A stretch of DNA of 64,000 bases. Source: Eledone cirrhosa (Eukaryota). How positions within the stretch are numbered: position 1 is the first letter of the stretch; every line of letters begins with the position of its first letter. The notes below the pieces were generated by a model, which worked only from the letters and a program-made list of their open reading frames with translations, had not been told where the DNA came from and did not search any database. Of this stretch, positions 1 to 64,000 are shown one piece after another. The stretch is from the NCBI GenBank assembly GCA_964016885.1, contig OZ024761.1, forward strand, positions 2,294,001 to 2,358,000. Direction: 5' to 3'. The translations under genes and the position numbers were made by a program.

Positions 1-563
1 ACTGTTTCATTTTTATACATATATCGAGAATGACACTTCTTTTTACTATTACACTCCCTTCCCTCTTTATCTTCTGCATATAAGTGACCGCATGCGTGTG
101 TGTGTGTTTATACGCGTGCTTTCATACTCGTATGTGTATTTAATACCTGTATCTGGATGCGTGTCAACTATATTATCATTTTCATTTTCTTTTTCAACTC
201 ATATTATATCCGTATTTGTGGTCACATATACACAAATATACTTGCCCTCATATATGTACTTACGCACACATTTTCACCATACACATGCATTTGTACATAC
301 ACACATATGTACATTTTTGAGTGTATATACATACATATACACATACCTAACTATATTTCCTTATATTTTTTTAATATTTTTTAATATATCTCTTGCATTA
401 CTTTTATTTATATATTTTTTGCATTTCTTGAAGAGACTTTCCAAATATTTCACTATGTTTTATATTACCTTGTCCGACGAACGAATAAGGACGTTTTTTT
501 CGTATTCGTCTTATTCACGAAACCTCTGGTAATGAGGTAATTATATTGTATTGTTTATTATAC
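1..563 (+). mobile_element. Hammerhead-bearing dispersed repeat (Penelope pLTR/retrozyme-like), copy 1
   Basis: Homologous to 7000-7615 (direct) and 655-1290 (inverted); ends in a hammerhead motif. Confidence 0.6.
464..541 (+). ncRNA. Type I hammerhead ribozyme motif (core variant CCGACGA)
   Basis: attaccttgt-CCGACGA-hairpin-GAAA-cctctgg-TA-atgaggtaat; stem I and stem III pair; U4 mutated. Confidence 0.6.
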
Positions 564-654
564 ATTATATATATATATATATATATATATAAGTGCTGAA
601 GTTTCCGTGGAAAAAGTAAAAGGAATGAAGAGTGCTCTATGTAAGTAACAGAGC

Positions 655-1290
655 TAAATATTTAATGTATAATAAACAACACAGTATAATTACCTCATTA
701 TCCGAGGTTTCCTAAACAGGAAGAACACAAGAGTCATCCGCATTCGTTTGTCAGATCAGGCAATATAACATAGTGAGATATTTGAAAATAGCTCATCAAG
801 AAAGGCTAAAATGTTTAACAGACAAAGAATATAAATAAAAGTAATAAGACAAAAAATATATTTAAAAAAATAAAAATAAAGAAATATAGTGAGATGATGT
901 GTGTATATGTACATATATATGTGCATCTGTGTATATGTACATACATATGTACATGTGTGTATATGTACAACTGCATGTGTATACTGAAAATATGTATGCC
1001 TAAGTACACACATGAGGGAAAATATATTGGTGTATGTGTGACCACACATATATATGTTAAAAATAGAAATTGTAAAATAATGAAGTTTGCGTACATGCAG
1101 ACGCAAAGACTAAGGGCTGATATATATACACATACAAACGTAAAAGGACGCACGCATACAGAAATATATACACGCGACCACATACATGTATATAATATAT
1201 ACAGGGAAGGGAGTGTATAAAGTCATATGCAGACGGAAGGTCGATACAAATATAAAATATGATGAATAAATATATAAGATAAAAATAAAA
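655..1290 (-). mobile_element. Hammerhead-bearing dispersed repeat, copy 2 (inverted)
   Basis: Reverse complement of 7000-7615 at high identity; its hammerhead at 689-764 has the degenerate core CTGACAA. Confidence 0.6.
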
Positions 1291-1699
1291 AAATATAATA
1301 AAAATTAATAAAAATTAAGGCAATGAGAAAGTAAGTGAGGGGAGTGTAATAGATAAAGCAATACTAGAAAAAATAATAAGTAAAAAAAATGTGCATACAC
1401 ACAAAAACGCTCACACATAAGACACACTCTACTCTGAAAGGCTAAAATGAATCACTAGAGTTGATTTAGTTACGTTCCAGTCATCCATCCATACAAATCT
1501 TGCCAGGTATTTCAGCTACCTCAACACATTTATTTTGTTATCCTCATTTTCCCCTACCATGCTGACTCTGTCTCTGTCTATTTTTCCATCAAAGGCCATG
1601 ACTGGCTATTATTAATATTATTGTTGCTGTATTCTATCAGCTACTTTGCCATGCTGTATTCTATCAGTTAGTTTGTTAGCCTTGACGGCGACCCTCTCT

Positions 1700-4600
1700 C
1701 TATGATGGCTACCCTCTCTCTATCTCTCTCTCACAATTTCCCTCCCACCCACCCCGTCACACCACCATAGCCTATTCGACCAATCAAACCTCAGCATGCC
1801 ATTTCTTCTACTACTACTACTACTACCTAACTCTCTCCTCTCCCGTCCCAGCCCAACGCACCCTGCCATTATTACCACCACCACTGTTCTTCTAGCCCTG
1901 AATTTTCCTACCGTTATGGATGGATGAGCTGAGAATAAATTGGAGCAACTCTGAATTAATAGATGAAATGAATATGAATCCGCGAGCTACCAAGCACCCA
2001 TGTGAAGCCCCAATCCAGAGAGAGGAAGCACACACACACCCCTGCAAAAATCGACCCTTCCCTACGAGTGTCGACAAATGCCCAAAACTCCGAGTTGATA
2101 CCATCAATGTAAGCACAATGAAAGGAAGAGCAGGAGAAATCGTAGAAATGCTAGAGCGAAAGGAAATTGATGTATGCTGTGTGCAAGACACTAGATGGAG
2201 AGGAGGGTCTGCTAGAGTCCTTGTAGGAAAAAGTCGGTGCTACAAATTTTTCTGGGTGGGAAATGATGATGGGATGGGTGGTGTAGGTATACTACTAGCT
2301 GACAAGTGGGTAGATAAAGTAATCTCAGTGTACAGGGTAAATGCAAGAATCATTAAACTCAGACTAGTCCTGAATAAAACAATTACCACAATAATATCAG
2401 CTTACGCACCCCAATCGGGGGTTGCCAGACGAACTTAAGGATAGATTTTACGAGTCCCTAATGCACACTACAGCTCTAACAGATGACAATGACTTCCTAA
2501 TCATAGCAGGAGATTTTAACGGACACGTAGGTAAACACTGCGACGGCTTCAATAGAGTCCATGGAGGCCATGGGGTTGGCACAAGAAATGAAGAAGGATT
2601 CAGACTTCTAGAATTCTGCGACGCCAATGACATGTCGATATGTAACACAAACTTCAAAAAACCCGACAACCACCTGATCACCTATAGATCAGAGGAGCAT
2701 TCTAGTCAGATAGATTTTATCCTCATCAGAGGACGTGACAGATGGACGGTCGTGAACACAAAAGCCTTCCCTAGTGAGGAATGTACCTCCCAACATAGCT
2801 TAGTTGTCAGCGACCTCACAGTCAGAACTAGACGAACCTGGAAACAGAGGCCAACCTGGAGAAGAAAGATCTGGAAGCTGAAAGACCTCTCAGCCAGTAA
2901 CAGATTTAAAGATATTTTACTCAACGCCTACGACAGTAAAGAAGAATAGATAGAGACATTCAATGTAGAAGAGCACTGGGAGTTCCTAAAAAATAACTTA
3001 CTAGAGGCAACGGATGAGGTCTGTGGCTGGAGTAAGACCACAAGCAGGAGGAGAGTGACTTGGTGTTGGAACAATAAGGTAGATGAGGCAGTTAAGGCCA
3101 AGAGACAGGCATGGAAAGAATGGAAGAACGGGGGGAGCAGGGTACATTACATAGAGACCAAGAGGGAAGCTAGACGACAAGTATACTTAGCTAGAAGGGA
3201 AGCAGAGGATAAAAAATTCAAGCATGTTTTGCAATGTGAGGACCAGAAACAAGAGGTGTTCAAGATTGCGAGGCAGTGTGTCAGAGAGAATTGTGATGTC
3301 ATTGGAGAGAAGTGTATCCGGAATGATAAAGGTGAGCTTGCCCTCACAAGTGCTGAGAAGAAAGATGCATGGCAGAGTCATTATGATAGATTACTAAATG
3401 AGGAGAATGCATGGGAAGAAGAGACCCTACCCCAAGTAGACCCTATAGAGGGGCCAGCAGTACAAGTCAGCAGCAGCGTAGTAAGTAAGGCAATCAAAGA
3501 TATGAAGATGGGGAAGGCAACCGGTCCATCGGGTATAGCTGCCGAGATGCTGAAGGCATCTGGGTCTGTAGGTCACACTATAACCACACGTATTATTAAC
3601 CAGGTAATACTAGAAGGTGTCATACCAAAAGATTGGTGCAGTAGCATCATTGTCAACTGCTACAAAGGTAAAGGTGATGCACTCGATAGAGGAAACTATA
3701 GAGGTATAAAGCTGATGGACCAAGTCATGAAAGTAACAGAAAGAGTTATAGCACAGTTGATTAGGGACTGGGTGAAACTAGATGAGATGCAATTTGGGTT
3801 TGTACCAGGAAGAGGCACCACTGATGCCCTCTTCCTTGTGAGGCAGTTACAGGAAAAGTACCTAGCTAAAAGTAAGCCACTCTATCTGGCATTCGTCGAT
3901 CTCGAGAAAACCTTTGACAGAGTTCCACGTGCTGTAATCTGGTGGGCTCTTAGAAAACTAGGAGTAGATGAATGGCTTGTGAAAGCTGTACAAGCAGTCA
4001 GCAAAGTTAGGATTAGCAATGAGTATAGCGAGGAATTTAGCGTACAGGTTGGGGTCCACCAGGGCTCTGTTCTTAGCCCTCTCCTGTTCATCATAGTCCT
4101 GCAAGCAATAACGGAGGAGTTTAAGACCGGATGCCCATGGGAACTCCTGTATACTGATGACCTCGCACTTATAGCTGAATCTATGGTAGAACTAGAGAAG
4201 AAATTCCAAACTTGGAAGCAGGGACTAGAAAGAAAGAGTCTCAAAGTCAACATGACAAAGACTAAGGTCCTTGTAAGTAGACGAGAAAACAGAACCCAGA
4301 TCCCCTCAGGGAAATGGCCTTGCTCAGTATGTAGGAAAGGTGTAGGTAGGAACTCCATTCTGTGCCCCAAATGCAAACAATGGGTACACAAGAGATGTAG
4401 AGGGATCTCAGGAAGCTTAATTAAGAATGTAGGCTTCACATGCAGCAGCTGTACTGGGACAGCAAGCAGCAAACAGCCACAGGAAACAAGTACCACCAAT
4501 CTCTGGGAAGGCTCTATAGAGACAGTAGACAGCTTCTGCTACCTAGGTGACCGAATTAGCAGCGGAGGTGGGTGTTCAGAAAGTACAATAACTAGGGTAA

Positions 4601-5290
4601 GAACGGGATGGAAGAAGTTCAGGGAACTACTACCACTGCTAGCTGCAAAAGGCTTCTCCCTCAAAGTGAAAGGCAGACTGTATGATGCGTGTATCCGAAC
4701 AGCAATGTTACATGGTAGTGAGACCTGGGCGCTGAAGGTGGAAGACTTACGTAAATTAGAGAGAAACGAAGCCTGCATGCTCCGATGGATGTGTAATAGT
4801 AATATACACGAACGACAAAGCATAAATGAATTGAGAGAGAGACTGAGCATAAGAGGAATCAAATGCTGTGTGCAGGAGAGGCGGTTGCGTTGCTATGGAC
4901 ATGTGATGCGTATGAAGGATGACAGCTGCATAAAAATGTGCAGAGCACTAGAAGTCGATGGAAACCGCGGAGTGGGGAGACCCAAGATGACCTGGGATGA
5001 GGTGATAAAAGCCGACCTTACCCAATTACATTACTCAAAGGCGATGACACACGACCGTGACCTCTGGCGTCACGCAGTAATACAGAGTACCCGACCTCCC
5101 ATGGGTACAAGCTGAAGCATATAGACAATATGCCCCCACACCCTCCCACTGCAAGGTGGTCGTGGAGGTGCCACGGCAAAAAAGCACCCAGCCTACACTG
5201 TAAAGTGGATGTGTAGGCGCCACGAAAAAGCACCCAGCACTCACTGTCGGCTGACCATGCCTTGCTCATACAGTTCCTGTATGAGCAAGG
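1700..5290 (+). mobile_element. RTE-clade LINE, family A, near full length, decayed
   Basis: APE endonuclease motifs (INVSTMKGR, CCVQDTRW, ISAYAPQ, AGDFNGHVG, SQIDFIL, SQH); RT ([30 protein letters not shown]); frameshift near 2420 and stop at 2947. Confidence 0.95.
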
Positions 5291-5292
5291 CA

Positions 5293-5727
5293 TGTTAGAG
5301 ATGCCTACTGGCTGTAGTAGGTTTTACTATGTATTTAGGTAAGGCGGGTCTTCTCTGTTACTGAGTACCGCCAAAGGTCTCGGTCCAGTGACATTGTCTT
5401 GGAGAGGTGTAAGTGTGTGAGGTCGGAGTTTATCAGCTCGTCCCAGGTTTTTCTAGGTCTGCCTATTCCGTGGCTACCGTCTATCTTTATTGCCTTGCAC
5501 TTTGTTATACAGCTATCGACTTTCATGCGCATCACGTGTCCATACCAACGTAGCCTTCTCTCGAGTAAACAACATCTGATCCCTCTTATTTCTAATTTTT
5601 TCCTTAGTTCGTTTATGCTTTGCCGTTCACGTATATTACTGTTACACATCCAGCGGAGCATGCAAGCTTCGTTCCTCTCTAGTCTGCGTATATCCTCTGC
5701 ACACAATGCCCAGGTCTCACTGCCATA
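5293..5727 (-). mobile_element. RTE LINE family B, 3' fragment
   Basis: Near identical to 34234-34666; encodes C-terminal [12 protein letters not shown]...GRPRKTW. Confidence 0.92.
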
Positions 5728-6183
5728 TATATGTTATCTATACGGTGAAATCTTTGAAATAAATATATGTTAAAACAAAAAAGGAGAAAAAGAGATTAGT
5801 GACGGAAATATAAACGTTATGATACATAAACGTTATCATATAACGATGGAAATATATCTTCATATGGTCCTTGGCATGGTGTCAAGTCAGAACCGCCTCG
5901 AACTGGTTACTTCTGGCTTGTGCAAGGTGTCTCTATAGCAACCAGCGATTCCCTCGGCCTCAGTGACAAAAGTCAGTGGAGAGGGGAAGGTAATGTTTCT
6001 ATAGCGACAGTGTTTCTCTTGGTAGTACCAAAGTGGAGAAAGGAAGGGGAAGGTAATATTTCTGTAGCACCTACATTTGAGTTTTAGGGAAGGACAGACA
6101 GACAAACAGAGAAATGCCCATATATTTCTGTGTGTGTATATATATATATATATATTACACACACAGAAATGTATATATATTTC

Positions 6184-6238
<55 letters not shown>

Positions 6239-6432
6239 CACACACAGAAATGTATCTATATTTCTGTGTATACATATATATATATTACACACGCAGAAAT
6301 GTATATATATTTCTGTGTGTGTGTATATATACTACACACACAGAAATGTATATATATTTCTGTGTGTGTATATATATATATATATTACACACACAGAAAT
6401 GTATATATATTTCTTAGAACAAAATTATTATT
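5727..6432 (-). mobile_element. Composite Helitron-like repeat with palindromic minisatellite
   Basis: Near-identical block at 45530-46450; contains repeats of acacacagaaat-gtatat-atttctgtgtgt. Confidence 0.6.
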
Positions 6433-6537
6433 AATGTTTTGCTGTTCATAACAATTGGAATTGAAAAATTACTTTTGAAATTATTAGTTATTTTACTAAT
6501 GCTTAGATATGTAAAAATGAAGCAATGTTTCTAATAA

Positions 6538-6724
6538 TTGTTTCTACTTTTGGCACAAGGCCAGCAATAACCCAGTACATTACTGGTACTTTATTTTATC
6601 GACCCCGTGAGGATGAAAGGCAAAGTTAACCTCGGCGGTATTTGAACTCAGACCGTAAAGGGGCGTAACTCCATGCTATGAAGCATGGTGTCCGACTCTA
6701 CAGATTCTGCCAATCCACCGCCCT
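6538..6724 (-). mobile_element. tRNA-derived SINE (octopus-type)
   Basis: Minus strand: ggcggtggattggcagaatc (A box)...gagttcaaat (B box)...gcctttcatcc..ggggtcgataaaataaagtaccagt...ggccttgtgcc; many copies in window. Confidence 0.85.
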
Positions 6725-6999
6725 AATGTCTGTACGTAATGAGGGAGTGAGAGGGGAGAGAAAGAAAGGCAGAGGTGAAGTGACGAAGTGACTCTCTCCT
6801 CCTCCTCCTCCATCTCCCCATTCGTCACAGCGATAGAGGGGAGGAATGTTAGTGTGTTACAAAGAGAAAGAGTGAGAGTGAAAGAAACAGACAGACTAAA
6901 AGAGAGGGATAGCTGGAGAGAGAGATAGCAACCACGCGCGCACGTGTTTCCACTGTCGGACAGACAGACAGAGAAATTGCTGGTTATATATTATAAGGT

Positions 7000-7615
7000 G
7001 ATTATATTTTTTTATTTTTATCTTATATATTTATTCATCATATTTTATATTTGTATCGACCTTCCATCTGCATATGACTTTATACACTCCCTTCCCTGTA
7101 TATATTATATACATGTATGTGGTCGCGTGTATATATTTCTGTGTGCGTGCGTCGTTTTACGTTTGTATGTGTATATATATCAGCCCTTAGTATGTACGCA
7201 AACTTCATTATTTTACAATTTCTATTTTTAACATATATATGTGTGGTCACACATACACCAATATATTTGCCCTCATGTGTGTACTTACGCATACATATTT
7301 TCACTATACACATGCAGTTGTACATATACACACATGTACATATGTATGTACATATACACAGATGCGCATATATATGTACATCATCTCACTATATTTCTTT
7401 ATTTTTATTTTTTTAAATATATTTTTTGTCTTATTACTTTTATTTATATTCTTTGTCCGTTAAACATTTTAGCCTTTCTTGAGCTATTTTCGAATATCTC
7501 ACTATGTTATATTGCCTTATCTGACGAACGAATGCGGACGTCTCTTGTGTTCGTCCTGTTCGGGAAACCTCGGATAATGAGGTAATTATATTGTGTTGTT
7601 TATTATACATTAAAT
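7000..7615 (+). mobile_element. Hammerhead-bearing dispersed repeat, copy 3
   Basis: Homologous to 1-563 and 655-1290; ends about 45 nt from the POLRMT exon 7 donor. Confidence 0.6.
7511..7586 (+). ncRNA. Type I hammerhead ribozyme motif
   Basis: attgccttat-CTGACGA-hairpin-GAAA-cctcgga-TA-atgaggtaat; intact core, imperfect stems II/III. Confidence 0.6.
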
Positions 7616-7661
7616 ATATATATATTATATAATCAGGTGTGTTATAGACAGAAAGACTTAC

Positions 7662-7769
7662 CATATTTGGTAGCTGAGGAATATTCAAGCTTTGAAGTAA
7701 ATTTCCAGAATAATGAATGTTGATCTCTTTTTGAAATGGTTCGTAATCTGGATCAATCATTTTTAGAGC
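7662..7769 (-). CDS. POLRMT: POLRMT coding exon 7 (gene continues beyond window start)
   Basis: cttattacag acceptor, GTAAGT donor, 108 nt phase 0; ALKMIDPDYEPFQKEINIHYSGNLLQSLNIPQLPNM resembles human AVHKVKPTF...NTSKLLRDVY. Confidence 0.8.
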
Positions 7770-7944
7770 CTGTAATAAGTTGTATATTAATTATATATAC
7801 ACATAATATATATTAAGTATATATACACATAATATATATTAATTATATATACACATCATATATATTTAGACATCACATCATAGATTAGTTAATATTAAAT
7901 ATAGTGAAAGTTTCATCCCATTAGCATTATTTTGAAAAGCAATA

Positions 7945-8135
7945 GGTGGTGGATTGGCAGTATCGGTAGAGGGTCGGACACCATGCTTTGACGCATAGAG
8001 TTATGGCCCTTCCCATTCTGAGTTCAAATCCTGCCATGGTTGACTTTGCCTTTCATCCTTACGGGGTCGATAAAATAAAGTACCAGTAATGCACTGGGTA
8101 ATTACTGGCCTTGTGCCAAAAGTAGAAACAATTAT
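7945..8135 (+). mobile_element. tRNA-derived SINE
   Basis: ggtggtggattggcagtatcggtagag...gagttcaaatcc...gcctttcatcc..gtcgataaaataaagtaccag. Confidence 0.85.
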
Positions 8136-8139
8136 TTTG

Positions 8140-8515
8140 AAAAGCAAGTGGCCAAAATGGGATTCCTCCGAAGGGTCTTTGGAGTAACATTATTCGGTAA
8201 AGTGCGTAGCTCGGAGATCAGAGAGTCACTCCAGGTAGAACTGCTACTTCTTTGAATTGAGAGATCACAGCTCTGATACTATGGACATGTGGTTAGAATA
8301 TCTCAGGAAAGAATCTCTGGACAGATTTTATGGGGAAAACCAACAGGCAGGCGACCCAGGGGTAGACCCCGAGCAAGATGTTTGGATAACATCCATGAGT
8401 TTGGCTGGTCTCGCTTGGAGATCCAGCCAGATCAGTTGGAGATGGTTGCTTCTGACAGGACCTGCTGGAAGGAGTGTTTGAGGACTCTGCCCCCACGACC
8501 CTCTCAGGAATAAGT
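8140..8515 (+). mobile_element. RTE-like LINE 3' fragment (another family)
   Basis: Encodes ..YGHVVRISQERISGQILWGKPTGRRPRGRPRARCLDNI, a typical RTE C-terminus. Confidence 0.75.
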
Positions 8516-8556
8516 GAGTGAAGAAGAAGTAGAAGTCATTTTGACAGAGCATCAAA

Positions 8557-8594
<38 letters not shown>

Positions 8595-8597
<3 letters not shown>

Positions 8598-11085
8598 TAG
8601 ACATACTATAAAACTAACCTGCTCTTCCACCAAAAATTTAGCGCAAAATATTAATAGAATTAATAATAGAAATTTAAAACCTAACCAAAATACCAATAAT
8701 AACCCAAGCAATATTCAATCGAATAACTGTAACTGTAGAAATAAATCCGACTGTCCGTTAAATAACAACTGCTTAGCTAAAAATGTAGTTTATAATTGTA
8801 ATGTTAAAACTAATTTAAATTCATTTAACTATGTCGGTTCTACCTCTACAGAATTTAAATCCCGCTTCAATAATCATAAAAATTCTTTTACAGATCCAAA
8901 CAAAAAATCTTCAACTTCGCTATCTAGCCTATTATGGGACCTAAAACGAGATAATGTTGAATATTCGCTGATTTGGAATATTATTTCAAAAGCTACTCCT
9001 TTTAATTCCTCTTCAGAAAATTGTGACCTTTGTATAGAGGAAATATTTTTTTATATTAAAGACCAAAAATTCCCTTAATTTAAGGAATAATTTATTCAGT
9101 TGCTGCAGACATAGATTGAACTCAACGTTTAAATATAAATATAAATTTAAAATGTAGTTTAATTAATTAAGTAATTTAGTTAATATATGTAACCTGTCGA
9201 TAAATCATTAGATTCCTTCGCCTTTTTCATTTTCTTTGGTTAAGTACCCAAGTATAAATTTTCTTCATAAATATAATTATAAATATAATAAACTATTCTA
9301 GAAAAGTTTATCCTTTCAATATCTTGAATAAAATATACGTAAGATAAATGTCTATACTAAAGATATTATTTTAGCTTAAAATATTCTATATTTTAAGAGT
9401 TTTAAAAATTTTTTTTTTTATTTTTAAAAATTGTTTTAAATTTTTTTTAATTTTTTTTAAATTTTTTTATTTTTAAACTTTTTAATATTTTGATATATGT
9501 AGAATCCTTGTTTTTTAAGTTATATTGATATAATATTTTATTTTTTATTAGATTCATTTTATTTATTTTTTTATTAGATTCATTTTATTTTTTATTTTTA
9601 TTAGATTTGTTTTTATTAGATTTGTTTTTATTCTGATCGCTTCTCATAATTTTTATTAGATTTATTTTTTATTCTGATAGTTTCTCATAATTTTCAAAAG
9701 TTTGTCCTTTCAATATCTTGATTAAAATATACGTAAGATTAATTTCTATACTAAATATATTAAACATATTATTTTAACTTAAAATATTCTATAATATTTT
9801 GGGATATTTTAGTATTTTGATATTTGTAGAATTCGTTTGCTTTTTAAGTTATATTGATATAATTATATTTCCAAAATATAATCCTTTTGTATTTTATATA
9901 CTCAATTGTACTATGTTATATGTTGATGTATACGTATATCTATGTACGGCTAATGTATCTATATGTGTGTGTTGACATACATATACATGTGTTATATGTT
10001 GTTTTTATGATTATATGTCTGTCTGTATATATGCATGAGTGACGCGTGTTTACCAATTGAAGATGCACATACATATCTATTCATGTATAGCTAAGAATTA
10101 TGGATGTGAATGTACAGGCTTACACATGCAGTTTTTGATTGCAGATATGCATAACTTAACAGCCATAAATGCATGAAAGTTAATCCTATATATTTATATA
10201 TATATACTAAAAACTTTTCATTTTTAATTAATAACACAGGGAATGTATGGCAATAAATAAAAAATCACTTATGCTTTGTATATATATATTATATGCGGGA
10301 GTAGATATAATGTGTATTTTCTGAGTGAGTGTGTATATATATATATTTATGCACCTTTGCCTATGTGTATGTAATATGCGATAGATAATCTCTCTAGCAA
10401 TATATATATTTTATAATGTTTAAATTCCAATTTTTAATATATTGATCTCAATTTTAAACTAAATATCTAATCATAATTAAACAATGTGTAATTTCTCATA
10501 TTATATATCTATATTCCATTCATGAATATTAATATTTCTAATTTTATTTATGCTTTTCATCCCAATTGTTAACTCAACTTAATATGACATAACTTAAGGT
10601 TTTCGTTCTCTCCCCCCTCTCTCTATCTCTATATATCTCTCTCTGGATTTTTTTTCTGTCTGATGGTTTGATATCTCCCCGTTATTTTTCCTCTGTTCTC
10701 TTTTTGCTTTCTTCTTTTTCTTTATCTATCTCTCCCTTTCTTTTCTCCACGTTTCTCTCTCTCTCTCCATCTGTTTACTTACTCTTAACACTATGACTTA
10801 CTAAAGTAAACAAATCACTATCCTGATGGCCTCCAAAAGCAACGGTCAATTTTTAAAGGGGTACGTCAATGTCTATTTATAAAACTGTTATATATTGTAT
10901 TTTGTCTGATGAAGGCATACCATAATGTAACTTGGTATCCTTGAAATATATATAATGAAATAAATATGGTTTTATAAATATAGTTTCCATTTATTAATAT
11001 CGTATATCTACTCCAAATATTTGTCGAGTTCTTTATATCAGTTATAAAAATATTTGCTTGTTGTATCCCAACAATTTAAATAAAA
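8595..11085 (+). mobile_element. Penelope-like element, 5'-truncated: GIY-YIG C-terminus, long AT-rich 3' region, hammerhead
   Basis: From ~8720 reads CNCRNKSDCPLNNNCLAKNVVYNCNVKTNLNSFNYVGSTSTEFKSRFNNHKNSF..TSLSSLLWDLK..LIWNIISKA..CDLCIEE; hammerhead at 10898-10962; related copy at 62515-64000. Confidence 0.85.
10898..10962 (+). ncRNA. Type I hammerhead ribozyme
   Basis: tattttgt-CTGATGA-aggcatacca..tggtatcct-t-GAAA-TATATA-TA-atgaaata; palindromic minimal stem III. Confidence 0.75.
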
Positions 11086-11129
11086 CTTTTGTATATATAT
11101 ATATATACCTGGTATACCTGCAGTTCTTT

Positions 11130-11822
11130 ACCATCCTCACACACACCATCCATCCATCAGAAACTTTGACACACATTGACACACATTTCCACACACACAC
11201 AACCACACATTTCACACAAACCCACATTACCTAGACATACCATGCATCCCCTTCTCTTAACCACACAAACACATCTACACATACACCCACACCGCCTCCA
11301 ATTTTTGCGCGATCTCATCTCACCCCATCCATCCACCCATACACACACCTACACCCATATAGGGACTATACACGCAGGCACACACTCATAATGGTTTTTC
11401 AAAACCCATTCATACACACGTTTCCTCCTGGACTTTCACTTACATCCACACACACACCTTACCTTCCGCCAATCCTGCTCAGACTCTAATTTTTTGCTTC
11501 CCCCCACCCTTACGCACTACCATACCCTTGCTATACATCCCTGCCCCCTCACTTACACTGTTTTTAAATTCTGTTCTTTTACTTATTCCTTTTAATTCCG
11601 TTTCTATTTATTTTGATTTTCCTGTTTTATTTCTTTTTTTTCTCGTCCTTTCATGTTTTTCCTATCACCACCACCCCTCCTCATTCCTCCGCAGAGTTCC
11701 TCCCGATCTTCCTGATGAAGGACTTACGTCCGAAACGTCGTAATGTCCCCCACTCTCACCAAGCATGAAACTAATAACACTATGTACTATTAACTCCTGC
11801 GTTTGTTTATTTGTCCTTTTGA
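11130..11822 (+). mobile_element. Decayed Penelope-like 3' end with minimal hammerhead (11712-11740)
   Basis: CTGATGA-a-ggac-ttac-gtcc-GAAAC-GTC; same motif family as 31787; pyrimidine-rich tail. Confidence 0.55.
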
Positions 11823-12435
11823 GATATATATATATAAATATGAAATAATATTAACACAGAAGTTACATAATCACATTTATTATTATACGTATTTCTGTGA
11901 TTCTGTGACACCAGCATGGACATTTTATGTAATCGTTACAACAGTAACTGGCACCAGTGTCACATCAGCAGATGTTAACACAATTATGTAGGTGGGTTGA
12001 TATGTTGTTGGCTAACAATACCATGTTGATCGCCACCTCTAAACTGGATAGATAGAACGAAGGTGGAGTGCTTTTCCCTGCTTACATCTGTCTATGAGAC
12101 ATAACGCAACTATTACTGATAAACAACACAGTAGCTATCAACTACATATATATATATTATTTTATCATAAATCCATTGTATATATCCGTATATGTATGTA
12201 TGAATGTGTGTGCATGTGTATATATATAGATATATATTATATTGTATACTATATTGATATTTTATGTTATGTTATTTTACGTTATTTTATGGTATATTAT
12301 GTTTTTTATTATATAATGTATTTTTAATTTACAGTTTTGTTTATATATGTATGTGTGGAAACGTCTGTTTAAGCAAATATGCATATGTGCATATGTATGT
12401 ATATGTGTGGGTGTGCGTATGCATGTAGTGTTTTT

Positions 12436-12469
<34 letters not shown>

Positions 12470-12470
12470 G

Positions 12471-12502
<32 letters not shown>

Positions 12503-12547
12503 CTAATTTTGTGTACGTATGTGTATGCATGTGTATATATATATATC

Positions 12548-15330
12548 CTCATCATCATCATCGTTTAACGTCCATATTCCACGCTTGCATGGGTTTGGAC
12601 GGGAGTTTTCCCACTTGAGGCAAGAGTGGTTGTCTTGCTCGCATAGGACTGTCTGGCGGGTTTTCTACGGCTGGATGCCCTTCTTAACACCAACCACATT
12701 TACAGTGTGGGGCTGGGAGGTTTTTACCGTGTTACCTACACAGCCACATTACAGCGTGGACTGCGTTTTTTTTTTTGTCGTGACACCTACACGACCTCAT
12801 TTGTTTCGGCCTGGATGTTGTGGTACCAACATAACTTTACATTGAAAGCGGCGGTGGGGGTAGTGGGACGGGGGTGTATTTTGTTAGAGGTGCCTGCTGA
12901 CTGAAGTAGGTTTTACTTTGTATTTAGGTAAGGCGGGTCTTCTCTATTACTGTGTAGCGCCAAAGATCTCGGTCCAGTGACATTGTCTTGGAGAGGTGTA
13001 AGTGTGTGAGGTCGGAATTTATAGCTCTCACAAGCCATTCATCAACACCTAGTTTTCTAAGAGCCCACCAGATAATGGAACGGGAGACTCTGTCGAAGGC
13101 TTTCTCCAAGTCGACAAAAGCTAAGTATAGGGGTTTACTTTTAGCTAGGTACTTCTCCTGTAGTTGTCGTACAATGAAAAGAGCGTCTGTGGTACTTTTG
13201 CCTGACACAAACCCGAACTGCATTTCATCTAGATCAATTCTCTCTCTGATTAGTTGCGCTATTACTTTTTCCGTGACCTTCATGACCTGGTCGATTAATT
13301 TAATGCCTCTATAGTTACTCCTATCTAGGGCATCTCCTTTACCCTTGTAGCAGTTAATGATGATGCTGCTACGCCAGTCCTTCGGAACAACCCCATTCTG
13401 TATGACTTGGTTTACTATCCGGGTGACCATGGTGTGTCCCACCGTTCCAGAGTCTTTCAGCATTTCAGCAACTATTTCCGAAGGCCCAGCCGCCTTACCC
13501 GTCTTCATATCTTTGATTGCCTTACTTATTATACTACCTTCGACTAACACTGCTGGTCCCTCTATTGGGTCGATGTGGGGGAAACTGTCTTTCTCCCATT
13601 TATTCTCCTCATTTAGTAGCTTTCGTAGTGACACTTCCAAGCTACCTTCTTATCAGCGTCAGTGATGGCAAGTACACCATCATCATTAAGTACACACTTC
13701 TCTCCGACAATATCACGGTTTTCCTTGACACATTGCCTGGCAATCCTGAACACCTCACGTTTTTGGTCCTCGCTTTGTAGAACATGCTTGAACTTTCTTT
13801 CCTCTGCTTCCCTTCTCGCGAAATACACTTGTCTCCTAGCTTCCCTCCTGGCCACTTGATAGTCTTCTCTACTTCCCCCATGCCGCCATACTTTCCAAGC
13901 CTGCTTTTTGGCCTTAATTGACTCCTCCACCTTACTGTTCCACCACCATGTTACTCTCCTCCTGCCTATAGGCCTGCTCCAGCCACAGACTTCGTCTGCC
14001 GCCATCAGCAGGTTTGCTTTCAGGAATTCCCACTGTTCCTCTATATTGTACGACTCTAAATGCTCTTCCTTACTGTTGAAAGCATCAAGTAATATGCTTT
14101 TAAATTTATTTCTGGCTGTGGGGTCCTTTAGCTTCCATATTTTTCTCCTGAGGATAGTTCTCTTCTGTTGTCGTCCTGACTATGAGGTCGCTAATTATGA
14201 GTCTATGTTGGGAGGTGCATTCTTCATGGGGGAGGGATTTAGTGTTTACAACAGACACTCTGTCACGTCTTCTGGTAAGGATATAATCTACCTGGCTGGT
14301 ATGTTCCCCTGATCTATAGGTGATCAAGTGATTGTCTCGTTTTTTGAAGTTAGTGTTACAGATAGTTAGGTTATTTGCGTCACAGAATTCCAGGATTCTG
14401 GAGCCTTCCTCATTTCTAGTACCAAACCCATAGCCTCCGTGGATTCCATCATAGCCGTCACAATGTTGTCCAACGTGACCATTTAGGTCGCCAGCAATAA
14501 TTATATAGTCACTGTCGGTTATTTGGGAGGTAGTGAGCATCAGTGTCTCATAGAAATTGTCTTTTATAGCGCCAGGCAGTCCGGATTGGGGCGCGTACGC
14601 AGATATTACCGTCACAGTAGTTCTATTTAGAACAAGTCTTATTTTAATTATTCTGTCATTCACTCTATTTACGTCTATTATCTTATCCACCCATTTTTCT
14701 GCTAACATGATTCCTACCCCACCCAGCCCATTGTCATTTCCCACCCAGAAAAGCTTATAGCATCGTTTTTTACCCACAATGAATCTAGCAGACCCGCCCC
14801 TCCACCTGGTCTCTTGGATACAGCAAACATCAACCTCCTTACGTACAAGCATTTCTACAACCTCGTTAGAGCGGCCTTTTAAGGTGCCTACATTCATGGT
14901 ACCAACTCTGAAGTTTTGGATTGCGTTTGGTGGGTGGGGCGCAGGGAGGGGTGAGGTGGATGGGGTTGGGGTTATGTTGGCCATCCGCGGCCGCAACAAA
15001 GAGGAGGGGGCATTGCCCTTTCGTCCGGCAGCATGAGGTGAATTTGTCGTTATCTTTGGCATTGTCTTTGGGTGTCCAGATTCTTCAGACTCTCCAGAAA
15101 TTCCTTAGTCCATCCATCATATCGAAAAGCAACCAGAAGTGATAGCATAGGCTGTTGACTTGTGATTGGTCCAAATAATAAGGTGGAGAGTGGGGGCGGG
15201 AGGGCGGGGTATGGGATAGTTAGCGAGGAGCAGGCTTATTTATATTTGGTGCGTAGGGAGTGAGAGAGCGACGTATATGATAGAGAGAGAGTGGGGTTGA
15301 AAGCGATTTTAGAGGGCCGAGAGAGAGAGA
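12548..15330 (-). mobile_element. RTE LINE family B with intact 5' end and ~1 kb internal deletion
   Basis: ORF from 15062 with APE endonuclease; RT N-half joined directly to the C-terminus (WLVRAI|NSDLTHL); 3' UTR and (GAT)n tail. Confidence 0.95.
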
Positions 15331-16221
15331 AGCCATTTCTATGAATCCTGGAAAAATTTTTCGGCCAAAATGGTAGTGAGAAGATTATTTAGAACAACGT
15401 GGAGAAGATTTTTAGAACAGTGAGACAGAATTATAGAAAAACAATTATGAATAAGATTTTGATTCTGGGCGATTATAGATATATGGATGAATGAATATAT
15501 ATATATATATATGTGTCTATGTATATATGTGTGTATGAGTGTATATATATATATATGTGTGGGGTGTGTGTGTCTACGCATGTATGCGTACATATGTGTA
15601 TGCACGCATGTGTCTGTGTCTGCCTGTGTGTATTTGTATGTGTGGGTGCATGCTCTGGCATGTGAACAGACGTGTGAGATACTGAACCCAGCATGACTCC
15701 ATTGAAGTGTGTCGGACGGAAAATGGCTGATGACCCGTGTAGCAGTAAATAGTGACCAGACATCATTTAATGTTTATCTTCCACGCTAGCTTGTGTTAGA
15801 CGGTATATATATGTATATATGTATATATATATAAATATATATATATATCAGAGAGGAGTGAGTCTGTGTATACACACATGCACATTGGTGAAAGTGGGAG
15901 TGTGGTATAGTGGTGTGAGAGTGTATATTGGATTAGGTACCTCTTAATCCAATATACACCCCCACATCACCCTCCCACTTCTGCCTAAACCACCCTTACC
16001 CTGCAAAGTTATGTTGGTATCACAAAAACATCGAGCACACACTGTAAATATGGTTGGCGTTAGAAAGGGCATCCAGCTATAGAAAACCAGCCAGAAACAG
16101 TCCTATATAAGCGAGTCATGGTGAAACGACACGACTTGCCTTTAAATGGGACAAACCCACCTAACCCATGGTAGCGTGGAAGATGGAAGTTATTTGATGA
16201 TGAGGATGATGAGTATGATAT

Positions 16222-16556
16222 CATCATCATCATCATCATCATTTTTATGTCCACTTTTCCCTGCTTGCAAGGGTGGGACGGGAACTGATTCTGGCTTGAT
16301 TTCTACAGCTGGATGCCCTTCCTAACACCAACCTCATTTACTGTGTGGGCTGGCTGTTTTTTTGCCGTGGCACCTCCACAACCACTCTACAGTGGAATGA
16401 TAGGGACCGCAGTCCCTATCATCTCATTTCTACAGCTGAGTAAACTGGAGCAATGTGAAATAAAGTGTCTTGCTCAAGGAAACAACGCATCACCCAGTCT
16501 GAGAATTGAACTCACAACCTTTCGATTGCAAGGCCAATGCTCTAACCACTAAGCCA
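16222..16556 (-). mobile_element. tRNA-headed SINE with RTE-derived 3' tail
   Basis: Minus head ggcttagtggttagagcattggccttgcaatcgaaaggttgtgagttcaatt; tail cccacccttgcaagcagggaaaa..aaaatgatgatg shared with RTE family C. Confidence 0.85.
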
Positions 16557-16647
16557 TTAATATATATATATTAGTATTGGTGCTCTGAAATAGCGATGTA
16601 TACATGAATGTATGTATAGTATATTTGGCAATATACTGTATGTTTAA

Positions 16648-17224
16648 TTAACCCTTTAGCATTCACATTATTTTTTGATGGTATTATATTTTGATGGTAA
16701 AGGCTTTACCTCACATAATTATGTCACATACAGCCAGTAGGCATCTCTAACAAAATACACCCCGTCCCACCACCACCACCCCCACCCCATCCACACCGCC
16801 CCCTTCTATGTAAAGTTATGTTGGTGCCACACCATCCAGGCCGAAACAAATGAGACCGTGTAGGTGTCACGACAAAAAAACACACAGTCCACGCTGTAAT
16901 GTGGCCGTGTAGGCAACACGGTAAAAACCTCCCAGACCCACACTGTAAATGTGGTTGGTGTTAGGAAGGGCATCCAACTGTAGAAAACCTGCCAGACAGT
17001 CCTATGCGAGCAAGACAATCACTCTTGCCTCAAGTGGGACTACCCCCGTCCAAACCCATGCAAGCGTGGAACACGGGACGTTAAACGTTGATGATGATGA
17101 TGATGATGATGATGAATATCAAATCTATGAGAACAATACCTTAACATTAGTTTGAGCGACCAGTTACAGCCAGTTTCAACAGAAAGAGAGAGAATTCTGG
17201 CCGGTTTGAACATTAAAGGGTTAA
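16648..17224. mobile_element. TTAA-ended MITE (piggyBac-like ends) interrupted by an RTE-B 3' tail (16730-17115)
   Basis: ttaacccttta...taaagggttaa termini; internal segment is the reverse complement of 33875-34255. Confidence 0.6.
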
Positions 17225-17391
17225 AAAGATTTTTAAGACCATCACTATGAGTTTTAAAGTAGTGACTATATGAAGGATCTTCTAAATGTTTTTAATTAAA
17301 CATACAGTATATTGCCAAATATACTATACATACATACATTCATATATATATGAGCACAACAAATAAGAATACACACATAAACATGTCTTAC

Positions 17392-17460
17392 CTTTAACAC
17401 ATACTGTCTCTCATCTCTTCTGAATGTACAACTGTTGAATATCTGTGCTGGACAATAACC
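17392..17460 (-). CDS. POLRMT: POLRMT coding exon 6
   Basis: tttctattgtcag acceptor, GTAAGA donor, 69 nt phase 0; GYCPAQIFNSCTFRRDERQYVLK resembles human ...LSEEDRATVLK. Confidence 0.82.
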
Positions 17461-17747
17461 CTGACAATAGAAATATACATAGATAAATAAATGTGTGTAT
17501 GTATATATACACATATATATATATATAAAGAGAGGGAGAGATATGTATATGTATGTATATATATATATATATATAAAAACATACATATCTTATAAAGTAA
17601 TTAATCAAAGTAGCATTTACACAAAAGTAGCATAAGTCAAATATATATATAGATAGATAAATAAATGTATGTGTATGTATATATATATATACACATATCT
17701 CTCTCCCTCTCTTTATATATATATATACTCACACACATACATCATTA

Positions 17748-18825
17748 TCTATAAAAGGCAGATTGTTGTTGTTGTGTGTGTGTGTGCATGTTCCATGTTT
17801 ATACATTTGCACAATTTCAAACCGATTCGACTCAAAGTCTGCAAGAATGTTGTAAATGGTCTAACTTAGGTCAACGACTATTTATTTCATTCAAACTCAC
17901 CCACAATTAGGGAAATAATCGATAAAACTAAATACATGACGCTTTACCCCTCGAATAGAATCAGATATCCTCTCTCTACTCCCCTTCATCAGAGAAAGTT
18001 GCAGCATGTATGTAGTTTTATCGAATATAAACATGGAACATGCACACACACACACACAACAACAACAATCTGCCTTTTATAGATAATGATGATGATTAAA
18101 CTTACAAACTTTAAGCGAGTGAGACAGAGAGCGAGAACGTTTGTTTTTGAGTGTGGAACAGTCAAACATTTATTGACTTCAATGACAACGAAGAGAACTT
18201 ATTACATTTCATACGAAACAACAATTATTCAAAAGCAACAGATAAATTTATTCAACAACAAAAAAAATAGCGATAAATTTTTTTTAAAACGTCTATCAAC
18301 GAACGTGGAAGAAAGAAGTATCAGTTCATTTACTATACACAATAATATCCTCTATGAGGTCACTAAACTTGCTAGAAACACCAGCTAACTCTCCCCCATA
18401 TCACACCACTCCCTACTGTCTTAAATTTAGAAAACATATCCTCTATGAGGTCACTAAACCTGCTAGAAACAGCAGCTAACTCTCCCCCATATCACGCCCC
18501 TCCCTATTGTCTTAAATTTAGAAAACACACATTAGACAACCATGCAGAACAACTCCATCGCAGATCTGTTGTTCAGCTGACATCGTCTACGCGTGTATTG
18601 CGCAAGTACTGTGAAACAATAAATTTCAACACTTCTTTGCACAGAGATAATATCCATAGGCGAAGCTACAATTGTCACTGCTGGCGCAGCTCCTGCTTCG
18701 GCAGTCCAGGTCTGCAATTCATTCACCCAGTGCCTGGCAGACAAAAAAGTGCTGCCATAAAATGGGTGGTGCAACCTAACTTTGGTAACTTACTGACCCT
18801 GAGCAACGTTGGGCTTTAATGCTAG
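17748..18825 (+). mobile_element. Non-autonomous Helitron-like element with inverted duplicated head
   Basis: Starts TCTATAAAAGGCAG, ends hairpin ccctgagcaacgttggg..gCTAG; ~62-bp inverted copy of head at 18028-18091; internal ~90-bp tandem duplication at 18347-18530. Confidence 0.6.
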
Positions 18826-19015
18826 TATCTTATAAAGTAATTAATCAAAGTAGCATAAGTCGAATATATATACATATATGTATACACACACTGTTGTAAT
18901 AGTGGTGGTGGTATTGGTGCTGCTGGTTGTACATTGTAGTTTAACCATTGAATGACCTTAGTCTGGCCCCTTGCTGGACCTTAAGTATTAGACAAAATAA
19001 CCAGAAACCACTTAC

Positions 19016-19171
19016 ATCTCTTCTTAAATCCTGGAGTATATGGTGGCCAAGTTGAATATCTGGGGAGCCAGACCTACCAAGACATTCAAGACAAGCAGCG
19101 TAACACTGCAAGCTCGGCTTTAAATGGACCTTCATCATCCTAAACACATCTCGGATGGAATCAAAATTTCC
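19016..19171 (-). CDS. POLRMT: POLRMT coding exon 5 (PPR repeat)
   Basis: ttattcttcag acceptor, GTAAGT donor, 156 nt phase 0; GNFDSIRDVFRMMKVHLKPSLQCYAACLECLGR resembles human GAFKELVYVLFMVKDAGLTPDLLSYAAALQCMGR. Confidence 0.9.
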
Positions 19172-19367
19172 CTGAAGAATAATACAAAAAAAAAAAGTAA
19201 GTTTTAATATTTTATAAACTGATGTTTGCTGGAAACATAGAGAAAGGTGAGGAAAAGAGTTAATTTAGAGAGCGAGAGCAATGGAGAAAGTTATAGAAAA
19301 AAGTTTTAGCGAGCTAGAGCAATGCTAATATGATAGTAAATATTAAAAAATTAAAAATAATAATTTC

Positions 19368-19575
19368 TGATTTAAGCACAGGGCCGCAATTTGGGGGGGG
19401 GGGGGGGGGGGGGGGGCTAAATAAAATCAACAGTGCAAGACTGGTACTTTATTTTATCAACTCCATAAGGATGAAAGGCAAAGTTAACCTTGGTAAGATT
19501 TGAACTCAGAACTTAAAGGGCCATAACTAAATACTGCAAAACCTTTTGTCCGATGCTCTACAGACTGCCAATCCA
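19368..19575 (-). mobile_element. tRNA-derived SINE
   Basis: Same family as 6538-6724. Confidence 0.8.
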
Positions 19576-20182
19576 TAAAAAAAATTGATAAAAATGTTGG
19601 GATGTCAAATTAGTCCTTGATATTTCAGGATAAAATCCCTTTGTCAAAAGAAATGTAAAAAATACTTTTTAGAGGGCTATAGCAATGCAAATAAGACAAT
19701 GCTAAAAATATAACAAAGATGTTAGGATGTTACCTAAAGTGGTTATGTAGGTGTCAGAACAGAATGCAACCAGCACACACTGAAAATGTGGTTGACATTA
19801 AGAAAGGCATCCAGCCATAAAAACCAAGCCAAAATCAGTAGCTGTTAAAACGGCAGGATCTTAGCCGTCGGGGTCCTGAATTTTTCATATAAATATATAT
19901 ATATATATAAATAAATGTAAATCTGGTTGGTGTTAGGAAGGGCATCCAGCCGTAGAAAACCTGCCAGATGGTCCTATACGAGTGAGACACGGTCACCCGA
20001 CCAATCTTGCCTCAAGTGGGACAATTCCTGTCTAACCCATGTTAGCGTGGAAGATAAACGATGATGATGATGATGATGATGATGATGATATATAAACATA
20101 TATATATGTGTGTAGTGACTCACCTGTTTACCTAACAAATATATATATACACACATATATATATATACTAGCCGAATTACCT

Positions 20183-20219
<37 letters not shown>

Positions 20220-20223
<4 letters not shown>

Positions 20224-21085
20224 ACTCAATATTAAGATAGTAGAAAGACCAGGTACCTCCGTAAAAACACTTATTAGCAAGACATACCCTTTCCAAAGAC
20301 CCCCCTGTATAGATAAGAAATGTATAACCTGTAAAATAAGCCCCCATATTAACTGTAAAACTAGAAATGTAGTGTATAGCATAAGATGTACTGAAGGACA
20401 ATGTAGAGACAAAAATATAGTGTACATAGGTGAGACAGCTCGTAGTGTAGGGGAACGGATAAATGAACACTGGCGAGACCTTCAAGATAGTAAAGAATCA
20501 TCTGTACTCTACCAACATGCTAAAATAGAACATAAGGGTAAATTAGAGAACATAGAAATAAAAATAGAATCTACACACAGAAAAGACGCAATGTTTAGAC
20601 AAATCACAGAGGCAATAAACATAAAAGAATTACAACCAAAATTAAATAGAAAATATGAGTGGAACAGCAACATCACAACTTACAATTAAGGACAAAATGA
20701 AAACACACACACACATAGAACAAACAACTAACCGGTAACATGTAAATAAACAAATAAACAAACAAATATAAACACACACACAGACACCCGGATGTGGCGC
20801 ATGCGCAGACTGAGCACACAACACACACAAGGAAACAAAATGGCGTAGGACAGAACAAAGGAGAGGCACAAAAACAAAGAAAAGAATCCACAGTCACTGA
20901 AGAGGTCACAGAATGTGTGACGAAAGAACTTTGACAATATATAAACAACTATCTGGTTGTGGAACCAACCAACCAACCAGAAATTTATAAATTCCTAAAT
21001 TTATAAATTTATTATAATAAATTGAAGTGAAAGCAACTGGTGCGTGTGTTTCTTATTGGCAACATGACCCTCCCAAAGTATAACA
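20220..21085 (+). mobile_element. Penelope-like element 3' part: GIY-YIG endonuclease ORF plus hammerhead
   Basis: C..C..C...CKTRNVVYSIRC...YIGETARSVGERINEH..SSVLYQH..RQITEAINI..PKLNRKYEW; hammerhead at 20893-20935. Confidence 0.9.
20893..20935 (+). ncRNA. Minimal type I hammerhead ribozyme
   Basis: gtca-CTGAAGA-g-gtcaca-gaatg-tgtgac-GAAA-gaac-TT-tgac. Confidence 0.7.
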
Positions 21086-21114
21086 ATATATATATACAAA
21101 TATATATATATATA

Positions 21115-21499
21115 CTAGCCGAATTACCCGCGCCTTGCTGCATTTCACACATTTTTTTTGTAAGAAAATGATGATTGATTTTAAATCAGTGATATAATTT
21201 ATAAAGAAAAACTCCATTAGAGTGTCTTAATATTATTGAAATTTGCTGAAATTTAGTGAATAGGCATCATATCTTGTCATTTACCTATGGTTTAAATTTC
21301 ATATAAATTGAAGGGAAAATATTTTCAGCGGGGGTTTGTGCCCCCGGGGAACCCTTTGATTAAAATGAAATATATGTAAGAAATCAAATGGGCATGAGCC
21401 CCACACACGTGTCAAGTTTCATCAAGATCGGTTTGGTAGTTTTTGAGTTTTAGGTTCACAAACAAACAGACAGAAATTGCCATTTATGTATCTGTTAGA
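21115..21499 (-). mobile_element. Non-autonomous Helitron-like element
   Basis: Minus strand starts TC with tctgtctgtttgtttgt head and ends with a GC-rich subterminal segment then CTAG. Confidence 0.6.
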
Positions 21500-22858
21500 C
21501 ACGCAGTGACTAACAACAGAATGTTTTAAGTCTGCATGTCTGACAATATATGCGTAGCTTGTGAATAAAAGATTCAAGGGGTATCGCTGGCTGTGGCGAT
21601 TCCTTCCAAACATGTTTTGTAATGTATCATCTAATTGGCTAATTTCATCGTCTTATTGGCTAATCAACCAACAAGAGTAATTGTTGCTCAAAAGCGTTTT
21701 GTTTGCACGTTTATTTATCGTTTCGCTTTCGAATCTCTCTCCTGTATTTTGTCGTTTTATCATCAAAATATTTTTCCTATTTTGGTAAGTTATATTGTTA
21801 ATTTATATATGATTTTTTAAATTTATATTAGCTATTTTTTTTCAGTTCGTTATAACATGCTTAGAATATTGGTTGTATCGTATTTTTTTGTATATATGTC
21901 CATATTATTGTTCGTTTTATGTTAGATTATTTTATTATTATTATGTTCGACTATTTGTATGTAATATTTAATTTTTATTAATTCAACTATAACAATTATT
22001 TTGTAAAATATATTTATTTAATATTTTTGTATCTTGTTCCTCTTTATATAGTGTAATGGAATATAGGCAGAGTTCGGATTGTAATACAAACTGCACTTTC
22101 TTTGTAAAAATTTGTAAGAATAATTTTTCTAAAAACTTTGTTTGTAAAAATTTGTAAAAATAATTTTTTTTTAATTTTGTTTGTAAAAGTTTGTACAAAT
22201 ATTTTTAAAACTATCATTTTTACAAAAGTTTGTAAATTTTTGTTTGTAAAAAATTTTAAAACACTCCAAGATAACATGTATTTAATAATAAATTGATAAT
22301 TTATAGTGATCTGGCAGTCATATTACCAGTAATGCACTGGGTAATTGCTGGCCTTGTGCCTTAAGTAGAAACAATTATGATTGTAAACTTTGTAATTTTA
22401 TTCAATAACTGTAATTGTAAAATTTTGTTATTTTGATCTAAAATAACTTTATAATTGTAAAATTGTGTTCTAAAATAACCTTGTAATTGTAAAATTTCAT
22501 ATTTTTGAAATTTGTGTGCAAAAATATCAATTTTTAATTTAATGTACTTAGTTTACAGGTGCCATGTGCGTTTAAAAATGTTTGATATTATTAATATATT
22601 CGATCGCAAATTGGCATATTTATATCTGAACATAAGTATGACAAATCTTATTTAATAAGTATGACAAATGTTATAAATAAGTATTTATTTGCAGGTTCGT
22701 GATGTATCCCGCAAGTGAATCGGGACCCGTCACCGATTTTGGTGTCCCCACTGCCGATGTGAATTGGTGTTGCGGGCAGTTCATCTTCTTACAATCATGC
22801 GGTCCCACAAGCTTGTTCATATTGCTGTGCCAATAATCTGCCAGACAGGTGTATTAAA

Positions 22859-23307
22859 TTGGACGCGGAAGTAGCTTTCCGGATGCGGAATCGGGAAAAG
22901 TTGAGACAAAAACAGGCCGATTATAGAGCTGCGAATTCGGCTAAAATAAAGCAAAAACAGGCCGAGCATAGATCTTCAAAACGGCATGAGTTGGCAAACA
23001 AGCAGGCCGAGTACAGATCTGCAAATTCAGTTGTTATATCTAAAAAAAACAAGCCGAGCGTAGTGCTAGGAAACGTACCGAGTTGGCTAAAAAGCAGGCT
23101 GAGTACAGATCTGCGAAGCGAGATAAAGTATTGCAAAGAAAGGCTGTGTATAGAATTGTCAATAAAGATAATATACAGTCTTATCAGAAAGCTTACTATA
23201 AAAACAAAAATGTTCTTCGTAAGCGGTCTTTGCATCAAATAAGGAAACTAGAAAAAATGCTTGACTTCCCGGATGCAGCATCAGATCTTGGAGCACAGAT
23301 TTGTTAA
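22859..23307 (+). pseudogene. Frameshifted ORF with 14-aa KQAEYRSAN-type repeats, probably transposon/virus-derived
   Basis: Two overlapping ORFs joined at the A-run near 23042; periodic KQA(D/E)(Y/H)R(S/A) motif. Confidence 0.45.
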
Positions 23308-23490
23308 GTCGTATAAAAAGACGATAATCGACACCAATCTTCGCAAGGAGGCACATATTCACGTGCAGAGTGTGTTCTCCAGATCCGTTGGTATGCGCAA
23401 TTTTCTGTGTGCTCTTACAACGATAATTTATTATTAATATATATCATGTTTAACTAGAGTTATTACAAGCGTTGCCTTAAAAAATATTAA

Positions 23491-24490
23491 ACTAGACCTG
23501 AAAAATGCGCAAGCTCAAAAGAGCCACAGAATGTTATAATAAACCTTCAAAAGTGTGGGACTAGAGTTGTTGCTCAAAAATATTGTAATCATTATTTATC
23601 GTACATTCTGTGGCATCCTTTATAAAAATATCACAATAAATGCATCTATGTAATAACAGCTATAAATAATTACGTAATATTATTATCATATACTCATAGT
23701 AACAAAATAATTGTGTTGAAAATGAATATGATGCTTATATGAGCGATCAAATCTATAATGATAATTTTATAAATATACTAATATTAAAATAATTTAGTTA
23801 TATATTGTTACATTTTCATCGAACTATAACATTAACAATCGTATTGTGTCATCAAATTTGTATCACTGCAAACTTTCATATTGGAATTACCTTAAGCCAC
23901 TTGTCATTACTTCGCTTTCGTACTTTTACAGATGTAGATATTCGGCTGTATCTTATATCTAATATCATGATCTCATGGTAATTTGCATGCAGTGTAAAAT
24001 AGGTTTATTAATAACTTTAATATGAAATATGGAATGTATTATACAGGACTGCGGAGTCGGCCAAAAATTGACTGGCTTCAACTCCGGATTCGATACTCCA
24101 TTATTTCCTAAATTTCAGCTCCGCAGCCCTGTTATTATAATAATTTATTTTATAATTGTAAATCATATTTTTATATGTTACACTCTAAGTGAAATAGTGT
24201 AAAAAGAAAGGTATAGTTGGTTTAAGCTAATGTTCAATATCTCATATTAGATGTTTAGTAATGATTAATACGAAATGCACTTAAACCGAATTCTATATTA
24301 TAAATTCATTTAAATAATTATCGTGTTGTCTTGAGTTCGTTATGAGTCTCTTTTTTATAAAAGGATGCCACAGAATGTACGATAGATAATGATTACAATA
24401 TTTTTGAGCAACAACTCTAGTCCCACACTGTTGAAGGTTTATTATAACATTCTGTGGCTCTTTTGAGCTTGCACATTTTTCAGGTCTAGT
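23491..24490. mobile_element. 1-kb element bounded by ~137-bp inverted repeats
   Basis: 23491-23628 is the reverse complement of 24352-24490 with few mismatches; both outer ends ACTAG/CTAGT. Confidence 0.65.
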
Positions 24491-24515
24491 ATAGATATGT
24501 GTGTGTGTGACTCAC

Positions 24516-24641
24516 CTGTTTAGCGAGGGCGTGCATGAGGCTGCTGTATATCTCAGGCTTAATAATCTTCAGCAAAACTTCAGCAGGTCGTTGCTTGTGT
24601 TGATAATTATAGAACTTGACCATAGCTATGGCTTTGCTGAC
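24516..24641 (-). CDS. POLRMT: POLRMT coding exon 4 (PPR region)
   Basis: tctctgtacccttag acceptor, GTGAGT donor, 126 nt phase 0; VSKAIAMVKFYNYQHKQRPAEVLLKIIKPEIYSSLMHALAKQ, PPR-like Y-x-x-L-M-x-x-x-A-K-Q-G across the junction. Confidence 0.85.
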
Positions 24642-24769
24642 CTAAGGGTACAGAGAAAGACTTTCAGTGGACAAGGGGTCACCGTATATACACAAAAATA
24701 ACAAGGGTCAGTGACTAGATAAAAAGCAGAGGGTGACAAATTTATGTAATAAACATTTCTAACAGAGGC

Positions 24770-25185
24770 ATATGCCTGAAACATTTTAGAGGGAGAGAGG
24801 AAGTGAACAATTACTTAAACCACTCCCAGTACATTACTGGTACTTTATTTTATCGACCCTGGAAGGATGAAGAATTAAGGTGACCCTAGTGGGAATATAA
24901 TGATAATAATGAGGTTTAATTTAAGCACAAAACCAGCAAATTTTGGGGAAAGGGCAAAGTCAGTTACACCAACTCCAGAACTTGACTGGTACTTTATTTT
25001 ATTGAGCTTGGAAGGATGAAGGGAAAAGTTGACCTCAGTGAGATAATAATTGGTTCTACATTTGGCACAAGGCCAACAATTTGGGGGGAGAAGAAAGTTG
25101 ATTAAATCGACCCCAGTACAATACTGGTTCTTTATTTTATCAACCCCGTAAGGATGAAAGGCAAAGCTAACCTTGACAGGATAAT
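24770..25185 (-). mobile_element. Three tandem truncated SINE 3' halves
   Basis: Repeated ctggtactttattttatcgacc..aaggatgaa motif at ~24837, ~24986 and ~25125. Confidence 0.7.
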
Positions 25186-25308
25186 AACATAATAGTATTG
25201 GGGGTATTAAGGAAGAGTTAGTGGTATTTAACTCTCAAAGTCCTGTACCACATGAAACTGCCTCAATAAGGCATTCAAGAGGGTTAGGGTCACTATGACT
25301 GCATCACA

Positions 25309-25548
25309 TTAACTCTTTCATGACAACATTTCTAATGAAATATACTTTATTTCAATTAATTAATGAAGAATTTTGAGGGATTTACTAAAATTATGAATTA
25401 CTTCATTACTAAGATAGTAACTCAATGTACGGTTCTTATATAAAATTATGTTGGAAGATTTTAATTTAAATTGGAAATCTTTAAGATGTGTGGTTTTATT
25501 TCATAGAACCAGAGCTGGTTTGGGCCAGGTTGGTAACTAAAGGGTTAA
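25309..25548. mobile_element. TTAA-ended MITE
   Basis: ttaactcttt...aaagggttaa; inverted homolog of 25723-26085. Confidence 0.7.
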
Positions 25549-25722
25549 AAATTTAAGTCTTTACTTTACAATGACTGCCCACTAATAAAGGTATGACAAA
25601 CGTATGAATTAACAAACCTGGTTTTAGATATTTTCTGCTAAATGTTTACAGGGGGTTAGGAGTTAAAGATAAGTGTTCGCTTATTTTATCAACTTCACTA
25701 TGTCAGCATCAAATATTAAATA

Positions 25723-26085
25723 TTAACCCCTTAGTTACCAACCCAGCCTAAACCAGCTCTGGTTCTATGAAATAAAATCATCCATCTTAAAGATTTCCAA
25801 TTTAAATTAAAATCTTTCAACATAATTTTATATATAAGAACCTTACATTAAGTTACTATCTTAGTAATGAAAGAATAACTAGTAAAACCAGCTCTGGTTC
25901 TATGAAATAAAGTCACTCATTTTAAAGGTTTCCAATTTAAATTCAAATCTTGTAACATAATTTTATATAATAAACTTACATTGAGTTACAATCTTAGTAA
26001 TGAAATAATAATTCTAGTGAATCCCTCAAAATCCTAAATCAAGATATAGTGTATTTCATTAGAAATACTTTCATAAAAGGGTTAA
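25723..26085. mobile_element. TTAA-ended MITE with internal tandem duplication
   Basis: ttaacccctt...aagggttaa; aaaccagctctggttctatgaaataaa block present twice. Confidence 0.7.
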
Positions 26086-26218
26086 AGTATTTCCTTAACA
26101 ATCTGCCCACAAGTTACTATAATTAATATCTTTCATTAACAAACCTGTTTTTAGATATATTCTAACTATTTACATGAGGTTAATAGTTCTAATAACAGGA
26201 ATGAATGTTCTTCCTTAC

Positions 26219-27264
26219 CATTCCAGAAAATAGACAGGCATTGACATAGGCCTCCAAGTCATTGTTGAACATCAAATTCATTTCGGTTGGGTTCTGACGC
26301 CATCTCTCCAAGTTCCGACTCTTCTTCAGGTTCATGACTGGATTCTTGCTTCTAGATTTGGTTTTCGCTTTAGTATTTATGTTGCTTGTGGTACCCTGAA
26401 CATCAGTAGCAGCTGTACTTCTTGCAGCAGACCCTTGTGGAACTATATCAGTGTCTGTAGTAGTACTAGTAGCTGTAGTAGTACTAGTAGTAGTAAGGTA
26501 GGAATCATGATAAACAGAACCAAGAGCAACAATCTGGTTCATAGATCCTGTAAAACTGCCTGCTACTTCTCCCTCCTCCACCTCTATGTCTATCTCTTTA
26601 CTGTACAGATGTTGAGGTCCATGATTGGGATTGCCTTCAGTCAAGAGGGCTTCCTCCTCTTTGGCAAGTTGGTCATCATGCTTAGAATTCAAGGTGTCAA
26701 CAAAATCCTCACCTGAGGTAAAAACTAAATCTTCTTCAGTTGCAGAATATTCTTCGAAAGGAGAGCCTGGTTTTGGGACAATGGTTTGGGACAGCTGCTC
26801 CTCTCTGCCAGCTAAAGAGGAAGCTAGGTTTAATTGACTAGTAACGACCGACTGTAACGATGATGCACTTTTCAAAGATTTGTTAATGTTTTTCTCTTCT
26901 TTCCACGAAGTCTTCAAATGTGCTTTTGGAGCCCTTGATAGAACACCTGATTGTTTTTTCTTTCCTTTTGATTTGCCAACTACAGCCATCATTTGACTGT
27001 GAAATGACTTGTAGTGTTGCTGCCACTTATTGTCGCTGCTTTCTGTCAGTTTCTCTTGCATGTTCATTAGTTCCTTGATGAAAGCAGGAGTGATGTCCGA
27101 GAGTGGCTGAACACTGCCCAGTCTTTCAAAGTTGTTTGCTGTGCCATCGTGGAAACAGTGAAGTTCCCGCAAGCGATCCTCAAAACTGCCATCATGGTGT
27201 GCTGGTCGAAGAACATGAAATTCATCACTGGAGCCTTGCAACTGGCTAAGACGAGCATTTAACA
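26219..27264 (-). CDS. POLRMT: POLRMT coding exon 3 (long N-terminal extension to start of PPR region)
   Basis: ttcttctttcag acceptor, 1046-nt open exon (phase 1 to 0), ends NNDLEAYVNACLFSGM then GTAAGG. Confidence 0.88.
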
Positions 27265-27395
27265 CTGAAAGAAGAAATAACAGAGAAAGTATATATCATC
27301 ATCATCACCGTTTAACATCAATTTTTCTACGCTGGCATGGGTTAGACAAGTTGTCCTGTTTTGAGATAGGCCAGGTCAGATGCACATCTTGCTCA

Positions 27396-27998
27396 TAGAA
27401 GTGGTTGATAGCTTCCGGTACCTAGGTGATCAGATTAGCATGTGTTCCGAGGCCATAGTATCTAGAATAAGGACGGGCTGGAAGAAGTTTAGGGAGCTGC
27501 TTCCTCTGCTGACGAAGAAGGGTTTCTCCCTGCGTACGAAAGGCCGGTTATATGATGCCTGTGTGAGGTGCGCGATGCTGCATGGTAGTGAGACATGGGC
27601 AGCAAATGCAGAGGATATGCGACGGCTGGAGAGAAATGAGGCAAACATGCTCCGTTGGATGTGCGTGATCGACCCAGCATGGATGTGTTGAGAGAGAAAC
27701 TGTGTCTGAGAGGGATAGAATGTAGTGTACGAGAGAGGAGACTGCGATGGTATGGACATGTGATGCACATGGAAGATGACTGATTGGTGAAGAAGTGCCA
27801 AGAAATGCCAGCTGAAAGAAGACATGGTAGAGGTAGACCACGAAAAACATGGGCAGAGGTGGTGAGAGCAGACCTCAGATCGCTGAAGCTCACAGTGGAG
27901 ATGACAAAGGACTGTGACAAGTGGAGAGATGCTGTGCTGAATAGGACCCATCCCACCCTTGCAAGCAGGGAAAAACAGACGTAAAATGATGATGATGA
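27396..27998 (+). mobile_element. RTE LINE family C, 3' fragment
   Basis: [31 protein letters not shown]; tail cccacccttgcaagcagggaaaa-(GAT)n. Confidence 0.92.
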
Positions 27999-28122
27999 AA
28001 TGATGATTATAATAATAGTGATAATAATAATGATATTATTATTAAGTGGAGTATTAAAATTTTACACACGTTAGTTTGAAAATGCATTGATTCTTTGGTG
28101 TTTTATATATATATATATATAT

Positions 28123-30586
28123 ATCATCATCATCATCATTTTACGTCCGCTTTTCCCTGCTTGCAAGGCTGGGACGGGTCTTATTCAGCACAGCATCTCT
28201 CCACTGCTCATGGTCCTGCATCTCACCACCTTCGCCCATGTTTTTCGTGGTCTACCTCTACCATATCTTCCTTCAACTGGCATTTCCTGGCACTTCTTCA
28301 CCCATCGGTCATCCTCCAAGCGCATCACATGTCCATACCACCTCAGTCTCCTCTCCCGTACACTACATTCTATCCCTCTCAGACAGTTTCTCTCTCAACA
28401 CATTCATGCTGGGTCGTTCATGCACATTGACACTGCACATCCAACGGAGCATGCTTGCCTCATTTCTCTCCAGCCGTCGCATATCCTCTGCAGTTGCTGC
28501 CCATGTCTCACTACCATGCAACATCGTGCTCTTCACACAGGCATCATATAACCGGCCTTTCGTACGCAGGGAGAAATCCTTCTTTGTCAGCAGAGGAAGC
28601 AGCTCCCTAAACTTCTTCCAACCCGTCCTTATTCTAGATACTATGGCCTCGGAACACCCCCCTCTCATGCTAATCTGATCTCCTAGGTACCGGAAGCTAT
28701 CCACCACTTTTATAGCACCAGCCTGCATTTGAAAAATGTGTCTATCAATGCGACTTCTACTGTCTAATTTCCCTGTACATCTACTGCATACATATTTCTC
28801 CCTACCTGTTAGTTTGCCTGCTATCCCGCTACATCTCTTGTGTACCCAGGATCTGCATTGTGTGCATTTTATAGAATTTATGACAGTTCCTTTTCTGCAT
28901 ATCGAACATGGCCCTGACGGAATCAGAGTTTTGTCATCTTTTCTACTCATCAACACTTTTGTCTTAGCTAGGTTCATTCTCAGTCCTCTTGCTTCCAACT
29001 GCTGTTACCATAGCCAGAATTTATTCTCTAGCTCCTCTACAGCTTCTGCTATAAGAACCAGATCATCAGCATAGAGAAGTTCCCATGGACAGCCAGTCTT
29101 AAAATCCCCTGTTATGGCTTGGAGGACTATAATGAACAGGAGCGGGCTGAGGACCGAACCTTGATGTACTCCTACTTGTATCTGGAATTCCTCACTAAAC
29201 TCCATTCCTACCCTGACTTTACTGACAGTACTTCTGTACAAAGTTTGCACTCTTCTCACAAGCCATTCCTCAACACCTAGTTTCCTTAGGCACCACCAGA
29301 TGACAGATCGGGGTACTCTATCAAAGGCCTTCTCTAGGTCAACAAAGGCTAAGTATAGTGGCTTATTTTTCTCTAAGAACCTCTCTTGCAATTGTCTCAC
29401 CAAGAAGAGGGCATCTGTTGTACTCTTCCCAGGCACAAAACCAAACTGCATCTCATCTAGTTTGACCCTTTCTCTAATTAGTTGTGCTAATATCCTTTCT
29501 GCCACTTTCATAACCTGATCCATCAGTTTTATACCCCTATAATTGCTCCTCTCCAGGGCATCCCCTTTACCTTTGAAGCAATTTATGAGAATACTGCTGC
29601 ACCAGTCTTTGGGTATGACACCACCATATACATCCTGATTGATGATGAGTGCAACCAGTTTAGTGCCTACGTCGCCTGATGCCTTCGGCATCTCAGCAAC
29701 TATTCCCGATGGTCCAGCAGCCTTATTTTTCATTTCCTTAATCGCCCCTTGAACCCTATATTCGTCAATCTCAATAGCTGGTCCCTCTGTCGGATCTACT
29801 AAGGGTAATTTCTCTCTCTCCCATTCGTTCTCCACATTCATCAGTCTCTCATAATGACATTTCCAGGCCTCCTTTTTCTGATCATTCGTGACACTAAGTA
29901 CACCGGCATCAGTCCGGACACATTTATCTCCAACAACATCCTGATTTGCATTGACATGTGGAACACCGCATGCCTCTGATCTTCCGTCGCAGAACATTGG
30001 CAAACCTCCTTCTCTCAGCCTCCCTGCGTGCTAAGTACACCTGACGTCTAGCTTCTCTCTTAGCGGCTGTATATTCTTCCCTACTCCCACCCTTTTTCCA
30101 AGCCTTCCATGCTAGTCTTTTGTCTCTAATGGCCTTATCTACTGTGCTGTTCCACCACCAGGTCACTCTGTCTGGTTGGAGCTCTGCTCCAGCCACAAGT
30201 TTCATCAGTAGCGTGCAGTAAGTTGTCACGTAAGAAATTCCAGTTATTATCTATGTCATACATCTATAAATCGTCTTCTTTTTCATCATACACATCTTGA
30301 AGGGCTTTCCTAAATTTGTATTTTAGTGAAAGGTCTTTTAGCTTCCAGACCTTTCTTCTCCATACCTTCCTGTATGTCTCATTCCATCTCTTGCTTGCTG
30401 AGATATCACTAACGACTAATCTATGCTGTGGGGTACATTCTTCCCCAGGGTATGCCTTGGTATTTGACACCATCTGCCTGTCCCGCTGTCTAACTAGTAA
30501 GAAGTCAATCTGGCTTATGCGCTCGCCTGATTTGTAGGTTATTAGTTGGTTGGCAGGTTTCGGGAAGTTAGTGTTGCAAATAGTCA

Positions 30587-30590
<4 letters not shown>
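28123..30590 (-). mobile_element. RTE LINE family C, 5'-truncated, decayed
   Basis: Endonuclease C-part, RT with YADD, PHD-like Cys cluster; several frameshifts; flanked by (TA)n. Confidence 0.95.
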
Positions 30591-30653
<63 letters not shown>

Positions 30654-31529
30654 GAGAGAGAGAGAGAGTCTGTGGTGCTGAGACTGAGGAGACCACTAAT
30701 CATGGGAGTACTTGATATATGAGGAGATGTAGAGTGGATATAGAGATATGTAAAAATCCCAACCATGGCACCAAGAGCTTTTGACTTGTGTTCAGCAAGC
30801 CTTCCTTGAAAAGGCTTGCTGAACACACAAGCCGAAACTGCTTGGTGCCACGGTTGGGATTTTACATATCTCTCTCTCTATATATATATATATAAACAAC
30901 ATCCAGTCCAAACTAATGAGGTCGTGTAGGTGTCACGACAAAAAAAAACACAGTCCACGCTGTAATGTGGCCGTGTAGGTAACACAGTAAAAAGCTCCCA
31001 GTCCACACTGTAAATGTGGTTGGTGTTAGGAAAGACAGCCAGCCATAGAAAACCTACCAGATAGTCCTATACGAGTGAGACATGGTCACCTGACCAATCT
31101 TGCCTCAAATGGGGCAATTCCTGTCTAACCCATGCTAGCGTGGAAGATAGACGTTAAACGATAATGATGATGATAATGATACACACACATATATATATGT
31201 ATAGGTATTTTGAAAACTATCGAGATGAAGTGCATGTATATTTGCAAGTTATAGAAAAAAGTTTGGAAAGTGGAGTTGGAGGAAGGAAGAGCTGTTAAAA
31301 GAACTCAATACTGTCAATGACAAAAACAGTATTGAAGCTGGGCAGAAATACTTCTAATGACAGAAAACAGTGGCCACTGGTTGCCATGGAGAGATGGAAC
31401 ACTGTGAGGTATATAGATGGCTATGAGAGATGTGTGTGTAGCATAATAATTCAGAAGAGAGTGTTCTATAAACAGAGGAATAGTTATATATGTTAATTAC
31501 AGAACATTACATAACAATGATATATATAG

Positions 31530-31905
31530 GCCTCACCCACCAGGACTGAACAGTGTCTCATTTTCCACCTTGGGTCGTTTCTCCCATGGACTCAACTCCC
31601 CAATTTCTTTAATATTACACATACATCCGTGCTTACTTCTCTACCCTTTGTCTCCATCACGTTTACAGCATCAACAGTTTTCTAAGAAATGGCAACATGA
31701 ATGGACCTGTTATTTTTCTCTAAAAACATTTTTTCTGATTCTGCCCTGCCCCTTCCTTCAATCTTTCTAATTTCTCATTTTTTCTTCTGATGAAGGACTA
31801 GCGTCTGAAACGTGAAAACCCTCTTCCTGCTATTTCAAACTTTAAACTAATATATTCCTTCCATATACTATACCGATTGTGTTGTTCTTTCTATTTACTT
31901 TTTAC
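31530..31905 (+). mobile_element. Penelope-like 3' remnant with hammerhead motif (31787-31815)
   Basis: EQCLIFHLGSFLP/HGLN resembles the PLE C-terminal EQxLIFxLGTLxPxGLN; CTGATGA-a-ggac-tagc-gtct-GAAAC-GTG (cleavage triplet lost). Confidence 0.7.
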
Positions 31906-32709
31906 ACATGTATATATATATATATGTGTGTGTGTGAGTCTTGAGTTCAATCGGAGGTAACTACAGTTAGTAAGGTACTCAATACATTAATAGAGTGTAA
32001 ACATCACATTTAATATAGAAATGGCTTCTACAGGACTAGAACTGTTTTATTCATTGAATGAAACAGTTCTAGTCCTGTAGAAGCTATTTCTATATTAAAC
32101 TTGATATATATATATATAAATCAAGTAAAAAGATATATGTATATATAGAGAAAGAACTATATATCTTGATTCTATATTTCTCTTAGAATGCTGTAAGACT
32201 CTAACCTCTGAGTCTAAGTCTCCTGTTGTTTAATTATAATCAATAGTTTGTCTTCGATGATCGATTACATAGATTGGTTTTGAACCACAGTCTACAGAAT
32301 ACGAAATAGTGCAATAAGGTCTCTAATGATTCCACCTTGAGTACATATTCCTTCTATGGAATATGTATTTAGTATATATACAATATACTGTCTTTCTGCT
32401 ATGATATATAGTTCCTTCTCTGTCTATATATATATATATATCTTACTTATACATTTGATTTATTATGGCTCTGGATAATGTCTATAGAGCTTACTTATTG
32501 AGAAACACAAACTTCTAACATATTTTATATGTTTGCATTCATTACTTTTGTGTATATATATTATTGTTTCTACTTTTGGCACAAGGCCAGCAATTTGAAT
32601 GGAAGCGGGAATATATAGATACAGATGTGTGCTGACATCAGGTGATAGCAACATTGACGCAGTATGAAATGTAGAAAGAAAGCAACAAAGAAACAGATCT
32701 AAATCTTAC

Positions 32710-32838
32710 GGTCAACCAATTCTTTGTGGTTGCAAATTTCACGGAAGAGTTTCTTCTTGAAATTCTTTGAATAGAATTTTGACGAAACAATCTTTGGCTG
32801 GGATGAATAATGTTTGGTCAAACATGAGAAGAGACTGC
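32710..32838 (-). CDS. POLRMT: POLRMT coding exon 2
   Basis: tttcttttattccag acceptor, GTAAGA donor, 129 nt, phase 1/1; encodes SLFSCLTKHYSSQPKIVSSKFYSKNFKKKLFREICNHKELVD; spliced to exon 3 gives HKELVDLLNARLSQLQ, resembling human POLRMT HVELLEVLQARVRQLQ (recalled sequence). Confidence 0.85.
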
Positions 32839-32867
32839 CTGGAATAAAAGAAATTATTATCATTAAT

Positions 32868-33080
32868 GGTGGTGAATTGGCAGGTATGGGTAGAGCGACG
32901 GACGACATGCCTTGTGTCATAGAGTTAAGGCATTTTAAGTCCTGAGTTCAAATCCTGCCGAGGAGAACTTTGCCTTTCATCCTTACAGGGTCGATAAAAT
33001 AAAGTACCAGTAATGAACTGGTGTTGATTTAATTAACTTTCCCCTCCCCAAAATTGTTAGTCTTGTGTCTAAAAATTAAA
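32868..33080 (+). mobile_element. tRNA-derived SINE
   Basis: Same family as 7945-8135; starts about 30 nt from the POLRMT exon 2 acceptor. Confidence 0.8.
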
Positions 33081-33197
33081 CGTAGTTTTCATACAAATTG
33101 TTTGGCCTTCCATCAATGGTTGCTTTTATTATATCAACACAATGCTTTCAAAAACTGCAGTTTTTGAAAGCATTGTGTTGATATAATAAAAGCAACC

Positions 33198-33797
33198 ATA
33201 CCTTCCTGCCAGATTGTTGAACGTCTGAAAGTATATACTTTCCTTATGCATATTAACGGCTGAGTAGCCCAATTTGCATATCGAGTGAGTTAATCGGCCG
33301 GGTGCACCGAAAACGATAAACGGAAAAAATGAAACGAAGTAACAGCCGTACTAAGAGTGGGAAATGAAATTTTGTTTCATTTTTTCCGTTTATCGTTTTC
33401 GGTGCAACCGGCCGATTAACCCACTTGATATGCAAATTAGGCTGCTCAGTTAATATGCATAAGTATATAGTTTCAGACATTCAACAATCTGGCAGGAAGG
33501 TATACGTTGCTGACGATAGCTAATAAGCTTGAAACTAGTACAGCGTTCCTTTGTCAGTGTTGAACAAACGAGAAACGATGGTTGCTGGATACTACGGCTT
33601 AATACGGGATGTTTGTTTACAAACACACCGAGCATTGTAATGGATGTTCGGTGAATCCATATGTACATATATATATGTGAGCATGTATGTATATATATAT
33701 ATACATACTACTGTACGTCTGTATACATATATGTATGTATACATACTTATATTTAAGTAACAGCCGTACTAAGAGTGGGAAATGAAATTTTGTTTCG
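33198..33797 (+). mobile_element. Non-coding Penelope-pLTR/retrozyme-like element with inverted head and hammerhead
   Basis: ~140-bp inverted arms (33198-33337/33372-33503), hammerhead 33504-33546, 42-bp direct repeat (33338 and 33756). Confidence 0.7.
33504..33546 (+). ncRNA. Minimal type I hammerhead ribozyme
   Basis: acgttg-CTGACGA-t-agct-aata-agct-t-GAAA-CTAG-TA-cagcgt: intact core, palindromic stem III, GUA triplet. Confidence 0.82.
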
Positions 33798-33799
33798 TT

Positions 33800-33837
<38 letters not shown>

Positions 33838-33843
33838 AATATG

Positions 33844-33872
<29 letters not shown>

Positions 33873-33874
<2 letters not shown>

Positions 33875-36800
33875 CATCATCATCATCATCATCATCAACG
33901 TTTAACGTCCGTGTTCCACGCTTGCATGGGTTTGGACGGGGGTAGTCCCACTTGAGGCAAGAGTGATTGTCTTGCTCGCATAGGACTGTCTGGCAGGTTT
34001 TCTACAGTTGGATGCCCTTCCTAACACCAACCACATTTACAGTGTGGGTCTGGGAGGTTTTTACCGTGTTGCCTACACGGCCACATTACAGCGTGGACTG
34101 TGTGTTTTTTTGTCGTGACACCTACACGATCTCATTTGTTTCGGCCTCGATGGCGCGGCACCAACATAACTTTACATAGAACGGGGTGGTGTGGATCGGG
34201 TGGGGGTGGTGGTGGTGGGACGGGGTGTATTTTGTTAGAGATGCCTACTGGCTGGAGTAGGTTGTACTATATATTTAGGTAAGGCGGGTCTTCTCTGTTA
34301 CTGAGTACCGCCAAAGGTCTCGGTCCAGTGACATTGTCTTGGAGAGGTGTAAGTGTGTGATGTCGGAGTTTATCAGCTCGTCCCAGGTTTTTCTAGGTCT
34401 GCCTATTCCGTGACTACCGTCTATCTTTATTGCCCTGCACTTTGTTATACAGCTATCGACTTTCATGCGCATCACGTGTCCATACCAACGTAGCCTTCTC
34501 TCGAGTAAACAACATCTGATCCCTCTTATCTCTAATTTTTTCCTTAGTTCGTTTATGCTTTGCCGTTCACGTATATTACTGTTACACATCCAGCGGAGCA
34601 TGCAAGCTTCGTTCCTCTCTAGTCTGCGTATATCCTCTGCACACAATGCCCAGGTCTCACTGCCATGCAGCATTGCTGTTCGTATGCAGGCATCGTACAA
34701 CCTGCCTTTCATTTTTAGTGAGAACCCTTTAGCAGCTAATAGTGGTATAAGCTCTCTGAACTTTTTCCAACCAGTTCTGACTCTAGCTACAGTACTTTCA
34801 GAGCACCCTCCCCCACTGCTGATTTTATCGCCCAGGTAACGGAAGCTGTCCACTATTTCTATAGAACCCTCTGCGCAATTGAAAGAGCTAGTAGTTTGTG
34901 GGCACTTGCTGCTACTTATTGCACCAGAGCACCGGCCACATGTAAAATCTATGTTCTTAGTTAGCTTACCTGTGATCCCACTACATCTTTTATGCACCCA
35001 TACTTTGCATTTAGGACATAAAATGGAGTTTCTACCTACGCCTTTCCTACACACCGAGCACGACCATTTCCCAGAAGGGACCGCCGCCTTGTTTTCTTTC
35101 CTACAAACTAGTACTTTGGTCTTAGCCAAGTTAATTTTAAGTCCTTTTGACTCTAGGCCGTGCTTCCATGTTTGGAATTTCTTCTCTAGCTCGGCCATTG
35201 ATTCCGCTATGAGTGTCAGGTCGTCTGCGTATAGGAGTTCCCATGGGCAGCCTGTCTTGAACTCCTCTGTTATAGCCTGAAGGGCAATAATAAATAGTAG
35301 TGGGCTGAGAACAGAGCCCTGATGGACGCCAACTTTTACGCTAAACTCTTCACTATATTCGTTGTTAATTCTGACCTTGCTGACTGTTTCTTTATACATG
35401 GCTTGTATAGCCCTCACAAGCCATTCGTCAACGCCTAGTTTTCTAAGAGCCCACCAGATAATGGAGCGGGGGACTCTGTCGAAGGCTTTCTCCAAGTCGA
35501 CAAAAGCTAAGTAGAGGGGTTTACCTTTAGCTAGGTACTTCTCCTGTAGTTGTCGTACTATGAAAAGAGCGTCTGTAGTACTTTTGCCTGACACAAACCC
35601 GAACTGCATTTCATCTAGGTCAATTCTCTCTCTGATTAGTTGCGCTATTACTTTTTCCGTGACCTTCATGACCTGGTCGATTAATTTAATGCCTCTATAG
35701 TTACTCCTATCTAGGGCGTCTCCTTTACCCTTATAACAGTTAACGATGATGCTGCTATGCCAGTCCTTCGGAACAACCCCATTCTGTACGACTTGGTTAA
35801 CTATGCGGGTGACCATGGTGTGTCCCACCGTGCCAGATGCCTTCAGCATCTCAGCAACTATTTCCGAAGGCCCAGCCGCCTTACCCGTCTTCATATCCTT
35901 GATTGCCTTACTTATTATACTCCCCTCGACTAACACTGCTGGTCCCTCTATTGGGTCGATATGGGGGAGACTGCCTTTCTCCCAATTATTCTCCTCATTT
36001 AGTAGCCTTTCATAGTGACACTTCCAAGCTACCTTCTTATCAGAGTCGGTGATGGCAAGTGTGCCATCGTCGTTTAGTACACACTTCTCCCCGACAATAT
36101 CACGGTTTTCCTTGACGCATTGCCTAGCAATCCTGAACACCTCACGTTTTTGGTCATCGCGTTGTAGAACATGCTTGAACTTTCTTTCCTCAGCTTCCCT
36201 TCTTGCTAAGTACACTTGTCTCCTAGCTTCCCTCCTGGCCACTTGATAGTCCTCTCTACTTCCCCCATCCCGCCATACTTTCCAAGCCTGCTTTTTGGCC
36301 TTAATTGACCCCTCCACCTTACTGTTCCACCACCATGTTACTCTCCTCCTGCCTACAGGCCTGCTCCAGCCACAGACCTCGTCTGTCGCCAACAGCAGGT
36401 TTGCTTTCAGAAATTCCCACTCTCCCTCTATATTGTCCGACTCTAAATGTTCTTCCTTACTGTCGAAAGCATCAAGTAATATGCTTTGAAATTTATTCCT
36501 GGCTGTGGGGTCCTTTAGCTTCCATATTTTCCTCCTGAGGATAGTCCTCTTCTGTTGTCGAGTACGTCTCGTCCTGACTATGAGGTCGCTAATTATCAGT
36601 CTATGTTGGGAGGTGCATTCTTCATGGGGGAGGGATTTAGTGTTAACAACAGACACTCTGTCACGTCTTCTGGTAAGGATATAATCTACCTGGCTTGTGT
36701 GTTCCCCGGATCTATAGGTGATCAGGTGATTGTCACGTTTTTTGAAGTTAGTGTTACAGATAGTTAGGTTATTTGCATCACAGAATTCCAGGATTCTGGA

Positions 36801-36963
36801 GCCTTCCTCATTTCTAGTACCAAACCCATAGCCTCCATGGATTTCGTCGTAGCCGTCACAATGTTGTCCAACGTGACCATTTAGGTCGCCTGCGATAATT
36901 ATATAGTCACTGTCGGATATTTGGGAGGTAGTTAGCATCAGTGTCTCATAGAATCTGTCTTTT

Positions 36964-36966
<3 letters not shown>
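33873..36966 (-). mobile_element. RTE LINE family B, young 5'-truncated copy with ~895 uninterrupted codons
   Basis: Open from mid-endonuclease (KDRFYETLM) through RT (YADD) and PHD finger to stop at 34275; full 3' UTR and (GAT)n tail. Confidence 0.97.
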
Positions 36967-37904
<938 letters not shown>

Positions 37905-38346
37905 AACGAGTAGGACCTCGACGGCTGAGCTCAAGCCGTTTCGACGGCTAATTCTGGACTGAATTAGCCGTCGAGGTCCTACTCGTTCCTATTACCCACT
38001 CTACTAACCTAAGTATTGAGTACTTTGGTGCGTTATGGTCCACCTGGTTCCTTACCACATTTCCTTCGTTATATATATATATATATATACATACACATAC
38101 ATGTGTGTGTAAAAAGAAAGGAGAGGTATATATATAGATATATATACCTATGTATATAGGTAAGTGGATATGTGTCTACATACATATACGAGAAATGAAT
38201 CCGGTGTTTATTCTAACTTTTAATAAAGATTATTTTTGGTTCCATTGTTTACTGCTTCATGTCAGTTAAATGTTACAATTTGATGAAGTAAAGAAGGAAA
38301 GAAAAACGAGAGATAAAGGAGGTGAACAAGTGAAAAACAAACTTAC

Positions 38347-38386
38347 TTGATCGGCAAACCATCGGACGGTGTGGTATAAGAGACAT
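38347..38386 (-). CDS. POLRMT: Mitochondrial RNA polymerase, coding exon 1 (start of mitochondrial targeting peptide)
   Basis: ATG at 38386 gives MSLIPHRPMVCRS plus 1 nt, then donor GTAAGT at 38346; phase 1 matches the next exon; Arg/Ser-rich, acid-free N-terminus. Confidence 0.75.
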
Positions 38387-39516
38387 GTTGAAGTTCGGGA
38401 CGTTTATGTAACAGCATCGCAGGTATTCTCATATATGTGTTTATTAAGTTCTGAGGTGTGTTCACATGTTTATTAAGGGTTGTTCAGGTGTTGATTTACG
38501 AGAGACATGTTAAAACATCACCAACACAACCGTAACTTGTTATTTACCTCGTGGTGTTCGTGAAAGACGGGGGTAAAAATGATAACAATGATACTAATAA
38601 ACACAAACTTTACGTCTGGGAACAACAAAGTTGACTGATGGGTCATTTATGGCTGATTGGTAGGAAAGAAGCATAGTTGACGATGTTCAAGACTTCGCAC
38701 TGAAGAATTATATAATGTAAACACTTTGTAGTAATCGTGAGTTCTACAACACAACCTTGTCTTAGAGGACACCGTGTAGAATGTGGAGCGAGGTGGATTG
38801 AGAGTTACGTCCCTTAGAAACAACCAGCTTCTCTCCCCTTCTTAACTTCACCATTTCTCTTTCTCGCTCTGCTTTATTAATTTAGTTAAGTGTGACTATA
38901 AAATAATTAGAATACCACTACAAATATTTAAAAACGGAAAAGGAATGGAAAGGCAAGGGCTCTAGGGTAACAGAAGAATGGGAAGGGGTAGGGAGATGGT
39001 GATGGTCTCTAGGACAAGGCAGTGTTGGGTCTGTGCTCTGCGGACAAGACCGCAAAACTTAATATCGGAGGTTTCAAATTGTCAGTCGTTAGATCGTCAG
39101 ATAAAATGCTTAGCAGTATTCGTTCCGGCTATCTTATCCTCAATTAGTTCAAATCACGCCGAAATTAGCTTTGTAATTCTTCCTTTCGGGGTCAATAAAA
39201 AAGTACCAGCACTGGGGTCGATTCTCTCTCTCTGGACAGGTATTAAATGTCCAAGAAATATGGTGTGTCACTATGGCTTTACAGCGCTCCTACGACTCTT
39301 TAAGAAAGAGAGCAGTTAATGCCTGGTAACAAACTAGGATCTCTTTCTCTTCGTTTCTGTCACAATCTTGGTAAGTACCGTCTTAAGACATGGACACACA
39401 GGCCTGTTGCTCCGGGGCCCAACGCTAATCTATGATGTGGTCCTGTATGTAGGAGAGCTAGTGCATAGTTTTGCCAAGTGAAGCCCTATAGATGTCGTTG
39501 AGTCGACCCTGGCCAT

Positions 39517-39549
<33 letters not shown>

Positions 39550-39592
39550 GTATGTGTGTGTTTGTTTATGTATATCGGTGTGATATATATAT

Positions 39593-40490
39593 AGTAACAG
39601 AAATAGTTATAGCACAGCTGATTAGGGACCAGGTAAATCTAGATGAGATGCAGTTCGGATTTGTGCCAGACAAAAGCACCACTGATGCTCTCTTCCTTGT
39701 GAGGCAGTTACAGAAAAAGTACCTAGTTAAAAGTAAGCTGCTCTACCTGACATTTGTCGACCTGGAAAAAGCCTTCGACAGAGTGCCCGTGCCATAATCT
39801 GATGGGCTCTTAGAAAACTAGGAGTTGATGAGTCGCTTGTGAAGGCTGTACAAGCTATGTATAGGGGAACCCTCAGAAAAGTTAGGGTTAACAATGATTA
39901 TAGCGAGGAATTCAGCATACAGGTTGGTGTCCACCAGGGCTCTGTTCTTAGCCCTCTCCTGTTTATTATCGTATTGCAGGCTATAACAGAGGAGTTTACG
40001 ACTGGATGCCCATGGGAACTTCTGTTCGCGGATGAGCTTACACTCATAGCGGAGTCTATGGTGGAACTAGAGAAGAAATTCCAAACATGGAAGCAGGGAC
40101 TAGAAAGAAAGTAGAAGAGAAAACAGAACCCAGATCCCCTCAAGTAAATGGCCATGCTCAGTATGCAGGAAAAGTGTAGGTAGAAATTCCATCATCTGCC
40201 CCAAATGTAAACAAGAGATGTAGTGGGATCTCAGGAAGTTTAACTAAGAATGTAGACTTTACATGTAGCAGTTGCACCAGGACAGTAAGCAGCAAATTAC
40301 CACAGGAAACAAACGCTACCAAATTCTGGGAGGGTTCTGTAGAAAAAGTGGGCAGCTTCTGCTACCTGGGTGACCAAATTAGCAGCAGAGGTGGATGTTC
40401 TGAAAGTACAGTACCCAGAGTAAGAACGGGATGGAAGAAGTTCAGGGAGCTACTACCACTGCTAGCTACAAAAGAAAGGCAGACTGTATG
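39593..40490 (+). mobile_element. RTE LINE internal fragment (family A-like), decayed
   Basis: [35 protein letters not shown]. Confidence 0.9.
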
Positions 40491-40664
40491 AGCATGACAT
40501 GGTTATCTGACCTAACATTGTCCACAACAGAACAACTCGTCTAATCCATGCTAGCGTGGAAAAATGGATGTAAAATCATTGTTTCTACTTTAGGCACAAG
40601 GCCAGCAATTACCCAGTGCATTACTGGTACTTTATTTTATCGACCCCGTAAGGATGTGTGTGTG

Positions 40665-40722
<58 letters not shown>

Positions 40723-40844
40723 CGTGTTTGTATAGCTGAAAGATAAGAAACAATACCAGATATATTGTCTATGATGATCTATGCCAGAGCAGACGATGAA
40801 AGCTAAGGCAGCCTTGCAACTGTGTTGAGAAATTATTTCTAATA

Positions 40845-41063
40845 ATGGTTTCTTATATAGGTACAAGGCCAACAATTTTGGGGGAGGGGAAAGTCGATTA
40901 AATCGACCCCAGTGCATGACTGGTACTTTATTTTATCGACCCTGTAAGGATGAAAGGCAAAGTTAACCTCGGTGGGATTTGAACTCAGACCATAAAGGGC
41001 CGAAACTCTATGCTTCAAAGCATGGCGTCCGACCCTCTACCGATACTGCCAATTCACCGCCCT
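40845..41063 (-). mobile_element. tRNA-derived SINE, full length
   Basis: ggcggtgaattggcagtatcggtagag...gagttcaaatccc...ggccttgtacc. Confidence 0.85.
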
Positions 41064-41749
41064 AATAATAATAACAATATTGAGCTCTGTATATAACATA
41101 ACTCTGATTGTTTTATTTAGTCTACTGAAACCTTTGACTATTATTTACATATAGGACATTTGATGATTGCTTGCAATCCTTCCGTGTACGTCTGCACTCG
41201 GATTTGTGTGTTTGACAGTTTTACTTGATTGTTTGCATAAACACACTCACACACGCACACATATAGTATAGTTGAAAATGAATTGTGTCCGTAGGTGGTA
41301 TGCCAAGATGAGCACTCAATGCTCGATGGGGGGTGGGCAGAGTATCAACAATAATATTAAAAGTGAACAAAAAATCAGTATTGCATTACATATATATTTA
41401 ATTACATATTACATATGTTTCACTGCTGATCAGCTCAAGAAACGATCGATTAATGTTTGATCGTGACTCTGGAATCAGGAGCTCCTCAGATATGTGTTCT
41501 CACATCTAAACACACGTCCAAATGTGGTTGAATTGTTTTAGGCTGCCCCAAACTTTGTTAGAAGGAATGTGTTATCATCGTTTAAATCAAGTTAAATTGT
41601 ATTGGGTCAAATCCCAGTGGAAAGGTGAACTAGAACTCAGCAATGTTTACTGTCACTGGTTGGTAAAGATGGTAAATTGACCTTTTAGAGAGAATATTTC
41701 GCCACTGGCAAACGCCACCACAACATATTAATTATAATTCAGAAACAAA

Positions 41750-42090
41750 TTTATTCAAAAGCAAGAAACAAACCTTATTTAGTAAGAAAAAAAAAGGGGG
41801 GGAAACAGAAGGAAAGAAAGAAAGAAAGAATAGGGAAATATAGAAAAAAACAAGTGAGAAAGAAAGAAGAAAAAGAACGGGAAAGGGAGGGGATGGCAAG
41901 AGCTCTGGTGTCGCAGAAGAGAGGGGTGTAAAGAGGGAGGGGGATTGACTTTGGGCCTAGGGCAAGAATGCTGCACCCCATGGACAAGATGGCAAAAGCA
42001 TTCCTCTGGACGATGGCCATTGACACCCGCTGCAACAGCCACCCAACCTCGCAGAGCTCCCTCCTCAGACAGGCCGCCACAGAAACCATT
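41750..42090 (-). mobile_element. CRE-like (RLE) non-LTR retrotransposon 3' remnant
   Basis: E.GWLLQRVSMAIVQRNAFAIL resembles the CRE C-terminal LxQRxSxAIxRGNA motif; pyrimidine-rich 3' UTR and AATAAA follow. Confidence 0.6.
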
Positions 42091-42310
42091 CATGTGTGAC
42101 AGCCTGTCTATAGGAAGTCTGTGGTCATAGTCCATAAAGTCTTAGATTAGGGGGAAGGTAGTGTAATAAAGAAATAAATGTAAACCAGTGGAATGGCAAT
42201 TTGATGTCATTACAAAGATAAACAAATAAACAGATAAAGAAATAAATAATAAGGATAGAGAGAATAGGATAGTGAGATGAAAAAATAAAATAAAAAATAA
42301 AGAATAAAAC

Positions 42311-42618
42311 ACACCAACAGTGTGAAACAGATCTGTCAGCTTATCTCCCTTCCTTTGTAACATAGTCACTACTTTAAAATAATAGTGCAAGGTCTTCCAA
42401 ATGTTTTTAATTAAATTGCCAAATATACTATACATACATTCATTTATACATCGCTATTTCAGAGCACCAATCCTAATTTTCAATTTTTGCTGGACCGGCA
42501 ACCGCTCTGTATAATCCGTTCCTGATTATTACTGGAATTCTATAAGAATCCAGCCTTTATAATTTTCGGCACAGGTCGGCGAGTGCTATGCTCTGATGAA
42601 CACCAACAGTGTGAAACA
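42311..42618 (+). ncRNA. 289-nt circularly permuted hammerhead (retrozyme-like) monomer
   Basis: 19-bp direct repeats acaccaacagtgtgaaaca; left end carries GAAA-cagatctg-TC-agc, right end carries gct-CTGATGA-acac..gtgt-GAAA. Confidence 0.7.
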
Positions 42619-42733
42619 AACAAATAAACAAACAAACACACACACATATATATATATACATATATAACAATATATACTCTTTTACTCTTTTACCTGTTTC
42701 AGCCATCCGGCTGATGCCATGCTGGGGCACCGC

Positions 42734-42797
<64 letters not shown>

Positions 42798-43159
42798 CTA
42801 TATCTATATATATAAATAAAATAATCCAAACATAATAAAAGACTAAAATAAAATAATAATAAATTCTTTTTAAAAACAGAGGTGAATAAGTAGGAACTAG
42901 AAGAAAGGAAGAGAGGAAGGGAAAGGGAAAAGAAAGAGTGAATGTCCAGACAGACTTCTGATATATTCCTGTGTAGAGAAATCAAATACCTTAGTAGAGT
43001 GAAAATATTTTTACGAAAACAAGAATGTATGGTCAAGCTGGGTATATGTCTATAGGATGCATGTGTGTGCATCTGTGACAGCTCACACCTATGCAGGTTT
43101 AGCTGGCCTCCTCCAAGGTATATCTCGTTGGAGGTGTCTTGGGTGATTTAATGATAGGG

Positions 43160-43310
43160 ACCCCAGTCCTATCATCTCATTTCTACAGCTGAGTAAACTG
43201 GAGCAATGTGAAATAAAGTGTCTTGCTCAAGGAAACAACACATCACCCGGTCCGAGAATTGAACTCACAACCTTTCGATTGCAAGCCCAATGCTCTAACC
43301 ACTAAGCCAT
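43160..43310 (-). mobile_element. tRNA-headed SINE (same family as 16222-16556), 5' part
   Basis: Shared head/core sequence. Confidence 0.8.
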
Positions 43311-43379
43311 GCACCTTCACATGTGTGTACATGCGTATGAATGTGTGTGTGTTGTTGCAGCAGAAAGACTAAAATATAA

Positions 43380-44354
43380 GTCAACAGCACATAAACAGCA
43401 AGTGCCAGAGATCCTAAATCAGTTTATCACAGCTTCAATGGGAAAAGCTCAATCTCTGTAAATGACACCCCTACAAAAGAACAGGTTGAGAGCTACTGGA
43501 GATCTGTATAGGAAACAAATAATGGATTTAACAAACAAATTATATGACTAAAAGAACTGGAACAGGAATACTGCCAGCATGCCCAGACAAAACAATATGA
43601 TATAGATGGGTCAATACTGGAAACAGCTCTACAGAAAATGTTGAATAGGAAATCTCCAGGCCCAGACCTCATAACAGGATACTGGCTGAAGAATTTCACC
43701 TTCCATCACCAAGATCTCATATGGCTGTTTAGAGAAACCATCAAAGGCACACAAGAACTGCCCCAATGGTTATCAACTGCCACTATTCTCCTCATCCCCC
43801 AAAATAGTCTGCCAGAACATCATGTACAAATTATACCCTGGGTGCCTTAATCTATTCTTGCAAGATCATTGTGCGATGAACAAAATTATGACACCTGAGC
43901 AAGCTGTTGGAAAGAAGGAAGTGTGGTGCTGCATAGATCACCTACTAACAAATGAAATGATACAGGAAAAAGCAGCAAAGAATTGCTGGAACATGACTAT
44001 GGTGTGGTTGGACTATCAGAAGGCTTTTGATAGTGTACCTCATGGGTGGATTATTAAGGCTTTACAGTTAGCCAAAGTCCCACAATAACTAGTAGCTACT
44101 GTTGAACACCTGACCAAGAACTGCTACACCAACTTGATCCTTAGGGGTGAGAAGGAGCAAATTAAGACTGATACAATACACTACCAGAAAGGCATATTTC
44201 AGGGTGATAGCTTATCAGTGCTGCTGTTCATCCTCTCACTAAACCTACTGCCATACCTGTTCGCAAAACAAAGTGGTCATAGAAGTGGGTCCAGAAATAT
44301 CTCCCATCTTTTCTTTTTTGATGACCTGAAGTTGTATGGGCCAAATATCAACTA
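43380..44354 (+). mobile_element. R4/Dong-like non-LTR retrotransposon RT fragment, decayed
   Basis: KSPGPDLITGYWLKNF, WLDYQKAFDSVPHGWI, KGIFQGDSLSVLLFILSLN, ISHLFFFDDLKLY. Confidence 0.8.
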
Positions 44355-45391
44355 CTAGCAGTGGTACCCAGCGTTGAACGGGATAATGTATTTTAGAACA
44401 GACCTAATCGTGGAAAAACAGCATGCCTCGACATTATGTAAAGAAAATAAACCGAATACTGTGATGGCTGGATAATCTTTAAGATTTTCCTCAATGAATC
44501 AGGAAAAATGCAGGTTTTCACCTAATGCAGGCCCTAGGGCATCAAGAAAATGAATTTTTTTATGTGCATAATATGCCTTGAAATTTCAGGAAAATCGGCT
44601 AGACGTAACGCCTACAAAAAGCCCTAAAAAGCTGAAAAAATGAGGTTTTTCACCTAATGCGGGCCCTAGGCCATAAAAAAGTTGGATTTTCTTTGCTCAC
44701 GGTATGAAGAAGAGACTGACTAATACATAGTTACAATTTCAAGGAAATTAGTCTGACGTAACGCCTCAAAATACCCCTAAAAAGCCCCAAAAATGCAGTT
44801 TTCCACCTAATGCGGGCCCTAGGGGATCAAAAAGTTGAATTTTTTATGTGCATAACACTCCCTGAAACATAATGCGGGCCGCCAACAGACCTAATCGTGG
44901 GAAAACTGCATGCCTGGACTATATGTAAAGAAAATAAACTGAATACTCTGATGCAATTAGTATTAGGTATGCTTTTCCTTCCATGTTTGGAGAATGAGTG
45001 TGAGATTTATCTTGAGCAAGGGTGGCAGAATAACCGGAGGCAGCAGACAGCCAGACATACAGTCAGATATTATAAGGGTGCGTTCTGGATGCAAAGCGAA
45101 TTGTAAGAAGTGACGTAATGCAGACAGTCAGACATACAGACAGATATTATAAGGGCGCGACGTTATATGTATATCTAAAAAGAGAAAGACTAAGAATTAT
45201 AGAGAGAGATCGCTAAATCGCCTAATGCGGTCCCTAGGGCATTGAAAATTTGAAATTCTTTTTGCTCAGAACACTCCCTCAAACATAAGTATTACATGTG
45301 TAAAGTTTGAAAACAGTTGGTTGGGTGCTTCTCGAGGTTTAGGGATTCAAACTCACACACAGACAGACATCCTCAGTTTTATATATATAGA
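44355..45391 (-). mobile_element. Non-autonomous Helitron-like element with internal repeats
   Basis: Minus TC start, tgtctgtctgtgtg head, 3' hairpin plus CTAG; cctaatgcgggccctagg-like motif recurs at ~44521, 44654, 44807 and 45221. Confidence 0.65.
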
Positions 45392-46450
45392 CTAGCAGAA
45401 AACCACCCGGTGGGCGGTTTTCTGCTAGCAAATCTAGTGTATATACTGATATTGTTGAGATTTGGATGAGAAATGTTTTCGGCACCACATGTTCACCGTC
45501 TCTCGGTGTGTCTTTTATGCATGTATAAATATATATGTTATCTATACGGTGAAATCTTTGAAATAAATATATGTTAAAACGAAAAAGGAGAAAAAGAGAT
45601 TAGTGACGGAAATATAAACGTTATGATATAACGATGGAAATATATAAACGTTTACGATAAAACGATGGAAATAGAAACGTTTATATATAATGATAAGCCG
45701 AAACACTCGTAAGTCGAAACACTCGTAAAGCGAAACGTATAAATAAAGATTAATGTAATGAATTTGAAAAGCATAGAGATTTGAAACCGCGTCTATTTGT
45801 TTCCTTGGCATTCCTTGGCATTTTTTTACAGACGGACAGACAGACAAACAAACAGAGAAATGCCCATTATATATTATAAGTAGACTTGGCATGGTGTCAA
45901 GTCAGAACCGCCTTGAACTGGTTACTTCTGGCTTGTGCAAGGTGTCTCTATAGCAACCAGCGATTCCCTCGGCCTGAGTGACCAAAGTCAGTGGAGAGGG
46001 GAAGGTAATGTTTCTATAGCGACAGTGTTTCTCTTGGTAGTACCAAAGTGGAGAAAGGAAGGGGAAGGTAATATTTCTGTAGCACCTACATTTGAGTTTT
46101 AGGGAAGGACAGACAGACAAACAGAGAAATGCCCATATATTTCTGTGTGTATATATATTTATATATATATATATTACACACACAGAAATGTATATATATT
46201 TCTGTGTGTGTATATATATATATATATATTACACACACAGAAATGTATATATATTTCTGTGTGTATATATATATATTTCTGTGTGTGTATATATATATAT
46301 ATATTACACACACAGAAATGTATATATATTTCTGTGTGTATATATATATATTACACACACAGAAATGTATATATATTTCTGTGTGTGTATATATATATAT
46401 ATTACACACACAGAAATGTATATATATTTCTTAGAACAAAATTATTATTA
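45392..46450 (-). mobile_element. Further Helitron-like units plus palindromic minisatellite
   Basis: CTAG at 45392, TC head at 45884, second similar head near 46135; duplicated at 5727-6432. Confidence 0.55.
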
Positions 46451-46844
46451 ACTAGCAGTAAAGCCCGGCGTTGCTCGGGGTCGCTCAGTAGCTGTGTTAA
46501 AGTTACAATGTTAAGTTTCTTTTTTGGCTTAAAAACTGTAGTGTCTACTGTGCAGACTTGCAATTCAAGGGATGACAATTTCTTTTCTTTTCCAACCTTG
46601 CCACCAGTAAGGTGGCCGGTCAAAAATGTACTCAAAATTAAGAGAAAGAGAAACCTATGTTTGGGAAAGAAGTGTATGTTAGTATATGCTCAACATGCAC
46701 AATAAGCAAATATATTCCTTAATCATGACTCAATGCTTCAGGTAACTCTAAAATATCTAGGTCACACGCACACACATATACATATGTACGCATATGTAAA
46801 CTAGTAAATACAAACTAGTAAACTGACCTATTGCATCACCTTCC

Positions 46845-46910
<66 letters not shown>

Positions 46911-47350
46911 TTCTATGTGATCTATTTTTACCTGGTAAACACACGAGATAGATTTCCACATCACTGAAATTAGAACTTCATCAGTTGAACACACACATAC
47001 ACAAACATGCATAGCCATATACATATATGTACATATATATAGAAACGCATGCACACACACACATGCATACCGATATACATACATGTATATATATATATAT
47101 ATTCACCCGTCCCACCCTTGCAAGCAGGGAAAAGCGTACGTAAAATGATGATGATGATGATGATGATGATTCACATTCCTGCACACACACACAGGAAGAA
47201 ACATACAAACATGTATGCCCATATACATACATATACACATGCTTTTGTATTTCACTTTCTCTCATACAGACAATACACACAAACACATTATATATATATA
47301 TATGGGGACGGGATATATACATATACAAAGATGTGTGTCTAGAGAGAAAT

Positions 47351-50322
47351 ATCATCATCATCATCATCATCATTTTACGACCGCTTTTCCCTGCTTGCAA
47401 GGCTGGGACGGGTCTTATTCAGCACAGCATCTCTCCACTGCTCACGGTCCTTCATCATCTCCACCGTGAGCTTCAGCGATCTGAGGTCTGCTCTCACCAC
47501 CTCCGCCCATGTATTTCGTGGTCTACCTCTACCATGTCTTCCTTCAACTGGCATTTCCTGGCACTTCTTCACCCATCGGTCATCCTCCATGCGCATCACA
47601 TGTCCATACCACCGCAGTATCCTCTCTCGCACACTACATTCTATCCCTCTCAGACACAGTTTCTCTCTCAACACATCCATGTTCGGTCGTTCACACACAT
47701 TGACATTGCACATCCAACGGAGCATGCTTGCCTCTCATTTCTCTCCAGCCATCGCATATCCTCTGCAGTTGCTGCCCATGTCTCACTACCATGCAGCATT
47801 GTGCTCCTCACACAGGCGTCATATAACTGGCCTTTCGTACGTAGGGAGAAACCCTTCTTCGTCAGCAGAGGAAGCAGCTCCCTAAACTTCTTCCAACCCG
47901 TCCTTATTCTATGGCCTCAGATCACCCTCTTCCCATGATAATCTGATCTCCTAGGTACTGGAAGCTATCAACCACTTCTATAACACCCGCCTGCATTTGA
48001 AAAATGTGTCTATCAATGCAACTTCTACTGTCTAATTTCCCTGTACATCTACTGAATATGTATTTCTCCCTACCTGTTAATTTGCCTGCTATCCCACTAC
48101 ATCTCTTGTGTACCCAAGATCTGGATTGTGTGCATTTTATAGAATTTATGCCAGTTCCTTTTCTGCATATCGAACATGGCCATTTCCCTGACAGAATCAG
48201 AGTTTCGTCCTCTTTTCTACTCATCAACACTTTTGTTTTAGCTAGGTTCACTCTCAGTCCTCTTGCTTCCAACTGCTGTTTCCATAGCCAGAATTTATTC
48301 TCTAGCTCCTCTACTGATTCTGCTATAAGAACCAGATCATCAGCATAGAGAAGTTCCCATGGACAGCCAGTCTTAAACACCTCTGTTATGGCTTGGAGTA
48401 CTATAATGAACAAGAGCGGGCTGAGGACCGAACCTTGATGTACACCTACTTGTACCTGGAATTCCTCACTAAACTCCATTCCTACCCTGACTTTACTGAC
48501 AGTACCTCTGTACAAAGTTTGCACTGTCCTCACAAGCCATTCCTCAACACCTAGTTTCCTTAGGGCACCACCAGATGACATATCGGGGTACCTTATCAAA
48601 GGACTTCTCTAGGTCAACAAAACCTAAGTATAATGGCTTATTCTTCTCTAAGAACCTCTCTTGTAATTGTCTCACCAAGAAGAGGGCATCGGTTGTACTT
48701 TTCCCAGGCACAAAACCAAACTGCATCTCATCTAGTTTGACCCTTTCTCTAATTAGTTGTGCTAATATCCTTTCTGCCACTTTCATACCCTGATCCATCA
48801 GTTTTATACTCCTATAATTGCTCCTCTCCAGAGCATCCCCTTTACCTTTGTAGCAATTTATGAGAATACTGCTGCACCAGTCTTTGGGTATGACACCACC
48901 ATATATAGCCTAATTGATGATGTGTGCAACCAGCTTAGTGCCTACGTCCCCTGATACCTTCAGCATCTCAGCAACTATTCCCGATGGTCCAGCAGCCTTA
49001 CCATTTTTCATTTCCTTAATCGCCTCTTGGACCCTATATTCGTCAATCTCAATAGCTGGTCTCTCTGTCGGATCTACTGAGGGTAATTTCTCTCTCTCCC
49101 ATTCGTTCTCAACATTCATCAGTCTCTCATAATGACATTTCCAGGCCTCCTTTTTCTGATCATTCGTGACACTAAGTACACCGGCATCATTCCGGACACA
49201 TTTATCTCCAACAACATCCTGATTTGCATTGACACACTGCCTTGCAATGTGGAACACCGTACGTCTCTGATCTTCTGTCGCAGAACATCGGCAAACCTCC
49301 TACTCTCAGCCTCCCTGCATACTAAGTACACCTGACGTCTAGCTTCTCTCTTAACGGCTGTATATCCTTCCTTACTCCCACCCTTTTTCCAAGCCTTCCA
49401 TGCTAGTCTTTTGTCTCTAATTGCCTTATCTACTGTGCTGTTCCACCACCAGGTCACTCTCTGTCTGGTTGGAGCTCTGCTCCAGCCACAAGTTTCATCA
49501 GTAGCCTGCAGTAAGTTGTCACGTAGATAATTCCAGTTATCATCTATGTCATACGACTCTAAATCGTCTTCTTTTTCGTCATACACATCTTGAAGGGCTT
49601 TCCTAAATTTGTATTTTAGTGAAAGGTCTTTTAGCTTCCAGACCTTTCTTCTCCACACCTTCCTGTATGTCTCATTCCATCTCTTGCTTACTGAGATATC
49701 ACTAACGACTAACCTATGCTGTGGGGTACATTCTTCCACAGGGTATGCCTTGGTATTTGACACCATATGCCTGTCCCACTACCTAACTAGTAAGAAGTCA
49801 ATCTGGCTTATGTGCTCACCTGATTTGTAGGTTGGCAGGTTTCTGGAAGTTAGTGTTGCAAATGGGTGTCGATTGATATAGACAGCAGGACAACCAGTAC
49901 TTGCACGTTAACGCCCGCCCTCTGCCTCCGCCGCCGATGCGTGTTGCAAATAGTCAGTGTACTTGCATCACAAAATTCAAGAAGTCTCACTCCTTCTTCA
50001 TTTCTTGAGCCGTAACCGTGCCCACCATGTACCCCAGTGTAACCATCCTGGAGCTGTCCAACATGACCATTGAAGTCCCCTGCTAGCATAACGATGTCTC
50101 CGTCCTTTGTCATTGTAAAAGTTGCTCATAAAAGCAGTCTTTCTCTTCTTTACCTAGGCCTGCTTGGGGAGCATAGGCAGAGATGATTGTCAGTAGTCTC
50201 CTGCCTAGAACTAATCTAAGCTTAATTATTCTATTACTAACTCGAACTACTTCTATTGTCTTATTGATCCATCTCTCAGCCAGGAAAATGCCTACTCCCC
50301 CTAACCCATCATCCTTACCTAC
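47351..50322 (-). mobile_element. RTE LINE family C, 5'-truncated, decayed
   Basis: Endonuclease, RT (YADD), C-terminus and tail; 77-bp insertion at 49864-49940. Confidence 0.95.
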
Positions 50323-50526
50323 TCAGGTAAGTGCTCTATGTAGGCTACAGAGTTTTTTGTGAATGTATAAGTTTACGTACTATTACGTATATGCGTGAGT
50401 TTGAGTATGTTTATGTATTTGGATATTAATATATTTTTTCCCCTCAATTTATGCCCATTATTTTATCTCAGCCTCACTTTCATTTATCCTAAACTCTGTT
50501 TTCAAATCCATATCCCATTCCATAAA

Positions 50527-50590
50527 CTTATTCTGATGAATGAAGACAGACATAAGTGTCAAGCTCTTCAAGAAACCATTGGTAAATTAA
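50527..50590 (+). ncRNA. Type I hammerhead ribozyme motif
   Basis: CTGATGA-a-tgaaga..gaca-taag-tgtc..tcttca-a-GAAA-ccattgg-TA; weak AT-only stem I. Confidence 0.6.
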
Positions 50591-50769
50591 TTAGTTATCT
50601 TATGTTGTTTATTACATAACTATATATATATATATACAAATATAATTTCAGCGAGATCGTATTTCGGCACTGGCCAAAACAAAATAAAACGCAATCTTCG
50701 AGATATGCCGGCAAGCGCTCAATGGACGAGGAAGGAAATCAGAACAATTAACATGCGTTATAAAATATA

Positions 50770-51114
50770 TCATCATCATCATCATCATCATCATCATTTC
50801 ATTTTACGTCCGCTTTTTCCCTGCTTGCAAGGGTGGGACGGCAACTGATGCTGGCTAGATTTCTACAGCTGGATGCCCTTCCTAACACCAACCTCATTTA
50901 CAGTGAGTGCTGGGTGCTTTTTTGCCGTGGCACCTCCACGACCACTTTGCAATGGAATGATATGAACCCCAGTCCCTATCATCTCATTTCTACAGCTGAG
51001 TAAACTGGAGCAATGTGAAATAAAGTGTCTTGCTCAAGGAAACAACACATCACCCGGTCTGAGAATTAAACTCACAACCTTTCGATTGCAAGGCCAATGC
51101 TCTAACCACTAAGC
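50770..51114 (-). mobile_element. tRNA-headed SINE with RTE-C tail
   Basis: Same family as 16222-16556. Confidence 0.85.
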
Positions 51115-51169
51115 TATGTGCCTCCGATATATATATATATATATATAAAATCCTTTGTCTGTCTGTCTG

Positions 51170-51550
51170 TTTCGGTTGAGAGGTGTAAGTGTAAAGAGAG
51201 CTGGACGATCATCAACAAGATTACAGGGAGGAAGGAAGAGAGGGAGTTCAAATCAGATCCAGGGAACAGGGCCCAAGGATAGGAAGAGTAAATGGCTGGA
51301 CCATTTTAGGACCCTACTAGGAGAGCCACCTTCCACATCCCAGAACACTGGGGAGATCAGGGGGCTGTTTGAAGAACTGGATATTGAGATAGGACCCTTC
51401 ACCAGAGAGGAGCTTCAGAGAGCCAAGACGAAGATCAAGGAGGGCAAGACCCATGGAGAAGATGGAGTGGCATCAGAGGTGAGGAGGAGGTGATGAAGAG
51501 GTGTGGTTTTGATGATGATTTTGATGTAACCAGGCACTGGAGAAAGGAAT
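51170..51550 (+). mobile_element. LINE fragment (region preceding RT)
   Basis: WLDHFRTLLG..PFTREELQRAKTKIKEGKTHGEDGVASE resembles RT domain 0 (K..KAPGEDGI..E). Confidence 0.7.
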
Positions 51551-51754
51551 TACTGTATACCTGCCAACTGTCCAAGTTAGTGAAAATATGTGATATTTTC
51601 TGGAATATACAGTGACTGACCGGCCTGATTTGCAGGTAAACAGTACATGGTACTGATGAGTGTCTGCTGTTCTATTTATATGCCAATGCAAGAATAAGAA
51701 TGACGGGGTCATTCTACTCACATGGCTTAAGAGGCTGTTTGCATAATTGCAAAC

Positions 51755-51938
51755 GAATGGCAGTATCGGTAGAGGGTCGGACACCATGCTTTGATGCATA
51801 GAGTTACGGCCCTTGCTATGCTGAGTTCAAATCTCGCCGAGGTTAACTTTGCCTTTCATCCTTACGGGGTCAATAAAATAAAGTACCAGTAATGCACTGG
51901 ATTATTGCTGGCCTTGTGCCAAAAGTAGAAACAATTAT
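51755..51938 (+). mobile_element. tRNA-derived SINE
   Basis: Same family as 7945-8135. Confidence 0.8.
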
Positions 51939-52341
51939 TAATATTTGAAAAACTCAGATTTACATTTCTTGTATTTTGCCATGTAGAGTGATAAAACTAT
52001 ATATATATCTATCTATATCTAGGGTGGGTAAAATACAACACATATATATATTGACATACATATATATATATTGACATACATATATATTGACATGCAACAT
52101 ACATAAATACATACACACATACATACACACACACGCACATACATACATACATAGTAATGTCATATTACCTTTATGTTTAGTTAATAAAGAGACTCTTATT
52201 TCTCCAGTGTTCTCTGCACAGTTTTTTTTTTGGGGGGGGGGGGGGGTTGTGACACTAAACATTCACCTTTGAATAAATTCCTGCCACCTCTGTTTCTCAC
52301 CTTTCTGACCCCAGAATATTTAATACAGCTGCACATATGCT

Positions 52342-52419
<78 letters not shown>

Positions 52420-52420
52420 A

Positions 52421-54940
52421 TCATCATCATCATCATCATTTTACGTCTGCTCTTCCCTGCTTGCAAGGGTGGGACGGGTCTTATTCAGCACAGCATCTCT
52501 CTACTTGTCACGGTCTTTCGTCATCTCCACTGTGAGCTTCAGCGATCTGAGGTCTGTTCTCACCACCTCCGCCCATGTTTTTCGTGGTCTACCTCTACCA
52601 CGTCTTCCTTCAACTGGCATTTCCTGGCACTTCTTCACCCATCGGTCATCCTCCATGCGCATCACATGTCCATACCACTTCAGTCTCCTCTCTCGCACAC
52701 TACATTCTATCCCTCTCAGACACAGTTTCTCTCTCAACACATTCATGCTGGGTCGTTCATGCATATTGACACTGCACATCCAACGGAGCATGCTTGCCTC
52801 ATTTCTCTCCAACCGTCGCATATCCTCTGCAGTTGCTGCCCATGTCTCACTACCATGCAGCATCACGCTCCTCACACAGGCATCATATAATCGGCCTTTC
52901 GTACGCAGGGAGAAACCCTTCTTCATCAGCAGAGGAAGCAGCTCCCTAAACTTCTTCCAACCCATCCTTATTCTAGATACTATGGCCTCGGAACCCCACC
53001 CCCTACCCCATGCTAATCTGATCTCCTAGGTACCGGAAGCTATTCACCACTTCTATAGTACCCTCCTGCATTTGAAAAATGTGTCTACCAATGCGACTTC
53101 TACTAATTTTCCTGTACATCTACTGCATACATATTTCTCCCTACCTATTAGTTTGCCTGCTATCCTGCTACATCTCTTGTGTACCCAGGATCTGCATTGT
53201 GTGCATTTTATAGAATTTATCCCAGTTCCTTTTCTGCATATCGAACATGGCCATTTCCCCGACGGAATCAGAGTTTTGTCCTCTTTTCTACTCATCAACA
53301 TTTTTGTCTTAGCTAGGTTCACTCTCAGTCATCTTGCTTCCAACTGCTGTTTCCATAGCCAGAATTTATTCTCTAGCTCCTCTACTGATTCTGCTATAAG
53401 AACCAGATCGTCAGCATAGAGAAGTTCCCATGGACAGCCAGTCTTAAACTCCTCTGTTATGGCTTGGAGAACTGTAATGAACAAGTGCGGGCTGAGGACC
53501 GAACCTTGATGTACTCCTACTTGTATCTGGAATTCCTCACTAAACTCCATTCCTACCCTGACTTTACTGACAGTACCTCTGTACAAAGTTTGCACTATCC
53601 TCACAAGCCATTCCTCAACACCTAGTTTCCTTAGGGACCACCAGATGACAGATCGGGGTACCCTATCAAAGCCTTCTCTAGGTCAACAAAGGCTAAGTAT
53701 AGTGGCTTATTTTTCTCTAAGAACCTCTCTTGTAATTCTCTCACCAAGAAGAGGGCATCTGTTGTACTCTTCCCAGGCACAAAACCAAACTGCATCTCAT
53801 CTAGTTTGACAATTTCTCTAATTAGTTGTGCTAATATCCTTTCTGCCACTTTCATAACCTGATCCATCAGTTTTATACCCCTATAATTGCTCCTCTCCAG
53901 AGCATCCCCTTTACATTTGTAGCAATTTATGAGAATACTGCTGCACCAGTCTTTGGGTATGACACCACCATATATAGCCTGCATCTCAGCAACTATTCCC
54001 GATGGTCCAGCAGTCTTACCATTTTTCATTTCCTTAATCGCCTCTTGGACCCTATATTCGTCAATCTCAATAGCTGGTCCCTCTGTCAGATCTACTGAGG
54101 GTAATTTCTCTCTCTCCCATTCGTTCTCCACATTCATCAGTCTCTCATAATGACATTTCCGGGCCTCCTTTTTCTGATCATTTGTGACACTAAGTACACC
54201 GGCATCAGTCCGGACACATTTATCTCCAACAACATCCTGATTTGCATTGACACACTGCCTTGCAATGTGGAACACCGCACGCCTCTGATCTTCCCGTTGC
54301 AGAACATTGGCAAACCTCCTACTCTCAGCCTCCCTGTGTGCTAAGTACATCTGATGTCTAGCTTCTCTCTTAGCAGCTTTATATAATTCCCTACTCCCAC
54401 CCTTTTTCCAAGCCTTCCATGCTAGTCTTTTGTCTCTAATGGCCTAATCTACTGTGCTGTTCCACCACCAGGTCGCTTTCTGTCTGGTTGGAGCTCTGCT
54501 CTAGCCACAAGTTTCATCGGTAACCTGCAGTAAGTTGTCACGTAAGAAATTCCAATTATTATCTATGTCATACGTCTCTAAATCAAATTCTTTTTCGTCA
54601 TACACATCTTGAAGGGCTTTCCTAAATTTGTATTTTAGTGAAAGGTCTTTTAGCTTCCAGACCTTTCTTCTCCACACCTTCCTGTATGTCTCATTCCATC
54701 TCTTGCTTACTGAGATATCACTAACGACTAACCTATGCTGTGGGGTACATTCTTCCCCAGGGTATGTCTTGGTATTAGACACTATCTGCCTGTCCCGCTG
54801 CGTAACTAGTAAGAAGTCAATCTGGCTTATGTGCTCGCCAGATTTGTAGGTTATTAGGTGGTTGGAAGGTTTCTGGAAGTTAGTGTTGCAAATAATCAGT
54901 GTATTTGCATCACAAAATTCAAGAAGTCTCACTCCTTCTT
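52421..54940 (-). mobile_element. RTE LINE family C, 5'-truncated, decayed
   Basis: Same domains as 47351-50322. Confidence 0.95.
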
Positions 54941-55133
54941 GATGCCCACAGTTGAAAATTGCAAACTTGACTGACATCACACAATATGAACCTGAAGATT
55001 GCGAAAGCATGAAAGTACTTGTTCACTTAAGATTTAATATTCTACCCTACTATTTCATTCTAATACCATTATAAATTTTAAAGGATTGTAAATAAAATGA
55101 GTAAATCAGACAAAGTTGGAATTCCTTTTATTA

Positions 55134-55171
<38 letters not shown>

Positions 55172-55375
55172 TATGTTGGTACCACAAAACATCGACCACA
55201 CACTGTAAATGTGGTTGGCGCTAGGAAGGGCATCCAGCTGTAGAAAACCAGCCAGAAACAGTCCTATATGAGTGAGACACGGTCATCCAACCCAACTTGC
55301 CTCTAAATGGGACAAACACATATAACCCATGCTAGCGTGGAAGATAGACATTAAACGATGATGATGATGATGATA

Positions 55376-55409
<34 letters not shown>

Positions 55410-55770
55410 TAGGCTCTATTATTACAAATAAACATGACAGTGATGTGCCTGCATTAATGCAGACCGATATTACTACGAACATTTAATGTAAATATAAATA
55501 TATAAGCAGAGGTACCCGGCGTTGCCTGGGAATGAAAATAGTCCTTATATATGAGAAGAAAGCAAAATGTAATATAGAAATTAGTTATTCTAAATTCCAA
55601 TTATTTTTCAATTGATGGGAGATCCTGTATGTGTTCGGTTAAATGTAATACTCAGGGAGATTCAGTATGTGTATGGTTAAATGTAATCCTCCTGAGAATT
55701 ACATTTAGGGATACACATATATATAGAAACATAGACATTGCATGAGTCTCAGAAGGTTCTACAGTCAAAC

Positions 55771-58590
55771 CTGGCTCTGGTTCTATAGAACTGGCTCAGG
55801 TTCTATAGAACTGGCTCAGGTTCTATAGAACTGGCTCAGGTTCTATAGAACTGGCTCTGATTCTATGTAACTGGCTCTGGTTCTATAGAACTGGCTCTGG
55901 TTCTATGTAACTGGCTCTGGTTCTATAGAACTGGCTCTGGTTCTATAGAACTGGCTCTGGTTCTATGTAACTGGCTCTGGTTCTATGTAACTGGCTCTGG
56001 TTCTATGGAACTGGCTCAGGTTCTATAGAACTGGCTCAGGTTCTATGGAACTGGCTCTGGTTCTATGGAACTGGCTCTGGTTCTATAGAACTGGCTCAGG
56101 TTCTATGGAACTGGCTCAGGTTCTATGTAACTGGCTCAGGTTCTATGGAACTGGCTCTGGTTCTATAGAACTGGCTCTGGTTCTATAGAACTGGCTCAGG
56201 TTCTATGTAACTGGCTCAGGTTCTATGGAACTGGCTCAGGTTCTATGGAACTGGCTCTGGTTCTATAGAACTGGCTCAGGTTCTATGTAACTGGCTCAGG
56301 TTCTATGTAACTGGCTCTGGTTCTATAGAACTGGCTCAGGTTCTATGTAACTGGCTCAGGTTCTATGGAACTGGCTCAGGTTCTATAAAACTGGCTCTGG
56401 TTCTATGGAACTGGCTGAGGTTCTATAAAACTGGGTCTGGTTCTATGGAACTGGCTGAGGTTCTATGGAACTGGCTCTGGTTCTATAGAACTGGCTCTGG
56501 TTCTATGTAACTGGCACTGGTTCTTTGTAACTGGCCCAGGTTCTATGGAACTGGCTCAGGTTCTATAGAACTGGCTCTGGTTCTATAGAACTGGCTCAGG
56601 TTCTATGGAACTGGCTCTGGTTCTCTAGAACTGGCTCTGGTTCTATGTAACTGGCTCAGGCTCTATGTAACTGGCTCTGGTTCTATGGAACTGGCTCTGG
56701 TTCTATGTAACTGGCTCTGGTTCTATGGAACTGGCTCAGGTTCTATGGAACTGGCTCTAGTTCTATAGAACTGGCTCTGGTTCTATGTAACTGGCTCTGG
56801 TTCTATGTAACTGGCTCTGGTTCTATGTAACTGGCTCTGGTTCTATAGAACTGGCTCTGGTTCTATAGAACTGGCTCTGGTTCTATGTAACTGGCTCAGG
56901 TTCTATGTAACTGGCTCTGGTTCTATGTAACTGGCTCAGGTTCTATGTAACTGGCTCTGGTTCTATGGAACTGGCTCTAGTTCTATAGAACTGGCTCAGG
57001 TTCTATGTAACTGGCTCTGGTACTATGTAACTGGCTCAGGTTCTATGTAACTGGCTCTGGTTCTATGGAACTGGCTCTAGTTCTATAGAACTGGCTCAGG
57101 TTCTATGTAACTGGCTCTGGTACTATGTAACTGGCTCAGGTTCTATGTAACTGGCTCTGGTTCTATGGAACTGGCTCTGGTTCTATAGAACTGGCTCAGG
57201 TTCTATGTAACTGGCTCTGGTACTATGTAACTGGCTCTGGTTCTATGTAACTGGCTCAGGTTCTATGTAACTGGCTCTGGTTCTATGGAACTGGCTCTGG
57301 TTCTATAGAACTGGCTCAGGTTCTATGTAACTGGCTCTGGTACTATGTAACTGGCTCTGGTTCTATGGAACTGGCTCAGGTTCTATGTAACTGGCTCTGG
57401 TTCTATAGAACCGGCTCTGGTTCTATAGAACTGGCTCAGGTTCTATGGAACTGGCTCTGGTTCTATAGAACTGGCTCAGGTTCTATGGAACTGGCTCTGG
57501 TTCTATAGAACTGGCTCTGGTTCTATGTAACTGGCTCAGGTTCTATAGAACTAGCTCTGGTTCTATAGAACTGGCTCTGGTTCTATAGAACTGGCTCTGG
57601 TTCTATGTAACTGGCTCTGGTTCTATGGAACTGGCTCTGGTTCTATAGAACTGGCTCTGGTTCTATAGAACTGGCTCTGGTTCTATGTAACTGGCTCTGG
57701 TTCTATGTAACTGGCTCTGGTTCTATAGAACTGGCTCTGGTTCTATGTAACTGGCTCAGGTTCTATGTAACTGGCTCTGGTTCTATGTAACTAGCTCTGG
57801 TTCTATGTAACTAGCTCAGGTTCTATGTAACTGGCTCTGGTTCTATGGAACTGGCTCTAGTTCTATAGAACTGGCTCAGGTTCTATGTAACTGGCTCTGG
57901 TACTATGTAACTGGCTCTGGTTCTATGTAACTGGCTCAGGTTCTATGTAACTGGCTCTGGTTCTATGTAACTGGCTCAGGTTCTATGTAACTGGCTCTGG
58001 TTCTATGGAACTGGCTCTGGTTCTATAGAACTGGCTCAGGTTCTATGTAACTGGCTCTGGTACTATGTAACTGGCTCTGGTTCTATGTAACTGGCTCAGG
58101 TTCTATGTAACTGGCTCTGGTTCTATGGAACTGGCTCTGGTTCTATAGAACTGGCTCAGGTTCTATGTAACTGGCTCTGGTACTATGTAACTGGCTCTGG
58201 TTCTATGGAACTGGCTCAGGTTCTATGTAACTGGCTCTGGTTCTATAGAACCGGCTCTGGTTCTATAGAACTGGCTCAGGTTCTATGGAACTGGCTCTGG
58301 TTCTATAGAACTGGCTCTGGTTCTATGTAACTGGCTCAGGTTCTATAGAACTAGCTCTGGTTCTATAGAACTGGCTCTGGTTCTATGTAACTGGCTCTGG
58401 TTCTATGGAACTGGCTCAGGTTCTATGTAACTGGCTCTGGTTCTATAGAACTGGCTCAGGTTCTATGTAACTGGCTCTGGTTCTATGTAACTGGCTCTGG
58501 TTCTATAGAACTGGCTCTGGTTCTATGTAACTGGCTCTGGTTCTATAGAACTGGCTCTGGTTCTATAGAACTGGCTCAGGTTCTATGAAA
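55771..58590. repeat. 20-bp minisatellite, ~141 copies: ctggctc(t/a)ggttctat(ag/gt/gg)aa
   Basis: Strict 20-bp phase over 2.8 kb. Confidence 0.98.
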
Positions 58591-59310
58591 CCAACCAATT
58601 TTAAAGGGTTCCTATTAAAATTAAAATCTTCCATAATTTTACAGAAGAAGAAGAAGAAGAAGAAGAAGAAGAAGAAGAAGAAGAGACAGGTACACTGAAT
58701 GACACCAAAAAAACAAGGGACGCTGGGGTCTCCTCGTAATAAGTTTGAAGGCAAACCAACGGCAGTATTAGTGGCTGACAAAACACAACTGAAACAGTGA
58801 GACATTTGAAGCTGCCATTTGCAGTTCATTGTAGTTTTGAACGTGAAATAAAATAATTCTAAAATAAAAGATTTCTTGTGATTTAACAAATGGAAGTTAC
58901 TATGCCATCCGGGCAAGTTCCTGGTAGGATAAATGTTTTTATTTATGTCTAGTGGGTGTGAATAGTGGGAAAAAAGAAATCTATTGTAAGCAGGTTACGC
59001 TGTGTAATGTCTTTCTAGAGAAATAGGTTAACAGGTAAATCTAGCTGTATACAGTAGGCGAGAAACCTGTTACTGAAACAATAAAGCCAGTCAAGTAGTA
59101 ATATATTTAGATATATCTAGTTTATATATGTGAGTGGGGGTGTTACATGCAAACATTACTAGGACGTCACCTGCTATCGCCAACACACATAACAGCGATT
59201 GCTGTGACGACAATAACCCAACTTCAACTAAAAAGATATCTTTCCTTGCGATAAACTTATTATCTTCTGGGTTTAGTTATGCGAAAGCAGTGAATATATT
59301 TTCAGTACAC

Positions 59311-60092
59311 ATGCAACTCTACTCGTATATTTTATTCTTAATCGCTGCAAGCACTGGTCATGTGCTTGGGGATCTGTACGAGAAAGATGTGGTTTTCGAA
59401 TACAGTTCTCTCGTGTTTGAATCACCATCGAAAATTGAAAGATCTATAGAAAATGTGGTAGCAGGTATTCAAGTGTACAATGACACAGTCTACGTGAACA
59501 TACCACGGCTTATTAGCAATGTTTCAGTGACACTGGCTACTGTCGAAAAGAAGGAAAACGGCAAGGTGGTGTTTAAACCTTTCCCGACCGCGGCAAACCA
59601 AAAACTAGGGGACTGCAAAAATTTCCAATCTGTCGGAGGAATAAGGATCGTACGTAAAACGAACCTGCTCTACGTAACCGACAATAAATTCAATGTTTGC
59701 AGAGCCAAGCTAATTATTATCGATCTGGTCAGGAAGAAAGTGATAAAAAGATATGAGTTCCCTGAAAGTGTAATCAATGGAAACAAATCGACCAGTTTTG
59801 GAGACGTTGTGGTCGATAGGAAAGGAATGGTGTATATATCAAATGCTGAAGGTCATGGTTCCATAATCGTCTACAACAGCAAAACATCGAATAGCTTGGC
59901 TTTCCGTGATCGACTATTGGAAAATGACAATGAAAATATATTCAACTTTGGTAACGATTCGTTCTCTGTATCCCACAGACCTTATGAAATGACTCTGTCA
60001 CCGGATGATGATTTTCTCTTCATTTATAAGCACAATTCCAAAATGATTCAAGTACCAACAAAATCTTTCCGGGTCCAAAGGAATACAATGAG
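59311..60092 (+). CDS. Yellow / major royal jelly protein (MRJP)-like secreted beta-propeller protein, first coding exon (260 codons)
   Basis: Acceptor ttttcag at 59305, ATG 59311, hydrophobic signal peptide MQLYSYILFLIAASTGHVLG; yellow-family motifs GIQVYNDTVYVNIPR, VTLATV, FKPFP..NQKLGDC..FQSV, LYVTD, C.AKLIIIDL..KKVIKRYEFP, DVVVD, VYISN, IIVYN, MTLSP; ends at donor AG|GTAAGT (phase 2). Confidence 0.85.
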
Positions 60093-60129
60093 GTAAGTAA
60101 ACAAAATGAAATCATGATTTAACTTTCAT

Positions 60130-60550
60130 AGGGTGGTCGGTAGAGTGTCGGACAACATGCTTTGCGGCATATAGTTTTGTCCCTTTACGTTCTGAGTTCA
60201 AATCCCGCTAAGGTTTGTTTGCCTTTCATCCTTACGAGGTCAATAAAATAAAGTACCAGTAACGCACTAGGATCGTTTTAATCGATTTTAACATCTCCCA
60301 AAATTGCTGGCCTTGTGTCTGTATTAGAAACAATTATTTAACGTCCTTCGGCAAATTGGTTGGCAGAATCGGTGGAGCATCGGACGAAATGCTTTGTAGC
60401 ATTCAGTAACGGCCCTTTACGTTCTGAGTTCAAATCCAGACGAGGCCATTTCATCTTTCCAGCGTCAATAAAATAAGGTACCAGTAAAATACTGTGGTCG
60501 ATCTAATTGATATTCCCCGTCCCACCAAACTACTGGTCATATGTCTAAAT
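60130..60550 (+). mobile_element. Two tandem tRNA-derived SINEs in the yellow-like gene intron
   Basis: gttctgagttcaaatcc B boxes at ~60190 and ~60421. Confidence 0.8.
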
Positions 60551-60869
60551 AAATAAAAAAAATTTAATACGATGGCAAATTCCTAGAATCATTCTCTAAA
60601 TTGAAGTGAAAATATAAAAAAAAAACTCCACCGATCCGATTGAATTGGATCTTTTGATTAAACGATTGTAATTAAAGAAGTGAGCGAGAATACAAACAAA
60701 AAATGAAAATGTTTAGTTAACTACGAATATAAATCTCATTACGGAAGAAATAAACCAACATATACTTGGCCAATTATTACACTACATTTAACTTTCATTC
60801 CAATATATAAAAGGTTTATGGGGTTTTGATTTCACTTTAATATAGAGAAGTTTACTTCAATATATCTCG

Positions 60870-61600
60870 GTCAGTGTACTTGCATCACAAAATTCAAGAA
60901 GTCTCACTCCTTCTTTCCTTCTTCATTTCTTGAGCCTTAACCGTACCCACCATGTACCCCAGTGTAACCATCTTGGAGCTGTCCAACATGACCATTAAAG
61001 TCCCCTGCTAGCATAACGATGTCTCCGTCCTCTGTCATTGCGGCTGTTTGTAAAAGTTGCTCGTAAAAGCAGTCTTTCTCTTCTTTGCCTAGGCCTGCTT
61101 GGGGAGCTTAGGGAGAGATGATTGTCAGTAGTCTCCTACCTACAACTAATCTAAGCTTAATTATTCTATTACTAACTCGAACTACCTCTATTGTCTTATT
61201 GACCCATCTCTCAGCCAGGAAAATGGCTACTCCCCCTAACCCAACATCCTTACCTACCCAGAAAAGCTTATAACTAAGATGTTTGCCTGCGATTAGTCTT
61301 GCAGAGGCACCTCTCCATCTCACTTCTTGCACACAGCACACATTCACCTCTTCTCTCCAGCATCTTCGCTATTTCACCAGATCAACTCTAAGATGCGACG
61401 TCTTCATATTTTTGTTGTTCCTTTTCCTGTAGTGCGATTGCTTGAAGACGGTCGGGGGGTTCTCACACATGGCCACACCAGCCACCCCACTACCATGCGC
61501 AGCCCTAACATCGTTAGTGCTATTGCTGCTTACGCAGTTATTGCGATATATATTTGTTGGTGTGCTCATAATTGTTTTGGCATTAATACACTGGTTGGAT
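60870..61600 (-). mobile_element. RTE LINE family C, 5' (endonuclease) fragment
   Basis: VCCVQEVRWRGASAR..LFWVG..GLGGVAIFLAERW..RIIKLRL. Confidence 0.9.
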
Positions 61601-61613
61601 GCCGTTCCTAACA

Positions 61614-61681
<68 letters not shown>

Positions 61682-61711
61682 AGATCAAAAGATGGTTAAA
61701 GGAGTTCCATA

Positions 61712-61782
61712 TATTTTATTATGCGCATTTCAAAAACAAACATCATCAAGCAATAATATTTGTGTTTTCATCAGATAAAACA
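61712..61782 (-). ncRNA. Type I hammerhead ribozyme
   Basis: Reverse complement of 62245-62315. Confidence 0.78.
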
Positions 61783-62244
61783 GGAGAACATGATATGAAG
61801 GCTAAAAATCACTTGTTGATAGTGCAGTTTTAAATCAGCATATGAAAAGTGGTTTTAGATTGATGTGTGATATTGGGAAAAATATTTTATTTAGAGAGGG
61901 GGGGGGGATGAAAAGGGAAGGAGATGAGAGGGAGAGATGGGTGATAGAGAGAAAGAGATAGTTTTTATAACTGAGAGGAGATATATTTTTTACATAGAGG
62001 GGTTGAAAACCGTTGGAAGATACTGTATAAATTAAAAAATATATCTCCTCTCAGTTATAAAAACTATCTCTTTCTCTCTATCACCCATCTCTCCCTCTCA
62101 TCTCCTTCCCTTTTCATCCTCCCCCCCCCTCTCTAAATAAAATATTTTTCCCAATATCACACATCAATCTAAAACCACTTTTCATATGCTGATTTAAAAC
62201 TGCACTATCAACAAGTGTTTTTTAGCCTTCATATCATGTTCTCC

Positions 62245-62315
62245 TGTTTTATCTGATGAAAACACAAATATTATTGCTTGATGATGTTTGTTTTTGAAAT
62301 GCGCATAATAAAATA
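62245..62315 (+). ncRNA. Type I hammerhead ribozyme
   Basis: tgttttat-CTGATGA-long stem II-GAAA-TGCGCA-TA-ataaaata. Confidence 0.78.
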
Positions 62316-62436
62316 TATGGAACTCCTTTAACCATCTTTTGATCTTATATTATGCATACTCCAGTCCCACAAACTGTAGAGTGCTTCTTATCCGATATCT
62401 GCATTGTTTATTGTACTACAATAAAACTCACCTCCT

Positions 62437-62508
<72 letters not shown>

Positions 62509-62514
62509 TATACC

Positions 62515-64000
62515 AAGATATTAATAAATGGAAACTATATTTATAAAACCATATTTATTTTATTATATATATTTCAAGGGCGACCAAGCCAATCTTGGTG
62601 CGCTTTCATCAGATAAAATACAAAATTTGTTTTATAAATAACGACATACCCATGGAAATCAACCTTAACGGTCGGAAATTCGCTGGATAGTGGAAACTTA
62701 TTAGGGGTAATTCAAAGTTATGTGTGAATATGCAAATGAATGTATGAACAAATTGAAAAAACAACCTTTTATTTAAATTACGCTGGAGAGAGATAGGGAA
62801 GAAAGAGAGAGAGAAAAAAGAAATTACTGTTATGAGATAGATAGAGATAGAGAGAAGAAAGAAATTTATCAGAGGATGAACTTATGTAACGTAAATAAGT
62901 CTTAAGTTTATATAAAGTTTATATTAATGTTACGTATATTTATTAATTATTGTTAGAATTCTAATATAATACAATGTAATATTTACTATTATAAGTATAT
63001 AGAAAAAATATATATATATAAAAAATAAATATATATAAAGATATATTGAAAAATAAATTGAAAATAAATAGATTTAAAGTAGAAAATAGGAGAATCAATA
63101 GATAGAAAAATGTAGATAGAAGAATAGATATATGAGTGGATAAATGGGTATATCATGTTATAGATAATTGTTTTAATAAGTTATGAGGGATACTGGTTTA
63201 TATTTAGTGTAAGTAATTAAATTGACTGAGTTAATAAGATTATTTATGTTTTTAATGTTTTAAATTGGGAAGATACTGAAAATCCCAGTTTTGCTTATTT
63301 ATTAGTTAATATGAGACCATTTTGACGAAGATATAAATGTTGAAAGATATATTTAGCCAGAATTAGTTATTGGTTATAACTCTAATATTAAATAATTAAA
63401 AAATATAAAAATATTAAAAGTTCTGGAAAAAACTTTTAAAAAAACTTTTAAATCTCAGAAGATACTCAAAAAACCTTTTTAAACAAAAATACTTAAAAAG
63501 TACTTAAACTATTTAAAATGTTTAAAAATATTTTAAAATATTTAAAATTATAAAAAAAAAAAAATGTCGAATAATCTTTAAAAAGTAATTTTTAAAGAAA
63601 TAAGTAATTTAAAAAAAAATTTTTTTTAAATATATGAGATATTTTAGAAGTAAAATAAAAAAAGAAAGATTTAAGCAGTAAAAAATAAAGATTTAAGAAG
63701 TAAAAATATTAAAATTAGAGTTAAACTTAGAATTTAAACAAATTTTAATAAGTGAAATTATAGGCATTAGAATAAAGTAAACATTATGTAGAAAAAGTTA
63801 TAAATGTAATTATGTTTTATATATAGTTCTAAACGTTGAGTTTAGGCGATGTTTACAAGAACTAAATAAATTCATACGTATCTTAATAGGGTTCTTATAT
63901 TTAACTATAAAGAAAATTTCCTCAACACAATTTTCAAAATCTAGATAAAGCTGTGTTTCTGTAGCCGGGTGCTTTTGAAATTATATCCCAAGTTAAAGAA
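62515..64000 (-). mobile_element. Penelope-like element 3' part (related to 8595-11085)
   Basis: Minus strand near 64000 reads SLTWDIISKAPGY...VEEIFFIVKYKNPIKIRMNLFSSCKHRL; AT-rich tail; hammerhead at 62556-62620. Confidence 0.8.
62556..62620 (-). ncRNA. Type I hammerhead ribozyme
   Basis: tattttat-CTGATGA-aagcgcaccaag-attgg-cttggtcgccctt-GAAA-TATATA-TA-ataaaata. Confidence 0.78.

Follow-up and report, generated by a model that had tools for sequence, protein, structure and literature searches.

Metazoan non-LTR retrozymes, described from coral, mussel and axolotl (PMC7229834) and surveyed in vertebrates (bioRxiv 10.64898/2026.07.22.740005), are, as far as the accessible parts of these sources go, non-coding units of 150-450 nt with a GC content below 50%, each with one type I hammerhead ribozyme, found as tandem copies and dispersed monomers and proposed to depend on Penelope-like elements (PLEs). 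The defining paper named PLEs strong candidates for retrozyme mobilisation (PMC7229834); the 2026 vertebrate preprint, which derives retrozymes from the pseudo-LTRs (pLTRs) of PLEs, draws the PLE link from co-occurrence and pLTR likeness and, in its available parts, leaves the mechanism open (bioRxiv 10.64898/2026.07.22.740005). PLEs themselves are marked by partial tandems accompanied by an inverted copy that is truncated at its 5' end, by a tail of 30-40 bp on one side, and by (TA)n as target, the last being a trait of the clades Hydra, Naiad and Neptune (PMC8557442). The tail is the interval between two internal priming sites, and uncleaved RNA was the main template in the only PLE studied in vitro, according to the sections at hand of that study (PMC11167929).

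Here we describe a copy of a non-LTR retrozyme family in Eledone cirrhosa, a new instance of this already known type. It lies on the + strand at 42311..42618 of the 64,000-nt stretch of DNA that was analysed (the window). Our search of the literature on cephalopod retrozymes, hammerheads and Penelope found no published description of the family among the papers listed. The copy is a damaged member of a non-coding hammerhead family of ~317 nt that is probably mobilised in trans by a PLE, most likely one of the Hydra clade. The mechanism by which animal retrozymes move has so far been hypothetical, and the Eledone family shows a PLE-specific tail, alternating start sites, inverted arms and TA targets. 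The window copy itself is merely a decayed family member; the value lies in the footprints of the family.

Compared with the retrozymes known from other animals, the sampled Eledone copies are mostly partial tandems of 0.3-1.75 units in head-to-head pairs rather than long arrays, with one array of ~6 turns, and neither the two-site tail signature nor TA targeting appears in the available parts of the metazoan retrozyme descriptions. Xenopus retrozymes have a pLTR relative, whereas none was found for the Eledone family, nor did any pLTR parent appear among the PLEs and loci examined. Circular RNAs have been shown for the coral, mussel and axolotl retrozymes in the accessible text of PMC7229834, while the evidence on the Eledone family is genomic. 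With Hydra-clade PLEs (PMC8557442) and Poseidon PAc (PMC11167929), as far as these are described in the portions available, it shares the (TA)n target, 5' truncation, partial tandems, an inverted 5'-truncated arm, a 30-40-nt tail at one end and internal priming downstream of the hammerhead. Unlike PLEs, it has no ORF, and in contrast to the minimal motif at the PLE ends of this genome it carries a full canonical-type hammerhead with a 3-bp stem III and a long stem I extension. The hammerhead repeats of newt and axolotl satellite 2 (~330 bp; PMC7229834), likened here by their description, are similar in unit size and in having a stem III that is both weak and palindromic, as fits cleavage by dimers, but the Eledone family is dispersed with PLE-type ends and does not form satellite arrays.

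The window copy is a degenerate solo hammerhead repeat of one unit plus 19 nt. The earlier note had reported identical 19-mers at 42311 and 42600, and these are confirmed: the sequence occurs exactly twice in the window, with 0-base extension on either side, and the chance expectation of such a 19-bp repeat within 500 bp is 3e-4, a rough estimate from composition only. All features that follow are on the + strand. The left repeat (42311..42329) contains stem II (ACAC/GTGT, loop CAACA), GAAA and the start of stem III; the palindromic stem III (ACAGATCTGT) and GUC occupy 42327..42337, with cleavage predicted after C42337; and the 3' strand of stem I (AGCTTA), CTC and the onset of the long stem I extension lie at 42338..42356, followed by a 17-nt deletion. 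The junction of a private 11-nt deletion is at 42414..42415, and the absent letters are present in contig loose ends at 42415. The family's 3' start site A, a hairpin region where copies elsewhere terminate on (TA)n, corresponds to 42436..42448, and start site B, ~30 nt past A, to 42467..42477, the interval from A to B being the PLE 'tail'. GAG, a bulge, the 5' strand of stem I (TATGCT) and the core CTGATGA follow at 42581..42599, and the right repeat (stem II, GAAA; 42600..42618) ends the copy 8 nt before the second cleavage site. The motif AAACA at 42307..42311 recurs where the copy stops, as its final 5 nt (42614-42618), a candidate microhomology or 5-bp target duplication.

The split hammerhead parts are where they had been placed before (GATCTGTC from 42330, AGCTTA at 42338-42343, TATGCT at 42587-42592 and CTGATGA at 42593-42599), and two descriptions need amendment. 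The strands of stem I were correctly located, but stem I of the family has 6 bp, with a U-U mismatch in the window copy, whose 5' strand reads TATGCT against mostly TAAGCT or TAGGCT in the family. Likewise, 289 nt is the true spacing in this copy but not the unit of the family, which is 316-317 nt; the window copy is shorter because of its 17-nt and 11-nt deletions, whose junctions are unique to it among 165 loci compared. Relative to three intact units it has 15-24 substitutions and 27-28 nt deleted. Considering its two private deletions, the broken stem I extension, the stem I mismatch and the non-canonical 3' end, this copy is likely dead, and with one weak, permuted ribozyme it likely could not release a monomer.

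Contigs of three runs from one sample showed no empty allele of this insertion; no contig piece spanned the junction on the 42618 side, and loose ends entered TA repeats at window positions 42448 and 42477. When the left flank was used to look for an empty site, the proximal part had no match, and only 41940-42078 resembled a repeat. We also considered the copy as part of a head-to-head PLE chimera, which is ruled out because the proximal left flank is unmatched, also by the intact PLE protein. Window positions 41750-42078 (-) are the 3' end of a repeat that is abundant, with 2,030 candidates, and presumably a non-LTR retrotransposon judging by motif.

The host genome (3.0 Gb, 1,796 contigs) contains many relatives. 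Tandem copies, which the earlier note had expected, appeared in the genome-wide search: the 40 candidates scored, out of 2,911, yielded 136 matches, many in tandem or inverted pairs. An exact 30-mer reaching from stem II across the cleavage site matched 173 times genome-wide, an exact motif from the region 40-60 nt beyond the cleavage site 403 times, and an exact body 25-mer common to more subfamilies 1,054 times, these being motif matches and not copy numbers (the depth of the contig runs likewise gives no copy number); the reversed-motif controls for all three had 0 matches genome-wide. The units are non-coding, have a GC content of 34-37% and contain one type I hammerhead each, which supports at the family level the retrozyme-like type assigned earlier. 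At least four subfamilies are distinguished by stem II (ACAC, ATAC, GTAC, ACGC) and by the length of stem III, from ACAGACTGT to ACAGAGATCTGT, and they mostly retain a palindrome-like stem III (L166-L251, alignment A1).

The ribozyme had been thought complete only when the unit is circularised, and this is not borne out, as the 173 exact matches and 130 junction-spanning copies elsewhere attest: the ribozyme is not confined to a circularised form, because it is intact across tandem junctions in other copies. There are 12 same-strand tandem sets; both ribozymes are intact by our criteria in L002, L003 and L010, and three of five in L018. The window copy itself has no two consecutive complete ribozymes; its linear transcript contains all ribozyme parts in permuted order, with a predicted helix pairing probability of at most 0.1.

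A hammerhead was defined by the core CUGANGA...GAAA...NUH and three helices, with stem I open. Among the 130 junction-spanning copies, which were retrieved with the ribozyme motif and are thus biased to intact ones, the core is intact in 95, and core and stems together in 52. Stem II changes from C-G to U-A in 20 of them and stem I from U-A to G-C in 15; stem I is prolonged by an extension of 12-13 bp, with exchanges of G-C/A-U, G-C/C-G and A-U/G-C (106 of 130 rows in register). A less biased alignment was built from 51 of 59 stretches chosen by body motif, 8 being left out. In these 51 copies, 92.5% of 1,459 cells are paired, compared with 86.9 in shuffles (0/500) and 38-49% with slid partners; covariation is 0.241 versus 0.144 shuffled (0/500) and 0.06-0.09 slid; and two-sided change is found in 98 cells versus 33 shuffled and 11-27 slid, counts that include inherited changes many times over. 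The covarying pairs are A-U/G-C and U-A/C-G in stem II and U-A/G-C in stem I, and four extension pairs show 9-19 two-sided changes each. Two of five shuffle measures were unexceptional in the same copies, namely pairs with two-sided change (125/500) and pair types (241/500). The hammerhead helices covary across subfamilies.

Folded as circles, three intact units gave z values of -3.8, -6.6 and -2.5 (60 shuffles each), with stem II left free, against +0.8 for the window copy. When 71-nt stretches around the junction were folded without constraints, no z was significant. For the intact copies, prediction gives a formed stem II and extension, a partly formed stem I and, in the monomer, an unformed stem III. 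This resembles what the available part of PMC4209133 describes for metazoan hammerheads that cleave as dimers, and the hammerheads of this family probably act likewise, given that stem III is palindromic. The Rfam hammerhead model had no match in the window at the gathering threshold, nor in three intact loci at E<=1; Rfam miRNA matches fell on inverted arms and microsatellites.

The way in which the copies are inserted is informative. Our main sample of arms was drawn from the first 100 of the 403 motif matches, which fall into 90 loci; all of these loci were used. The sample has 156 arms in total and is biased to window-like subfamilies and to arms reaching q66-90, where q positions are numbered from the first base of the 19-mer in locus L003 and the predicted cleavage follows q27. 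Both orientations are present in 57 of 90 loci, 56 head-to-head and 1 tail-to-tail. The 3' ends of the 156 arms cluster at q164-169 and q194-202, the 5' ends are scattered, and (TA)n adjoins 124 of 134 canonical 3' ends. The two start sites alternate: in 39 of 43 pairs with both ends canonical there is one start site per arm (expected 50%, p 1.4e-8), the other 14 of the 57 loci, outside this count, being 13 with a non-canonical end and the tail-to-tail one. In a second sample, chosen by body motif, 63 of 74 arms end in the same start-site zone, and one of the other 11 is clipped by the limit of the retrieved sequence. The unit junction is crossed by 102 of the 156 arms, and twice by 7. The insertions of this family therefore bear PLE-type footprints, and since many copies carry these marks, the family likely spreads with a PLE reverse transcriptase.

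The window contains a second, canonical head-to-head insertion of the family at 16570..17347 (both strands), whose - arm ends at site B on (TA)n (16570) and whose + arm ends at site A on (TA)n (17347). The body fragments pointed out previously are indeed there, at 16570-16651 (-), 17221-17269 (-) and 17273-17347 (+), as parts of this one insertion. It is split by a TTAA-flanked element of 569 bp at 16652-17220 with imperfect 14-bp inverted ends (CCCTTTA...), which we take to be piggyBac-like and which inserted later than the retrozyme arm.

Which PLE could be the helper? Copies in a single orientation make up 60 of 148 loci, 21 of them with a microsatellite at the 5' junction and 39 without. 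Among these 39, two are joined head-to-head to a truncated PLE frame (L018/L061, L086), in three others (L114, L143, L176) the head-to-head partner is an inverted PLE-type end that carries a minimal hammerhead, and L183 adjoins a PLE-type end in the same orientation. The five head-to-head joins have no TA between retrozyme arm and PLE; the PLE partners, compared for complementary start sites in the chimeric arms, belong to several different families. Each join may be one event with two RNAs, or may come from successive insertions at one TA edge; the latter is conceivable because in 39 of the 60 loci with a single orientation the 5' junction has no microsatellite. Queried with Hydra-type proteins, the 39 non-microsatellite 5' flanks gave PLE protein matches at the junction in inverted orientation only. 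No PLE ORF was found on the same strand upstream of single-orientation copies in the loci tested with Hydra-type protein pieces, and an ORF with reverse transcriptase and GIY-YIG was found neither within the unit nor upstream in these loci. Copies occurring only as the ends of long ORF-bearing Penelope elements, a case raised in the earlier note, were looked for, and this is not what we saw.

The PLE family joined in L086 has intact open frames of 784-786 aa and many near-identical copies. By eye, the 784-aa frame has RWR (for RWK), DKT, a CxCX5C linker, a C-terminal GIY-YIG (YIG) and CxxC/CxH, and on these motifs, with the accessible part of PMC8557442 as reference, the candidate helper frames appear Hydra-clade-like; Pfam and PDB had no match for the PLE frames. 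The intact PLEs found have pLTRs unrelated to the unit and different ribozyme-like motifs, and comparison of the unit with six PLE pieces (the L086-family terminal repeat and five others) showed no significant DNA likeness (best E 0.13).

Several further observations concern PLEs near the family. Loci L208-L211 (G000 C3, C1, C2), the candidate helper, hold a young Hydra-clade-like PLE family with intact frames of 784-786 aa, tandem copies and pyrimidine-rich repeats of ~1.2 kb, and the ribozyme-like motif upstream of its frame departs from the standard core. At L061:1409-6548, about six turns of the unit stand head-to-head with a truncated Hydra-like PLE of 3.2 kb. The other end of this array abuts through (TAA)n an element that we take to be Dong/R4-like and that may have cut the array; the remainder of the array was not found in the 6.6 kb to the left of that neighbour (L145). 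Inspection of the L123 5' flank by eye suggests an endonuclease C-terminus from a different PLE clade, oriented head-to-head to a retrozyme arm. Beside the retrozyme arms of L056, L238, L246 and L247 is a different short repeat, likewise anchored in TA, which contains CAGAAGA...TGAAA and may represent one more hammerhead-like family.

We propose the following for the movement of the family. The sequences establish the family itself, the covariation of its structure, the target, the two start sites, the geometry of the arms and the read-through, and from these we infer cleavage, the circle and the identity of the enzyme. A locus with two tandem ribozymes would be transcribed, and the hammerheads, probably as dimers, would excise a monomer, the long stem holding its ends together; this monomer would likely be ligated into a circle. 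The PLE protein would nick both strands of a (TA)n tract, and each strand would prime cDNA at its own internal site, ~135 nt downstream of the cleavage site for one and ~165 nt for the other. Extending backwards, the cDNAs would cross the resealed cleavage site and cover as much as ~1.75 turns, so that the products would be head-to-head partial tandems again holding one or two whole ribozymes. As a more specific and tentative version, a possibility rather than an expectation, a PLE dimer may use a single covalently closed retrozyme circle to prime the two target strands, at fixed sites 30 nt apart, rolling through the ligated junction, and sometimes prime one strand on Hydra-clade PLE RNA instead, giving chimeras.

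Was the template a circle or a linear RNA? The cleavage site is passed by 99 of 104 arms that reach it, none stopping within 1 nt, and passed a second time by 8 of 10 arms; thus a cleaved linear monomer is not the usual template. The 104 arms show no pile-up of insertion 5' ends at the cleavage site, and nine 5' ends at position 44 of the arm sample probably come from the way in which a self-similar stretch aligns. Divergence is lower within than between loci, with medians of 0.062 versus 0.094 for 63 tandem loci and 0.057 versus 0.093 for 68 inverted loci (p<1e-9), and segments of one insertion have rare alleles in common at 7% (tandem) and 14% (inverted) versus 1.6% by chance. Across 80 pairs (L018 left out), the two turns cannot be told apart by any allele. 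This within-insertion similarity fits one monomer that was copied more than once. Given the family model, we lean slightly towards a circular template, going by these sequence patterns and by analogy with the retrozyme circles of coral, mussel and axolotl.

One alternative is that a PLE mobilises the family from a linear, uncleaved tandem transcript and that no circle takes part in mobility. Indeed, the PAc PLE used unprocessed RNA in vitro and ribozyme mutants still inserted, according to the available part of PMC11167929, and in our arms the stop rate grows with length from ~0.003 to ~0.02 per nt, all sampled arms ending by ~560 nt. Such a rise would also be expected from a finite linear precursor; on a circle, the need to displace its own cDNA after one turn could explain it. 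However, the longest arms of the main sample have scattered 5' ends with none in common, the turns are undistinguished by any allele and have rare alleles in common, and locus L061, outside the main sample, reaches about six turns with internal gaps. Moreover, linear templates of this kind only shrink, but several subfamilies retain the full unit and ribozyme fold. We regard this alternative as rather unlikely.

Another alternative concerns the window copy only, which had been read as a cDNA of just over one turn of a circle. In that case it would be a direct product primed inside the ribozyme on the AAACA match; AAACA does stand at both ends, only 8 nt separate the 3' end from the cleavage site that would follow, and the 5' end reads through the cleavage site. 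But the copy ends at q19, at no family start site, where no other arm ends in either sample (0/156, 0/74), so just over one turn is not demonstrable from it; some scattered non-canonical end is present in about one arm of seven, and arm lengths near one unit are common in the 156 arms. This origin is doubtful. The copy may have been primed off-site on the 5-nt match in an A/C-rich tract, as AAACA at both ends allows, or may have lost its 3' part later, which is plausible because it carries two private deletions. The 19-bp overlap is likely a by-product of the two truncation points; it is real, yet weak evidence for a circle, and the case for a circular template is made by family statistics and analogy instead.

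Finally, a reading in which some long autonomous PLE has this unit as its pseudo-LTR, with all seen copies being 5'-truncated ends of that PLE, would agree with every insertion mark being a PLE mark and with the likeness of Xenopus retrozymes to pLTRs in the accessible part of the vertebrate preprint (bioRxiv 10.64898/2026.07.22.740005), but it is very improbable, as arms longer than one unit re-enter the same unit, Hydra-type matches at the 5' flanks are inverted only and the intact PLEs have unrelated pLTRs, a test that took in about 200 loci with Hydra-type protein pieces as flank queries and leaves room for a rare master.

Mobilisation in trans by a PLE thus remains our preferred reading. 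A small ribozyme unit that encodes no protein bears PLE footprints here, and its genome contains intact candidate helper ORFs; together with the published in vitro PLE assay this makes the circle as template directly testable. If true, a PLE dimer acting on a circle would mean direct genomic evidence of RNA circles as Penelope-type templates, with the helper named.

The window also contains other elements. PLE-type minimal hammerhead motifs are located at 61714-61780 (-), 62247-62313 (+), 62558-62618 (-) and ~10900-10960 (+), the first two forming a head-to-head pair with TA ends and a one-sided tail. A non-LTR reverse transcriptase fragment lies at ~43690-44085 (+) (L001:2880-3275; Pfam RVT_1, E 6e-6, under the curated cut-off). 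At 8596-9042 (+) the linker and endonuclease from the C-terminal part of a Hydra-like PLE frame are present, 41% identical to the intact L208 frame.
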